From an uncultured Chthonomonadaceae bacterium (lineage in GTDB: Bacteria > Armatimonadota > Chthonomonadetes > Chthonomonadales > Chthonomonadaceae), in contig CAWIEK010000001.1 of the NCBI GenBank assembly GCA_963835065.1, positions 96,001-160,000 of the forward strand: a stretch of 64,000 nt of DNA, read 5' to 3'. Each line of letters starts with the position of its first letter. Within the stretch, counting starts at the first letter, position 1. The notes under the pieces are model-generated. The model was not told the DNA's origin and ran no database searches. It saw only the letters and a list, made by a program, of their open reading frames with translations. Below are positions 1 to 64,000 of the stretch, piece after piece. The translations under genes and the position numbers were made by a program.

Positions 1-117
1 GCGTTCGACAGCAGGGAAAGCCGCGCTACGCTGAAGCGCGTACCGGCAATCCGGCAGCGGGCAAGGAAAAATTATCTTCTTCCTTATTATACACACTTTT
101 ATACGTATCGCGCCCGC

Positions 118-1050
118 TTAAAAGCCCACATTTCCCGTCTGCGGCTTCAAATTTCTCGCAAAAAATTCATCGGCAAGCGCGCCATAGGAAGCGGGCATCG
201 CGGGGTTGAGAAAGCCATGCCCCTGTTTGTAGACCGTGAACAGGGATGCGCTCACGCTGGCGGCGCGAAGGGCATTATACAGGCGTTCGGATTGGTCGAG
301 CGGCACGAGCGGATCGGCGCTGCCATGTATAATCAGGAACGGCGACGATTTGCCGTCCACATACGTAACGGGCGAACTGGACTTGTACAGGTCGGGCGCT
401 TCTTCGGGTTTTTTGCCCAGGAAGTTAGCGACAATGGCGGCGGCGAGGGGAGAGTTTTTGGCTTGGTCGGGCGAAAGGGTAAAGTCCGCCGGCCCGTAAA
501 AGTCCACCACGCACTGAATACGGCTGCTGTAACCGGCAAGGTCGGCGTCGCTGTTGTCGCGGGTGTCGCGGGTTCCGAGCAGAGCCACGAGGTAGCCGCC
601 CGCCGAATCGCCCAAGCCGCCGATGCGCTGCGGGTCTACATTGTATTTATCGGCATGGGCGCGTATCCACCGTACCGCCCGCTGCGAATCATCCAATTGC
701 GCCGGGTACTTGTTGGCGGCTGCCGTGAGCAGGCGGTAGTTGATGGAAAACGCCGAGTAGCCTTTCGCCGCTAATGCCTTGCCCATCGGCGCGTAAAACT
801 TCTTATCCCCGCCCGACCAGCCGCCGCCATGTATCAGCACAATGGCCGGATGCTTGCCCGCTCCATTGGCCGGATAGTAGGCGTCCAGCATCAGTTTCGC
901 ATCCCCCGCCGTGCCGTAAACTACATCGGTTTCGGTTTTTACGTCTGCTTGCGCGGGCGCGGCCTGCTGCGCTTTCACGCTGGGTGCAGCAAACGCAAGA
1001 TGGAGACAGAGCAAACTGGAGGTGATGAGTAGATGTCGTCGTGTGAACAT
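118..1050 (-). CDS. Secreted alpha/beta hydrolase (HSL-like esterase/lipase)
   Basis: HGGGW oxyanion motif, GDSAG nucleophile elbow, HGxxD and GHGF motifs. N-terminal signal peptide starts at MFTRRHLL (ATG 1050). Confidence 0.9.
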   Translation of the reverse strand: MFTRRHLLITSSLLCLHLAFAAPSVKAQQAAPAQADVKTETDVVYGTAGDAKLMLDAYYPANGAGKHPAIVLIHGGGWSGGDKKFYAPMGKALAAKGYSAFSINYRLLTAAANKYPAQLDDSQRAVRWIRAHADKYNVDPQRIGGLGDSAGGYLVALLGTRDTRDNSDADLAGYSSRIQCVVDFYGPADFTLSPDQAKNSPLAAAIVANFLGKKPEEAPDLYKSSSPVTYVDGKSSPFLIIHGSADPLVPLDQSERLYNALRAASVSASLFTVYKQGHGFLNPAMPASYGALADEFFARNLKPQTGNVGF

Positions 1051-1061
1051 AATTTTTCCTG

Positions 1062-1935
1062 TCAAATGCGAACAGACTCCAGGTAGAGTAATGCTTGATG
1101 GAAGAATGTTTCCGCTTTGGTTCGGTCGTGCGTAAAAAGGCGTACAAAGCAACGCAGACAATTGGTATGTGGGCTTTTTAGGGAGAGTAATACTTGTGCA
1201 TACCGGGCGCTTTCTGTCGAACCATTTTCTTCCTGCCTCAGCGCAAGGAACAAACCGACAATTCGCTCCGATCGTTCGCGTATTAATTCCTCACGCTCCA
1301 CAAGGTTCAAATAAGTCAATCGTTACGCGGGCGCGCTGATAGGCATAGCTTGTATTATCGCATGAAGCGGGAACGGGTACATACCCATCAAAGCGAATTA
1401 ACTCCGCAGGGTCTTCATCCAAATCACCGAGCGGGTAGATGAGCAACGACTGCTCGACTGTAAGATTGCGCGGATCGTCCTGCCCACTAATTCTATTTCC
1501 GGCAATGGGAAAATAGTTACTCTTCAAATCACTATTACACGGCTTACAGGCTACAGCGTAATTGAGTAGATTGTACGCCAGCAAGTAGTAACCTTCGGCA
1601 AAATCGCCGCCTGTGGAAAACGAATACACAAGTGGAGAGTCTCTATCTGCCGAAGGCCAGGCGCGAACGACACTCTTCGGGCGAAAATGCTCTACGTCAT
1701 GTTCAATTTTACCGTGTTTCTCTGCTGCTAATTGGCGTTCACAGTACGCGCATTTGTCGTGCTGAACTCGCATGAAAACGGCTTTGATCTCGCTCCAGAT
1801 GGGCGCAGGCGGTTCTTCGTACTTACCTGTCAGCCGGAACGCTTCGGTGCGCTCCTGTGCGCGTTGGCGCCAATTCGGACTTGCGGCATCAACGTCGGCT
1901 TCCAGTTGCGCCTGCGTTACCGGATAGCGTATCAT
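1062..1935 (-). CDS. HNH endonuclease (Septu PtuB / retron-effector HNH-like), apparent frameshift near 1310
   Basis: CAYCE, HDVEHFRPK and ACKPCN zinc/HNH motifs. ORF 1291-1935 appears to continue in frame 1062-1319 (NLVEREELIRER). Start overlaps the ATPase stop. Confidence 0.8.
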
Positions 1936-3257
1936 CCTGAAGTGTCCTGCGCGCTGCTGTTTGCTGAAGCGGAAGGCGCGGTGGCTTCAACGGGTTCAAA
2001 GCCGTCCGTCAGGCGGCGCAAAAATTCCAGCGAGGCGTTTTCATCTCCTGCCCAGGCATCACGCGCAAGTTCGTGCATTTGCTTGACGGCATCCGGGGCG
2101 CGGGGTGTCGGCAGGCCGAAGTAAGGACTGGTCAGTATCTGATCAGAACTCAGGCCGTGAATCCGTTGTTTGCCCGGATGAACCGTAGCCGCGCCGGTTT
2201 CTGGATCGGTTTCCGTAACGAAGATATTAGCGGCTTCTAAAGTGCCTGCAACAATCGGACTGTGACTGGTAAAGAAGAATTGCAGGTTGGGAAACGTTGT
2301 CGCCAGCGATTCCACAACCGTTCGCTGCCATGCCGGATGCAGCAGCAAATCCAATTCATCCACCATGACCACGCCGCGCAATTCCGTCAGTTTCTTTCCT
2401 TCCGGCGTGACACGGCACATATAATAGAGCAAATCTCCAACCCACCCAATGAAGGCGCGGTAGCCATCTGACAAAGCTTCAAACGGCAAGGATGTGCCAC
2501 GTACATCGAACATCATTTCTTTGCCGCTACGAAAGTAAAGTTGTACATCGCAGGGCAACAGCCGATTTAGCAGTTCAACGCCTTCCTGTAATCGATTCTG
2601 GTCCTGTAACTGTGTTCGCCATGCATTGATGGCAGTTAATCCAAAATAATCCTCAAATAATCCGGCGACCCTCTGATAGCGTAAACCTCGCGCTTTGCTT
2701 CGCGCGCTGCTATCAAAGTTTTCAGAGTTTTCCACGCGGCGAGTTGCGCCGTATCCTGCCAAGAAAAACACAAGAGAGTCTTCATCGAACAAACCTGCTG
2801 TAAGTTGTTCAAGATACTCGCTAGATTGATAAGGAGGTATTATCTTCTCTGTTGAAAGCCTGTTCTGAATAGCGGATGCTAGCGAAATGCGGCGTTCTTG
2901 AAAATTGTCCCAAATGGCAGGATGAATATATGTCTCTTCTTGTGCATGAATGGAAAGGTTCACAGATAGTTCGGCGTACCGCCATACCATATCTACGTCA
3001 TGACTCTCAGCTCTCGCAAGCCGGACAAGGTAATAAGGACGAAAACCAGTGGTATCAATGATAGGAGCCAATACAGATAAAGAAATCGCTTTCAATACGG
3101 CTGTTTTGCCCGTACCGTTGTCACCAAGAAGTAAATTCACATTGGGCAGGCGTGGAGTGGCTTGACCTTCCTTAGCAGGACGACCAGGGTACTGAAACTC
3201 CATTGCCACTTCTTCAAAGCAGCGAAATTGTTTGACGCTCAGGCTTTCGATGTACAC
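1932..3257 (-). CDS. ABC/AAA_21-type ATPase (Septu PtuA-like)
   Basis: Walker A GDNGTGKT, signature LSDG, Walker B VMVDELDLLLHP, H-loop TSHSP. Coupled to the HNH gene. Confidence 0.85.
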   Translation of the reverse strand: MYIESLSVKQFRCFEEVAMEFQYPGRPAKEGQATPRLPNVNLLLGDNGTGKTAVLKAISLSVLAPIIDTTGFRPYYLVRLARAESHDVDMVWRYAELSVNLSIHAQEETYIHPAIWDNFQERRISLASAIQNRLSTEKIIPPYQSSEYLEQLTAGLFDEDSLVFFLAGYGATRRVENSENFDSSARSKARGLRYQRVAGLFEDYFGLTAINAWRTQLQDQNRLQEGVELLNRLLPCDVQLYFRSGKEMMFDVRGTSLPFEALSDGYRAFIGWVGDLLYYMCRVTPEGKKLTELRGVVMVDELDLLLHPAWQRTVVESLATTFPNLQFFFTSHSPIVAGTLEAANIFVTETDPETGAATVHPGKQRIHGLSSDQILTSPYFGLPTPRAPDAVKQMHELARDAWAGDENASLEFLRRLTDGFEPVEATAPSASANSSAQDTSG

Positions 3258-3329
3258 GCTTGCCTGACCTTTCTCGAACCAGGTACGTCAGTACGGTTAT
3301 GCGAAGGGTTCAGACCGCCGCGCCCGCGT

Positions 3330-5888
3330 TTATTCTTCCACAGACGCTACGGCGACTTTCTTGCGTGTCGTTCCAACGGGCTTTGTTGTGACTGCTTTCA
3401 CGGCGGTTGCTTTCACGGCAGTTTTGGCTGCGGTTGTCTTTGGGGCTGTTGTTTTGGCTGCCGTTGTTTTCGTTGCCGTTGTCTTCGTTGCCGTTGTCTT
3501 TGTGGCGGCGGTTTTGGTTGTGGCGCGTTTCGGTTTCACGCCCTCGTCCGTTGCGCCGTTTGCCGACGTTTTGGTTGTCCGCGTGGTTCTCGTGGCGGTT
3601 TTCGCGGCTGCAGTGGTTTTCTTCGCGCCGCGCTTGCCCGCGTTCTCGTCATACGTGCAGGCGAAGGGCTGGTTGTCCTGGAGGCTGCCGTCGGGCTTCA
3701 CTTTCAGCATGGTGCGGCACTTCGGATAGGAACTGCATCCCAGAAACGGCCCGAAACGCCCCTGCCGCGACAGCATTATGCCCAGATGCTGCGGGCAAAC
3801 GTGTTCTGTCGCATTAGGCAATGTGGACGGATCAACGGGCGTTTTGTCCCCGCCGCTTACCAATCCGCATTGGAAGTTCGCGCCTTCCGCCGGCTTGCCT
3901 TCCGCATCCAGTTTCAGAATTTTCTTACATTCCGGGTAGCCGCTGCACCCCATGAACTCGCCAAACCGTCCCATCCGCAGCAGCATCACTTTGCCGGTAT
4001 CGGGGCAGTGGTACTCGGTTTCCACCGGCTGCGGCTTCAGGTTTTCCATCTCCTCTTTGGCCGCGTTGACGGACAGCTCGAACGGATCGTAGAACGCGCG
4101 CAGCAGGCTGACCCAGTCCACGCGCCCCTCTTCCACTTCGTCCAGCTTGGTTTCCATGTCCGCCGTAAACGTCACATCCATAATGGTCGGGAAATGCTTG
4201 ACCAACTGCTCGGTCACTTTGAAGCCCAATTCCGTAGGATAAAACCGCTTGTCGGTCAAATCCACGTACTTGCGATCCCGGATCACGGAAATAATGCTGG
4301 CATACGTGCTGGGACGCCCGATACCGCGCTCTTCCAACGCCTTGACAATCGTAGCTTCCGTGTAGCGGGGCGGCGGCTCCGTAAAGTGCTGGCGCGGCTC
4401 CAGCCGGTTCAAATCCAGTTCCTGCCCCGTAGCCAACGGCGGCAGGGGCGGCTGCTCGTCATCGCCCACTTCTTCCGTATCCTTGCCCTCGGTATACACG
4501 CGCATAAACCCATCGAATTTGACAACGGTTCCGGTAGCGCGGAAAACATAGGGGAGTGATGAGTGATGAGTGATGAGTGATGAATTTGAATTCCGTTCAT
4601 CATTCATCATTCCGCGTTCATCATTTCTCCTTGCATTGATGTCTGCCGTCGTCACGTCCATGATGGCGGGGTTCATCTGGCTGGCAACGAAGCGCTGCCA
4701 GATCAGACGGTACAGGCGAAGTTGTTCGCTGGTCAGAGAATTGGCGATTTTGTCCGGTTCGAATTCTACATGCGTGGGGCGAATGGCTTCATGGGCGTCC
4801 TGCGCGGCGTTCTTGGATTTGAACTGCTTGCCGGCGGCGGGAACATACGCGGGGCCATACTTTTCCAAAATGAACTGGCGGGCGGCGGCCTGCGCTTCCC
4901 CGGCCACGCGCACCGAGTCGGTACGCATGTAAGTTATCAAGCCCACGCTGCCGTGCCCCGCGATTTCCACGCCCTCGTACAAGTGCTGCGCGACGGACAT
5001 GGTGCGCTTGTTGCCGAAGCCCAATTTGCGCGATGCTTCCTGCTGCAGGGTGCTGGTGATGAACGGCGCGGCGGCGTTGCGCTTCTGTTCGCGCCGTTTT
5101 ACATCGCCAACCGTAAAGTCGGGACGGCGCGACGGGGGAACTTCCGCCAAAAACGTATCGCCTTCGCCCTGACGAACATCCGGCAGGCCCAGGTCGCGCA
5201 GAACCGCGTTGATTTCATCTTCGGTTTTGGGTTCCACGCGCTGCCCGCCCCGGCTGTGCAATTTGGCCGGGAACAAAAACTTCTTTTCGGGAAGTTGCGG
5301 CGTCAGAATGGCCGTCAGCGACCAGTATTCTTCAGGCTTGAAGGCTTGAATCTCGCGTTCGCGGTCACAAATAAGCCGCACGGCAACCGACTGTACGCGC
5401 CCCGCCGACAATCCCTTTTGTATCTTCTTGGACAGTACCGGCGACAGTTTATAGCCGATAAGCCGATCCAACACGCGCCGCGCCTGCTGCGCGTTCACGC
5501 GATCCATGTTCACGGTACGCGGGTTCGCCAGTGCCTGCTGCACCGCCGTTTGCGTGATCTCGTTAAACTGAATACGCCGCGCGTCCTTGAGTTTCAAGGC
5601 TTCGGCCAGATGCCACGCTATCGCCTCGCCTTCGCGGTCAGGGTCGGAAGCGAGATACACGATTTTCACGCGCTTGGCGGCATTGGCAAGCCGTTCCAGC
5701 ACGTCGGCGCGGTCGGGCAGGGGCTGGTACGTGGGCGCGAAATCCTTGTTGACATCCACGCCGAGCCGCGCCGTAGGCAGATCGCGCACATGCCCCATGC
5801 TGGCTTCCACCAGATAGTCGGCGCCCAAAAAGTTTTTCAGCGTTTTGGTCTTCGCGGGAGACTCAACAATAATAAGCGCTTTCGCCAT
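3330..5888 (-). CDS. topA: DNA topoisomerase I (type IA) with Zn ribbons and a K/T/A-rich tail
   Basis: IVESPAK, DPDREGE, SAGRVQS, LITYMRTDS, QDAHEAIRP and GIGRPST motifs. GCSxYPxC ribbons and KTTA repeats at the C-terminus. Confidence 0.97.
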   Translation of the reverse strand: MAKALIIVESPAKTKTLKNFLGADYLVEASMGHVRDLPTARLGVDVNKDFAPTYQPLPDRADVLERLANAAKRVKIVYLASDPDREGEAIAWHLAEALKLKDARRIQFNEITQTAVQQALANPRTVNMDRVNAQQARRVLDRLIGYKLSPVLSKKIQKGLSAGRVQSVAVRLICDREREIQAFKPEEYWSLTAILTPQLPEKKFLFPAKLHSRGGQRVEPKTEDEINAVLRDLGLPDVRQGEGDTFLAEVPPSRRPDFTVGDVKRREQKRNAAAPFITSTLQQEASRKLGFGNKRTMSVAQHLYEGVEIAGHGSVGLITYMRTDSVRVAGEAQAAARQFILEKYGPAYVPAAGKQFKSKNAAQDAHEAIRPTHVEFEPDKIANSLTSEQLRLYRLIWQRFVASQMNPAIMDVTTADINARRNDERGMMNDERNSNSSLITHHSSLPYVFRATGTVVKFDGFMRVYTEGKDTEEVGDDEQPPLPPLATGQELDLNRLEPRQHFTEPPPRYTEATIVKALEERGIGRPSTYASIISVIRDRKYVDLTDKRFYPTELGFKVTEQLVKHFPTIMDVTFTADMETKLDEVEEGRVDWVSLLRAFYDPFELSVNAAKEEMENLKPQPVETEYHCPDTGKVMLLRMGRFGEFMGCSGYPECKKILKLDAEGKPAEGANFQCGLVSGGDKTPVDPSTLPNATEHVCPQHLGIMLSRQGRFGPFLGCSSYPKCRTMLKVKPDGSLQDNQPFACTYDENAGKRGAKKTTAAAKTATRTTRTTKTSANGATDEGVKPKRATTKTAATKTTATKTTATKTTAAKTTAPKTTAAKTAVKATAVKAVTTKPVGTTRKKVAVASVEE
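4554..4630. repeat. Heptamer tandem repeats in frame within topA
   Basis: (GAGTGAT)x4 followed by TTCATCA-like units. Translates as RRNDERGMMNDERNSNSSLITHHSSL. Confidence 0.85.
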
Positions 5889-5914
5889 ACGGGTATTGCC
5901 TTTAGGAAGTAAAT

Positions 5915-6030
5915 AGGGAACAGGGAACAGGAAATAGTCTTTCAATTCCAGGTAGTTTTGGTTATTGTGACGGAAGGATCACGCGATGTATGAACTTTCT
6001 GTTCCCTGTTCCCTGTTCCCTGTTTCCTGT
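5915..6030. repeat. GGGAACA / TGTTCCC heptamer arrays in inverted orientation
   Basis: gggaacagggaacagg near 5915 and tgttccctgttccctgttccctgtttcctg near 6000. Confidence 0.8.
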
Positions 6031-6033
6031 ATC

Positions 6034-6513
6034 TTACCTGCGCCCTTGCGCTTTGTCAAGGCGCAGGGCTTGTGATTGGAGGGCGGCAAAGTTGGCGGGC
6101 GGCACGTAGCCGGGCAGTCTGCCCAAAACACGCCCGCTTTCGTCCGCAAAAACTGTCGTGGGGTACTCGTGAACGCCGTATTGCTGCGCCAATTGGGGTT
6201 CGGTTTCGCCATCTATGCGGACGCAGGTAAATTGGCGGGCTAACTCTATGACGCGGGGATCGGCAAACGTTTCCGCTTCCATTTTGGCGCACCACTCGCA
6301 GCCGGGGGTATGAAATTCCAGCAGGAGGGGACGGGCGGCATGTTGGGCGCGGGTTTGCGCCTGCGGCATTTCGGACAGCCACGCGATGTCGCTCCCCACT
6401 TGGCCGCCGCGCACCGCGCCCATGATGCCGACGCCAAGCAGCAGGGCAAGCGGCAGCGCCGATCCCATAAGGCCGGATTTTGTTGGTTTACGCCAGCGTT
6501 TCAAAAGCATCAA
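6034..6513 (-). CDS. Thioredoxin-family protein with N-terminal membrane anchor
   Basis: GCEWC CxxC motif, YPTTVF cis-Pro region, GRLPGY. Confidence 0.85.
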   Translation of the reverse strand: MMLLKRWRKPTKSGLMGSALPLALLLGVGIMGAVRGGQVGSDIAWLSEMPQAQTRAQHAARPLLLEFHTPGCEWCAKMEAETFADPRVIELARQFTCVRIDGETEPQLAQQYGVHEYPTTVFADESGRVLGRLPGYVPPANFAALQSQALRLDKAQGRR

Positions 6514-8606
6514 GCGCGTTGCTCCTCAGCAAAACAACTTATCAGCGCTGCCAGCAGCAGCAGGGGCGCGACATGAAGGGTCAGGCGCTCCACGCTGCTG
6601 ATGATATGGGCGGGAAGCGCGGACGGGGTTATCATATAAATGCCTATGTAGCCGCAAAATTGTACTCCGGCGAACAGCCAGAGCGGGCCTGTCAGGGCAA
6701 GGCGGCGTTTACGCGCGGCGATGCCCCCTGCCAGTATAATCACGCCCAACAATCCCCATGCGGGGAACCGGGGACCAAGCCACACAAATTGTTTGCCGAA
6801 CCCATATACCATAGCGTACCACATTCGCCACCAGAGCAAGCGAATCGTGAAATGCGGCGGATGTGTCGGCTGCATCACATCGTTGGTCAAATTCCAGCGC
6901 TGTTTGAGCAGCCACCAGGGCAGGCAAGCCAGAACGGGAGCAAGCAGCCACCAGGACAGCCTGCGTTCCTGTTTTTGTTGCGGAGCGTTGCCGGTAGATG
7001 CTGCGGCAGTGTTGCCTGCTATTTCTGTTCCGGTTGCCTGTTCCATTCCTGCGATAGTAGATGCCGGGGGAACAATGCCTGTTGCTGAATTGTCGGCAGG
7101 AACGGCAGGCGGAACGCGGCGGGCGCGTAAAAAGTGCCAACCAATGACGAGAAACGCCGATACGCAGGCAAGCAATCCCTCGTTTTTGACTAAAATTACG
7201 CCCGCCAGCATCCATCCGACGAGCGGCCATGCCGCATTTTCCCGCTCTACAAGGACGCGCATGAGAAACACGCCCGCGCCGAGCATGTAAAGCGCCAGGG
7301 GCAAATCCGCATACCCGGAAACGGCATGAAGCGTCACTTCCGGCAAGCCGGAAAGCAGGGCGGTTGCTACGAGCGCGTAAACGGGCGGCACATAGCGCAG
7401 CGCGGACGCAGCGAAAATCGCCAGCAAGTCGGCATAAAACAGCAGTCCGTTCGCCTGCGCCCAATGCAAATCTATCGCGTTGAAATGCCGGTAGTTCCAC
7501 CACGTCAGCAGGGGCGTGAGCAGGGGATAATCAAAGTGCGCGTAAGGGAACTGCGCCGGATTTTGCCAGAGGCTTAAATTGCCGTCCAGAAACAGGACTT
7601 TAGCTTTCAATTGCCAGATGGCAACTGCGTCCCAATCCAGCCCGATCAGTCCCATGCGTTCCAGAGCGGTAAATACGCCAAGCAGCAGGGCGGCGCGACA
7701 AAGATAATCACGCCAGTTCTCCTTAACGGCTTGCCGTACAAACCGGTGTGTTTGGGGCGACGGGCTGAACCCCTTCGCTGTATGGCGTTCCGCCGACTGT
7801 CCTTCGGACAAAAATTCCCTAAATACAGAGTTGTGTCCGAAGGACACTGGGCCGCAGGCCATACAGCGAAGGGGTTCAGCCCGTCGCCCCAAACACACCG
7901 CACATAAACCCGCCACCCCAACATACACCGGCCAAACCAACGGCTTGCCGACACACGCAATACAAAGCGTCTGCATGACGGCGAACGCGGCTACGCCGAT
8001 AAGATGCGCAATGGCAAAATTGGCCCACCAGGTTTCAAACGGCGGCGCGCGCAGCGTCAGCGTCATCAGCAGAACGCCTAATACAACCACTGCAAGCAGG
8101 CTGAACGCGCCGGAAACCAAGCGTAAAATAAAGGGCAAGCGAGGTTCGGGCGTTGACACGGGCGCGGCATTGGCAAGACGGTTTGAAAACGCAAGCAGGG
8201 CGCGGGAATCCTGTCCTGCCATTCGCCAGGCAAGCGGTTCTTGTTTTTGTCGCGCTTCCAGAACCGGAGCCATGCGCCCAAAAGCCAGAATGCCCTCATA
8301 GCGCGACAGGGCATCCGGCGGCAGGCTGTTGGAAACAATGTCAATGTGGTGCGGGTACAGGAAATAAATCAGCCGGGTGCTGAAATGGAAATGGGTTTGA
8401 TCCTGATTGGAAACCAGCAGTAGCAGGCGCGCGTTCGTCGGCAGGGGCGCGATCCAGCGTACCGCGTCCTGCACGGCCTGCTCGTCCGCGTCGTTCGCCA
8501 GGTGGCGCTGTACGGGCAGCCGCCACACGACAGCAAGCGCATTAACCACAGTTACCAACAAGGCAAACGCCCATAACAATGTTAGATTTTTCGAGCGCTG
8601 GCCCAT
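6510..8606 (-). CDS. Polytopic membrane protein, GT-C/PMT-like glycosyltransferase
   Basis: Many TM segments. WDAVAIWQLKAK, DYPLL, GYADLP and VKNEG motifs resemble GT-C-like proteins. Confidence 0.65.
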   Translation of the reverse strand: MGQRSKNLTLLWAFALLVTVVNALAVVWRLPVQRHLANDADEQAVQDAVRWIAPLPTNARLLLLVSNQDQTHFHFSTRLIYFLYPHHIDIVSNSLPPDALSRYEGILAFGRMAPVLEARQKQEPLAWRMAGQDSRALLAFSNRLANAAPVSTPEPRLPFILRLVSGAFSLLAVVVLGVLLMTLTLRAPPFETWWANFAIAHLIGVAAFAVMQTLCIACVGKPLVWPVYVGVAGLCAVCLGRRAEPLRCMACGPVSFGHNSVFREFLSEGQSAERHTAKGFSPSPQTHRFVRQAVKENWRDYLCRAALLLGVFTALERMGLIGLDWDAVAIWQLKAKVLFLDGNLSLWQNPAQFPYAHFDYPLLTPLLTWWNYRHFNAIDLHWAQANGLLFYADLLAIFAASALRYVPPVYALVATALLSGLPEVTLHAVSGYADLPLALYMLGAGVFLMRVLVERENAAWPLVGWMLAGVILVKNEGLLACVSAFLVIGWHFLRARRVPPAVPADNSATGIVPPASTIAGMEQATGTEIAGNTAAASTGNAPQQKQERRLSWWLLAPVLACLPWWLLKQRWNLTNDVMQPTHPPHFTIRLLWWRMWYAMVYGFGKQFVWLGPRFPAWGLLGVIILAGGIAARKRRLALTGPLWLFAGVQFCGYIGIYMITPSALPAHIISSVERLTLHVAPLLLLAALISCFAEEQRA
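7744..7900. repeat. REP-doublet-like palindromic element in frame inside the membrane protein gene
   Basis: Perfect 43-bp inverted repeat (7744-7786 / 7858-7900) with inner TGTCCTTCGGACA / TGTCCGAAGGACA. Related copy at 28191-28377. Confidence 0.9.
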
Positions 8607-11102
8607 TTATAGCGTACCGGCAAATTGGATTCGCGCCTGAGTCAACTTCTCTTCCGCTTCAGCAACGGCGTTGACGTATGTTTGTTCCTGTCGGCGCAAT
8701 GTCGAAGAAACACGCTCCTGCGCTTCCAAATCCGTGAGCAGATCAATCATAATTGCGTCAACATGCGCAGGCGTCAGTTCAATCAACCCTGTGGAACCGG
8801 TGTACAAACGCTCTATCTGTTTTGCTCCGAAACCACAGCGCAGATAATCGCACAGGTACTCAGGAACAATCCGGGACAGGTCTGCGCGAATAATCGTTAC
8901 ATGCCCGTCTGCTATAGCAGGTTTGTCGGAACGATACACGCAGCATTTGCCGAGCGTTCCATCTCCCGTTGACGCAAGCAAAACATCTCCTTGCTGAATC
9001 AGGTTCAGGTTTTCCTTGCGTTTTACACTATTCTCAACATACTCGTCGTACAGGCTTTTCTCAATGTAATCCCCTTCCACAAGCAACTGTCCCAACTTGG
9101 AGATGTTACTGCCTGCCTTTACCACGAGCGCGTAACCATCTATCTCATCCACGTACATGTCTGCCGGAGGGCTGCTTCCCCGGCTGGTTTTAATCAAATT
9201 GAGCGATTGAACGCCTGCGCCAGCCGTATGCAGCGAATTAATTTTGGCGCGAATGTCCGGCTCCCAATACTTGTAATCAAGACGATACGTGGTATCCGCG
9301 ACAATATTGCGACTTTCCACATCAAACGCCATCCAATGATAACCGGCGCGCGGGCTGGGCGCGGCATGGTTGAGAAAATCATTCTCTACTTCGCGCAGCA
9401 GCCGCTCAAAATCGAAGCCGCGAATAGTATCCCCGGAGCCAATATAGCCGAGGGATTGCAAATCGCAGAAAGTGACGGGGTAGCGTTCCGCAAAATCAAC
9501 ATCTTCCTGTTCAAGCCGCTGCATGTACAGTACGCTGGAACGCACGTTGATCTTGTTGGGCTTAAATGTATCTTCCGGCAGGCGCAAAACCGCTTTTATA
9601 CGGCAATTTTGCAGCAGCCATTTGCGCAGCTCCGTCGCGGTATCTGTATTCAAGACACCTTCATCAATAACCGTGCAAATCTCTCCTCCAGGCTTTGTGC
9701 TGCACACCATTTTTTGAAGGAACAGCAATTGCCCTTTTGCCGTCGGCACGGGGTAGCCTGTCAACTCTCCTTTTGCGGACGAGTCGGATTCCGAAGTGCC
9801 AAACGGCGGATTGGTCATAATCAAATCGCAGTCCGCCGCGTTCATATCCCAACTCCGCGCGCTTTTCACCAGGCTGTTTTCGGCGCGTATATTGGTGTGT
9901 CCATCGCCCAAAATAATCATGTTCATCTTGGCGGCACAAGCAACGCCATTGTTGGCATCCGCGCCATAAAAAACAAATTCAAACATGCTTTTACGGATTT
10001 TTTCGTGCGTGGCTTGATTGATGCGTTTTTTTTCAAGCTGTTCGCCGAGCAGAACTAAATTTGCCTGCATCATATAAACGAGAAAGCCGCCGGTTCCACA
10101 CGCCGGATCAAGAACTTTGATGTTTGTGCCGGTAAGCAGGGCATTCAGAATCTTTTCCCGCCCCACCAGATACGACATGACCGCAATCAAAGGGCGCGGC
10201 GTAAAGTATTGGCCCAGTTTTTTGCCCTTCAAGGTAGCCCGCACGTAATACTCGAACGCCGCGCCTTTGGAATCCAAATTGCTGTCATAGAAGGATACTT
10301 TAGAAAGTTCATGGACGATATAGGCGAACGTTTTTGGGTTTTTCAGGCGTACCGGGTCTTCCAAAACATCCCCGTAGGATGTTTTCTGCTTGATTTGTTC
10401 AATCATGCTTTGCACAGCGTCTTTCACCCGGTCGCTTTGGTTCTCCGGCGTTGCCGCCAGTTCAAAAAAACGGTAGGTGTAAGGGAGCATGAAATCAGAC
10501 AGGTCGTGTTTTTCCTCCAACAATTTTAGAAACAGCAGTTTGGAAAAATCCGCGAAAGCGTATTCCTCATCCTTTTCTATCTTGCGAATGGCGTTGTGGC
10601 AGCGCGCGAACAGCCCGTTCAGTTGCTTCAAAGGCAAGCCGGGACGGAACGGAAGGCTTTGGTCTTGTGACAGGGCAACATCCGCGGAGTTCGGGTTCGC
10701 TTTTAGCGCATTGATGACAATCGGCAGCTGCGCTTTTGTTGGTATGCGCTCCGATAGACTGCCATTCCATCGAATCGGCTGGCCGGTAGCCGTGTTGAAG
10801 CACTGCACGTCTGTACCATTTGTCACAACCACAAACAGCACATTCAATGATTTGGCGTAAGCAATCGCCTGATCACGGTTTTTTGCGCTGAGAATTTTCG
10901 AGGAACGCTTGGCTTCAATCAGAAACAATGAGTGCGGCTTGCCACAGGTGACCAGTATATCCACATAGCCTTTGGAGTAGTTATCCGTCTTCTTTACAGC
11001 CGTTTCAAAGTCCAGGTCTTTGACAATATCATAGCCGCGCCGGGACAGGTACGGAAGTATCTTCTTGATAACAGTTTCCTGCTCGGTCTGAATGTTGGAC
11101 AT
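8607..11102 (-). CDS. Single-chain restriction endonuclease / N6-adenine methyltransferase / specificity protein (type IIG-like)
   Basis: N-terminal HsdR_N-like PD-(D/E)xK (VDIL...IEAK). GQYFTP, DPACGTGGFL and NPPF motifs. C-terminal TRD-like region (GDVLLASTG...TLGK). Confidence 0.85.
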   Translation of the reverse strand: MSNIQTEQETVIKKILPYLSRRGYDIVKDLDFETAVKKTDNYSKGYVDILVTCGKPHSLFLIEAKRSSKILSAKNRDQAIAYAKSLNVLFVVVTNGTDVQCFNTATGQPIRWNGSLSERIPTKAQLPIVINALKANPNSADVALSQDQSLPFRPGLPLKQLNGLFARCHNAIRKIEKDEEYAFADFSKLLFLKLLEEKHDLSDFMLPYTYRFFELAATPENQSDRVKDAVQSMIEQIKQKTSYGDVLEDPVRLKNPKTFAYIVHELSKVSFYDSNLDSKGAAFEYYVRATLKGKKLGQYFTPRPLIAVMSYLVGREKILNALLTGTNIKVLDPACGTGGFLVYMMQANLVLLGEQLEKKRINQATHEKIRKSMFEFVFYGADANNGVACAAKMNMIILGDGHTNIRAENSLVKSARSWDMNAADCDLIMTNPPFGTSESDSSAKGELTGYPVPTAKGQLLFLQKMVCSTKPGGEICTVIDEGVLNTDTATELRKWLLQNCRIKAVLRLPEDTFKPNKINVRSSVLYMQRLEQEDVDFAERYPVTFCDLQSLGYIGSGDTIRGFDFERLLREVENDFLNHAAPSPRAGYHWMAFDVESRNIVADTTYRLDYKYWEPDIRAKINSLHTAGAGVQSLNLIKTSRGSSPPADMYVDEIDGYALVVKAGSNISKLGQLLVEGDYIEKSLYDEYVENSVKRKENLNLIQQGDVLLASTGDGTLGKCCVYRSDKPAIADGHVTIIRADLSRIVPEYLCDYLRCGFGAKQIERLYTGSTGLIELTPAHVDAIMIDLLTDLEAQERVSSTLRRQEQTYVNAVAEAEEKLTQARIQFAGTL

Positions 11103-11159
11103 CTGCTCCCTCGTAGAAATACAGGCGATACGGCAAAATGAAAACTTGAACTTGGCGGT

Positions 11160-12020
11160 TCATGCGGCGACGGCAAAGATGGGCTGCAGCCCCGTGCCAT
11201 ACGCGCGCAGTTCCGCGAGTTCTTCGGCTTCGAGTGGGCGGAAGTCCTGCGCCAGATCGAGGGCGAGCCGGAACAAGCGCGGGTCGCCGGGCGGAACGGC
11301 TGCCGTAACGGACTGCGACAGCGTGAAGCGCAGGGCAAGGCTGGCATGATGCGGGTCGGAAAGCGGCTCGTACCAGCAATGCGGGAACGAGCGGTGCGCG
11401 TCCTGCTTCCAGCTTGTGCGCGCCATTGCTTTCAGCGCTAAACGCGCCACGCCCTTTTCTTCAGCGCGGGCGATAATCTGCGGCCCGAAATTGCCCTCAT
11501 AATACGTGACGAAGTTGATGGGGAATAAGGCGGACGCGAAATCGAATTTGTCCATTGCCAGCAGAGCCGCTTCCACCGAGTGCGCGCTGAAGCCTAAATG
11601 CCGCACGAGTCCGGCTTGCTGCGCTTCCACAAACGCTTCCATCGCGCCACCCGGCCCAAAGCACGTCTCAACTTCTTCTGTTGTTGTGATGTGGTGCAGC
11701 TGGTACAAGTCGAAATGGTCGGTCTGCAAATGCTTCAGGGAGCGGTGGAGTTCTTCGACCGCGCCCGCTTTGTCGCGCGACTCGGTTTTGCAGGCCAGAA
11801 ACACGCTGTCGCGGTACGGTTTCAGCGCGGGGCCAAGCCGCTTTTCCGTTTCCTGATCCCGCCCGTAGCTCGGCGCGACATCGAAATAGGTGACACCTCG
11901 CTCAATGGCTTCCGCCACAATATGGTCGGCTGCGGCTTGCTCCATGTCCACCAACACCACGCCGCCCAACCCGATAATCGAGAGTCTATCCCCCGTCCGC
12001 CCCAACACCCGTTGTTCCAT
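11160..12020 (-). CDS. Aldo/keto reductase
   Basis: LGRTG, FDVAPSY, FLACKT, DLYQLH and LGFSAH motifs. Confidence 0.92.
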   Translation of the reverse strand: MEQRVLGRTGDRLSIIGLGGVVLVDMEQAAADHIVAEAIERGVTYFDVAPSYGRDQETEKRLGPALKPYRDSVFLACKTESRDKAGAVEELHRSLKHLQTDHFDLYQLHHITTTEEVETCFGPGGAMEAFVEAQQAGLVRHLGFSAHSVEAALLAMDKFDFASALFPINFVTYYEGNFGPQIIARAEEKGVARLALKAMARTSWKQDAHRSFPHCWYEPLSDPHHASLALRFTLSQSVTAAVPPGDPRLFRLALDLAQDFRPLEAEELAELRAYGTGLQPIFAVAA

Positions 12021-12038
12021 AATCGTTTCCTGCCCCTT

Positions 12039-12133
12039 AGAGCCTATCCCACCAGGCGCGGCATTTGCGTCCGCAGGACGCTTGTACTTTCCTGCCGGGT
12101 ACTTTCAGTACCCGGCCTATGGGGATAGGCTCT
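12039..12133 (+). mobile_element. ~95-bp MITE-like element, copy 1
   Basis: 12-bp perfect TIR AGAGCCTATCCC / GGGATAGGCTCT with TT/TA flanks. Internal hairpins are shared with other copies. Confidence 0.75.
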
Positions 12134-12251
12134 TAATTTTGAAATTAGCCGCAACTCTGCGCAAATACACGCAAATGGCGCTTGCGTAAAATATCATACC
12201 TCAAATGCTTCCGCGTCGCTACAACGCGCAAAGTTAAGGGCAAGCGGCCCC

Positions 12252-13061
12252 CTACAACAAGTGCATCATCTTGTGGGTTTGGGGAATGACGCGCACTTCC
12301 GACAGGCGGCGAGCTGCGCGGGCATGAAGTTCAATCATTCGGGCGGGGGAAACCGGCTGCCTTTCCGTTCCGGTTGGCGTGACCGGCTGCAAAATCAGAG
12401 GGATGGTTCGGTCAACGTCCGCAAGGGCGCTTGTTACCGCATCGAGTTCCGCATCCGTAGTGCGTGGCGTGATGACGAGTTTGCCGTATACGTTCGCCTC
12501 CCGCGCGATTTGCAAAAAGGCGCGGTGCTTTTCCCAGGTTTTCGCCTCACTGACGCCTGTAGCGCTCGGCGCTTTGAAGTCCATAGATACATAATCCAGC
12601 AGATGTATAATGCGCTTCAAATGGTCAGGCAGCAAGCCATTGGTTTCCACAAACGTTTTTAATCCCAATGCGCGCGCTTCGGGCAGCCATTGCTCCCAAA
12701 AGCGGGCATGAAGCAGGGGTTCCCCTCCCGTAATGGAAAGGGAATGGTGCGGTTCGCCTAGATAATCGCGGACGATTTCGGTCAGCGTCGTGACTGTGAC
12801 AGGATTGGCGACCGGGCGAAATTTCCACGAGCCGGGCGTTTCCTCTACGCGGCAGGCAAGCGGAATGGGCGACTCTTTGAGCGTTTCGGGGCTGTCGCAA
12901 TACGTGCAGCGCAGGTTGCAGCCATACGTCCGTACAAAAATTTGCCGATGCCCCACCAAAATGCCCTCGCCCTGTATGGACGAAAACACTTCCACGAGCC
13001 GAACCGATGGGGGTTTTCCAATTTGCGGAACCAAAACAGGTTCCAATACGCTTTGTGCCAT
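12252..13061 (-). CDS. queE: 7-carboxy-7-deazaguanine synthase (radical SAM)
   Basis: EVFSSIQGEG, FVRTYGCNLRCTYCD, ITGGEP, VETNG and VIPQTHK motifs. Confidence 0.9.
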   Translation of the reverse strand: MAQSVLEPVLVPQIGKPPSVRLVEVFSSIQGEGILVGHRQIFVRTYGCNLRCTYCDSPETLKESPIPLACRVEETPGSWKFRPVANPVTVTTLTEIVRDYLGEPHHSLSITGGEPLLHARFWEQWLPEARALGLKTFVETNGLLPDHLKRIIHLLDYVSMDFKAPSATGVSEAKTWEKHRAFLQIAREANVYGKLVITPRTTDAELDAVTSALADVDRTIPLILQPVTPTGTERQPVSPARMIELHARAARRLSEVRVIPQTHKMMHLL

Positions 13062-13066
13062 ACTTT

Positions 13067-13075
13067 ATTATACCA
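13067..13075 (-). promoter_or_regulatory. Extended -10 promoter directly before the queE ATG (probably leaderless)
   Basis: Minus strand reads TGGTATAAT-AAAGT-ATG with no SD. Confidence 0.5.
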
Positions 13076-13254
13076 ATTTCCGCCGCAAGCCGTCGGAGCG
13101 GACCCGCTGCTTCCAAGCCCTCCATTGTTTTCAAAAGGAATCGCATTTGCGGCGCGTTGCCGGGACTGGTACAATGGTGTATCAATCCAACGCAGCCGCT
13201 TTTTGTTTGAGAACCATTTTTTGAAAACCATTTTGAGGAAGACGAGCCTTTATT

Positions 13255-15337
13255 ATGACCGCCGTAAAGCATACGAACCGCTTGGCGCAGGAAACCAGCC
13301 CGTACCTGCTCCAGCATGCCCATAATCCCGTAGACTGGCACGCCTGGGGCGAAGAAGCCCTTGAACTTGCCCGTACCCAAAACAAGCCGATTTTGCTTTC
13401 CGTCGGCTATTCCGCGTGTCACTGGTGTCACGTCATGGAGCGCGAAAGTTTCGAGAACGAGGCCATTGCCGCCATTATGAACCGCGAATTTGTCTGCATC
13501 AAGGTAGACCGCGAGGAGCGCCCCGATGTGGACGCCATTTATATGAGCGCGGTGCAGTTGATGACCGGGCAGGGCGGCTGGCCCATGACCGTGTTTATGA
13601 CGCCGGACGGCAAGCCGTTTTTCGGCGGCACGTATTTCCCGCCCCAGGATATGTACGGGCGTCCCGGCTTTCCCCGTATTCTGGAAGCCGTCGCAACCGC
13701 CTGGCAGACGGAAAGGTCGGGCATTGAATCGCAATCCGATACCATTCTGGCGCACATGGATCAGGGCAACGACCTGACGCGCGATTTGCCCGACAGCCTG
13801 CTGACGCCCAAGATTCTGGAAAACGCCTACAACACGCTGTCCTCTTCCTTTGACCGGCAGCACGGCGGCTTTGGCAGCGCGCCCAAGTTCCCGCAGCCCG
13901 CCAATCTGGATTTTCTGCTCCGCTTCCACGCGCGGGGCAAGCGTCAGGAACCCTTGCAGATGGTGGAAAAGACGCTGCAAAAAATGGCGTTAGGCGGCAT
14001 GTACGATCAGTTGGGCGGCGGCTTTCACCGCTACAGCACGGATCAAACTTGGCTCGTGCCCCACTTTGAAAAAATGCTCTACGACAACGCGCAGCTTGCG
14101 CAAACCTACGCCCACGCCTTTCAAATCACGGGCAAAGCGTTTTACAAGGGTGTGGCGGAAGAGACATTGGAATACGTTCTGCGCGAAATGACCGGCGCGG
14201 AGGGCGGCTTTTACTCGGCGCAGGACGCGGACAGCGAGGGCGAGGAAGGCAAGTTCTTCGTGTGGACGCCCGCAGAAGTCGTTACCGTGCTGGGCGAGCA
14301 GGACGCCAAAATCTTCAACGCGTTTTACGACGTGAGCAAGGGCGGCAACTGGGAAGGCAACAGCATCCTGCACGTTGTCATGGACGCGAAAGATGTGGCG
14401 CAGCAGTTCGGCTTGAGCGTGGAGCAGGCGGCGCAAATTCTGGACAAAGCCCGCATTAAAATGCTGCAAGCCCGCGAACAGCGCGTCAAACCCGGCCTTG
14501 ACGACAAAGTTCTGACCGCGTGGAACGGCCTGATGCTGGCTGCCTTCGCGGAATGTGGCGCAATTTTCAACCGTCAGGACTTCATCAACGCGGCTATTAA
14601 AAACGCGGACTTCATTTTAAGTCAGTTGGTACAGGCTGACGATAAAACGCGATTATTGCGCGCGTATCGCAACGGGCAGGCGAAACTAAACGGCTATCTG
14701 GAAGATTACGCTTTTTATGCCGACGGCCTGCTGCATCTGTATCAGGCAACATTTGAAGCAGAAATGGCTGATGGAAGCGCGCAGCCTTGCGGATAACATG
14801 CTCGAACACTTCTGGGACGAGGAACACAGCGGCTTTTTCACGACGAGCAATGACCACGAACAACTGGTGCAGCGGCTGAAAGATTTGGACGACAACGCCA
14901 CGCCAAGCGGCAATTCCGTTGGCGTGGAAGTTCTGCTCAAACTATGGGCGTTTACGGGCAATGAGCGGTATCAGCAGTGCGCGGCCCGCATCCTGCGCAA
15001 ACTCGGTCCGGTTCTGGAAAAGCATCCCTACGGCTTCGCCCGCTTGCTCGGCGCGCTCGACCTGTACCTGTCCGGCCCGCAGGAAATCGGACTGCGCGGC
15101 GAACCGTCCGACCCGGCCACGCAAGCCATGCTGCGCGCCGCCTTCACGCCCTTCCTGCCCAACAAAGTGATCGGCCTGACGCATCCCGGATTCGGGAATA
15201 CAGGGCACGGCATCGCGTTCCTCAACGACCGCCCCGCCGTAAACGGCCAGCCCACCGCCTACGTATGTCAAAACTTCGCCTGCAAAGCGCCCGTCACCAC
15301 CGCCGAAGCCCTTGCGCGACAGTTACAGGAGATATAA
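13255..15337 (+). CDS. Thioredoxin-domain DUF255 (YyaL/SPATA20-like) protein, apparent frameshift near 14760
   Basis: [22 protein letters not shown] and [11 protein letters not shown] motifs. C-terminus ([18 protein letters not shown]) lies in ORF 14717-15337. Confidence 0.9.
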
Positions 15338-15608
15338 TTACGATTGAGCAAATGTCTGTGCAAGACCTGACTGAACACGCCCGCGACTTCCGGGAACTGT
15401 TTGCTCCAGGCCGGAAAATGCTTTTGTTGCGTAATGCGGGAAGGGGACTGACCCAGGACTTCATAATCATGCTTACGCTCGTTCAAAAGTCTGTTGTAAA
15501 GGTGACGGCACGTATCCAGAGTACGCCGTAAAAGTGTCTCCTGCGCGGGTGTGGGCAGTATTCGGTATTTGGTATTGTGTGTTGGGTATTGAACGTTGGT
15601 GGTTGCGA

Positions 15609-15926
15609 TCAGGTGTCAGGGGATTGGCCCGGTGTTTGAAGGGGAGAAGGAACGGCAGGCGCTTGGGATGATTGACGGCGGCGATGCAGCAGATACAGCG
15701 CGAAGTCGCTTAACCCGGCGAACCGAAAACCGGGGTCTACATAGTGTTCAATGACATAAAACGCGAAGTAATAGAAGCGGGCAAACGCCCATATAGCAAC
15801 GGCAAGCACAAACGCGACGTGCAGGGTCGGGTATTCCAGCAGCAGAATACCCGACGCAAACACGCCCGTAAACAGGAACAGCAAGCCTTTGAAGATAATC
15901 AGTTTCGGGCTTTTAATATCACCCAT
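15609..15926 (-). CDS. Small membrane protein of unknown function
   Basis: Hydrophobic helices, RFYYFAFYVIEHYVDP segment, upstream GAAGG SD. Confidence 0.7.
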   Translation of the reverse strand: MGDIKSPKLIIFKGLLFLFTGVFASGILLLEYPTLHVAFVLAVAIWAFARFYYFAFYVIEHYVDPGFRFAGLSDFALYLLHRRRQSSQAPAVPSPLQTPGQSPDT

Positions 15927-15939
15927 TGCGCATACCTTC

Positions 15940-16030
15940 CAGTTAGGGTTTTAGGGTTCTATGGTTTCAGGTATCGGGCTTCTGTCTTCTGTCTTCTTCC
16001 CTAATATCTAATATCTAATATCTAATGCCT
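15940..16030. repeat. Mixed short tandem repeats (TTAGGG-like, TCTTCTG, CTAATAT)
   Basis: Visible tandem units between two genes. Confidence 0.7.
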
Positions 16031-16032
16031 TC

Positions 16033-16773
16033 CTACCCCGTTTTGGAAGCAAAAACCGTTCCACGCGCCAGCGGCAGCAGGCTGCCTTTTACGGACAGCG
16101 CAATGGACTTGAACAGGCTGGCCGCTTCCGCCGAAATCGCCGTTTTGGAGAATAAAATCACGACAAATAACTCCTGCGAGGGTAGCAGACCGCCGAAACC
16201 GATGACCGAGCGGATGCCATACGGCGCGACAAAATCCTGCTGCGCGGGAATGTAGGGACTGCCCCCGGCTTCCGGCACGTAAAAAACGTTGTAACTGCGT
16301 TTATTGGCGTCTTCCATCAGCAGGCCCTGTCCGGGCGCGATCACGTCCCGGATTTGCAGGCCCATTTGCTGAATCAGACTTGCAATCATCGGTGACTGCC
16401 TCACCATTTGCTCACTCAGCAGGGGAATCGCCTGATGGCGCAGGGAGCGCGCCCGGTCATTCCACTCCGGCCTGTCGCCCACCGTCGCCAGCAGCGTCAG
16501 GCATTTGGTTTCCGGCTGTATCGGTACGCCGCCTGCCGCATTTCGGGCAAAGCCGCGCAATAAAATCGGCAGTTGGCCGAAGTCGTGCGTTTTGTAAAAG
16601 CGCGCGAGGGCGCAGGATTTCTCGCCTGTTTGCGGTTCGCCCAAATTGTCGTACAGGTACGCGGCGATGGCCTGCGCGAGTTCTTCCATGCTGCGCGCGC
16701 CTGCCCCGATTTTACTCAGGGCGGCGCTGCATTCCAGCACTTCGGCAATAGAAAACCGCGCAAGATCAAGCAT
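16033..16773 (-). CDS. Conserved hypothetical protein, possible stand-alone GAF-like sensor domain
   Basis: Protein-like ORF (CALARFYKTH, HQAIPL, FYVPEAxGSPYIPAQ, VIGFGG). Fold assignment is inferred. Confidence 0.65.
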   Translation of the reverse strand: MLDLARFSIAEVLECSAALSKIGAGARSMEELAQAIAAYLYDNLGEPQTGEKSCALARFYKTHDFGQLPILLRGFARNAAGGVPIQPETKCLTLLATVGDRPEWNDRARSLRHQAIPLLSEQMVRQSPMIASLIQQMGLQIRDVIAPGQGLLMEDANKRSYNVFYVPEAGGSPYIPAQQDFVAPYGIRSVIGFGGLLPSQELFVVILFSKTAISAEAASLFKSIALSVKGSLLPLARGTVFASKTG

Positions 16774-16811
16774 GAAGCGTTATCCTCTAAGATTAGTACC
16801 GTTTAATTAAA

Positions 16812-16851
16812 AAGTTTGCAGGGGCGCAATTTATTGTGTCCCTGCAAACTT
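16812..16851 (-). terminator. Hairpin terminator (REP-like core)
   Basis: AAGTTTGCAGGG...CCCTGCAAACTT, followed by a T-run on the minus strand. Confidence 0.7.
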
Positions 16852-16871
16852 ATAATGGCAGCCTCAGTTGA

Positions 16872-17804
16872 CTACCTTGTAATCGTACCCGTTACCGTTG
16901 TCACCGCGCCATCGGCGAATCGAATGTCGGCGCGGTAATAACGCGCGGCATAGACATTGGGATTAGCCGCAAATGTTACCGGCTGACCATTGGACGCGCT
17001 GTTGGCAACGAGGGGCAAGTGATACTGGTTGAGCAGCGTGACGCTCATACTGTCAATCATAGCGGGATCGCCGCGCCAGCCGATGCGCAGGTTGAAGTTG
17101 GCATCCCGCTGCGCGCCGATCATCTGCTTTAGGGACACGGGCGACAGGGCTTCCGTTCCCGACGGCAGGGCGGCTTTTGCCGCATCGTTCCCGGCCTGAG
17201 TCCCGGAAGCGGCGACGGCATTACGCCCACTGTTTACGGGCAGGCGGGTAATACCGCCGGTTCGACCGGAAAGGGGCGTGATGCTGCCGCCATTGGTCAG
17301 CGCGGGATCGGAAGGCTGGCCGTTCGGCCCAACAAACGTCGCGCCTGCGGGATTGACCGCCGCAAAGCCACCGGAAAGCGGGCTGTCAACAACGCTGATG
17401 TTGCTCCCGGCATAAAGGGTTCCGTTCCCGATACTGCCGTTCCCGTTAAAGCCGGAGCCGTTGTAGCCAAAGCCATTAGTCGCATAGCCGTAGGGATAAC
17501 TCCCGAAGAGGCCGGCAATGCCGTAGCCGAAATACGCGGCGGTGGCTGCCGGGCTTGTCAGCCCGCCCACGCCGTAAAAGCTGTAGCCGTAACTGCTGTT
17601 TACGCCTCCGACGGGATACGCGGCCATGCCGTTCGCGCCGCCAAAAACGCCATAGTTCTGCCCAAAGCCATTACTCCTGCCATTGTTTCCATTGTTCGGC
17701 AGGAAAATCCCCTGCGCCTGTATGCCGGAAGCAGTCAACAAGAACGCTCCGACTCCCAATACTGCGCGAACCGCTTGCTTGTTATAGATAGTTCTGTTAT
17801 TCAT
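16872..17804 (-). CDS. Secreted Gly/Asn/Tyr-rich low-complexity protein
   Basis: Signal peptide (IQA/Q), a G/N/Y/F-rich N-terminal half and a beta-rich C-terminal domain. GAGG SD. Confidence 0.7.
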   Translation of the reverse strand: MNNRTIYNKQAVRAVLGVGAFLLTASGIQAQGIFLPNNGNNGRSNGFGQNYGVFGGANGMAAYPVGGVNSSYGYSFYGVGGLTSPAATAAYFGYGIAGLFGSYPYGYATNGFGYNGSGFNGNGSIGNGTLYAGSNISVVDSPLSGGFAAVNPAGATFVGPNGQPSDPALTNGGSITPLSGRTGGITRLPVNSGRNAVAASGTQAGNDAAKAALPSGTEALSPVSLKQMIGAQRDANFNLRIGWRGDPAMIDSMSVTLLNQYHLPLVANSASNGQPVTFAANPNVYAARYYRADIRFADGAVTTVTGTITR

Positions 17805-18068
17805 TTGTAAACCTCGCTGTGTACTTCCTGTCGTCTTGGACCATGTTGAATCAGAGTTCAGACACTTAATTAGACTCTTCTCGCTGCCGGCATTGTTCCC
17901 AAAACATGCCTTCCTAACAGAAGCGCATAAATATCTACTGCGTATTCCCTAAACAGGCTGTCACGATGGCGGAAGGAGCGCGTACATCAAATAGAAGCGG
18001 GGCAGACGTAAGTTTTCGCAAAAAAGTTCAGGTTCGTTCCAAAAACTTGAAAATTTCTTACGGAGGTA

Positions 18069-18098
18069 TTGACGCCGCTATTGTCATTATGCTATTCT
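18069..18098 (+). promoter_or_regulatory. Sigma70-type promoter of the SLH gene (long 5' leader)
   Basis: TTGACG-18nt-TATTCT with TG extension, ~450 nt before the ATG. Confidence 0.55.
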
Positions 18099-18195
18099 TT
18101 CTGTCGGTGATGCGCTGATAAACCCGTCTCCTGAGCGCCGAAAGCGGAAATTGTCAAAAATTTCCTGAAAATCGGCATAAAAAGGCTTTAGATGG

Positions 18196-18221
18196 GGAAC
18201 AAAAAAACGGACTGAAACGTT
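18196..18221 (+). promoter_or_regulatory. ECF-type promoter candidate
   Basis: GGAAC-N17-CGTT. Confidence 0.45.
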
Positions 18222-18551
18222 TTTAGTTCGGTAGTCATTCACAGAACCCCGAATTGCCCACGTGACCCACGCAGAAGACCGCGCGGTAAACGCCATGACG
18301 CTGTTATTCCGCATCGAAGCGGGCCGCGAGAAGCAGGATACAAGGAAACTCTTCTCCAAACCCAAACTCCGATTCCATGAATGAGAGCCATTGGCAGACC
18401 CGTTGCGTTCCCACCGCGCAGGAAGCGTCTTTCCAAACTTGGAGCGATGCGCAAGGGGCATTGCGCGCTCCCTCTCTTACGACATCCCGGCTTCCCCTTG
18501 CTTCTCAAGGACGGTACTGCCGCTATGTCACTTCATGGAGGATAGACCATC

Positions 18552-20576
18552 ATGCGAAAGGCGTTGCCCTTCCTGGGCGCTTCCCTTTCCGTCCTCGCGA
18601 TCAGCATGACTGCGCCGTCACAGGCACAGGACGCCAAGCTGTTCCAGGACGTTCCCCAGTCCCACTGGGCTTACGAGGCCGTTACCGACCTGCAAAGCCG
18701 CGGCATCCTGCTCGGCTACCCGGACGGGTACTTCCGCGGCAAGCGCCCCCTGACCCGCTACGAGTTCGCGGTTGCCCTGCAGCGCGCCCTGGCGAAAGTT
18801 GTAGGAACTCCCGGCCCTCCCGGCCCTGCCGGTCAGAACGGCACTCCTGGTGAAGCCGGTCCCGCCGGTCCCGCTGGACCTCCCGGCGTGACCCCCGAAG
18901 AACTGGCCCGCTTCCGCGCCCTGGCCGATGAGTTCCGCAACGAACTCGCCGCGATTGGCGCCAATGTCCGCGACATCAATTCCCGCCTGGATGCGCTGGG
19001 CCGCGATGTGGCCGATATTCAGGACTACCTGCGCCGCCAGATCAAATTCAGCGGCGACCTGTTCGGCGGCTTCCGCTCCGACCAGTCCCGCGTACCGTTC
19101 TACGACTATAGTGGCGCGCGCCGCAACGCGAACCGCTCCCTGCTGGAAAACGTAGACGCGGTGCATGACTTCCACCTGGATGCGCGGGGCACCCTGCCCG
19201 GCGGTGTTCACGCCAATGTGGACCTGGTTGCGTCCAACTACCTGAGCTATCGCGCCAACAGCGTGACCGGCAACGGCGCTCCGGTAGGCAACCCGAACTC
19301 CTCGTCCGGCCCGGTAGGCGCGACGTTCCTCGGCGGTCCTTCCGCGGCCAATGCCAACGGCGGCGCGGAAGCCCTGACGCTGTACGAAGCGAACCTGTCC
19401 ATTCCGATTGGCGGCTTCGGCAGCGGTTCGCAACTGCAGGTTGGCCGCTACAAGCACCAGGTCACGCCCCTGACCTACTACCGCCCCGATACCGATGCCT
19501 ACTTCGACATACCCTGGTATGACGACGGCAACTGGGTCGAGGACGGCGTGAAGTTCGAGTCCAAGTTCGGCAGCGCCAAAACGTCCGTCTTCGCGGGCAG
19601 CTACCGCTCCCTGACGACGACCAACGGCGGCGTTATCAACACGCCCCTCGTCGGCGCGAACGTGAACCCGTATACCGGCGCCAACCGCTTCGGCGGCGCG
19701 ATAAAACCGACCAGCCTTGCCCTGGCCCCCGAACAAGCGGCGGCAGGCGAAAGCGCGGGCATCCATATCGCCATTCCGATCCTTCGGCTGGGCGAATTGG
19801 GCGCGACGTTGATTGACTTCGGCAATGCCAGCAGCCTGCCGTTGTCCGCCAACTTCAATAACGTGGTTGTGTACGGCGTGAACTTCAAGGCGAACGCGGT
19901 TGGCCGTTTCACCTTCTCCGGTGAAGCCGCAAAATCGGTCACGCAGCGCGGTACGCTGGACGGCGATCCCAGCAACATCAACGAGGACGACAACGCCTAC
20001 GTTGCCAACGTGGGCTACAACACCGGCCCCATCAACGCCATCGTCGGCTACCAGTACATCGATCCGCGCTTCGCCGCGCCCGGTTACTGGAACAAGATCG
20101 GCAACTGGTACAACCCGACCAACATCTCCGGCCCCTATGCGCGCATCACGTACAACTTCTCCAATGCGCTCGTAGGCTTCCTGGGCGGCGACTACTACAG
20201 CGGCGCGCGCAACCGCCGCTTCACGGGCGGCTTCACAACCGGCAGCAACGTGGAGCGCGCGACGGCGGGCATCAAGTTCAACGTCAACAAGCACGTCAAC
20301 GTGGGCGCGACCTACGAAGGCGTTCTGTATGACCTGTCTTCCGCCGTGTCGCTCAGCGGCCTGCGCTCCAAGCCGGTCGAGCAGTACCTGACCTTCAACG
20401 CCGGCCTGAACCTCGCCAGCAACACCGTGTTGCGCGTGGCTTACCAGATCCTCAACCAGCAGGATGTCGGCGGCGGCTTCGGCAGCTTCAGCGGTGTCGG
20501 CGGCGTGAACGGCAACAATACCGGACACGATGCCAACGCCAGCGTGTTCACCACCCAACTGGCCGTTCACTTCTAA
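18552..20576 (+). CDS. SLH-domain outer-membrane tether/porin (OmpM/SlpA-like) with a collagen-like stalk
   Basis: Signal peptide, SLH motif (FQDVPQSHWAYEAV...GYPDG...TRYEFA), Gly-X-Y repeats, coiled coil, beta-rich region ending in Phe. Strong codon bias and GGAGG SD. Confidence 0.88.
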   Translation: MRKALPFLGASLSVLAISMTAPSQAQDAKLFQDVPQSHWAYEAVTDLQSRGILLGYPDGYFRGKRPLTRYEFAVALQRALAKVVGTPGPPGPAGQNGTPGEAGPAGPAGPPGVTPEELARFRALADEFRNELAAIGANVRDINSRLDALGRDVADIQDYLRRQIKFSGDLFGGFRSDQSRVPFYDYSGARRNANRSLLENVDAVHDFHLDARGTLPGGVHANVDLVASNYLSYRANSVTGNGAPVGNPNSSSGPVGATFLGGPSAANANGGAEALTLYEANLSIPIGGFGSGSQLQVGRYKHQVTPLTYYRPDTDAYFDIPWYDDGNWVEDGVKFESKFGSAKTSVFAGSYRSLTTTNGGVINTPLVGANVNPYTGANRFGGAIKPTSLALAPEQAAAGESAGIHIAIPILRLGELGATLIDFGNASSLPLSANFNNVVVYGVNFKANAVGRFTFSGEAAKSVTQRGTLDGDPSNINEDDNAYVANVGYNTGPINAIVGYQYIDPRFAAPGYWNKIGNWYNPTNISGPYARITYNFSNALVGFLGGDYYSGARNRRFTGGFTTGSNVERATAGIKFNVNKHVNVGATYEGVLYDLSSAVSLSGLRSKPVEQYLTFNAGLNLASNTVLRVAYQILNQQDVGGGFGSFSGVGGVNGNNTGHDANASVFTTQLAVHF

Positions 20577-20580
20577 GGAA

Positions 20581-20700
20581 GTAGTCAGTAGCCAGTAGTC
20601 AGTAGTCAGCAGGAATTCGTTCCTGCTGACTACTTTTTTGTCAGAACGGTTTTTCTACTGACTACTGATTTCTGGCTACTGGCTACTGACTACTGGCTAC
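20581..20700 (+). terminator. Terminator built from GTAGTCA / TGACTAC heptamer arrays
   Basis: AGTAGTCAGCAGGAA-ttcg-TTCCTGCTGACTACT followed by a T-run, with outer complementary heptamer arrays. Confidence 0.8.
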
Positions 20701-21039
20701 TTCCTCCTGTCTTCTTCCTGCGGAACATTCCTCCCCCCGCTCTCGTCCTTATTCACTGAATTGCAGCGTATTGCCTGGGAATGGCAGCCCTGACGCTTCC
20801 CCATCCCAATGAACCAGACGTTTTCTTGTGGACGCTTGCTGCGTACGGAAACGAGCCGTTGCTTTTGCGATGGGCGAATTTCCAGTGTGGACAGTTACGC
20901 GACGCTTCGCGTGACATCCTGCGAAGCATACTTGGAAGCGCGCGCCTTACAGCAGGCGAGTTGACGGACGCGGGCAGGGACGCCCGCGTTGTTTTGTCTG
21001 TTCACAGGCCAACAAGGTTCATCACAATCGAGGGTAACG

Positions 21040-23358
21040 ATGGCTCGACAACATACAGAAACGCGGGCAGCAAGATCACCCGTTGAAACAGCGCCAAACC
21101 GACTGCCTTTCGTCAGTTTTGCGCTGTTGATTCTGGTTTTTGGGCCGATTATCACGGGCTGGCTGATTGACCAGCACGAGCGGCAGCTTACGGCAGCCGT
21201 TCGCGCCACGCAGACTCATCTGAACCGAGTTCGAGAATTATCGCTGGTTCCCCGCCAGCGTCGCCCCTCCCCCACAGTATCTCCCACGCTGCGCGCCTGG
21301 CGTGACAGCATGGATGCCGCGCTGACCGCAGCGGAGCAGGCACAGGAACAGGCCGCCAGGCGCGTTTCCGACCTGCACGACATTCAAGATGCGCTCATCT
21401 CCGTCTTTGGCTTGCTGGGACTGGTAGCCGCGTTTTATTCCAGCCGCGCCGTCAACCAGCTTCGAGACCTCGCCGCCGCCAATGGCCGGCGCGTTCGCGC
21501 GCTGGAAAGCCTGTTCGATACCGCCGGCCACCTTTCCGTCAGCGCGTCCCCTGAAGCGATGCATGAGTATCTGACCGAGCGCGTAGGCCGGGTTTTGCAG
21601 GCAAAGCGCGTGGAAATGTGGAGCTACGACGCCGCGCATAACCGGCTGCATCCCCTGCGCCCCGCGTTTGGCTTTACCTCCGAGCCGCCCACTCCTCTGC
21701 CTGTACGCGCCGGAACATGGGCGCATAATCTTCTGTTTCAAAATACAATGGTTTGCCGCAACGAAATCGCGCCCCATGATGAGAAGGAAGAGGGGAATGA
21801 AGAGGACGCGCTCAACGCGCAGTTACGCGCCTGGCAGGTCAATAATGCGCTGATAGTGCCTTTGATCGCCCATAATCAGCCTGTCGGCCTGTTGTGCGCG
21901 TATGACAAAAGAACGGAAGCGCAGGGCAGCAGGCCGGACGAGCGCGCGTCATTCCACGAGGAGGACGCGCAGTTGTTGCGCACGTTTGCCACGCAGGCGG
22001 CGTTTGTGCTGCACAGCGCCCGGCAATACGCCCATGCGCGGGATCGGGGCGAGCAATTGGCATCGCTGGCGCGCTTGACGCAGGTAGTCAACAGTTCCCT
22101 CGACTTGACGCAGATCGTGCCGGCCTTTTTGCGGGAAGCCCGCGCGCTGATTCCTTACCAACGGGCGCGGCTGGCTCTGGTTCCTATGGGACAGGAAAGC
22201 GAAAGCTGGAGTCAGGAGTACCCGGAAACGGATGCCGAAGAAACGGAACTGCTCCGCAACTTGCGCGGCAAAACAAATGGCGGACTGTTGTTTTCGCCAC
22301 ATCATGATTCATCTGTGCCTTTGTCGGCAAATCCTGTCTACGTCTGGACGCTGAACCGAGATAACGTCGGGGAAGAGGAACCTCAAAACGCGCCGCAGTG
22401 GCAGGTTTTGCCTCCACAAGATGCGCTGCGGAAAGCGATGGAAACCCGTCAGGCGCAGCAGGATCACGTTTTAGTCATCCCGCTTGTCGCGCAAAATACG
22501 CTGTTGGGCGCGCTTGCATTTGAATTAGGAGATTTGGAAAACGAAGCAGGAAATAAGGACGGCTACAGCGAACATCATTTACAATTGGCGCAGCAGGCGG
22601 CAGGGCAGCTTGCTTCCGCCGTTCAAAACGCGCAATTGTATCAGGAAGCCACCCATAAAGCGCGGCAAATGGCATGGTCTTTGCAGGAAACCGATCACCG
22701 TATCAAGAATAATCTACAGGCGATCACGGCGATTTTAGACTTGTATACTATGGAAGCCGAGGAAGACAAGCGCGCGCCTCATCCGGGAGAAGAAACCATC
22801 CGGCAGGCAACGGCAGCCCGCGAAGGGCTGGCGCACGCGATGCGCGAAGTCCGAACCATTGCCGCCGTGCATGAGCTTCTCAACGACGACCAGCACATCA
22901 GCCGGGTAAAAGCCGATGCGCTGATTGAAAAACTGATTCCCATGCTGTTGACCGGCCCGATTGTCGGCGGCAGGCAGCTGCACATCAGCACCCACGCGGA
23001 CGATGTGACGCTGCCGAGCAAATTGGCGTCCACGCTGGCGCTGGCAATCAATGAACTGATCGTCAATGCGGTTCGTCATGGAGGGAAAGACAGGCAGGAA
23101 GTGACATTGCGCGTGACGCTGCACCATAACGCGCCGCATTTGTGCCTGTCCGTTGAGGACGACGGCCCCGGTTTCCCGGACGGTTTTGATTTGGGCCGCC
23201 ACGCAAAAGTGGGACTGAACCTGACGCGCATGATGGTGGAACGTGATCTGCGCGGAACGCTGACCTACGCCAATAAGGAATCAAGCGGGGGTGCAACTGT
23301 CACCGCCCATGTACCGTATAAAGAAACATCTTCACCGAGTGTTTCGTTTGCCTACTAA
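21040..23358 (+). CDS. Membrane GAF-GAF sensor histidine kinase (HisKA_2 type)
   Basis: Two TM helices, two GAF-like domains, ETDHRIKNNLQ H-box, NELIVNAVRHG and DDGPGFP motifs. Confidence 0.9.
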   Translation: MARQHTETRAARSPVETAPNRLPFVSFALLILVFGPIITGWLIDQHERQLTAAVRATQTHLNRVRELSLVPRQRRPSPTVSPTLRAWRDSMDAALTAAEQAQEQAARRVSDLHDIQDALISVFGLLGLVAAFYSSRAVNQLRDLAAANGRRVRALESLFDTAGHLSVSASPEAMHEYLTERVGRVLQAKRVEMWSYDAAHNRLHPLRPAFGFTSEPPTPLPVRAGTWAHNLLFQNTMVCRNEIAPHDEKEEGNEEDALNAQLRAWQVNNALIVPLIAHNQPVGLLCAYDKRTEAQGSRPDERASFHEEDAQLLRTFATQAAFVLHSARQYAHARDRGEQLASLARLTQVVNSSLDLTQIVPAFLREARALIPYQRARLALVPMGQESESWSQEYPETDAEETELLRNLRGKTNGGLLFSPHHDSSVPLSANPVYVWTLNRDNVGEEEPQNAPQWQVLPPQDALRKAMETRQAQQDHVLVIPLVAQNTLLGALAFELGDLENEAGNKDGYSEHHLQLAQQAAGQLASAVQNAQLYQEATHKARQMAWSLQETDHRIKNNLQAITAILDLYTMEAEEDKRAPHPGEETIRQATAAREGLAHAMREVRTIAAVHELLNDDQHISRVKADALIEKLIPMLLTGPIVGGRQLHISTHADDVTLPSKLASTLALAINELIVNAVRHGGKDRQEVTLRVTLHHNAPHLCLSVEDDGPGFPDGFDLGRHAKVGLNLTRMMVERDLRGTLTYANKESSGGATVTAHVPYKETSSPSVSFAY

Positions 23359-23531
23359 GCAGTTGAAAGCGGATAGTTCGTAGTTGATAGAGATACAGCC
23401 GCTGCGAACATTCACTGCCCTTGCGTTTAGCCTTCCGCGCTTTCAGCGCGCCTTATGACATATATCACTACACATCCTGACCCTACAACGGCAGGTCTGA
23501 TGAGGCCACCTCCTCATGAAAGGAATGGCGT

Positions 23532-24128
23532 ATGACGCCTGAAGCATTGCCCATCCAACGCGCGCTGATCTGTGAAGACGAAGGCGTGACCGTGATGCAG
23601 ATACGCAAGGCGCTGGTTCGCGCCGGTTATGATGTTGTCGGCGAAGCGGTCGAGGGCCGCAAAGCCATTGAAATGGCGCAGGAATTAAAACCCGACTTGA
23701 TCCTGATGGACATCAACATGCCGGGTCCCATTGACGGCATTGCTGCCACCCGCGAGATTTTGAAGCATCAGCCGGTTCCCATTATCATGCTGACGGCCTA
23801 CAGCGATGACTCCTATGTAGACAACGCGCTGGACGCCGGAGCCTGCGCGTATCTGGTCAAGCCCATCACCAGCGAACAACTGCTGCCCGCAATCAAACTC
23901 GCCATGTCCCGTTTTCAAGCCTTGCAGGACGCGATTAAAGAAGCGACCGACATCAAGGACGCGCTGGAAACCCGCAAAATGGTAGAGCGCGCCAAGGGCG
24001 TTCTCATGGATCGCCGCTCCTTGAGCGAATCGGACGCTTTTCGGCAAATGCAAAAAATCAGCCGTGACAAATGCCAAACGATGAAAGTAACCGCGCAGGA
24101 AATCATCAAAGCGAGCGAATTGCTGTAG
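23532..24128 (+). CDS. REC-ANTAR response regulator (PdtaR/NasT-like)
   Basis: EDE, LMDINMP and YLVKP receiver motifs. ETRKMVERAKGVLM...AF ANTAR domain. Confidence 0.92.
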   Translation: MTPEALPIQRALICEDEGVTVMQIRKALVRAGYDVVGEAVEGRKAIEMAQELKPDLILMDINMPGPIDGIAATREILKHQPVPIIMLTAYSDDSYVDNALDAGACAYLVKPITSEQLLPAIKLAMSRFQALQDAIKEATDIKDALETRKMVERAKGVLMDRRSLSESDAFRQMQKISRDKCQTMKVTAQEIIKASELL

Positions 24129-24549
24129 ATCGGTATTCGTACACTCCTCGCGATGGGAGCCGAATCACCCTGTCAGCCTGTTTCTGCGCCGTAGTGACGA
24201 CACATTACCATGCCGTGAGCGCCGCATTTCCGCCGATGCCGCGCCCTGCAAGAATCCGTCTGTTCCTCCTGCCTGCCTGCATCCTTCCCACTACCTCATA
24301 ATATCCTCTGCCCTTATTGCGCTTACTCCTGTGCTTGCAGGAAACGCCGCTATCCTTCTTGAATTCATCTGATACATTCAACTGGTGCCAGGCGTTGAAA
24401 ACGCCTGTCTTGGTGGCGTTCCGCCAGGCGTCCTAGGGACGCAATTCCTTACCTACAGTGTTCTGCGTCCGTAGGACGCCTGGCCGCAGGCCATAGAGAC
24501 GGTGGTTTTCAACCACTGGCTCAAGGTGTCTGATGCAGGAGAAGCGACC

Positions 24550-25362
24550 ATGCCGGTACGTGTACAGCGTTTGGAAGACGCCCCTACGTTTCGCGCTATG
24601 CTGCCGGAGCAGCGCGAAAAACTGACGGGGCTGTTGGAGTATTGCCATTTCCATGCCGGCGAACTGATTTGCGAACAGGGCGACGTGGGCGACACCATGT
24701 ACTTCATTGAAAAGGGAGAAGTGACATTTTTCGCCAAAGAAGCGGGAGGCGTTCTCAAAGAATTGCGCACTCTGGTAGCCGGGGACTTTTTCGGGGAAAT
24801 CGCGCTGCTCAACAATACCCCGCGCTCCGTAACGGCACAGGCCAAGACCGAAGTTTTCGCGCTGGAACTGCGCCGCGACAACTTCGACGCCTTTTTGCTG
24901 GCGCATCCCGACATGGCGGTAAGAATGTTGCGCGTGATGGCGAAATGGCTGAAAGACAACGCCGATATGATGGGCGATATGATTACCCCAAGTACGAAAA
25001 AGGATTTGGATGCCCTCCGCACCACAACGGAAAAGCGCATCGAGCGGCTGGTCGGGCTGTTCAGTAACCCCGTTTTCCTGCTGGGCAACCTGCTCGTGTT
25101 CATGCTCTGGATCATTGCCAATGAACTGCATCATCCGCCCTGGGACAGCCGCGAGTTCGGCTTTTTGGGACTGTTCGCAGCCATCGAAGCCCTCGCAATG
25201 ACGATGCTGGTGCTGGCAAAGCAAAAACGCGACGAAACGGACGCCAACCGACGCAACGACCTGATTTTAGAAAAAGTGCAGACTTCGCCGGACGAAATAA
25301 AAACACTGCGCGCAGAAGTCCGGGCGCTGACGGCAGTGATTCGCGGCCAGCAAAAACCGTAG
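24550..25362 (+). CDS. Cyclic-nucleotide-binding domain plus DUF1003-like two-TM membrane protein
   Basis: QGDVGDTMYFIEKGEV and GDFFGEIALL...PRS phosphate-binding cassette. Two C-terminal TM helices and a coiled coil. AGGAG SD. Confidence 0.85.
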   Translation: MPVRVQRLEDAPTFRAMLPEQREKLTGLLEYCHFHAGELICEQGDVGDTMYFIEKGEVTFFAKEAGGVLKELRTLVAGDFFGEIALLNNTPRSVTAQAKTEVFALELRRDNFDAFLLAHPDMAVRMLRVMAKWLKDNADMMGDMITPSTKKDLDALRTTTEKRIERLVGLFSNPVFLLGNLLVFMLWIIANELHHPPWDSREFGFLGLFAAIEALAMTMLVLAKQKRDETDANRRNDLILEKVQTSPDEIKTLRAEVRALTAVIRGQQKP

Positions 25363-25370
25363 AATTCGCG

Positions 25371-25450
25371 TTAGAACCTATCCCAATAGGCGAGAATTCG
25401 CGTCCGCAGGACGCTTGCACTTTCCTGCCGGGTATTTTCAATACCCGGCC
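25371..25450 (+). mobile_element. MITE-like element, copy 2 (right TIR missing)
   Basis: TTAGAACCTATCCC, then CGTCCGCAGGACGCTTGCACTTTCCTGCCGGGTA...TACCCGGC matching copy 1. Confidence 0.7.
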
Positions 25451-25500
25451 AGAAGGCAAGAACAATGCGCAAGTAATGTAAGGCAGAATAGAGGCCTCCC

Positions 25501-28183
25501 GTGTCCAACCCTTATCCTACCTTTTTGATGCTCGACATAGAAGGCTCCTCCAAAATCGCGCGCAGCCTGTCGCGGCAGGAATATCTGGAACGAGTCAACA
25601 TTCCCGTTTATGCGGAGTTGAAGCGTTTGATTGCGCGGCATCAGGGCGACGATGAGCGGGACGCCGCGCGGCGACGATGCGCTTGTCGTCTTTGCCCATG
25701 TCAATGACGCGATAGAATGTGCCGTTGCGATCCAAAAATCGCTGCCGAAACGGATTGCGGCCGGATACGTCGGAAGGCGCTCACCGAATCGGCGTGCGAA
25801 TCGCCGTACATACCGCCCGCAAGCAGGTGCAGCCGGACGAAAATGGCTTGTACCCCAATGCGGAAGATGTGATTTTTACCGCGCGCATGTTGGTCAATGT
25901 GTACGGCGGGCAGATTGTCGCTTCAGACGAGACGCATCGGGTTGCGGACAGCCTGCAATGGAACTGGCAGGCATGGCCGAACCGCCGCATCAAGAGTTTC
26001 GAGGAAAAGCCGTACACGATTCATGAACTGCTGTACGAGGGCTGGACAAGCCGGGAGCCGGGGTCGCAGTTTGTGCCGGGCTGGTTTCGGGAAAAGAACC
26101 ACTACGTTTCACGCCCGGAACTGGAAAACAGCGTTGCGGACTGCTTTGCGCGCCGGACGGGAAACAACAACCCCTATCGGCTCGTCACGCTGCACGGATT
26201 TGGCGGCATGGGCAAAACGCGCCTTGCCATGCAGTGCTGTTTGAACGCGGCGGGCATGTTCGAGGGGCAACTGTTCCTGACGCCATTGGACGGTATTCCC
26301 GATACCGCCCTGACTTCGGACTTGGCGCGCAGGGATTATCTTGTCGGCAGCATCGCCAGAACATTCGGGCTGGCAGATCCGCCCGCCACGCCGGAGAATT
26401 TGCCGGAGCGCCTGCCCAACAAGGGCAGTATGCTGCTGCTTCTGGACAACTACGAAACCGTAAAAGGCGCGGCTTCGGCGCGTTTGATCGTGGACATGCT
26501 GGAAGCGCGTCCCGATTTGCGCCTGCTCGTCACGGGCCGAACGCCGGTCGGCCTGACAACAGGGGAAAGCGTTCAGGATGTGGAAGGATTGCAGCCGGGG
26601 GAAGCGCGCGATCTGCTGCTGACTCGTATCGGAGAGAAAAAGAACAACCCTCTCTGGTCGCCGCTTTCCTCGCAGGAACCGGCCATAACAACCATACTGG
26701 AACAAACCGCGCGTATTCCATTAGCGCTCGAACTGGTTGCGGCGCATTGCGGCGACATGACATTGGAAGAAATCGCCGCCGACCTGAGCCTTGAGCCACT
26801 GGGAGAAATAACCGAAACGCCGGACGGAATGTACAGCCTTGATCCGAGTTGGAGGCATCAAACGCTGGTAAAATGCTACAACTGGTCATGGCGGCTGTTG
26901 GACGAGGAAGCGCAGTTCGCGCTTGTCTGCCTCAGCCTGTTCGCGGACAGGTGCCCAACCGAAGAGATAACCGCCTGTTTCGACGCAATCAAGCGTCCGC
27001 ACCTCACGCGCTTACAGCAAGCGGCGCTGGCAACGCGGCAGGAGGCAGGAGGCCGCAGCGTGTACTCCCTGCTTCGCCCCACGCGCCTTTATGCCCGTAA
27101 ACGCCTGCAAGAAAGTGATGATGAAAACATTGAAAAGCGCCATTTCGTCGCCTATTACCGGCACCTGGCGCGGGAAAATGGCGGCAGCGCGAATACCGAG
27201 GATACGGAGAAACGAGCGCGACTGGAATCAGCATGGCGTCACGCCATGTCAGCGGCGGATATTGCGGGGGAATTGGAAGATGCGGAGTCCAGTGGCGACA
27301 TTGCCGATAAGTTAATCCATTTTGTGCATCGTCAGGCGCTCTGGGCCGAGGGAACGTTCCTGTACACGCGCTCGCTGGACATTCGGCGCAAAGCGTTGCC
27401 GGACGGCCATCCTGACATTGCCACCAGCCTCAACAATCTGGCGTTGTTGTACGCAGTCGCAAGGCCGCTATGCCGAGGCCGAACCGCTGTACGTACAGGC
27501 GTTGGACATTGAGCGGGAGCACTTAGGCAAAGAACATCCAGCACTTGCCATCGGTCTCAACAATCTGGCAGAGTTGTACCGGTTACAAGGCCGCTATGCC
27601 GACGCCGAACCGCTGTACATACAGGCGTTGGACATTCGGCGCAAAGCGTTGCCGGACGGCCATCCTGACATTGCCAGGTAGCCTCAACAATCTGGCGTTG
27701 TTGTATGCGTATCAAGGCCGCTATGCTGAGGCCGAACCCTTGTTTGTGCAGGCATTGGACATTCACCGTCAAGCCTATGGCGAACAGCATCCGCTTGTTG
27801 CCACCAGCCTCAACAATCTGGCGGGGTTGTACTGGTCACAAGGCCGCTATGCAGACGCCGAACCGCTGTTCTTACAGGCGTTGGACATTGATCGTGTGGC
27901 ATTGGGAGAGAACCATCCAGACTACGCCATTGACCTCAACAATATGGCGGGGTTGTACCAGTCGCAAGGCCGCTATGCCGAGGCCGAACCGCTGTACATA
28001 CAGGCGTTAGACATTCTCGTTGTCAGTTTAGGGCCGCGTCACCCGAACACGATTACAGGTCTCGGCAACTTCCTGAGAATGCTTATCCATCAGGAACGCA
28101 TGGAGGATGCCGGAGCCTTCTTATCCGCAAAGCCGGAACTTCAAGAAACGTTTGCTCTCCTGCTTGCTCAGCAGTCGGCGTAG
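25501..28183 (+). CDS. Class III nucleotide cyclase - STAND (NB-ARC-like) NTPase - TPR protein, several apparent frameshifts
   Basis: TFLMLDIEGSS, GDD, RIAVHT and ARM...GGQI cyclase motifs. GFGGMGKT Walker A and LLLDNYE Walker B. Kinesin-light-chain-type TPRs. Split over ORFs starting 25501, 25631, 25719, 27322 and 27545. Confidence 0.8.
27376..28010 (+). repeat. TPR-coding ~126-bp tandem units
   Basis: Repeated CTCAACAATCTGGC and CAAGGCCGCTATGC blocks. An identical ~48-bp stretch at 27376 and 27629. Confidence 0.8.
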
Positions 28184-28190
28184 CGTCGGC

Positions 28191-28377
28191 GCGTTGTGGC
28201 GACGCACTGAAGTGCTTCGCTGTATGGCCTGCGGCCCGGTGTCCTTCGGACACGCTTGTCTCTCAGGCTGGCATGGCGTATGTAGGGAAGATGCCATCTC
28301 TCAACGAGAGGATTATGTCCGCAGGACATTGGGCGGAACGCCCTACAGCGAAGCACTTCAGTGCGTCGCCCTAACGC
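28191..28377. repeat. REP-doublet-like palindrome, intergenic relative of 7744-7900
   Basis: 34-bp arms with 2 mismatches. Shared CTTCGCTGTATGGC and GTCCTTCGGACA. Confidence 0.85.
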
Positions 28378-28379
28378 AC

Positions 28380-28632
28380 AAAGCCAGAAAAAAAGAGCCA
28401 AACAACGCGAAACAAACGAAACCTTTGCCTCACTCATCCTGTCTAAACATACACATACGTCTACTGTACAGGCGTTATACCCACAGGAAGGGAGGTGCAA
28501 AGCCTATGTTTCACCCCTCCCGTTCGCCCTGACGCTTACGAGGTCACGACGCCTCTCTCCTACAATTTGACACAACGAGACATCGGGCTGGAAGCGCTGT
28601 ATTGCCAAGATTTCGACGATGACTCTACATAC
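28380..28632 (+). repeat. ~250-bp duplicated unit, copy A (ECF-like promoter plus small ORF)
   Basis: Near-identical inverted copy at ~43487-43760. GAAACC-N17-GTCTAA at 28418-28446. GTG at 28495. Confidence 0.85.
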
Positions 28633-28707
28633 TCTTTTTGTCCCCGTTCTTGTCAGCAAATATGCGCTATAATAAACGTATCGCGCCGCAGGAAAGGAAA
28701 TGTCAAC

Positions 28708-28914
28708 ATGCCCGTGCTGGAATTGACCGATGAGCAGGTTGTAACTCTACTACAGCAATTGCCGGAAGCGCAGAAGCAGCGCGTTCTCCTGCGCCTGCAA
28801 GAACCGTCAGAAGCGCCGAAAACGCCGAAGTTTGGGATTGCGAAAGGCGCTATACGTTACATGGCTCCTGATTTTGATGCGCCTTTAGACGATTTCAAAG
28901 AGTACATGGAATGA
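28708..28914 (+). CDS. DUF2281-like antitoxin (VapB-type)
   Basis: C-terminal FGIAKGAIRYMAPDFDAPLDDFKEYME. GGAAAGGA SD and upstream TATAAT. Confidence 0.75.
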   Translation: MPVLELTDEQVVTLLQQLPEAQKQRVLLRLQEPSEAPKTPKFGIAKGAIRYMAPDFDAPLDDFKEYME

Positions 28915-28945
28915 CGCCTCTACTACTGAACAGGAAAGAAACGGC

Positions 28946-29552
28946 ATGACAAGTACGCTAATTGCCCCTGAAAACGAAACCTTCCCTAACCGCCGACGCT
29001 GGACGCGTCAACAATGCGAACGCCTCGTTGAGATCGGGGAACTTGTTGGACGCTACGAACTGATTGATGGGGAGATCATTTCCAAGATGGGCCAGAATCC
29101 ACCACACCGCATCACGATAAAATTGCTGTTACACTGGCTTATTGGCATATTCGGTGATTTTTATGTGCAAACAGAAGACCCCATTGCCATTCCCGGCGAA
29201 GAAGGCGAAACTACGGAACCGGAACCCGATGTTGCCGTCACTCTCGAACCGACAACCGCCTATCATCAACGCGCATCCCGGCCCCGACGACCTGCTACTC
29301 GTCGTTGAAGTGTCGGATACCACGCGCCGTTTCGATCTGACAACGAAAGCCCTGCTCTACGCCCGTGTCGGCATCCGCGAATACTGGGTCATGGACATTA
29401 CGGAACGCCAAATTCATATTCACCGCGCGCCCACACCCGACGGTTACGCAGATGTGACCATGCACGACCCGGAAGCAATAGTTTTCATTGCCGACCATCC
29501 CGAAACCGCCATTCGCGCCGCCGACCTGTTTCCGCCTATCGCATTAGATTGA
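28946..29552 (+). CDS. Uma2-family endonuclease, apparent frameshift near 29275
   Basis: RYELIDGEII, EPEPDVAV, LVVEVSDTT...KALLYARVGIREYWV motifs. Confidence 0.85.
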
Positions 29553-29620
29553 GTTGGCGCAGAGCGCGTAAAGCGACACAGAGCGCGTAAATCGCCGCGT
29601 AGCGTCCGTGCAATAAATTG

Positions 29621-29739
29621 CGCGGCTATGATAACGTAGGGACATAACATGTTATGTCCTGCCTTCGCGGACTCCATCGTATAAAAATGATCTCTACCGC
29701 ATTGAGTCCGCGTAGGCGGACTTCGTTATCATAGCCGCG
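29621..29739. repeat. Nested REP-like palindromes
   Basis: Outer IR CGCGGCTATGATAACG / CGTTATCATAGCCGCG. Inner GCCTTCGCGGACTC / GAGTCCGCGTAGGC. Embedded GGACATAAC-AT-GTTATGTCC hairpin. Confidence 0.8.
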
Positions 29740-29825
29740 ACAAAGAGATTAAAATAAGTTACTCACGGCGCTTACGGGAACCCTAATACCTAACACCTAA
29801 CACCTAACACCCAACCGAGGTTTGC

Positions 29826-31424
29826 ATGATTATTCCTGACCGTGAGGAGTTTCGCCGTCGCGCCCAACAGGGCAACCTGATCCCCGTGTACCGCGAGATA
29901 CTGGCCGACCGCCTGACGCCCGTGAGCGCGTTTGAAGCCCTGATTGCCGACCGCCCGGATACCGACAATCCCTATGCGTTCCTGCTGGAAAGCGTGGAGG
30001 GCGGCGAGCGGCTGGGGCGCTACTCGTTTCTGGGCGCAAATCCCTCGCTCGTCTTTCGCAGCAAGGGCCGCACAGCAACCATTGAGGAACACGGACACGC
30101 GCAGACAGTGGAAATCGCGCCCGGTCAAGACCCGCTCACGCTCTTGCAGGAACTGTTGAGCCGCTACCGGTACGTGGAAAATGCCGGCCTGCCCCGTTTT
30201 TGCGGCGGCGCGGTCGGCTTCTTCGGCTACGACGTGGTGCGCTTTTTTGAAGACCTGCCCGACAAAAACCCCGATGACTTAAACGTAGACGACGCCTGCT
30301 TCCTGTTCACCGACACCCTCCTGATTTTCGATCACGTCCGCCACCGGATGCAGGTCTTGTGCAACGCCCACGTCACCGGAAATCCCGACGCCGCTTACGA
30401 CGATGCCTGCGCGAAAATTGGGCAATTGGTGGAGCGACTGCGGGGGGAAAGAAAAGGAGAAAAGGAGAAAAGGAGAAGAGGAAACAGGGAACAGGGAACA
30501 GGGAACAGGGAACAGAAGAAGAGAAGACAGAAGACAGAAGGCAGAAGACAGAAGAGGATGCCCAATCAACTATCAACTATCAACTCATCAACTCCTACCT
30601 CTCTTTTTCCTCGTACTGAATACGAAGCCGCCGTCGAGCGCTGCCGGGAGTATATTCTGGCGGGGGATGCGTTTCAGGTGGTGCTTTCGCAGCGGTTTCA
30701 GGTGGAGTTTTCCGCCCCGCCGTTTGACGTGTACCGCGCCCTGCGTTCCGTCAACCCCTCCCCCTATATGTACTATCTGGATATGGGCAAGCGCAAAATC
30801 ATCGGCACGTCGCCCGAAATTCTGGTCACGGTGGAGCAGGAAACGGTACGGGTGCGCCCCATTGCCGGAACCCGCCCACGCGGGAAAACCTCTGACGAAG
30901 ATACCAGTCTGGAAACGGAATTGCTGGCGGACGCCAAAGAACGCGCCGAGCATATCATGCTGGTGGATTTGGGGCGCAACGACATCGGGCGCGTGTGCGA
31001 GTACGGCAGCGTTCAGGTGGATGAACTGATGAACATCGAGCGCTACTCGCATGTGATGCACATCGTTTCCAACGTCACGGGAAAACTGCGGGCGGGCAGT
31101 GACGCCTTCGATGTGATGCGGGCATGTTTCCCGGCGGGAACCGTTTCGGGAGCGCCCAAAGTCCGCGCCATGCAAATCATTGACGAGCAGGAGCCGACGC
31201 GCCGGGGCTTTTACGCCGGTTCCGTTGGCTACTTCAGTTATTCCGGCGATATGGACATGGCAATCACCATCCGCACCATGCTGGTAGACGGCCAAACCGC
31301 GTACTTGCAGGCCGGCGGCGGATTGGTCGCCGACTCCACGCCCGCCAATGAGTATCAGGAGTGCCTCAACAAAGCCCGCGCCCTCGTCACCGCCATCGAA
31401 CTCGCCGAACAAGGATTAGATTAA
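29826..31424 (+). CDS. trpE: Anthranilate synthase component I
   Basis: LLESVEGGERLGRYSF, NPSPYM, PIAGTRPRG, EHIMLVDLGRND and FPAGTVSGAPK motifs. Confidence 0.95.
   Translation: MIIPDREEFRRRAQQGNLIPVYREILADRLTPVSAFEALIADRPDTDNPYAFLLESVEGGERLGRYSFLGANPSLVFRSKGRTATIEEHGHAQTVEIAPGQDPLTLLQELLSRYRYVENAGLPRFCGGAVGFFGYDVVRFFEDLPDKNPDDLNVDDACFLFTDTLLIFDHVRHRMQVLCNAHVTGNPDAAYDDACAKIGQLVERLRGERKGEKEKRRRGNREQGTGNREQKKRRQKTEGRRQKRMPNQLSTINSSTPTSLFPRTEYEAAVERCREYILAGDAFQVVLSQRFQVEFSAPPFDVYRALRSVNPSPYMYYLDMGKRKIIGTSPEILVTVEQETVRVRPIAGTRPRGKTSDEDTSLETELLADAKERAEHIMLVDLGRNDIGRVCEYGSVQVDELMNIERYSHVMHIVSNVTGKLRAGSDAFDVMRACFPAGTVSGAPKVRAMQIIDEQEPTRRGFYAGSVGYFSYSGDMDMAITIRTMLVDGQTAYLQAGGGLVADSTPANEYQECLNKARALVTAIELAEQGLD
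30445..30600 (+). repeat. Composite short tandem repeats in frame in the trpE linker
   Basis: AAAAGGAG, GGGAACA, AAGACAG and CAACTAT arrays. Confidence 0.85.
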
Positions 31425-31763
31425 CCACCCGCTTCGCTAGAGGCACAGAGACACAGAGGTTTCACAGAGAAAAACAGAAGAGGAGAGAGGGGAACCGCGA
31501 AACACACGAACTAAACGAAAAAACACGAAAAGAAGAAAGACGAAAAGAGCATAGACAAATCCGCAGATGCCGCCCAATGCTTAGAATGAACAGGCTTCTC
31601 TTCTCGGTTCCTAATCCTGTTTAATCCTTCTAATCCCGTTAATCCTGTCTATTTCTTTTCCTCCCCTTTTCGTCTTGGTTCGTGTATTTCGCGGTTCCCC
31701 ATCTCCTTTTCTTCCTCTGTGAAACCTCTGTGCCTCTGTGTCTCTAGCCGCAGGCGGGTGGTT
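31423..31763. repeat. ~340-bp nested inverted-repeat element between convergent genes
   Basis: Outer arms AACCACCCGC...CACAGAGGTTTCACAGAG and complement. Inner GGGGAACCGCGAAA / TTTCGCGGTTCCCC. Confidence 0.85.
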
Positions 31764-31766
31764 CAT

Positions 31767-33044
31767 TTATCCTGTTTTTGTAGAGGGTTTGGCGTCGTCG
31801 CGGGGGCGGGTGAGCGGTAAAAGGACGGTGAAGACGGTTCCTTTTTCGGGCAGATTGTCCATGCGCAGTTCGCCGTGATGCAATTCCACGTAGCGGCGCA
31901 CGAGGGGCAGACCCACTTCCCAGCCTTCATAGCCGCGCGTCTGCACGTTTTCCAAACGGGGGAACGGACTGAGCATGTTGGCAAAGGCTTCAGCCGGCAG
32001 ATGCAAAGCCGTGTCGCTCGCCTCCATAATCAGCCAGGGCGTGCTGCGCCGAACGCTCAAAACCACTTCGCCCCCGGCAGGCGTGGCGCGCAGGGCGCTG
32101 GAAAGCAGATGGTACACGACGTGGCGCGCGATATTTTCCGCCATTTCCACCATGCCCAGGTCCTCCGCCAATTGCATCTCAAACCGCACGTTTTTGCGTC
32201 CGGCAAGCGGCATCAGAATTTCGTACAGGTGCTGCAGCATGGCCGTGACATTGACGGGGCGGTATTGCAGCGTCAGCTTGCCCGCGCGAATGTGCAGCAG
32301 GTCGAGCATGTTGCTGATAATCTCATTGAGGTTCTGCGCCGAGTTTTCGATGTTGCTGACCCGCTCCGCCTGCTGTGGCGTCAGTTCGCCATACGTTTCT
32401 TCCAGCAGCAGTTCCGCAAACCCCATGATCGCGGTCAGGGGTGTGCGCAATTCATGCGAGGCATTGCCTAAAAAGCGTTCCGCCAGATGCGCGGTAGCGA
32501 ACGTCTGCTCCTGATGCGCCGCGATCTGCTGTTCCAGCCGTATGATTTCAATGTCGGCAACACAGGCCGCAAGGGCTTCCAGCGCGCCATCCACAAAAAC
32601 CATATCCGGTTTCGCGTCCGCATTGTCCTCGTCTTCCGTTGCCCGGCGCATTTGCGTGGCAAGCAGCCGAAGCATAGGCCGCAAATCCGCCCACGCGACA
32701 GGCAGAGCGACTAATTGCTCGGCGCAGGCGTTCAGGGAATTGCGAAAGCCGTCAAAGGTCGCGGCGTCTTCCGGCCTGGGCAGGTTTGAATCGGGCAGGT
32801 AAACGGCATGTCCGTCCTGGGCAGAGTTGCTGGTCACGTTGTCAAGCGGCAGCCGTTGCGCGGCAGGAGGCGCGTTTTCGCGCAGCAGGTTCAGCACCCC
32901 CGACAGCGCTTTCCACACCGCTCCATTGACGGCAAGCAGGGCCGGGTCAATATGCTTCCAATGTTTTACAGCCTCGGCCTGCCACAAGCGCAGTATCTCC
33001 GAAGTTTTGTTGTGTGCAATCAGGGGCGATGCGGTCATACGCAT
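31767..33044 (-). CDS. HisKA protein with a degenerate HATPase domain (pseudokinase-like)
   Basis: Intact H-box ASHELRTPL. N, G1 and G2 boxes read HLLSSALR, DTALHL and GWEVGL. Confidence 0.8.
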   Translation of the reverse strand: MRMTASPLIAHNKTSEILRLWQAEAVKHWKHIDPALLAVNGAVWKALSGVLNLLRENAPPAAQRLPLDNVTSNSAQDGHAVYLPDSNLPRPEDAATFDGFRNSLNACAEQLVALPVAWADLRPMLRLLATQMRRATEDEDNADAKPDMVFVDGALEALAACVADIEIIRLEQQIAAHQEQTFATAHLAERFLGNASHELRTPLTAIMGFAELLLEETYGELTPQQAERVSNIENSAQNLNEIISNMLDLLHIRAGKLTLQYRPVNVTAMLQHLYEILMPLAGRKNVRFEMQLAEDLGMVEMAENIARHVVYHLLSSALRATPAGGEVVLSVRRSTPWLIMEASDTALHLPAEAFANMLSPFPRLENVQTRGYEGWEVGLPLVRRYVELHHGELRMDNLPEKGTVFTVLLPLTRPRDDAKPSTKTG

Positions 33045-33067
33045 GATTCCTTGCTGTTTCGACGCGC

Positions 33068-33997
33068 TCAGGGCGTTGCCTTGTCTTTAACGTCTTTGTC
33101 TGGACTGTCTTTGTCTTTGCTGTCGCCGGTTTTATCGGCTTTATCCGCTTTGTTGTCCTTGGGCGCGCGCTTACCCACGCGCGTCAGCACCAGGGCGGTC
33201 AGGTCATTGGCGGAATAAACCAGCGCGGACGTGTCGAAGACATGCGCGACGTTGCGCTCCGCCGCCACTTTGCCGACCGTTTGGCGCAGTTTCGCCATTT
33301 GCGCCCGGCGAAACGCTTCCAGGCGCTCGGCCTGCTGCGCGCGGGCATCGTCCTGCCAGTATGGCAAAATGGAAGCCAGCAACCGGCTCTGCTCCTGCAA
33401 TTGTTTCATCCGCGTTTTGTCTTCGGCTGTCAGCAGGTTGTCGGGCTTGATTTGCAGCTTGTTGAGTTCGTCCTGGCGCTGATCCGAAAGCGCGCGCAGG
33501 GCTTTCTGCCGCGTCTGATCCGCCTCTGTTTTTGTGGCCTTGAAGGTAATCGCGCCGTACTCCTGAAGCTCGTTTTCGTCCAGCATGGATACGGTTTTCA
33601 ATTCTTTCAGGCGTGTGCTGATGTCAACGGCGATTTCATTGGCGCGCTGCGCCAGTTGCTCCGGCCCGCCGCTGGCCGCATAAACCCGATCCATGTCCAC
33701 ACAGGCGATTTGCCCGCTCAACAGGGGGGCTTGCAGATTCTCGCGCTCATTGCCCGCCTGCCGCGCATGGCTCATCAGGCCGCCCGCGCCAATCAGCAGC
33801 GCGCACGACAACACGCCGACATGCAGCCAGAGCGAGTTCTTGAACCTGCCGGCGTGAGCGGGATGGCGCAATTCGGGTAGGGAAGGCGGCGTTGAAATGG
33901 CGGTTTCCTGTTTGGTTGTATCGGAAATTGTTTCCGGTGAAGACGGCAGCGCGTGAGCGGAGTAAACAGCGTTTTGCGCGGATGGGTTACGAAACAT
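33068..33997 (-). CDS. OmpH/Skp-like periplasmic chaperone-family protein
   Basis: IACVDMDRV start, helical coiled body, VAAERNVAHVFD...DLTALVL end. Confidence 0.7.
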   Translation of the reverse strand: MFRNPSAQNAVYSAHALPSSPETISDTTKQETAISTPPSLPELRHPAHAGRFKNSLWLHVGVLSCALLIGAGGLMSHARQAGNERENLQAPLLSGQIACVDMDRVYAASGGPEQLAQRANEIAVDISTRLKELKTVSMLDENELQEYGAITFKATKTEADQTRQKALRALSDQRQDELNKLQIKPDNLLTAEDKTRMKQLQEQSRLLASILPYWQDDARAQQAERLEAFRRAQMAKLRQTVGKVAAERNVAHVFDTSALVYSANDLTALVLTRVGKRAPKDNKADKADKTGDSKDKDSPDKDVKDKATP

Positions 33998-34221
33998 TCG
34001 AGAACACCTTTCCTAAACTTCCGTAACGAACGTGAGACGCGCCAACTCGCGTTCTTGTTCTGTGGATATTTGCACATTTTCTTTGTGATGATCTGTAATG
34101 GATTGCTGGATTGTCAACGTTGTTTCGGCGCAGAACTCTGCGGCATTGCGGCATTTGCATCATTGGCTTGGTGGCATGAGCGTTGTCGGCGCAATGTCTG
34201 CATCCTGAATGTTGCGCGCCT

Positions 34222-34869
34222 TTAGCGCGTGAAGACTCGCCGCCCTTCGATGCGCAATCGCCCCTGCGCAAACAATTGCACCGCGCGCGCATACGCCTGG
34301 TGTTCGCAGGGCAGGATACGCGCCGCAAGCGTTTGCGGCGTATCGTCGTCTTCCACAGGCACGGCAGTTTGCAGTATAATAGGGCCTGTGTCATAATGTT
34401 CATCAACGAAATGCACCGTGCATCCGCTGACCTTCATGCCGCTGTCCAGAACGGCCTGATGGACGTGTTCGCCGTACATGCCTCTGCCGCCGAAAAGCGG
34501 CAGCAGGGCGGGATGCACGTTCATAATGCGCCCGGCATACGCGGTCACAATCGGCGGCGGCAATCGGCGCATGTATCCCGCCAGACATATCAATCCGATG
34601 CCATGCCGCGCCAGTACGCTGTGCAGCGCGTCTGCGTAGCCCGCTTCATCGTCCTGGTACTTGCGCGGCGATACGACGGACGTGGGAACCTGCATGGCGC
34701 GGGCGCGTTCCAGAACCGGCGCGTCACTGCGCGTTGCGATGACGACACCCATACGCGCGGCGATTTCTCCCCCGGCGCAGGCGTCCATCAGCGCCTGGAC
34801 ATTGGTTCCCCGACCCTGCCCCGATACAATCGCGGCAATCGCAAGCGGGGGTGAAACAGCATCGCTCAT
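34222..34869 (-). CDS. purN: Phosphoribosylglycinamide formyltransferase
   Basis: SGQGRGTN, LAGYMR, NVHPALLP and GCTVHFVDEHYDTGPII motifs. Confidence 0.95.
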   Translation of the reverse strand: MSDAVSPPLAIAAIVSGQGRGTNVQALMDACAGGEIAARMGVVIATRSDAPVLERARAMQVPTSVVSPRKYQDDEAGYADALHSVLARHGIGLICLAGYMRRLPPPIVTAYAGRIMNVHPALLPLFGGRGMYGEHVHQAVLDSGMKVSGCTVHFVDEHYDTGPIILQTAVPVEDDDTPQTLAARILPCEHQAYARAVQLFAQGRLRIEGRRVFTR

Positions 34870-34990
34870 ATTCAAGACGAGTCCTTCCTGCACAAACGGC
34901 GCAGCCACAGAACATAATTACGCAAAAGTTCCAAACACATTTTGCCGAGGGGCTGAAAACTCCCGGCGCGTTTGTATCCGGTAGCAAAAC

Positions 34991-35776
34991 ATGACGAACT
35001 TGGACGGGCGAAATCGGCGGCATTTCAAGGGACAGTGGGGTTATTTTGGCCTGGCCCTGCTGATTTCCTGCTTTGGGACGGGATGTGGGCGGGCCATCAA
35101 TCGCACGGCGGAGCGGCGCATACGCGAAGCCCTGCCCGATTTGCTCGGCAACGCCCGCGCCTATCGCGCGCATGTGGAAGGATCGGAAACGCGCACACTA
35201 GGCGGCAATATTGCCCGCGTCACCATTGACGGCGACGACGTAGAACTCAGCAACGGCTTATTGCTCGACCACCTGCATCTGGAACTGGAAGGCGTTCGCT
35301 ACGATACGGGCCACAGGCAGGTGCGTGACGTAAAATCCGCCCGCTTTACCGCAACGGTTTCCGCCAAAAGCGTGGATCAATACCTTGCCGGCGAATCGCC
35401 GCCCGGTGAGCGGATTCGCCAGGCGCGCGTGACGTTCGGCGAAGGCAACCGCGTCACCATTGCCGCCGAGCGCATGACGTTGGGTATCGGCGTCCCGTTT
35501 TCCCTGACCGGCCCGCTGCGCGTGTCCGGCCAAAAACTGGAAATTGATCCCACGCGCCTTGTTGTTGTAGGTATTCCTTTAACGGGGGCGCCCATGCGGT
35601 TTTTGGTGCAGCGCTTCGAGGGCGGCGCGAACCTTTCCGTCCTGCCCTTTCCCGTACAACTGACCGATGTTCACACCCAACCCGGCAGCCTGACCCTGAG
35701 CGGCACAGCCAATGTGACCGCCATTCTCCAGCAGGCGCAGCAAACGCCCACTCGCCCCAAAAATAGCCATAAATAG
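34991..35776 (+). CDS. DUF2993/LmeA-like lipoprotein
   Basis: Lipobox-like FGTGC and a beta-rich body ending LTLSGTA. Confidence 0.6.
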   Translation: MTNLDGRNRRHFKGQWGYFGLALLISCFGTGCGRAINRTAERRIREALPDLLGNARAYRAHVEGSETRTLGGNIARVTIDGDDVELSNGLLLDHLHLELEGVRYDTGHRQVRDVKSARFTATVSAKSVDQYLAGESPPGERIRQARVTFGEGNRVTIAAERMTLGIGVPFSLTGPLRVSGQKLEIDPTRLVVVGIPLTGAPMRFLVQRFEGGANLSVLPFPVQLTDVHTQPGSLTLSGTANVTAILQQAQQTPTRPKNSHK

Positions 35777-35777
35777 C

Positions 35778-36872
35778 ATGGATACGCCGACGCCAACAAC
35801 CGAATACGCCGAATGGGAAGCAACGCTTGCCGAGATCGCGCAGCCCGGACGCATGGAAACGACGCTGATATTAGGCGGCATGGACGTAGGGAAAACCACG
35901 TTTACGCGGCTGCTGGTCAACCGGCTTACCGCACACGGGCAGCGCGTCGCCATTGTGGATGGCGATTTGGGGCAGTCCGAGATCGGCCCGCCGACGTGCG
36001 TCGGGCTGGCCTTTGTGGAGCGTCCCGTACTCGCGCTGTCCGACCTGCCCGCCCACGCGCTGGCGTTTGTCGGCAGCACGTCGCCCGTCGGCCATCTGCT
36101 CGATCACGTCGCGGCTGTGCGCCGCCTGGCGGATCAGGCGAACGGGTATCCCCTTGTTGTGGACACCAGCGGGTTTCTATTCGGGTCGGGCGCGCGAAAA
36201 TTAAACCAGATCGAATTTGACCTGCTGACGCCGGCGCATGTCGTAGCCTTGCAGCGGCAGGGGGAACTGGAAGGCATCCTCGCGCCCATGCGCAGGCGTC
36301 ACGGCGTTCGCATCCACGCGCCCGCCATTCCCGCCTGCATCGGCAAAAAGCCGTCCGCGTTTCGCGCGCAGCGACGGGCTATGCGCTTCGCCTCTTATTT
36401 TCAAAACGCCCATCTGCACACTTATAGCTTTGATGACATCGCGTTTGTCGGGGCATGGCTTGGAAGCGGCGTCCCGGTTGCTCCGCATCTGCTGAAGTAT
36501 CTGAACCAGACGCTGCAATCCCGCGCCCGCGTGTATTACGGCGAAACATCGGATCGGCAATTAAATCTGATGGTCAGCCATGCCATTCCGCAGGACGCGC
36601 CGCAGTTGGGACTGGCGCAGCAAACCTTTCGCGCGCAAAGCATCGGCCTGACCGTCGCGCCGCGCCTGCGCCACCTGATGCTCGGCCTGGAAGGAGCAAA
36701 CGGCAAGCTGCTTGGCCTGGGCCTGCTGGAAGCCATTGATTTTCGGCGGCGCGCGTTGGGAGTGCTGACGCCTGTACGCGCGCCGGGCGCTGCCTGTATC
36801 GTCCGCATGGGCAGCCTGCGCGTCCAGCCGGACGGAACGGAAACCGGCGCGCTGAAACCCGGCGAACTATAA
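35778..36872 (+). CDS. Clp1/Grc3/Nol9-family polynucleotide 5'-hydroxyl kinase
   Basis: GGMDVGKTT Walker A, DGDLGQSEIGPP, VVDTSG, RxxRR lid and C-terminal LGLG motifs. Confidence 0.85.
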   Translation: MDTPTPTTEYAEWEATLAEIAQPGRMETTLILGGMDVGKTTFTRLLVNRLTAHGQRVAIVDGDLGQSEIGPPTCVGLAFVERPVLALSDLPAHALAFVGSTSPVGHLLDHVAAVRRLADQANGYPLVVDTSGFLFGSGARKLNQIEFDLLTPAHVVALQRQGELEGILAPMRRRHGVRIHAPAIPACIGKKPSAFRAQRRAMRFASYFQNAHLHTYSFDDIAFVGAWLGSGVPVAPHLLKYLNQTLQSRARVYYGETSDRQLNLMVSHAIPQDAPQLGLAQQTFRAQSIGLTVAPRLRHLMLGLEGANGKLLGLGLLEAIDFRRRALGVLTPVRAPGAACIVRMGSLRVQPDGTETGALKPGEL

Positions 36873-36899
36873 ACATTGGCAGAAATCTAATCAGCACAA

Positions 36900-36960
36900 C
36901 GCGGGCATCTTATTTTTCCGGCTGCGGCGAAAACAGCCGGGAAGAAATAAGATGCCCGCG
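36900..36960. terminator. Long hairpin between convergent genes
   Basis: GCGGGCATCTTATTT...AAATAAGATGCCCGC with inner CCGGCTG / CAGCCGG. Confidence 0.75.
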
Positions 36961-37099
36961 CATAATTTTAGAAACAGGCACTTAACCGAAACGCTCAATG
37001 GAAATCATTGTGTCGGCAAGCGCGCGGCTAAACGAAGGGGCGCTGAAAGTTCGTAGTTCCTGCCTCTCTATCAACTTCGAACTATCAACTCTCAACTGC

Positions 37100-38029
37100 T
37101 TAATCCGCTCTGCCTTTGCCGGCGCTGCCCCCGCCGCCACCGGAAGTGGAAAGCCCCGGACGCTGACGACCACCGCTACCCCCGCCGCTGTTGGGAACAC
37201 CGGGAGCGCCCAGTCCGCCGCCGCCTGCGGAACCGCTGGAGTTGGTGTCAATCAAGTGGGGAGCCTGGTTTTCGCGCAGGAACACTGCGATGGCGACCAC
37301 TTTGCCATTGAGCAAGCTGATCTGAGCGTGGTGGCGGATGTTGTAGTTCAGTACAAGGTTGGTAGACTGCTTATCTACGGTATCCGGCCATCCATACGTG
37401 CCGTACACTTTGGCTGCCGAGTCTCCTAAATGAATACCGCGCTCGGTAGGCTGGCCCTTGAAACGCCCGCGTTCCCACACGGACACACAGCGCTCATCGC
37501 CATTAAAGGCAAAGCAATAGGCTAGTTCGTCACGCGGGTAAAGATAAACCCATATGAAGCCGCCCGACTCGGCAAAGGTAACAGGCTTGTCGCTGGACCC
37601 GGACGCGCCGCCAAGCGCAGAACCGCCCCCACCGGGCGCGCCCAGCCCCCCGCCGCCCTTGCTGGGGGGAGGAGCCAGCAGACCGCCCCCCGGACTGCCG
37701 CCACTGCTCGGCACACCTGGCCCGCCCAGGCCACCACCCACGCCGCCGCCACCGCCGCCGCTGCTCGCATCCGCCATGCCTGTAACTCCGCCCGTTTCCT
37801 TGCCACTGGCATCCATGGCAAAAATGAAGTTCACGGACTCATCGGCGCGATAAACGCGCGACGGCTGCCCATACAATTGCAGGACGCGCTTGTAGCTTTG
37901 CAGCAGGCGCACCCCCAGCAATTCTTTGTCAATCACGCCGACGCGGGCATTTGCGCGTGGAGCCGGAATCCACGCCAGCAAACCGCCCGTGATGCACAGA
38001 CTACACAGCCCGGCTACTCCCTTACGCAT
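37100..38029 (-). CDS. Secreted Gly-rich protein, paralog B
   Basis: Signal peptide, LLGVRLLQSYKRVLQLYGQP and GIHLGDS...YGWP motifs, Gly-rich inserts. GGAG SD. Confidence 0.75.
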   Translation of the reverse strand: MRKGVAGLCSLCITGGLLAWIPAPRANARVGVIDKELLGVRLLQSYKRVLQLYGQPSRVYRADESVNFIFAMDASGKETGGVTGMADASSGGGGGGVGGGLGGPGVPSSGGSPGGGLLAPPPSKGGGGLGAPGGGGSALGGASGSSDKPVTFAESGGFIWVYLYPRDELAYCFAFNGDERCVSVWERGRFKGQPTERGIHLGDSAAKVYGTYGWPDTVDKQSTNLVLNYNIRHHAQISLLNGKVVAIAVFLRENQAPHLIDTNSSGSAGGGGLGAPGVPNSGGGSGGRQRPGLSTSGGGGGSAGKGRAD

Positions 38030-38075
38030 TCTTCACTCCTTCGCTTCGAGTGTTTCGGTTCGAGTGTCCTGTCAG

Positions 38076-38966
38076 TTATTTCACAATGCCAATGGTGATG
38101 CCGACGATCTCATTGTGCAGGCTCTGGAACGCAACCCGTTCTTTGCCCGCGCCGTAGCGCAGCACCACGTATTCGCCGACATGTTCCCCGTCGTTGCTCC
38201 AGCCATAATTCTTCAGCACCGCGCCCAGCTGCATTCCCAGCGTAATGCCCTGCGCCGTAACCGCTGCGGGCATGTTTTTGGCGACGGGCGTATTCGGGCG
38301 CGGGCGGAAGCCATGCGCCTGAATTTGGATGACGCGGCCCTGCTTGTTGAACAAAAACGCATAGAATCGGCCCTGCTGCGGATACTTGTACCACCAGACA
38401 GTTTCTTCGCTCGGCCCGGTGGATTCGCCGCCACTGCCCGGAATGATGGGCAGGCCACCGTTCGCGCTCCCGCCCGATGCCCCGCCACCCGGAGCGCCGC
38501 CACTGCCGGGAAATCCCCCGCTGCCGCCCGGTCCCCCGCTGCCGGGAAACCCGCCACTGCCACCGGGACCACCACTGCCAGGACCGAAACCGGGCAAGGC
38601 AGGACCGAAACCACCGCCGGGACCGCCACTGCGGGGTGAGCCGCCGCTGCCGGGAAATCCGCCGCTGCCGCCGGGTCCTCCGCTGCCGGGAGGTCCCAAT
38701 AATCCGCCGCCGCCGCCCGGACCCAGTCCGCCGCCGCCGGGAGCGCCGCCGCTGTCAGCCTCGCCGGGAATCGGCATCCCCACCTGAATCTCGGCAGGCT
38801 GCCCAAAGCGGCGCAGCACATCTTTGTAGGTACTCAGCAATTGGACGCCGATCAGACTGTTTTCCGGCTTGGTTGTCCGGGGCGGCGCGGCGCTTGTACT
38901 TAAAACGGATATGGAGGCCATCACGCCGATCCCGGCAATGACAGCGGCAGGACGCCGTATGTGCAT
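38076..38966 (-). CDS. Secreted Gly/Pro-rich protein, paralog A
   Basis: Signal peptide, LIGVQLLSTYKDVLRRFGQP and GITLGM...YGW motifs, GSGGPGG repeats. Confidence 0.75.
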   Translation of the reverse strand: MHIRRPAAVIAGIGVMASISVLSTSAAPPRTTKPENSLIGVQLLSTYKDVLRRFGQPAEIQVGMPIPGEADSGGAPGGGGLGPGGGGGLLGPPGSGGPGGSGGFPGSGGSPRSGGPGGGFGPALPGFGPGSGGPGGSGGFPGSGGPGGSGGFPGSGGAPGGGASGGSANGGLPIIPGSGGESTGPSEETVWWYKYPQQGRFYAFLFNKQGRVIQIQAHGFRPRPNTPVAKNMPAAVTAQGITLGMQLGAVLKNYGWSNDGEHVGEYVVLRYGAGKERVAFQSLHNEIVGITIGIVK

Positions 38967-39168
38967 GTTAAATTCCCTTCTGGAGTGTGGGTATTCAGGT
39001 ATTCAGGTTTTCGGTGTTCAGGAATTGGGCTTATATCTTGTATCTACATTATTCCCTGTTCGCTGCCGCAAAGCAAAATTCCTCTAAAGCCAAACGTTTT
39101 ACGTCAAAACTACGCAATCCCTCTCAACCGCTTCCGCACTTCTCTAATATCTAATGCCTGATGCCTTC

Positions 39169-41118
39169 TTACTCCGTGTGTCGTGTGCGCGCATACGCGG
39201 CGGCGGCGCGGCGGGCGGCTTCGCGGGAAGCGGCCAAACGGCGAGCGAGGGCGTCTACGGTCGCAAACGCATAGCCGCGCCGCCGCAGCTCGCGGATAAT
39301 GGTCGGCAGGGCTTGCAGTGTGCTTAGTTTGCCGTTGTGCATCAAAATCACCGAGCCGGGCCTGACCTGCGCCAGAACCGCGTCGGCAACCTGCTGCGCC
39401 CCGATGACTTCCGAACCGTAAACGTCTACCGTCCACATGCAAGGCGTGACGCCCCACGCGCGCACGATGCCTGCTACCGTGCCGTTCCAGTTGCCGCCGG
39501 GCGGACGCAGGTAGCGGGGCGTTTTGCCGGTCACAGCCTGCACTGCCGTTTGGGTCTGCATCACTTCACGGGCTATGGCCTCCGGCGACAATTTGGTCAG
39601 GTTCGGGTGCGTGTAACTGTGGTTGGCGATTTCCATGCCTGCCGCGTCCAGTTGGCGCGTCAGGTCGGGATATTCCATCACATGCCGCCCGATGACAAAA
39701 AACGTGGCGGGAACCTGCAGGCGCGTCAGCAGATCGAGCAGCGGTTCCGTGACGCCGGGTTTGGGGCCGTCATCGAACGTGAGCGCGATCACTTTTTCAT
39801 CGGGCAGTCCACCCCACATCGCTTCGCCGCCCGGCGTTATGCCGCCGCAGGAAATCAGGCCGCGCCGGGCATCCGGGCTGTCGGGACGAACCGCGCAGGC
39901 GCGGGCAAACCAGTGCCGCGCCGCGTCCGTACTGCCCAATCGCTGCTGCGCCACGCCCAGGGTATACGCGCATGCAAAACGATCCGGGCGCAGGGTCAAC
40001 ATTTGCCACATCTGCCCGCGCAGCCGCGCAATTCTATCGGAGTCAACGCCCGCTCCGCTTTGCGGGTTGGACGCGCGGATGCGCCGCGTCACGCGCCGCA
40101 TTTCTACCGCCTGGTTGTCGTACAGCAGGATGGACAGCGTATGCCAGCCATTCGGAACCGCGCGGGTATCGAGATTCAGGGCAAACGGGCGCGTGTTGAC
40201 CAGGCCAAGCGAGCGCCCGTCCAGTTCATACGCCACATACGCCACGCTCGGAATGACATCTTCGGGCGCGACTTCCACCACGCCACTCAGTCCCTTTTGC
40301 GCGGGCAGGGGAGCGGCCAGGCCATTCACGACCACGTTTTTGGGCAGCGGCTTCGCCCCCGAATCGAGGGCATGCGCGGCTTCAAAGGTCATTAATATGC
40401 CGCTCGGCTCCACAATGGAATCGCCCGCAAGCATCGCCTGCGCCTGCTCCATTTCGTCCGAAGCGCGCCGCGCATCGCCCTGCTGCATGGCGTTCAATCC
40501 GGCAAGCGCGTGAACGGCAGGGGCCATTGCGTCGGGAAACCCGGAGGAGGACAGCGCCACCTGCGCGCCCCCAAGCCATTGCGCGTACCGCCGCGCCAGT
40601 AGTAAATACGATTTGTCGCCGCCGCTCCGCTCCGATTTGGCAAACCAGTTCAGCGCTCCGGTTCGGTCTCCCCCCGCAAGCTGCGCCAGTCCCAATCCGT
40701 ACTGCGCAAGGGCGTCGTCGGGATCGCCGACAAGCGCGTTTTGAAATGCAACGCGGGCATGGCCGCCGTCGCCCGTATTGAGCAGCAGCGCGCCTGCAAG
40801 AATGGATGCGTTGGCGTCACCGGGCGCGTCTTTGAGGGCGCGATTGGCCTGCTGCGCCGCCCCGACCCAATCCCCTTTGCCCGCTTTGGCAAGGGCGTTT
40901 TCCGCAAGCGCGAGCGGCGTCACGTCTTTACCCGCGCCGTCGCCAACCGAAACGCCGGCAGACAGGGGCGAAGCGGCCAATCCCAAAACACCACCCACAA
41001 GCAAAGCGCTCAATGCCACAGAATGAAACTTCCGCAGCCGGGAAAACCCTTGTTTACACGATTGTTGACGCGAGAAACAAATTCGGTTCCGCACAGAAAA
41101 AACGGTTTGTCTTGCCAT
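39169..41118 (-). CDS. TPR plus Ig-like plus CE4 polysaccharide deacetylase
   Basis: ALTFDDGP, ANHSYTHP, LRPPGG and ILMH NodB motifs. TPR-like helices at the N-terminus. Confidence 0.88.
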   Translation of the reverse strand: MARQTVFSVRNRICFSRQQSCKQGFSRLRKFHSVALSALLVGGVLGLAASPLSAGVSVGDGAGKDVTPLALAENALAKAGKGDWVGAAQQANRALKDAPGDANASILAGALLLNTGDGGHARVAFQNALVGDPDDALAQYGLGLAQLAGGDRTGALNWFAKSERSGGDKSYLLLARRYAQWLGGAQVALSSSGFPDAMAPAVHALAGLNAMQQGDARRASDEMEQAQAMLAGDSIVEPSGILMTFEAAHALDSGAKPLPKNVVVNGLAAPLPAQKGLSGVVEVAPEDVIPSVAYVAYELDGRSLGLVNTRPFALNLDTRAVPNGWHTLSILLYDNQAVEMRRVTRRIRASNPQSGAGVDSDRIARLRGQMWQMLTLRPDRFACAYTLGVAQQRLGSTDAARHWFARACAVRPDSPDARRGLISCGGITPGGEAMWGGLPDEKVIALTFDDGPKPGVTEPLLDLLTRLQVPATFFVIGRHVMEYPDLTRQLDAAGMEIANHSYTHPNLTKLSPEAIAREVMQTQTAVQAVTGKTPRYLRPPGGNWNGTVAGIVRAWGVTPCMWTVDVYGSEVIGAQQVADAVLAQVRPGSVILMHNGKLSTLQALPTIIRELRRRGYAFATVDALARRLAASREAARRAAAAYARTRHTE

Positions 41119-41278
41119 ATTACTTGATAAAACTCAATCTTCCAATGGTTATGTCGGGAGTTTGGCGAAAAAGGTTCACAGAGATCGGTGTTCAGGTATT
41201 TGCAAGCACCCATATTCGCCAAACGTATTAAATACCATGACCTGAACACCTGAATACCTGAATACCTGAACACCGGAT

Positions 41279-41848
41279 TTAGGGTCGCGCATCCCGCAAA
41301 TTATCGTCTATGGCGATGAGGAGGCTGACGGTTTGCGCAAGTTCCACATCGAAGGATGAGGCTTGAGCGCCTGATTTTGCCTTTGTTTTGGCAGCGTATT
41401 GAGTATGTTCCCACGCGGCTTTGGTATGCGCGACACGAGCGGGAAATAATTGGAGCGCGTGAACGGTACGCTGCCACAGGGCGCGATTGGGCGCGTCGGT
41501 ATCGCGCAGCGCGGGCAGGCGTTGTCCCGGCTGCGTTGCTTCCACGCTGCGGGCAAGCAAATTCAGGTAGCGCTCGATGCGCGTTTTATAATGGGTCGGC
41601 GTTTCCCCTTGCAGCGGCAGCGCAATGCGGCGCAGATAGATATTCAGGTCTTCGCCCGGGTGACGCAGGCCGGCATTGTCAATCAGGGCGGAGCGCGCGT
41701 CTTCCACGCCTGCGGCCATAACATTAATGTCGCGCTGCGTGAGGGATGTGGGCGCAGCCTGCGCATGGGATAAGACCATTGCGAAACCTATCAAAGAAGA
41801 AAACAGCAGGCAGCGCGTAAATAAATCTGCTTTGTTTCGTTGGAACAT
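41279..41848 (-). CDS. Secreted hypothetical helical protein
   Basis: Signal peptide (AQA/A) and GGAGAGG SD. Confidence 0.6.
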   Translation of the reverse strand: MFQRNKADLFTRCLLFSSLIGFAMVLSHAQAAPTSLTQRDINVMAAGVEDARSALIDNAGLRHPGEDLNIYLRRIALPLQGETPTHYKTRIERYLNLLARSVEATQPGQRLPALRDTDAPNRALWQRTVHALQLFPARVAHTKAAWEHTQYAAKTKAKSGAQASSFDVELAQTVSLLIAIDDNLRDARP

Positions 41849-42124
41849 AAAATGTTCTTCCTCTCCCAAACTTAGGAGAAGAACTTGCAAACTGTTTTCA
41901 CATTAACTGAGTTCGCCATGTTTAATGAAAACGCCGTATGTCCGAACGCCGAATACCCAATACCGAACACCGATTCCAAAAAACCTAACGCTATTATACC
42001 TGCCCGACACGAGCGTAGCAAGCGGCCTGCCACCGAAAAGCGGGAAAAGAGCCGAAAACCGAGAAAAGAAGGAAAAGAAAGGCATAAGGCTGAAATTTTC
42101 CGTTTGTTGCGGCTGCAATCAAAA

Positions 42125-42154
42125 TTGCGTCCCTCGCGTAGTACGTGGTAGAAT
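42125..42154 (+). promoter_or_regulatory. Sigma70-type promoter of citrate synthase
   Basis: TTGCGT-18nt-TAGAAT with TG extension. Confidence 0.55.
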
Positions 42155-42236
42155 GTAGCGTTTGCCCTGCCCGCAATGGCAGCGCGATTCAAGCTCTTAA
42201 ACGCGACTTCCACATTCAACAGCGAGGTGATTGCAC

Positions 42237-43413
42237 ATGACCGCTACAGCCACAGCCACAGCCGATGGTTTGAGGGACGTTATAATCGGCCAGTCCGAAA
42301 TCTGCGATGTTCAGGCGCAGGGGAACTTGTACTATCGGGGTTATAATATCCACGAATTGGCAGACCACTCCACGTTCGAGGAGGTGGTCTATTTGTTGTG
42401 GTACGGCAAGCTGCCGTCCCTGTCCGAACTCAACGCTTTCAGCGAACAGCTTGCCGAACAGCGCGATTTGCCCGCCGATGTGCTGACGCTGCTGCGCCAT
42501 TACCCCAAAAACGCGAATTCGATGGATGCCCTGCGCACGGCTATTTCGGCGTTAGGAATGTTCGACCCGGACATGGGCGACAACTCCAAAGACGCTAATC
42601 TGCGCAAAGCCGCCCGCCTGCAAGCCAAAATCCCCACGATTGTCGCCGCCATCGAGCGCTTGAGTCAGGGCCTGGAACCCGTGCAGCCGCGCCGCGATTT
42701 GAGCCTTGCCGCCAATTTCCTGTATATGCTGCACGGCGAAGAGGCCGACCCGCTGTATGTCCGCACTTTTGACATTGACTTTATTCTTCACGCCGACCAT
42801 GAGATTAATGCCAGCACCTTTGCGACTCGCGTGACGGTAGCGACGGGCGCGGACATTTATTCCGGCATGGTGTCGGGCATCGGAACGCTGTCGGGACCCA
42901 AGCACGGCGCGGCAGCCGAAGAAACGATGGAAATGCTGCTGCAAATTGGCGATGTGAGCGGCGTGGATGCGTATGTGCGTCCCAAACTGACAGGCGCGAC
43001 GCGAACGCCCATTCCCGGCTTCGGCCATGCTGTGTACCGCGCCCCCGACCCCCGCGCCACGCACCTGCGCGAAATGAGCAAGCAGTTGGGGCAACTGCAC
43101 GGGGATACCAAATGGTTCGACATGACGACGGCGATTGAAAAACTGGTGGATGAACTGAGCAACACGCCCGAACGCCTTGGCGGCGGGCAAGCAGCCGATT
43201 TACGCGAATGTGGACTGCTTTTCCGCGTCCTGCTACTACGAAATGGGCCTGCCTGCCCGCCTGTACACGCCCATTTTCGCCATCAGCCGCACATCGGGCT
43301 GGTGCGCCCACATGAGTGAGCAGCTCACCAACAAGAAGATCATCCGCCCCCGCGCCGAATACGTCGGCAAGCACGACGTTCCCTATACGCCCATCGAACA
43401 GCGCGAAGCATAG
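42237..43413 (+). CDS. gltA: Citrate (or 2-methylcitrate) synthase, apparent frameshift near 43185
   Basis: LYYRGY, LHADHE, GPKHG and PGFGHAVY motifs. ANVD...IIRPR lies in ORF 43177-43413. Confidence 0.88.
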
Positions 43414-43445
43414 CATACTGCCTTACATATTTGCCTGTAGGAAAG

Positions 43446-43476
43446 GAGGGGTAACTTACGTTTACCCCTCTTTTTT
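43446..43476. terminator. Intrinsic terminator, probably bidirectional
   Basis: GAGGGGTAA-7nt-TTACCCCTC-TTTTTT. Confidence 0.85.
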
Positions 43477-43480
43477 CTGA

Positions 43481-43624
43481 TTAACGGTATGTAGAGGCAT
43501 CGTCGAAATCTTGGCAATGCAGCGCTTCCAGCCCGATGTCTCGTTGTGTCAGGTTGTAGGAGAGAGGCGTCGTGACCTCGTAAGCGTCAGGGCGAACGGG
43601 AGGCGTGAAACATAGGACTTGCAC
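43481..43624 (-). CDS. Unannotated 47-aa small protein (copy B of the duplicated unit)
   Basis: GTG start with AGGA SD. Sequence MQVLCFTPPVRPDAYEVTTPLSYNLTQRDIGLEALHCQDFDDASTYR. Three synonymous differences versus copy A. Confidence 0.5.
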   Translation of the reverse strand: MQVLCFTPPVRPDAYEVTTPLSYNLTQRDIGLEALHCQDFDDASTYR

Positions 43625-43685
43625 CTCCCTTCCTGTCTGGATAGCACCTGTGTATAACATCTGAATAGTAGACGTTTGTACATGT

Positions 43686-43714
43686 TTAGACAGACTGAAG
43701 AAGGCAAAGGTTTC
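43686..43714 (-). promoter_or_regulatory. ECF-type promoter, copy B
   Basis: GAAACC-N17-GTCTAA. The boxes are conserved while the spacer differs from copy A. Confidence 0.55.
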
Positions 43715-43855
43715 GTTTGTTTCGCGTTAATTTACTCTTTTTTGGCTTTTTTCTGGATTGTTTTGCGGGAGGGCTGCTGTTGGGGTCGTGTGTGGGAATG
43801 GAGAGGAGGCGCTTGCTTCGGGGTTATACATCTATCTCTTGCCGGAGGGCACAAC

Positions 43856-43908
43856 CTGTGATATTGTTGGCGAATCCAAAAGAGGTTGTCCGTGTTCAGC
43901 AGATACAT
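43856..43908 (-). pseudogene. 5' stub of a PIN/VapC toxin
   Basis: TGATG overlap with the antitoxin. MYLLNTD start, then a junction into REP-like CCGGAGGGCACAAC. Confidence 0.55.
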
Positions 43909-44128
43909 CAGGCCGCTTCCTCATCGTCTTCCGGGCGAAGCGCCTCGCGATACTCACGCCCAAGCCGCTGTTGCTTCCCCATGAACCTTCACTGTTGGCA
44001 AACGCGCCGAAACGCTGTTCCCACCAAGGCATTGTCGTTTGCGGTTTGTCCGTCGCCAACTGCTGTTTCAGCAACGCGAGTTCTTGTTCAATGGTAGTCA
44101 AGCGTTCTTCAACCGATGTTACTGCCAT
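43908..44128 (-). CDS. Small antitoxin-like protein, apparent frameshift near 43975
   Basis: VEERLTTIEQELALLK...PWWEQRFGAFA, continuing as LGREYREALRP in another frame. GAGGAG SD. Confidence 0.6.
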
Positions 44129-44962
44129 CGCTGTTCTCCTCACAAATCGGCACTATAAGATATTCTCTCTATTAGGAGTATGCTTATTATGTTACTACAC
44201 CTAAATCATTTTCTTGTCCAACAGGTAGTTTCTTCCTGTGTCAAGCACATAGCCTCCCACCCACTGCGCTTGAACTCCTGAATAGATGACAGGAACTTTT
44301 TCTGTAGACAAATGTGCGCAGGTCGGCTCCTTTGTTCTCTCAAATGCATGGCTTATGGCTAACAACATCGTATCTTAGTGTAGTCCTCGCTTCAATAATT
44401 GATAGGGGATAGAGATGTGGTCTACTGACGTAGGTTCTGGCTTCAAAGTAACTTGCGTCAAGGCTACTTTGATTTTGTCAGCAAATATTCACTTAGCGGA
44501 GTATGTCGGTGTCTGTTTCACCGGCTTCATGGCTTCCAACATTCCCTTAAAACTCGCCAATTGATGCAAAGCGACTTTGAACTGTTCTGGAGTGGTAATC
44601 ATAAGCGCACCTCGACAATGCCTTTTGGCTGTTTTGTCACCTTATCGTGATCGAAGCCATCCAGACGGCATATCAGGGGAACGGCTACGTCACTTTGAAA
44701 ACATGAAAATATTGCCGCATTAGCTGCTTCACGAAGGCGTACTGCATCCAGTTCCACGCAACGTTGATAGCGTCATCAGGAAGAAGAGCGGCATGTTCTT
44801 TGTCATCCGTATGACCAGATGGGATGATGGGATCACACGCATTCGGCGGATTGCTGCGCGTTTCCAAAACATGACAGAGATGCCACCGCATCCTGCAGTA
44901 CACGATAATTAACGAGCAACGCCGCCTCTGACGTCCTGCGCCAACAGGGTTTCCATGCCGAC

Positions 44963-46700
44963 TCACCACAGCCCGGATATACGCCCTGTCCTCGCAATAC
45001 TGCCGCACGTACGCCACGACTCGGATTGTTAGAAAATGCCTTCCGGCAACACGATGCCTAATCTGCCGCCGGGTTTCAGCAGCGACAAACACCGCTCAAT
45101 AAACAAAACCTCCGTCTTTACTTTGCCTTTGCCGCCCCCGCCCATGTCGAACAGACTGGCGATAGGATCGCCTTCCGCCCCTTCCAGCCGCGCCAGCGCG
45201 TCCCGATACAAACTGCCGTACTCCTGCTCGTAGCGCCGCTGCGCGTCCCGGTCTATCTGGTAATCGCTGTCGCGCACGATGTCGGACGATTTCACATTCG
45301 ACCCGAACGGCGGATTACTCATAAATGATATCGAACCGCCCCTCAAAAATGCCGTTCACATTCAAAAACCCGTTATGATGGTGTACGCCGCCGTGTCCGT
45401 CACCGTGCATAATCATGTTCATTTTACTTGTACGCGCCATCCGGTCGTTTGCGTCCGTGCCGTACAAACAGCGGTTTGACAGTTTCCAAAGTGGCGAATC
45501 CCGTTCCCTCTGGTCGAGTTCCTTCTGCCGCCAAGCGTCTTTCTGCCGCAGCAACTCGGCTTTCTGCGCATCGCTCAGGTCAGCCCGCGCGTTTGTTTCC
45601 GCTTCAAAGCGGCGATATTCTCCATCCACGCTCTGCGTAATCTGTTCGCGCACCAGTTCAAACGCCCGAATCAGAAAGCCGCCCGAACCGCTGGCCGGAT
45701 CGCAAATCACGTCACCCGCTAGCGGCTGTACCATGCGTACCATAAATTCAACAATCGGGCGCGGCGTGAAAAACTGCCCGATTTCACCCCGAAACGTCCG
45801 GCCTAAAAAGCGTTCAAACGCAATTCCCTTAATATCTTCGCTCGTATCGCTCAGGTTGTACCGCTCCAGCAGGCCGACAATTTCCATACTCGTCGCCGGT
45901 TTCAGGTTGATCTTTTGGCTGGTCTCGTCCACAAACAGCCGGTCGTCACGATAGTACAGTTTTGTCAGGTCGAACAGGGAATTGATAGGATCGTCGCCAA
46001 GCTGCTCCTTGAGATAGTCCTGCGTGAAACGATTCTGCCGCAGCTTCTTGCGTTTCAATTCCCGCTCTACATACACTTTGACAAACAAAATTTTGGCGAT
46101 TTCATCAAAAGCCGCAGCCGGGTTTTTATGTTCGCGGTTCCGAATAACGTTGTGGCATTTGTGCAGCAGGTCGGCAAACTCATCCTCCCGGAACGTTTTC
46201 AGCTTTTCGATAAGTTCCTTTATCTGCTTGTCGTTGTCGCTGGCATGGGGAATGTCGGTAATCTCTTCCACATAGCCGGGCATTTTGTCTTTCAGGACGC
46301 GCCAATAGCGCGTTTCGCGGTTGTTGTGCGTGACAAAAAACGGCGCATCTACAAACCGCGCGTAGTTTTCACCCTGCTGATAATCCTTTTCCGAAATGGT
46401 CACGTTGTCCGACTTGCACTCAATTACGATCAGCGGACGCTTCTTGTCGGCTTTATCCTGCGCTGTCCGCCAGATAACAAAATCAGCGCGGGCATGGGCG
46501 GAACCCCTGCCCGTCAATTCCAACTCTTCCGCCATTTGCTCAAGTGGATAGCCGTATTCGTTGACCAGCGTACAAAGATACTCCTGCCGAACGCGCTCTT
46601 CGGGCTGTTCTACAAGATACATTTTACGAAGCGGACTATAAATCTTGTTGTTACTGCGCTGAACCGAAAGGTGGGAAGGGGAAGGCATCGCCTGTGTCAT
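44963..46700 (-). pseudogene. HsdR_N - N6-methyltransferase fusion, frameshifted and 3'-truncated
   Basis: PEERVRQ, ADFVI...IECK, GQFFTP, DPASGSGGFL, SNPPF and LPEGIF motifs. Homology appears to end after RAVVS, with no TRD. Confidence 0.75.
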
Positions 46701-46880
46701 ACTGAAAATACTCCCGCACAGAATTTGTCATTTGTTTCTACACAGCCTTCATATATTCCTGCGTGTAGAACCAGACACGGTGCGTTTCAAATTCAGAAAG
46801 GAGCAACGCGGCAATTATCCGCTTTCCGCCAAAGGGAGGGCGCGTCAAGTATAATAAAGGAAGAGGAGAGAACACGCCCT

Positions 46881-49304
46881 ATGTCCGATATGCCCGAACC
46901 CGTACCCTTCCCGACCGAAGCCGACGCGCCGCCCGAAGCCGAGGATATTCCCTATTTGCCGGAGTATGCGCCTGCCGGGGAGAGCCAGGACGAATTTGTT
47001 TTGCGCCCGCCGCTTGCCCTTGCCGAGATTGAAGCGGAAACTCGCGCTGTTGATCCCAATCATCCCCTGCTGAAAAGCCTGAACCCCGTGCAGCGGCAGG
47101 CCGTGCTGCATGGAACCGGGCCGCTGCTGCTGTTTGCCGGAGCCGGGTCGGGCAAAACGCGCGTTTTGACGCACCGCGTCGCCTACCTCATTTCCGAGCG
47201 CAATGTTCTGCCGCGCCACATTCTGGCCGTGACGTTCACCAACAAGGCCGCGCAGGAGATGAAGGAGCGCATCAACAAACTCGTGGGCGACAATGTGGGC
47301 AAGCACCTGTGGGTAGGCACGTTTCATGCCCTGTGCGCCCGCTTATTGCGCGAGTTCGGCGAAAAGATCGGGCTGGACCGGGACTTTGTCGTGTACGACG
47401 ATGCCGACCAAATGACGCTCATCAAAGAGTGTATGCGGCAGTTGAACATTGACGAGAAGAAGTTCGCGCCCCGCGCCCTGCTGTCCCGCATCAGCGCGGC
47501 AAAGGAAAAACTGGTGCGCCCTGCCGATTGGCACAAGCACTTTTTAGGCTTCTTCGACGACATTGCGGGCAAAGTCTATCCCGTTTATCAGCAGAAACTC
47601 CGCGACAACAACGCGCTGGATTTCGACGACCTGCTCACGGAAGCCGTTCACTTGTTACAGGAACGCGCCGACGTGCTGGAACGCCTGCAAAACCGCTTTC
47701 GCTACATTCTCGTGGACGAGTATCAGGACGTAAACCACGTCCAGTACATGCTGCTGCATCATCTTGCCATTAAGTATCAAAATCTATGCGTAGTTGGCGA
47801 CGATGATCAAAGTGTGTACGGGTGGAGAGGCGCAGATGTTCGCTTGATTTTGCAGTTTGAGCATGACTATCCGAACGCGACCGTGATGAAGTTGGAGCAG
47901 AATTACCGCTCCACGCAGACGATTTTGGAAGCCGCGTATGGCGTCGTGCGCCACAACAAAGGCCGCAAGGACAAAAAACTGTGGACGGAAAACGAAGAGG
48001 GCGTTCCGCTCCACATGCACGAGGCCGCCAACGAGCAGGAAGAAGCCGCGTGGATCGCGCAAAAGGTGCGGCAGGCCGTCAAGGAAGGCGGGCAAAAGTG
48101 GAGCAATTACGCCGTTCTGTACCGGACGAACGCGCAGTCGCGCATCATGGAAGATATGTTCCGCAACTGGTACATTCCCTACAAAATCGTGGGCGGCGTC
48201 CGGTTCTACGAGCGCAAGGAAATCAAGGACATTCTCGCGTACCTGCGTATCCTGTCAAACCCGGTAGACAGCATCAGCCTGCGGCGTATTATCAACGTTC
48301 CGGCGCGGGGCATCGGCCAAAGCACCTTTACGGCCATTGAAGAAGACATGCTGCTGTCGGGGCGCAATCTGTGGGACACCATTCAGCACATCGGCAACGT
48401 CAGCACGGTCAGCAGCCGGGCGCGGACGAAACTGGCCGAGTTCGCCTCCTTAATCGTATCGCTCCGACAGGAGCGCGAACATTCGACAGTTTCAGAACTG
48501 GTACAAAAGGTGCTGGACAGAACGGGCTATCAGCGGGCATTGGAAGAGGAAAACACGCTGGAAGCGCAGTCCCGCCTGGAAAACATCGGGGAACTGGTGA
48601 CGGCGGTTCGGCAGTTCGAATCCGAAACCGAAAGTCCGAGTTTGCAGGCGTTTTTGGAGCAGGTGTCGCTCGTATCGGATATTGACAGCCTTGACGCCAA
48701 CGCGGAAGCCGTGACGCTGATGACGCTTCACGCCGCCAAGGGGCTGGAATTCCCGACGGTGTTTCTGGTCGGCATGGAGGAGTGCGTATTTCCCCACGCC
48801 CGCTCGATGGAGTCGGACAAGGAATTGGAGGAGGAGCGGCGCTTGTGCTATGTGGGCATTACGCGCGCAAAGCGCGAAGTGGTGTTCAGCTTCGCCAGCC
48901 GCCGCACCACATATGGCAACATCGCCTTCAACCCGCCGTCGCGCTTTCTCAAAGAGATACCGTCCGAACTGTTCAAAGCCAACCGCAACCAGCGCGGCCC
49001 AACGGTTTCCTCTTTCGATCCTGATGAGGATGAAGAAGGGAACAGGGACAGGGACAGGGAACAGGGAATCAGGCCGAAACAGAAACTCTGGGATCAAGGA
49101 CTTATTTCGCCGCGCGAGGAGAAGCAGCGGGCGGAAGCCGCCGGGTACAAAGTCGGGCAGAAGGTGAAACACGCCACGTTCGGCACGGGCGTAATTCTCA
49201 AGGTCGCGGGCGAGGACGCGAACACGCAATTGGAAGTGGCGTTTCCGAACGTTGGCGTCAAAAAACTGCTGCTGGCGTATGCCAAACTGGAGCGCGTGAA
49301 GTAA
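46881..49304 (+). CDS. pcrA: ATP-dependent DNA helicase PcrA/UvrD
   Basis: AGAGSGKT, VDEYQD, GDDDQS, LEQNYRS, HAAKGLEF and EERRLCYVGITRA motifs. C-terminal Tudor-like domain. Confidence 0.96.
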   Translation: MSDMPEPVPFPTEADAPPEAEDIPYLPEYAPAGESQDEFVLRPPLALAEIEAETRAVDPNHPLLKSLNPVQRQAVLHGTGPLLLFAGAGSGKTRVLTHRVAYLISERNVLPRHILAVTFTNKAAQEMKERINKLVGDNVGKHLWVGTFHALCARLLREFGEKIGLDRDFVVYDDADQMTLIKECMRQLNIDEKKFAPRALLSRISAAKEKLVRPADWHKHFLGFFDDIAGKVYPVYQQKLRDNNALDFDDLLTEAVHLLQERADVLERLQNRFRYILVDEYQDVNHVQYMLLHHLAIKYQNLCVVGDDDQSVYGWRGADVRLILQFEHDYPNATVMKLEQNYRSTQTILEAAYGVVRHNKGRKDKKLWTENEEGVPLHMHEAANEQEEAAWIAQKVRQAVKEGGQKWSNYAVLYRTNAQSRIMEDMFRNWYIPYKIVGGVRFYERKEIKDILAYLRILSNPVDSISLRRIINVPARGIGQSTFTAIEEDMLLSGRNLWDTIQHIGNVSTVSSRARTKLAEFASLIVSLRQEREHSTVSELVQKVLDRTGYQRALEEENTLEAQSRLENIGELVTAVRQFESETESPSLQAFLEQVSLVSDIDSLDANAEAVTLMTLHAAKGLEFPTVFLVGMEECVFPHARSMESDKELEEERRLCYVGITRAKREVVFSFASRRTTYGNIAFNPPSRFLKEIPSELFKANRNQRGPTVSSFDPDEDEEGNRDRDREQGIRPKQKLWDQGLISPREEKQRAEAAGYKVGQKVKHATFGTGVILKVAGEDANTQLEVAFPNVGVKKLLLAYAKLERVK

Positions 49305-49325
49305 CAGGCGCAGAGGAGAACTACC

Positions 49326-50162
49326 ATGACAATCGCAGTTCCACAACCCAAAACGGATAAAACCCGCAAGCCCCGCGAGATTGATTATCCCGTTCGAGAT
49401 AACAACCCTATGGCTGAAACCGACAAACACGCCGATCTGATGGTGTACACGAAAACCGCGCTGCAAGTGCGTTATGCCGATCAACCGGACGTCTATGTGT
49501 CCGGCAACAACTTCCTCTATTATGAGGAGGGCGCTCCCAAAAAGTGCGTATCCCCGGATTGCTATGTGGTCTTTGGAGTTCCCAACTACAAGCGCGACTC
49601 GTACATGAGTTGGCGAGAGAGCGGAAAGCTGCCGAGCGTGGTATTCGAGTTCACCTCCGCAAAGACAAGCAGTGATGATATCAACGTGAAACGCCCCCTC
49701 TATGAAACCGTTCTGCGGGTGAATGAGTATTTTTTGTTCGACCCGACCGGGGATTATCTGGAACCCCGGCTGCAGGGCTGGCGGCTGATTGACGGACGCT
49801 ATCAGCCGATCCCTCTGGAAAACGGACGCATGCACAGCGAACAATTGGGGCTTGACCTGGTGCAGCAGGGCGAAACCATGCGCCTGTTCGATCCTCAGCG
49901 CGGCGAATTTTTGCTGGATTTGCTGGAAGCAACGCAGCGCGCCACAATGGAAGCGCAGCGCGCTGATTTGGAAGCGTACAAAGCGGAACTGGCGGCACGG
50001 AAGGCAGAAGCAGAAGCGCAACGCGCCAATGAAGAAGCGCAACGCGCCGAAGCGGAAAAGCAACGGGCAGAGGCGCAGGCGCAGGCGCGAGCCGAAACAG
50101 AAGCCGAAAATGCGCGTTTGCGCGCGGAATTGGCCGCGCTGCGCGGCACGAACCAGACTTAG
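49326..50162 (+). CDS. Uma2-family endonuclease with a coiled-coil tail
   Basis: PMAET, SPDCYVVFG, VFEFTS and EYFLFDP motifs. EAQRA repeats. Confidence 0.88.
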   Translation: MTIAVPQPKTDKTRKPREIDYPVRDNNPMAETDKHADLMVYTKTALQVRYADQPDVYVSGNNFLYYEEGAPKKCVSPDCYVVFGVPNYKRDSYMSWRESGKLPSVVFEFTSAKTSSDDINVKRPLYETVLRVNEYFLFDPTGDYLEPRLQGWRLIDGRYQPIPLENGRMHSEQLGLDLVQQGETMRLFDPQRGEFLLDLLEATQRATMEAQRADLEAYKAELAARKAEAEAQRANEEAQRAEAEKQRAEAQAQARAETEAENARLRAELAALRGTNQT

Positions 50163-50174
50163 ACGGGAGTAACC

Positions 50175-51381
50175 GTGAGCAATCAAAAAGTGATTCGCGC
50201 GCTGAAAACAGCCTGGGAACGCGAAGTGGAAGCGGCGCAGTTGTACCGCCTGCTTAGTGAACAGCAGGAGGACGCGCACCGGCGCGACATTTTTCTCAGA
50301 CTGGCGCAATCCGAGGAACAACATGCCCGCGAGTTTGGCAGCCGAATTGAAGCGCTGGGCGGTACATTGCCATCCGCCAATACAAACCCGACTGCGGCGC
50401 AGCGCCTGATGGCGCGCTCATTGGGCACGGACGCTATGCTGCGCCGCATCGAAGCCGAAGAAGATCGCAACGTCGCGCAATTTGACCGCTTTGCGCAGGC
50501 GCTGGCCGAAGATCAAATCTCGCATGAGCTGTTTACGCGCATCGAAGATGAGGAAAAACAACATGCCGGCCTGCTGCACACGCTGAAAACGCCCGACGAA
50601 CCCAAAGGCCGATCTGGAAGCCATGTTAAAAGGGGAAAAGTGGCACGGTTCTACCGGCAGTTGGATTGGGGATGCCATTTATGGCCTGAATGACGGGTTG
50701 GGGGCTGTATTCGGCGTGGTCAGCGGCATGGCGGGCGCAACCGCCACGCACCTCAACACCGCCGCCACCAACGCGAGCGCCGCCACTGCTGCCACTTCTG
50801 ACCCCCTGCAAAGCGGCAAAGTGGTGCTGACGGCAGGACTTATCGCAATGCTGGCGTCGGCGCTTTCGATGGGCGCAAGCGCGTTCATGGCAAGCAAATC
50901 GGAGCGGGAAGTGTACGAGGCGGAGATTGCGCGGGAAAAGCTGGAAATCGAGCAATCGCCCGAACACGAAAAAGAAGAACTGCAATTGCTGTTTCAACTG
51001 AAAGGCTTATCGGAGTCGGAAGCGCAGCTAATGGCGGACCGCATCGCCGCCAACCCTGACCAATTCTTGAAAACAATGGCGCAGGAAGAGCTTGGCCTGA
51101 GCCAACGGCATTTTCCCAACCCGCTCACGGGCGCGTTTTCCGCCGCGCTGTCAACGGGTATCGGTGGCTCACTGCCCATTATTCCGTTCTTTTTCACGCG
51201 CGGCCTGCCCGCCCTGCTTTGCTCCGCCGCCATCGGCCTGCTCGCCCATTTCGCGGTAGGCGCGGCCAAAAGCCTGGTCACGGCCCGCTCCTGGTGGGCC
51301 AGCGGGCTGGAAATGACTGCCATCGGCTTTCTGACCGGCGGCGTCACTTACGCGATAGGTGTCCTATTTCATATAGGGTAG
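50175..51381 (+). CDS. Rubrerythrin/ferritin-like plus VIT1/CCC1 iron exporter fusion, apparent frameshift near 50615
   Basis: ExxH pairs (EEQH, EKQH) in ORF 50175. DAIYGLNDGL and SMGAS VIT motifs in ORF 50623. Confidence 0.85.
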
Positions 51382-51420
51382 AAAAGAAGAAAAGGAGAAT
51401 TTCCTTTTCTTCTTTTCTCG
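51380..51420. terminator. Purine/pyrimidine hairpin between convergent genes
   Basis: AGAAAAGAAGAAAAGG...CCTTTTCTTCTTTTCT. Confidence 0.65.
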
Positions 51421-51426
51421 GTTTGG

Positions 51427-52935
51427 CTACAACTGTGTGCAGATCGCTTTTACTTCCGTGTACATTTCCAGCGCTTCGTGGCCCATTTCGCGGCCCCAGC
51501 CGGACTGTTTGTAGCCGCCGAAGGGCAGCGCGGCATCGAATATATTGAAGCAGTTGATCCAGACCGTGCCCGCTTTCAGTTGCGCGGCAAGCCGGTGCGC
51601 TTTGCTGATGTCGCGCGTCCAGATTCCTGCCGCCAGGCCGTAGATGGAATCGTTGGCGACGGGCATCACGTCCTCCACATTGGAAAACGGAATGGCCGTG
51701 ACGACGGGGCCGAAGATTTCTTCCTGCACCACCTTCATGTTCGGCGTGGTGTCCACCAGCACGGTTGGCTCGACAAAGTAGCCCCGGCTGCCGATGCGAT
51801 TGCCGCCCGTGACTGCCCGCGCGCCCTCGTTTCGCCCGGCTTCCAGATAGCCGCATACGCGGGTAAGCTGCTCATCCGACACCAATGGCCCCATTTGCGA
51901 GGATGGGTCAATTCCCGGCCCGACTTTGATGTTTTTGGCCGCCTCGGAGATGCCGCTGACCACATCGTCAAAGATGGATTTTTCCACGTACAGGCGCGAC
52001 CCGGCGCAGCACACCTGCCCCTGATTGAAGAAGATCGCGCTTGCCGCTCCGGGAATAGCCGTTTGCAAGTCGGCGTCGTTCAGTACGATATTGGGCGATT
52101 TGCCGCCTAATTCCAGCGACACTTTTTTGAGATTGCCTGCCGCGGCTTTCAAAATCAACTTGCCGACTTCCGTGGAGCCGGTAAACGCCACTTTGTCAAT
52201 GTCGGGATGAGCCGCAATCGCCGCGCCCGCCGTTTCGCCGAAGCCGGTTACGATGTTGACCACGCCGTCCGGGAAACCGACTTCGCAGATTAATTCTCCC
52301 AATCGCAGAGCGGTCAGGGGCGTTTGCTCGGCGGGCTTGAGGACAACCGTACATCCTGTTGCCAGCGCGGGGCCAAGTTTCCACGCTGCCATGAGCAGGG
52401 GGAAATTCCACGGGATGATCTGCCCGACCACGCCCACCGGTTCCCGCAGGGTATACGCCAGAAACTTCGCGCCGGGCATGTAGGGTACGGAGATGGGGAT
52501 GGTGTTGCCTTCGATCTTGGTCGCCCAGCCCGCCATGTAGCGGAACAAATCAATGGCAAGCGCAACGTCGGCAACGCGGGCAATTGTGATCGGCTTGCCG
52601 TTGTCCAGGGCTTCCAGGCGGGCGAACTCGTCGGCGTTGGCTTCCAGCAAATCCGCCAGCCGCCACAACAGTTTGCCACGCTCCGAAGCGGTCATATCGG
52701 GCCACGCGCCACTCTCGAACGCCCGCCGCGCCGCCCGTACCGCTCGTTCCACGTCCGCCCGGTCCCCTGCCGGGATTTGCGCCAGCGTTTCCCCTGTCGC
52801 GGGGTTCAGGGTGGCAAACGTTTCGCCCGACTCGGCTTCCACCCACCGCCCGTCAATCAGCATCTTCCGTGTGCCGTTCAGCCAGCCGTCCTGCTGCGCC
52901 GGTTTTCCCAATGTTCTTTCCATCGTTGCCGTCAT
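51427..52935 (-). CDS. Aldehyde dehydrogenase
   Basis: IIPWNFP, FTGSTEVG, LELGGKSP, GQVCCAG and EEIFGPV motifs. Confidence 0.95.
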   Translation of the reverse strand: MTATMERTLGKPAQQDGWLNGTRKMLIDGRWVEAESGETFATLNPATGETLAQIPAGDRADVERAVRAARRAFESGAWPDMTASERGKLLWRLADLLEANADEFARLEALDNGKPITIARVADVALAIDLFRYMAGWATKIEGNTIPISVPYMPGAKFLAYTLREPVGVVGQIIPWNFPLLMAAWKLGPALATGCTVVLKPAEQTPLTALRLGELICEVGFPDGVVNIVTGFGETAGAAIAAHPDIDKVAFTGSTEVGKLILKAAAGNLKKVSLELGGKSPNIVLNDADLQTAIPGAASAIFFNQGQVCCAGSRLYVEKSIFDDVVSGISEAAKNIKVGPGIDPSSQMGPLVSDEQLTRVCGYLEAGRNEGARAVTGGNRIGSRGYFVEPTVLVDTTPNMKVVQEEIFGPVVTAIPFSNVEDVMPVANDSIYGLAAGIWTRDISKAHRLAAQLKAGTVWINCFNIFDAALPFGGYKQSGWGREMGHEALEMYTEVKAICTQL

Positions 52936-53206
52936 GGTTCCGCTCCTTCGCGTACTGCTTGCTCGCCGTTGCTCTTGCGCTGTTCTGGGAAATGATAGTT
53001 TCCATCCAGCGTTGCGCCATTATACAGAAAACATGCAGGGGATGCAAGTATTGTTTTCCGGCGTACTGATAGCCCCGTCGTGAACGCCCCGTCTGATGGC
53101 AGGCATGAAGAAAATATCGCGTTCAACAGAACTTATTTGCCCTCAGAAAGGTTACATAAGCAGAAGCGCGATCAAGCGGTATTCTCGAATCTGAAGGAAA
53201 AACATC

Positions 53207-54025
53207 ATGAACGTGAAATCTCGTCTTTTCATAGGAAGTTTGTTCGCCTGTGTTTTAACCATTGTCGCGTTGCTGACCGTCCGGGCTATGTCGTTCGGCG
53301 GCGACAAAGCCAACAACGCCAAAAGCGGCACACCGGCCAACGGTGGAACGCCCGTTATCGTGGAACTGTTTACTTCGGAAGGCTGTTCCAGTTGCCCGTC
53401 TGCGGACAAAGTGATTGCGGATTTGAAGCGGACGCAGCCGATTAAAGGCGCGCGTATTCTCGTCCTGAGCGAGCATGTGGATTACTGGAACAACATCGGC
53501 TGGCGCGACCCGTTTTCCAATTCGGCGTTTACGTCCCGGCAGTACGAGTACGGGCGCAAGTTCCGGCTGGACAGCGTGTACACGCCGCAGGCAATCGTGG
53601 ACGGGCAGGCGGAAATGGTCGGCAGCGAGCGCGACAATCTGGAATCGGCGATTGCCAAATCCACGCGGGGCTACAAGGCCGAAGTCGCCGTAACGCCGGA
53701 GCCGAACGCCCCTGACAAGGTGCATGTCACGGTCACGCGCCCATCCATGAGCGACGCGGACGTGATGCTGGCAGTCACGGAAGACAATCTGACCAGCAAT
53801 GTGGCGCGGGGCGAGAATTCCGGGCGCAAACTGTCGCATGTCGGCGTGGTGCGCGAACTACGCAAGATCGGCAGCATTACGGGGAAGGAAACGTTCACAA
53901 CAACGGCGACTTTGGAACTGGAAAAAGGCTGGAAAAAGGCCGATCTGGAAGCGGTTGTGTTCGTGCAGGAGCGCGGCAGCAAACGGATTGTGGGCGCGAA
54001 TACGCTGAAGTTGGCGGCAGAGTAA
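53207..54025 (+). CDS. DUF1223 thioredoxin-like secreted protein
   Basis: VELFTSEGCSSCP, HVDYW, YTPQ and RGENSGR motifs. Confidence 0.88.
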   Translation: MNVKSRLFIGSLFACVLTIVALLTVRAMSFGGDKANNAKSGTPANGGTPVIVELFTSEGCSSCPSADKVIADLKRTQPIKGARILVLSEHVDYWNNIGWRDPFSNSAFTSRQYEYGRKFRLDSVYTPQAIVDGQAEMVGSERDNLESAIAKSTRGYKAEVAVTPEPNAPDKVHVTVTRPSMSDADVMLAVTEDNLTSNVARGENSGRKLSHVGVVRELRKIGSITGKETFTTTATLELEKGWKKADLEAVVFVQERGSKRIVGANTLKLAAE

Positions 54026-54357
54026 CGAGGAGAAAATCAGCCGCAAATACACGCGAATGGACGCAAATGGCAGGCAGGGATTTGACAGCAGCGAGGCGCG
54101 CGTTGTGCTTTGCCGGTTGATTTTTGATGGAAGCGTGAATTAAGGGAACATCCGGTCTGCGCGTCGCGTCACGCACATACCAATTCCAACTCGTGATGGT
54201 TCGGATAAGGGGAGCAAACGCATGACCGTATTGATACCCGTGATATTGGTGGCAATCGCCTACTTCGACAGCAAATCCTGGCTGTAAGCCAAAATTTGCG
54301 TTCATCATCTCTTCAGCAGTTCACACTGCTTTGACAACAAAGTCCTCCTGATGGGAC

Positions 54358-54396
54358 GAGCGCCCTCTTCATAGTTTAGCTATGAAGAGGGCGCTC
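54358..54396. terminator. Perfect 17-bp hairpin
   Basis: GAGCGCCCTCTTCATAG-tttag-CTATGAAGAGGGCGCTC followed by TTT. Confidence 0.7.
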
Positions 54397-54583
54397 TTTA
54401 TTCAGGGCGTAGGACCGGGGCGCAGCAGGGTTTACGGAGCCGTTTCGGGCGTGGCTTACGCGCTCCCACCACTGCCGCAACAACGTTCGCCTGAGAGTCT
54501 CCCAACAAATTTGGGATGGTGTCCGTAGGACACTTGCGCTTTCCTGCCAATCCTTTAATCCTGTAAATCATGGTTCAAGGCAA

Positions 54584-57392
54584 TTACGGCGTGGTGAACT
54601 CGTATTTGCCGCTGCCGACGGCATAGACGGCGTAACCCGGTTCGCGGCGCAGAAATTTAACGCCTTCCGCCTGCGCCGCGGGTTTGCCGCTCTCGTGACA
54701 TTCGGCGTTGTCGGCGGTTGGAACGTACACGGTTGCCGTTGTATTGGCGGGGATTTCGACGGACAGATGCAGGCGGTGGTTTACCATGCGCCAATCGCTT
54801 ATGATCTGGCCTGCGGCGGTTTGCAATTGCGCTTTGGCGCTTGTCAGGCCGCCAACAATATGCGGATGGATACGGATAGCTGTGAAACCGGGCGCATCCG
54901 GCTGAATTCCCGCCAGCGTTTCCACGAACCACGCGCTGATGTCGCCAAACATAATGTGGTTGCGCGAGTCGGTTCCGCCCCAGCTTTCCCACAGCGTCGT
55001 GCCGCCCTGCTCCAGCCACCAGCCCCAACCCGGCTTGTCCTTTTGCGCGGCGATGCGGTACGCCACATCCGCGCGCCCGCCGTCCGTGAGGGCATGAAAG
55101 ATGTACTTTGCGCCCAAAATACCGGTGTCAATGTGCCCGTTGCGCTTTTCCACCGCCGCCACGAGGGAACCCAAAACCCCTTCCTTATCCGGCGGTTCCA
55201 CCAATCCCTGATACAGCGCGCAGCTTAACGCCGTCTGGCTGCCGTTCGCAATTGTAGCCGTATCGGCGTGGTAGAAACGGGCGTTGAACGCGAATTTGAT
55301 TTGCGAGGCCAATTCTTTGAACTTCCACGCTTCCTCGCTTTTGCCCAACAGGGTTGCGATTTCGGCAACAATCACGGTATCCCGATAATAGTAGCCCGTC
55401 GAGGTCACTTCTACGGGCGTTTCCGTTTCGTAGGGAACCCAGTCGCCAAGCCCGATGGACACGCGGTAGTTCGGGGCCTTTGTAACCAGATAATAGAGGT
55501 ACTGCTTCATGCCCTCGTAATGCTGTTCCAGAATACGTTTGTCGCCTGAATACAGATAGCAGTACCAGGGAATCAGCACGAACGCGCTGTCCCACGCGGG
55601 GCCGTTGCCCCACTCGTACCCCCACCCACTGCTCGGCACAATGCCGGGCAGTTCACCCGTCGGACGCTGCTCGTCGTTGAGGTCGTTGGCCCATTTCGCA
55701 TACACGCCCCCACTGTCGAAAGCCAGCAGCCCGAACTCCGCCGCCAGGTGCGCGTCGCCCGTCCAGCCGTTTTTTTCGCGGTGCGGGCAGTCGGTCGGAA
55801 TGCTTTGCAGGTTGCTCAGGTACGACAGGCGCGTGGCCTGCCAGATGCGGTTGAGCAGGGGATTGGAGCAGGCAAAATCGGCGCGGGGCGCAACATCCGA
55901 ATGGAGGAACAGGCCGCGCAGGGTGTCCAGAGTCGGCTTGCCGGGAAAGCCGGTCATTTCCACGTACTGAAAGCCGTGATAGCAGAACTGCGCATGCCAG
56001 GTTTCCTCGCCTGCGCCCTTGCAGATGTACTCGTCCGTTTGAAAGCGCTGCGGCGGCTCGGCCTTGACTAAATGCTGCGCGAGGTGGGTTTGATCCAGCG
56101 TCCCGTCCGAGTGCAGACGCTCGCCGTAGCGCAGGGTGATTTTGGTTCCCGCCGGAGCGGACGCGCGCAGTTCCGCCCATCCCGCAAAATTCTGGCCCAT
56201 GTCGAACAGCCATACGCCGGGTTTCGGCTCAGTCACGTTGACAGGCTTGATAACGGTTTTCACGCGGATCGGCGGGCAGATTTGCGCTGTCAATTGCCCG
56301 CCGGGTGGAGAAACGATTTTTACCGGACTCCATCGGCTGTCATCGTAACCAGCCGTGTCCCAACCAGGCAGTTCCAGCCGCGCGTCATAACTCTGCCCGC
56401 CATAAATGCTGTCGTACACAATCGGGCCGGTCGTTGTTTTCCAGGTTTCGTCCGTGACAATGTTTTCGGTTGTGCCGTCCGCGTATTCGACGCGCAGTTC
56501 CAGCAAGGCTTTGGGCGCAGCCCGCCAGGGCGCGCGGTCAAAGTACCACACGGCGCGGGTATGCGCGTTCGCCCAACCCGTTCCCAGTGACAATGCCGAC
56601 CGCGTTCTGTCCGGTCTGCAATTGGCGCGTAACATCGTGAGTGACGTACAGGGCGCGGCGGTCATAGCGCGTATAGCCGGGATCAAGAACGTGGTCGCTG
56701 ACCTTCTGCCCGTTCAAATGCAGTTCGTAATAGCCCAGGCCGCAAATAAAGGCCGTTGCCCGTTTCACTTTGCCTTTCAAGGTGAACGCATGACGCAGGT
56801 ATGGCGCGGGCTGATACGCCGTTTCCGCCGCGCGCCCGATCCATTTGCCGTGCCAGTCGTCCGGCTGCAGCAGTCCCATTGTCCAGCGCGCGGCGGGGCT
56901 GTACGTGGAAACCTGATCACTGCCGTCCCATACGCGCACCTTCCACGCGGGGTGCATGGCCGATTGCAGCGGCTTGCCCGCATAGGGAACAAACCGGGTT
57001 TGTGTGGAAATTACCTTGCCGGTATCCCACAAATCGCCCCGGTTTTGCGCAAGGAGCGCCTCACTCGACGCAACCAGAATTTGATACGCGGTTTGTTTCT
57101 GCGCGCGCAGCCCGGATTCCAACTGCCAACTCAGGCGCGGCGCAAGCGTGTCCACGCCTTCAGCTTGATACTCCGTTGGAAGTTCATTGGAATACGCCTT
57201 AAAATGTCCGCTCCTATAGGAATTAGCCTGCTCAACGGAATGTTGCGTGGCTTGATATTCGCAGGCAAGTGCAACGGGTTTCAGGGCAGAGGTTTTCATA
57301 GCAGATGGTTTCACAGCCAATGTTTTCACGGCGGACGAGTTTACCGCAGCCAGTCCCGCCAACAGCAGGCAAAGCAGGGAGACAATCTTCAT
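54584..57392 (-). CDS. GH78 alpha-L-rhamnosidase-like glycosidase, apparent frameshift near 56575
   Basis: PRLSW, GLGYYEL, DMGQNFAG, PTDCPHREKNGWTGDA, TLWESW and SRNH motifs. Confidence 0.9.
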
Positions 57393-57446
57393 GCGCGGCG
57401 CTCCTTACAGGCACAAACATCAGAAATCACCGAAAATCAGGCCGTG

Positions 57447-58295
57447 CTACTTTAGCTCGAAGCCCTGCTCCTGAAGCCGTTCGCGCAGCACGTCGCGCCC
57501 GGTCAGCGATTGGGCGGTAGCGACGCGGCGGGCGGAGCGCTGCGTCCAATCGCCCGATGCGCTCATACCCTCTGATTCGTAAAATCGGCGCATCGTCTCC
57601 TCGTAACGCGCCACATCCTCGGCCTGACTATCCAGCGCATAAGTTTCGTGATGCAGGATTGCCGATTGCGGCAGGCGCGGCTTGACCGTTGCCGCTTTTT
57701 CCTCGGCGGGCCAGCCGACCGTCATGCCGAAGAGGGCAAATACGCGGGGCGGCAGTTGCAGCAGGCTTGCCAACTCACGGGGCTTGTTGCGCGCCGCGCC
57801 CACATAGCAAATACCCAAACCCTGCGCTTCGGCGGCAACCGCGATATTCTGCGCGGCAAGGGAAGCGTCAATACTCGCCATAACGAACATTTCCAGATAG
57901 TCCAATCCCGCGCCGGGCAATCCCGCCTGCTCGGAAACCAGCCTTAATCGCGCCAAATCCGCGCAGAAAACCAGAAACAGCGGGGCCTGCCGAATAAATT
58001 CCTGATCGCCGCATAACAATGCCGCTTCCGCTTTGTGCCCCGGTTCCTGCAAGGCGACCATGCTCCACGTTTGCAGGTTGGAAGACGTAGCCGCGCTTTG
58101 CCCCGCGGCGGCCAGCCGTTCCAGCGTACCCGGCGGCAGAAGTTTTGCCTGATACTGCCGCACGGACTTATGCGCCAGCAGGCCAACCAACACTGCGTCC
58201 GCGAACGCGGTTCCTGACTCGTCCCCAACATCCGGCGCGTCTGCCCCGTAACGCTGATGTAGACCTGCTTCCAAATTTGTATCGGCCTTGCCCAT
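57447..58295 (-). CDS. NADPH-dependent nitroreductase/flavin reductase (NfsA/Frp family)
   Basis: HKSVRQY, SAATSSNLQ, FCADL and VKPRLP motifs. Start position uncertain. Confidence 0.88.
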   Translation of the reverse strand: MGKADTNLEAGLHQRYGADAPDVGDESGTAFADAVLVGLLAHKSVRQYQAKLLPPGTLERLAAAGQSAATSSNLQTWSMVALQEPGHKAEAALLCGDQEFIRQAPLFLVFCADLARLRLVSEQAGLPGAGLDYLEMFVMASIDASLAAQNIAVAAEAQGLGICYVGAARNKPRELASLLQLPPRVFALFGMTVGWPAEEKAATVKPRLPQSAILHHETYALDSQAEDVARYEETMRRFYESEGMSASGDWTQRSARRVATAQSLTGRDVLRERLQEQGFELK

Positions 58296-58458
58296 TCCGT
58301 AATCCCTTTCCAGCCTTGGGCCGGTATATACCATCTGAAATTCTTTACCGATAGTTAGAACTACGGCCAATTGTCCTGTAAAAACGAGAGAGTGCCGTGT
58401 TTAAGTGGTTTGTCTATTACGGCAGTGTTTCCGCGCGTTTACAGGGGAACGTTTTTGG

Positions 58459-60632
58459 TCACGCTTTCAGCCAGCGGTTCAGCCAGTCAAGGTTACGCTG
58501 CAAGCGATCCAGGCGCAGGTCGGGCGGGCCGGAGCGCGACAGGCCGTGCGAGGCTTCGCCGGGATAGCGGACATACTCCACAACCTTGCGCTGATGCCGC
58601 AAAGCCGAAAACAACTGTTCCGCCTGTTCCGCCGGGCAGCGCAGGTCGCCGTCGTAATGGATGAGCAGGAGGGGCGTCACGATATTGCCCGCATAGGCAA
58701 GCGGCGAACACTTCCACAACTGCGCGGGGTCGCTCCAGCCGTTCCCTTTGAAGGGATGGTCGGGACGCCAGGGAAAGTCACAGGTTCCGCTCATGCTTTG
58801 CAGGTTGGCAACCAGTCGGTCGGCGATAGCGCAGTGAAACCGATTGGTATGCCCGATTGCCCAGGCGGTCATATAACCCCCATACGAGCCTCCCATGATC
58901 GCGGTTCGGCCCGCGTCTACAAAGTCCAGGCTACACGCCCAATCCGTCGCGGCCATAATATCGTCGTAATCCACGCTCCCCCAGTTGCCCGCAATGGCTT
59001 TGGTGTGCGCTTCGCCGTACCCCTTGCTGCCGCGCGGGTTTGTGTACAGCACGACGTACCCCTGCGCGGCCAGCCATTGCAGTTCGTGATGGAACGTGTT
59101 GCCGTATTGCAGGTGCGGCCCGCCATGCACGTACACGACGAGCGGGTATTTTGCCCCGGCTTGCCTGTAGTCGTAGGCGGGTTTCAGCAGCCAGCCAAAA
59201 ACTTTCCCGCCGCTGCCATTGTCTACACCAATTTCATTGCTGCCATTGATCCTGCCAATCGGCTGTGGGTTGGCAACCCGAACATCCGCAAGAAAATCGG
59301 CATTGAAGGCATGCAGCGGCTTCCAAAAGGAAATCTGTTCCGCTTCATCGGTCAGGCAGTACAATTCATGTGGGACCGTCGCGCTTGCCATTGTGACAAC
59401 CAGCCGTTTTTCGCCTCCTGTGGCGCTGAAAGAGCCTATTTCATGTAACGGAGCTGTCCGTTGCAAGAGAGTTCCGTTCGTCACATTCGCCCTGTAAACA
59501 AGCGTATCTCCCTGTTCGCTGACAACGAAATATAAGCCGTTGCTGTCTGCCGTCCATTGCAGCATGTCGCCCGCGCCCACTTCATGCGCGTCGGAATTGG
59601 TCAGCCAGCCAACGCTTTTGTCCGTATATCCGGTCAAGTCCCGCGCTGTCTCACCCCCACTTGCAGGCAGAATATAAACGCGCTCATTGGCGGAGTGCCA
59701 TGTATCCAGCGGGTCGGGCAGGCCGACATACGCGAACGATTTTCCATCCGGCGACCACGCCAGCGAACTTTTTGCCCCCGCCGGCGACGGAATAAGAACC
59801 AACGGATGCTCCACGCTGTTTTGCGGCGATTGCGGCTCCTCCCCTGCCGATTGCGATTTGTCCGGGATCGCCTTCGCGCCGTTATGCCTGCGTTCGCGCC
59901 TTCCTCTGCCGCAAACACATCCTGCGCGGCGATTGTCCAGATGTCGTCCTGGGCGGGCGCGATGTCGCCATCCTCGCGGCGGTCACTTAAAAAGGCAAGC
60001 GTTCGGCTGTCGGGCGACCATGTGGGCAAATCACAATGGTAGGGGCCGGTTGTCAACTGCCGGGCTTCGCCCGTTTTCGCGTCCGCAAGCCAGACCTGAA
60101 AATACTCGTCATCGAAATAGCCCATGCCGTCCAGCCGATAAAACAGGCGCGAATGATGCCGTACCGGTGACGACAACTCTTTTTTCTTCCGCTCCTCCGC
60201 CGCGTCCTTGCGAAACGCGGCGGGAGTGGCCCGAAACGTGAACGCGATCTTAGTGCCGTCCGGCGACCAGCGAAACCCGCCGATACCGCCTTCCGTTTCC
60301 AAATGCGTCAGCGCCCGCGCCTCGCCGCCATCTGAAGGCAAAAGGTATATCTGGCTTTTGGGCTTCTGCCGATCCGACAGAAACGCCAATTGTTTGCCGT
60401 CCGGCGACCAGCGCGGATGAAAAGCGCTGCTGTCCTCCCCGGTAAACGGACGGGCTTCCCCGCCTGCCTGCTCCGGGTTGGTTGGCACGACCCAGATTTG
60501 CGACAGATACTTGTTTTTCTCGCGCTCGATGCGCTTTACCACGCAGGCGACCCGTTCGCCACCCGGCGTAATCTGCGGATCGCTGACAAGGCGCAAGTTC
60601 ATAAAATCATCTATGGCTATGGGACGGGGCAT
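58459..60632 (-). CDS. S9 acylaminoacyl peptidase with PD40 propeller, apparent frameshift near 59850
   Basis: WSPDG repeats, VHGGP, GGSYGG, DLRC and SHGL motifs. Confidence 0.9.
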
Positions 60633-60781
60633 GAGTACCTCACTGGTGATTGGTGGCTGGTGGTTGGTGATTGGAGTGATTTCGCTATGACAGGCGTAAA
60701 TCCCTTCCTGCGCCGGGATTTTCAATCCTCGGAACCCCGTTCTACAAACCTCATTCGCGTTCACTGCCTGGCCGGAGCGTA

Positions 60782-60876
60782 AGAGCCTATCCCAATTGGC
60801 CGGGGCTTTGCAATACCCGGCAGGAAAGTGCAAGCGTCTTTCAGACGCAAGGACAAGCTCTATCGGGATAGGCTCT
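60782..60876 (-). mobile_element. MITE-like element, copy 3 (inverted relative to copy 1)
   Basis: Same 12-bp TIRs. Internal ACCCGGCAGGAAAGTGCAAGCGTC. Confidence 0.75.
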
Positions 60877-60900
60877 AAGGGTCTGTAAATCTATAACTTC

Positions 60901-60929
60901 CCGGAGGGCACAACATGTTGTGCCCCTAC
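60901..60929. repeat. REP-like hairpin
   Basis: GGGCACAAC-AT-GTTGTGCCC-CTAC. Relatives near 29637 and 43842. Confidence 0.7.
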
Positions 60930-60965
60930 ATTCGGGAACTTATACTTTTACGAACCCTAAGGCGC

Positions 60966-61778
60966 TTACGCGGGCTTTACCCCACTGAAGATCATTTGCG
61001 GCGAGGAGGGGGCAAGGGGCCGGCCTCGATAATCTCCGTACACCGTTTCCACCGTAAAGCCCGTGTGCCGGTACAGCAGATGTATCTCCTGGGGATAGTA
61101 GACATGGCTTTCAAAGTCGCTGACGGAGCGTTCCGGCGGCGCGTTCCCCACGTACTTGTCGTAAAGGAAGCGGATACGCGCCTTCTGTTCATGGGCGAGG
61201 TAGCGCGTGGTTTTGTAGCGGATCAGACGGGTGCGGGTTTCCGCGTCAAAGGTATCCAGATCAATCTCGACTAATTCGCGCGGGGGCGAGCGCAGCGAAT
61301 CGGCGTAACTGCTCAGATCAGCCATCGTAACATCCACCACGAAGCGCCCGCCCGGGCCCAGGTTGTCGCCGGCGCAATTCCAGGCGGCGAGCTGATCGTC
61401 AAGCGTCAGGAGGTGGCAGACGGAAGAGCAGGGGGTGACGATCACATCAAAAGGCTGTTCGGCTTTCCAGTCGCGCATATCCCCTTCTACCAGGCGCAGG
61501 CGTTCGCGGACGTCAGGTTCGGCTTCTTCCTGCCGCTTTTGCGCCGCTTGCAGCATTTCGGGAACCAGTTCCAGTCCCACCACCTCAAAGCCATGCGCCG
61601 CGCCCGCCTGCGCCAACGGCAGGGTGACGCGCCCGTTGCCACAGGCGAGTTCCAGTACGCGCTTTGGCTGCAGCCGGGTAACAAGGGACACGAAGAAGTC
61701 AATATCGTCGGTATCTCCCACATGCTCCAGGTCGTAATCCTGCGGGCGCTGGTAAATCGCTTCGGGTAATTCGGCCAT
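60966..61778 (-). CDS. Class I SAM-dependent methyltransferase
   Basis: VLELACGNGR, GDMR and LGPGGRF motifs. Confidence 0.9.
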   Translation of the reverse strand: MAELPEAIYQRPQDYDLEHVGDTDDIDFFVSLVTRLQPKRVLELACGNGRVTLPLAQAGAAHGFEVVGLELVPEMLQAAQKRQEEAEPDVRERLRLVEGDMRDWKAEQPFDVIVTPCSSVCHLLTLDDQLAAWNCAGDNLGPGGRFVVDVTMADLSSYADSLRSPPRELVEIDLDTFDAETRTRLIRYKTTRYLAHEQKARIRFLYDKYVGNAPPERSVSDFESHVYYPQEIHLLYRHTGFTVETVYGDYRGRPLAPSSPQMIFSGVKPA

Positions 61779-62000
61779 AAAATTTCTTCTTTCTATTTGT
61801 CTATCCTGAAAATGCCGGTGTTCGGTGTTCGGTGTTCGGTGTTCGGACAATTCGGCATGTTCATGCTTCAAGGTGAGCGTCGTTCATGCGGACTGTGTAG
61901 TTCATGCGGGCTGTTCAGAAACGTTCTGCCATGTGTACGGGTAGAAGGGAGTAGGGATTACAGAATCATGAATTTTAGAGAAAGGTACACACACTCCGAT

Positions 62001-63164
62001 ATGAACAGACGCGAGTTTATGCAGCGCGGCGCGGCTCTGAGCGCCGTGTCGCTTGCCCACGCCACAGCAGCAGCCTCCTCCCCTCCGAACGCGCAAGTTT
62101 CGGTGGCAAACGCAGATAGGGAAAAAGGGGCGCATAAGTGGCGCGGCGTCAATCTGGGCAGTTGGCTGGTGCTGGAAAAATGGATCACGCCCGGCGTTTT
62201 TGCCGATACTTCCGCTTCGGACGAATATACGCTGTGCCAGGCGCTGGGCAAGGACAAGGCGACTGCCCGGCTAAAGCGGCATCGGGAAACCTGGATTACG
62301 GCGGAGGACTTCAAATGGCTGGCGGCGCGTGGCCTCAACGCGGTTCGCCTGCCCGTGGGCTACTGGATTTTGGAAGACAACCCTCCCTTTATCAATGGCG
62401 TGGAAACGCTGGATTGGGCGTTTCGGACCGCGAGGGCCAATGGCCTGGGCATCCTGCTGGACCTGCACGGCGCGCCGGGCAGTCAGAACGGCTGGGATCA
62501 CAGCGGCAAATCGGGTACGCTCGGCTGGCCTGCCAGTCCGCAAAACATCGCCCACACCCTGCGCGTGGTGGAAGCCCTGGCCGCTCACTGCAAGACTTAC
62601 AACAACTTTATCGGCTTCGAACTGCTCAACGAGCCGCGCTGGGATGTGCCGCTGGACGTTCTGAAAACGTACTATCAGGACGCCTATGCGCGGGTGCGCA
62701 AGCACGTCGGCAAGGAGCGAACGGCAGTGGTAATCCACGACAGTTTCCGCCCCAACGCCTGGCAGGGCTTTATGCAGGAACCCCGGTACGGCAATGTGTT
62801 GCTGGACACGCATCTGTACCAATGCTATACTGACGATGACAAGAAGCGCGACATTTTCGCCCATCTGGAGATCGCCGGGCTGGAACGCAAGCGGCAGTTG
62901 GACACAATGCAGCAGCAATTGAGCGGGCTGGTGGGCGAATGGTCGTGCGCCCTCGATCCGCAGTCGCTGCGCGGGCGCGGCGGCTTCCCTCTGGATGCGG
63001 CCCTGCGCGCGTATGGCAGCGCGCAGGTGGTCAGTTACGAAACCACGCGCGGCTGGTTCTTCTGGACCTACAAGACTGAAAGCGGCGGCGGCTGGAGCTT
63101 CCGCGACTGCGTGAAACACGGCTGGCTGCCGGACCAGTATGGCAGTTCGCCGCTTGTCCGGTAA
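62001..63164 (+). CDS. GH5 exo-beta-glucanase-like glycosidase with a Tat signal
   Basis: NRREF Tat motif. GVNLGSWLVLE, DLHGAPGSQN, LLNEP and VGEWS motifs. Confidence 0.9.
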   Translation: MNRREFMQRGAALSAVSLAHATAAASSPPNAQVSVANADREKGAHKWRGVNLGSWLVLEKWITPGVFADTSASDEYTLCQALGKDKATARLKRHRETWITAEDFKWLAARGLNAVRLPVGYWILEDNPPFINGVETLDWAFRTARANGLGILLDLHGAPGSQNGWDHSGKSGTLGWPASPQNIAHTLRVVEALAAHCKTYNNFIGFELLNEPRWDVPLDVLKTYYQDAYARVRKHVGKERTAVVIHDSFRPNAWQGFMQEPRYGNVLLDTHLYQCYTDDDKKRDIFAHLEIAGLERKRQLDTMQQQLSGLVGEWSCALDPQSLRGRGGFPLDAALRAYGSAQVVSYETTRGWFFWTYKTESGGGWSFRDCVKHGWLPDQYGSSPLVR

Positions 63165-63461
63165 GCCTGTCCGCCCTGAACAAAAGAAGTGGCGTGGGAA
63201 AGGTTTCAGGTTTCAGGTTTCAGGGTAAGGCTGTCAGCCCCGAACAAATGAAGTAACGTGGCCGGTCATTTGTTTACCGCAAAATGGCGAACAGAGTTGC
63301 CTTACAGGAGGCGGAAAGAGCAACAGGCAGGAACAACACTTCTAAAGATTTAGAACCGGGTACAACCGCGTACAGAGGCAAAACTATATCCCGGCTGCGG
63401 AACAAGCAAAACGTTCGCCGCGTATTCAGGGCAATCTGGTTGTCTGAAGGAGAAGTTGATT

Positions 63462-64000
63462 ATGCCCGCTTTATTGAAGCCTGAGCGCCCGCTTGGCGCA
63501 ACGGGGGTTATGGTTCCGCTTGTGGGTTACGGCACGGCCCCGCTTGGCGAAGACAGTATCACGTCGGAACATGCGCAGCGCTGCCTGAATCTGGCGATTG
63601 ATTTGGGCATCACTTATCTGGACACGTCCCCGGATTACGGCAGTGAACCACACGTCGGGGAAGTAATGAAAACGCGGCGCGACGAGGTGTTTCTGGCGAC
63701 CAAAGTAAACCGCCGCAGCAAGCAGGGCGTGTTGGACGAAGTGAAAAAATCGCTGAGAAAGCTGCAAACCGACCACGTAGATTTAATACAGGTTCATTCG
63801 GTGAGCGCGTGGGCGGATTTGGAGGAAGCCCTGGCCCCGGACGGCGCGATTGCCGGACTGGAGCAGGCCAAAGCGGAAGGATTGGTGCGGTTCATCGGTA
63901 TCACAGGCCATGCCCGCCCGGAACTGCTCGGACACGCCCTGACGCAGTATGCCTTCGATACGGTTCTGGTCGCCTGCGGCATGGTGGACAAACTGATTAC
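63462..64000 (+). CDS. Aldo/keto reductase (partial, runs off the window)
   Basis: Manual translation: MPALLKPERPLGATG...YLDTSPDYG...FLATK...DLIQVH. AGGAG SD. Confidence 0.88.
   Translation, partial: MPALLKPERPLGATGVMVPLVGYGTAPLGEDSITSEHAQRCLNLAIDLGITYLDTSPDYGSEPHVGEVMKTRRDEVFLATKVNRRSKQGVLDEVKKSLRKLQTDHVDLIQVHSVSAWADLEEALAPDGAIAGLEQAKAEGLVRFIGITGHARPELLGHALTQYAFDTVLVACGMVDKLI

Follow-up and report, generated by a model that had tools for sequence, protein, structure and literature searches.

A likely new phage defence cassette pairing a class III cyclase-STAND-TPR protein with a cyclic-nucleotide-binding DUF1003 membrane protein

[quoted passage not shown] The cCMP, cUMP or cGMP produced switches the effector on, and phage is blocked. 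In the portions of the Pycsar literature consulted, how infection switches the cyclases on is not addressed. Avs (AVAST) and bacterial NACHT proteins combine an N-terminal enzyme, a STAND module and a C-terminal repeat sensor; such proteins bind phage proteins and oligomerise. Cyclases are also joined to predicted ATPases in the cyclase-predicted ATPase-TPR/LuxR proteins, of which mycobacterial Rv0386 is the type. The domains reported as fused to NACHT modules include cNMP cyclases as well as domains that bind cNMP (10.1101/2022.07.19.500537), and STAND-fused cNMP cyclases have been designated 'Immune clade 1', a fast-evolving group predicted to be immune (10.64898/2026.08.12.744502, sections 5 and 15). 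The running text of the latter preprint, in the sections consulted, names and tests no effector for them; its figures and tables may list neighbours.

The locus analysed here lies in a 64-kb window (the whole stretch of DNA under analysis) and contains two genes, designated A and B (Table 1). They form an inserted two-gene cassette, in which an immune-receptor-like cyclase fusion and a CNBD membrane protein likely constitute a new phage defence, since a known anti-phage membrane effector occupies the place of gene A in related loci. The fuller reading, that the cassette encodes a defence of the Pycsar kind which is gated by a sensor and acts through a membrane effector not described before, is assigned a probability of about 55%. 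The original prediction for this locus was, as a whole, partly supported.

Table 1. Coordinates of features at the locus, numbered from the first base of the window
Feature	Position	Strand	Basis or remarks
Segment without counterpart in same-genus G002	24128..28872	.	blastn; ~4.4-kb insertion
Palindromic repeat 5′ of gene A	24386..24530	.	Up to 35 genome matches
Gene A, CNBD + DUF1003 membrane protein, candidate effector, 270 aa	24550..25362	+	Pfam; AlphaFold model
Cyclic-nucleotide-binding domain	24646..24900	+	Phosphate-binding residues G82, E83, R92, S93 intact
DUF1003 region	25075..25341	+	TM helix, short loop, TM helix, cytoplasmic helix
Intergenic hairpin repeat	25369..25453	.	~200 genome matches; recent insertion, both genes unbroken
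Gene B, class III cyclase - STAND (AP-ATPase type) - TPR	25501..28183	+	Five frame segments; 892 aa read through
Class III cyclase domain	25501..26072	+	Both metal aspartates and transition-state arginine kept; base-selecting K and D, transition-state N replaced
STAND NTPase	26073..27122	+	Walker A HGFGGMGKTR at 26193, Walker B LLLLDNYE, VTGR, IPLALEL
TPR array, five 42-aa repeats	27300..28060	+	84% identical to C44 paralogue
Two adjoining repeat elements 3′ of gene B	28184..28640	.	~48 and up to 162 matches

The insertion is apparent from comparison with G002. The blastn blocks at 23491-24127 and 28873-29512 are separated there by 340 nt, representing an empty site, and the insertion point lies between an ANTAR response regulator and a Uma2 gene. 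Besides the gene pair, the inserted segment carries repeats and the greater part of a small DUF2281 ORF. An association with a defence island was not borne out: no known defence genes were found among the immediate neighbours, only small Uma2 and DUF2281 genes adjoining the pair. Within the window the nearest defence-like genes are at least 13 kb away, and the neighbours are mostly housekeeping genes. A promoter scan of the locus returned no sites, and the number of terminators was at chance level. In a plasmid search, gene A had no match at 1e-15, and a gene B homologue retrieved distant STAND matches only.

Gene A had been described from its sequence as a CNBD protein with two transmembrane segments, and both elements were recovered, as PF00027 (residues 33-117, E 1e-21) and as two hydrophobic segments, predicted transmembrane helices, that start near residues 167-175 and 202-206. 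A domain that had gone unnamed was added, namely DUF1003 (PF06210; residues 176-264, E 3e-13), with 50.2 bits against a gathering cut-off of 27.4. The AlphaFold model (pLDDT 76) has a CRP-like CNBD, two transmembrane helices and a long C-terminal helix; Foldseek matches to this model cover the CNBD only. The C-helix of the CNBD deviates from the family norm (W133, N137). The CNBD is a point of likeness to PycTIR: the PADLOC PycTIR model matches it, and it alone, with an E value of 9e-12, and G82, E83, R92 and S93 are equivalent to G86, E87, R97 and S98 as given for PsPycTIR (PMC11224242). In contrast to the Pycsar effectors, gene A encodes a CNBD-DUF1003 protein with no TIR domain. Homology between DUF1003 and PycTM was considered and rejected (hhalign probability 1.4), the two being unrelated.

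The predicted fusion of a class III cyclase to a STAND module and TPRs was confirmed for gene B, in which an N-terminal enzyme precedes a STAND module with intact Walker A and B motifs and a repeat sensor; its Pfam NACHT and NB-ARC matches are below cut-off. The class III fold carries both metal aspartates, and the motifs reported originally were all present: DIEGS (D12), the non-canonical TPRGDD (54-59) and the likewise non-canonical VIFTARM (123-129). Of the canonical adenylyl cyclase residues, the gene B branch keeps only R, with K replaced by G or T, D by L and N by I. The best fold match for a cyclase model built from the G002 copy (pLDDT 88.5) was Ma1120, the closest solved cyclase, which is described as active without the transition-state asparagine (PMC4215837).

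By membership, the pair is neither Pycsar nor Avs. The idea of a Pycsar-like membrane effector gains from an interchange with PycTM described below, but the cyclase is not PycC: it lies outside the PycC clade, is fused to STAND and TPR modules, and its profile matches Ma1120 at 2e-31 versus 8e-6 for the solved uridylate cyclase 8jsz. The PADLOC PycC model did not match intact gene B homologues, and none of the PADLOC 2.0 Avs/NACHT models matched them at E 1e-5, a generic TPR model being the only one to do so. Gene B resembles Avs and NACHT proteins in architecture and differs in its proposed output, a messenger that would diffuse and act through a separate membrane protein. It has the fusion of a cNMP cyclase to an AP-ATPase-type STAND that characterizes Immune clade 1. 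It also shares a cyclase-STAND core with Ma1120 and the cyclase-predicted ATPase-TPR/LuxR proteins, and hundreds of distantly related proteins carry the name 'predicted ATPase/class 3 adenylate cyclase'; gene B differs from these in having no HTH, a divergent base pocket and an adjacent membrane partner.

The division of gene B into five frame segments results from one extra base at each of four points (near 25651, 25758, 27453 and 27679), and removal of these bases gives a single frame without internal stop. Relatives lack the frameshifts, as seen in contigs from four public runs: the bases at 25649/25651 and at 25758 are missing from the contigs of all four, that at 27453 in one run and that at 27676/27679 in two. 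The contigs place the extra base upstream of TPRGD, so this motif is real and is not a frameshift artefact. An intact, orthologue-like copy of gene B (68%) is present in G002. The copy in the window may nevertheless be decaying, because four frameshifts in 2.7 kb exceed a background of 3 in 35 kb (Poisson P ~1e-4). This excess would suit a relic: either the cyclase binds nucleotide without catalysis, or gene B of this strain is truly a pseudogene, and in both cases gene A would be carried along. The replacement of the K, D and N positions, the damage to partners in G002 and G308 and the unpartnered state of most paralogues point in the same direction, and inactive cNMP cyclase domains are reported from other conflict systems (PMC7159879). 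Such a relic is improbable, however: there is no variation at D12, G57 and R128, and hardly any at D58, in an alignment of 18 cyclase sequences at 24-54% identity. All four breaks are +1, with no nonsense change, and are missing from relatives' contigs, one of which is otherwise identical over 189 nt. In addition, gene A's relatives adjoin three different kinds of cyclase, which would be hard to obtain by hitchhiking.

Conservation of the gene pair, a point on which the original prediction depended, was found at three other loci. G002 has the order A-then-B once, with a 17-nt gap, and G020 has it twice (a 17-nt overlap in the first pair, the second being joined via a 141-nt contig overlap), every pair with different neighbours; the pair is also present on a relative's contig. 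In the G002 pair the cyclase partner is damaged, having lost a stretch of ~150 residues that contains Walker A; in G308 the partner is a fragment.

In each of two separate cyclase lineages, the slot beside cyclase-STAND-TPR holds CNBD-DUF1003 at some loci and the Pycsar effector PycTM at others. This observation is new here; a literature search found neither pairing in print. PycTM was present in 2 of the 42 family genomes, and both copies, one of them in this genome, are directly upstream of a cyclase-STAND gene of gene B's clade. Paralogues of gene B, C41 being one, thus have in this slot the PycTM family known from Pycsar; gene A has no adjacent PycTM. In the phylum (401 genomes, with the best 6-11 candidates scored per genome), 9 of the 29 PycTM matches listed are directly upstream of, and co-oriented with, a cyclase-STAND gene; these cases come from 8 genomes of four families, one lies in this genome, and one match is below the Pfam cut-off. 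PycTM is not always coupled to a cyclase here, since 17 of the 29 listed have no cyclase or STAND nearby. A Chloroflexota sample of 281 genomes gave 12 PycTM matches, of which one (G691, broken) is upstream of a cyclase-STAND gene.

In the second lineage, PycTM is upstream of the cyclase-STAND gene in G303 and G284, and CNBD-DUF1003 is downstream in G183 and G238. These cyclase-STAND proteins are sisters (support 1.0), are 73-76% identical across the N-terminal 560 aa and, in all four genomes, have the canonical adenylyl cyclase residues. The G183 and G238 proteins show 85% versus 42% identity, the TPR array being the diverged part; between gene B and C44 it is the cyclase and STAND that are less alike (51-54%). 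Divergence or exchange is faster in the TPR arrays than in the remaining protein.

Chance adjacency in a cyclase-rich genome was also considered. Crude nulls, which assume gene number and lineage counts and are inflated by kin, gave 7e-7 for at least 5 of the 29 PycTM genes and 3e-4 for 3 of the 12 CNBD-DUF1003 lineages, and this explanation was rejected. The Fisher-test count, with G011 added from the tree, was 4/6 versus 0/36. The supporting cases include kin and are thus not independent. Cyclases of gene B's clade are patchily distributed, in 9 of the 401 genomes at E 1e-45 among matches listed; within the family, 15 of 21 have neither PycTM nor CNBD-DUF1003 directly upstream, one of these having a flank of only 510 nt.

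Among the CNBD-DUF1003 proteins listed, linkage to cyclases is confined to gene A's wider clade (support 0.977), in which 8 of the 9 members with known context adjoin a class III cyclase. Outside it, none of the 48 rows listed does so, 25 of them with 3.5 kb or more of flank on either side. The clade may be inflated by long branches, and there may be further close relatives beyond the matches listed in the two collection scans, which were taken up by generic CNBD words. The tree leaves out L054 (too short), G697 and G272; L059 is the L022 gene and was counted once. Ordinary CNBD-DUF1003 proteins have the same architecture and phosphate-binding residues as gene A, the clade of which differs in its linkage to cyclases and in its greater divergence, the mean patristic distance being 1.93 for 8 cyclase-linked rows versus 1.18 for 30 rows listed from the two scans. 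Among matches listed, other phyla have many of the ordinary proteins, with no cyclase gene adjacent, and no neighbours are shared across the 54 flanking ORFs scanned.

Such ordinary genes bear on another explanation, in which the STAND-TPR part senses a cellular or environmental ligand, cNMP is made, and gene A, without any part in killing, would serve as a small channel or transporter gated by cNMP, the substrate of which may be a metal ion. Two of 30 ordinary loci precede CNNM/CorC genes, one is near FUR and one near VIT1, and language-model features place the transmembrane part of gene A close to the low-affinity iron permease family (score 0.76, a lead only). This genome has 38 cyclase loci, 19 of them with STAND, and one of the partners of gene A's clade is a kinase-cyclase. 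Local physiological signalling of this kind is nonetheless rather unlikely, as the exchange with PycTM in two lineages, the patchy distribution, the mobility and the turnover of TPRs suit conflict systems better.

For the defence favoured here, the following mechanism is proposed. A product of the phage would be bound by the TPR array, as the architecture and the TPR turnover suggest; the STAND module would then oligomerise and bring the cyclase domains together. Gating of the cyclase by oligomerisation is suggested by analogy with Avs, which is gated in this way. The cyclase is predicted to be active, and its cyclic nucleotide would bind the CNBD of gene A, the membrane helices of which would switch to a growth-stopping state, so that the signal would damage the cell's own membrane. 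To our knowledge, DUF1003 has no known toxicity; that of liganded gene A is presumed, as is phage as the trigger. Unpartnered paralogues may be extra sensors that signal in trans to the same effectors. Active sites of class III cyclases are at the dimer interface (Pucsar preprint, 10.64898/2026.08.12.744502, section 7).

A messenger other than cAMP had been suggested. This is plausible for the gene B branch, in which a product other than standard K/D-selected cAMP is favoured because the cyclase pocket and the CNBD C-helix both leave the family norm, but it does not extend to the second lineage, with its canonical residues. The signal might also work in reverse, a constant supply of cNMP keeping gene A (or PycTM) quiet until phage sponges or nucleases remove it and release the effector. 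Guard logic of this type is described for other nucleotide systems (PMC13640721, PMC13712596), but here it would make the STAND-TPR sensor redundant. Moreover, CNBD-DUF1003 genes persist beside damaged or missing cyclases in G002, G308, G313 and G697 (none was found alongside the related genes in the last two, G697 being cut downstream), which argues against toxicity without ligand. A reversed signal is therefore very improbable.

Beyond the favoured defence, it may be suggested, tentatively and with some doubt, that these loci represent a new class of immunity that joins NLR-type recognition to a Pycsar-type messenger. Expanding arrays of cyclase-STAND-TPR proteins with hypervariable base pockets and exchanged TPRs would share one or two effectors in the membrane, either PycTM or CNBD-DUF1003. 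In this reading DUF1003 would act as a new membrane toxin gated by cyclic nucleotides, and the cyclic nucleotide of this branch would be non-standard. If so, the missing effectors of the STAND-fused cyclases predicted to be immune would be supplied, and DUF1003 would have its first function. As the sensor is fused to the cyclase, trigger, signal and effector are testable in one two-gene construct, for which the PycTM-paired paralogues are a built-in positive control.

The element between the genes, originally called a MITE, is indeed a repeat, and may be either a MITE or a REP-like repeat. Its folding z score is -5.1, and it is missing from the relative's contig in which A and B are joined. 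The first of the two repeats 3′ of gene B is also found 3′ of the C44 paralogue, with 97% identity.

The source genome (G000) comprises 8.0 Mb in 71 contigs, and the window spans 96001-160000 of contig C1. The original prediction placed a CNBD protein with two transmembrane (TM) helices beside a cyclase-STAND-TPR gene, and this arrangement was recovered, the CNBD of gene A (270 aa) by domain search and the two TM helices in a structural model. The predicted structure has a CRP-like CNBD in which the C-helix is long, followed by the TM helices and, after them, a long helix at the C-terminus. By sequence match, G82, E83, R92 and S93 correspond to the residues of PsPycTIR described as binding ribose and phosphate (PMC11224242). 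Gene A and its orthologue in G002, a genome of the same genus, carry W133 and N137; most of the 69 relatives in the alignment have R at the first position and S or T at the second. These fall at the base-contacting C-helix positions of CRP (R123 and T127), and the substitutions hint at an altered ligand. S128 is a CRP C-helix position that contacts the base (PMC11224242).

The frameshifts of gene B that had been thought to need repair are probably not genuine. At each break, the extra base is absent from public-run contigs (four runs compared): in all four runs for the first two breaks, and in one and two runs for the two breaks in the TPR region. The read-through is 892 aa, without an internal stop. 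Since the breaks are denser (4 in 2.7 kb) than background (3 in 35 kb), assembly error is rated as highly probable rather than certain, and strain-level decay as unlikely. The hairpin repeat between genes A and B has about 200 copies in the genome; a relative's contig joining A to B lacks it.

An intact copy of the cyclase from G002 was modelled (pLDDT 88.5) with a class III cyclase fold, to which the solved enzyme Ma1120 is closest; the profile of gene B's clade likewise matched Ma1120 at 2e-31, versus 8e-6 for a uridylate cyclase. D12, G57 and R128 are identical in all 18 aligned sequences, and D58 in nearly all, in agreement with the two metal-binding Asp residues noted previously. The base-selecting positions, also noted as non-canonical, vary widely, and the transition-state N is I in gene B. 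It is quite improbable that the pair is a relic or its cyclase inactive; the missing N does not show inactivity, because Ma1120 is still active with A at this position (PMC4215837).

Co-occurrence of the two genes, proposed as a check, was determined. The pair recurs in G002, where it occupies another site and its gene B, of the type found on contig C44 of G000, is damaged, and twice in G020, both at other sites. At the window's site, G002 has an ANTAR regulator followed by Uma2 and trpE (340 nt versus 4.7 kb in G000). The 21 clade cyclases are spread over six of 42 family genomes, with CNBD-DUF1003 upstream of 4, PycTM (a Pycsar membrane effector family) upstream of 2 and neither upstream of 15. 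The paired effector was found in four genomes, all among those six, and in none of the remaining 36. The pair is real, non-random and mobile, and travels as one unit.

The partner slot may be filled by either effector. PycTM occurs in 2 of the 42 family genomes, both copies upstream of a clade cyclase-STAND; one lies 106 nt upstream of the C41 paralogue in G000 (PF18967 E 5e-16; PADLOC PycTM 1.5e-26). Across 401 phylum genomes PycTM matched 29 times, in 26 of them. Of these matches, 9 immediately precede a cyclase-STAND, 2 adjoin a stand-alone PycC-like cyclase and 1 precedes a BTAD-STAND; the other 17 have neither cyclase nor STAND nearby. Among 12 PycTM matches in a Chloroflexota sample, one, broken, was upstream of a cyclase-STAND. 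Among canonical cyclase-STANDs in genus g84 that are sisters of one another, PycTM is upstream in G303 and G284, and CNBD-DUF1003 is downstream in G183 and G238, with a fragment in G308. In G364, a kinase-cyclase precedes a CNBD-DUF1003 from the clade that includes gene A. On the CNBD-DUF1003 tree, which has 59 rows, a cyclase adjoins 8 of the 9 members of that clade with known context, versus 0 of 48 outside it. Two further CNBD-DUF1003 genes, from later searches of two families (G697, G272), have no cyclase upstream, and both contigs end downstream. Comparison of DUF1003 with PycTM revealed no relationship; the swap is therefore replacement by function, not descent.

G183 and G238 share 85% identity in the enzyme parts versus 42% in the TPR array. 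Between gene B and C44 the array is 84% identical and the enzyme parts 51–54%. By these sequence comparisons TPR arrays turn over faster than enzyme parts and appear to be swapped among paralogues, except between gene B and G002:C11, where every part is 68–70% identical.

A sensor-gated chain is favoured, with a probability of roughly 0.55. The TPR array would bind a ligand and the STAND would then oligomerise, assembling cyclase dimers with active sites at their interface; the resulting cNMP would bind gene A, whose C-helix would shift the TM helices, with growth arrest predicted. Reverse guard logic is highly improbable. Against a defence role, the expected defence-island association was absent: neighbouring genes are mostly housekeeping, and the nearest defence-like genes, Septu-like genes and a methyltransferase, are at least 13 kb away. 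Physiological signalling to a small transporter is a less likely reading, with which the physiological-looking role of ordinary CNBD-DUF1003 genes is consistent; their link to iron permeases is a weak lead. The gated chain would work like Pycsar, and gene B's sensor is like that of Avs, but assignment to either system failed. STAND-fused cNMP cyclases have been predicted as an immune clade, in a text that names no effectors (Chakravarti et al., 10.64898/2026.08.12.744502), and cNMP cyclases are listed among STAND-linked domains (Kibby et al. preprint; PMC7159879); a new Pycsar clade lacks STAND (PMC13069673). No account pairing PycTM or DUF1003 with cyclase-STAND-TPR was found in the literature, although subscription papers and supplements may contain one. 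If the defence reading is true, the pair represents a new variant of cyclic-nucleotide immunity.

Positions of genes A and B and of other features observed in the window (bare coordinates) and in the compared genomes (loci, L; genome and contig in parentheses)
Position	Strand	Feature	Remark
24550-25362		Gene A	CNBD + DUF1003 (domain search)
25501-28183		Gene B	Five frame segments
1294-2516	-	Septu-like PtuB + C-terminal part of PtuA	PADLOC E 2e-82, 3e-74; PtuA seemingly split or truncated
8610-11102; 45318-46622; 60969-61778	-	DNA methyltransferase genes or fragments	Three, scattered
13255-15337	+	Thioredoxin-domain protein gene	Also split across frames
28946-29552	+	Uma2 gene	Also split across frames; G002 copy intact
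24386-24530; 25369-25453; 28184-28640; 29600-29825		Palindromic intergenic repeats	At least four families; 30 to 200 genome matches each
G000:C1:222721-223629; C31:26009-26917		Ordinary CNBD-DUF1003 genes	Identical; duplication or assembly redundancy
L043:7373-12600 (G000:C2)		Two clade cyclase-STAND-TPR genes	Tandem; no adjoining effector
L044:4234-4941 (G000:C41)		PycTM	Directly upstream of next entry; pair a cleaner test case than the window locus
L044:1428-4127 (G000:C41)		Cyclase-STAND-TPR	900 aa, apparently intact
L245:10577-12796 (G364)		Ser/Thr kinase + degenerate class III cyclase fusion	Directly upstream of gene A-clade CNBD-DUF1003
L323:3-3097 (G349:C256)		PycTM + BTAD-STAND gene without cyclase domain	PycTM directly upstream of the BTAD-STAND gene
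L329:5905-7064 (G073:C158); L306 (G045:C69)		PycTM-like gene pairs	Tandem; no cyclase found nearby
G000:C43:2608-7091; L057 (G031:C2)		CRP-sized CNBD gene near canonical cyclase-STAND	One subclade, two genomes
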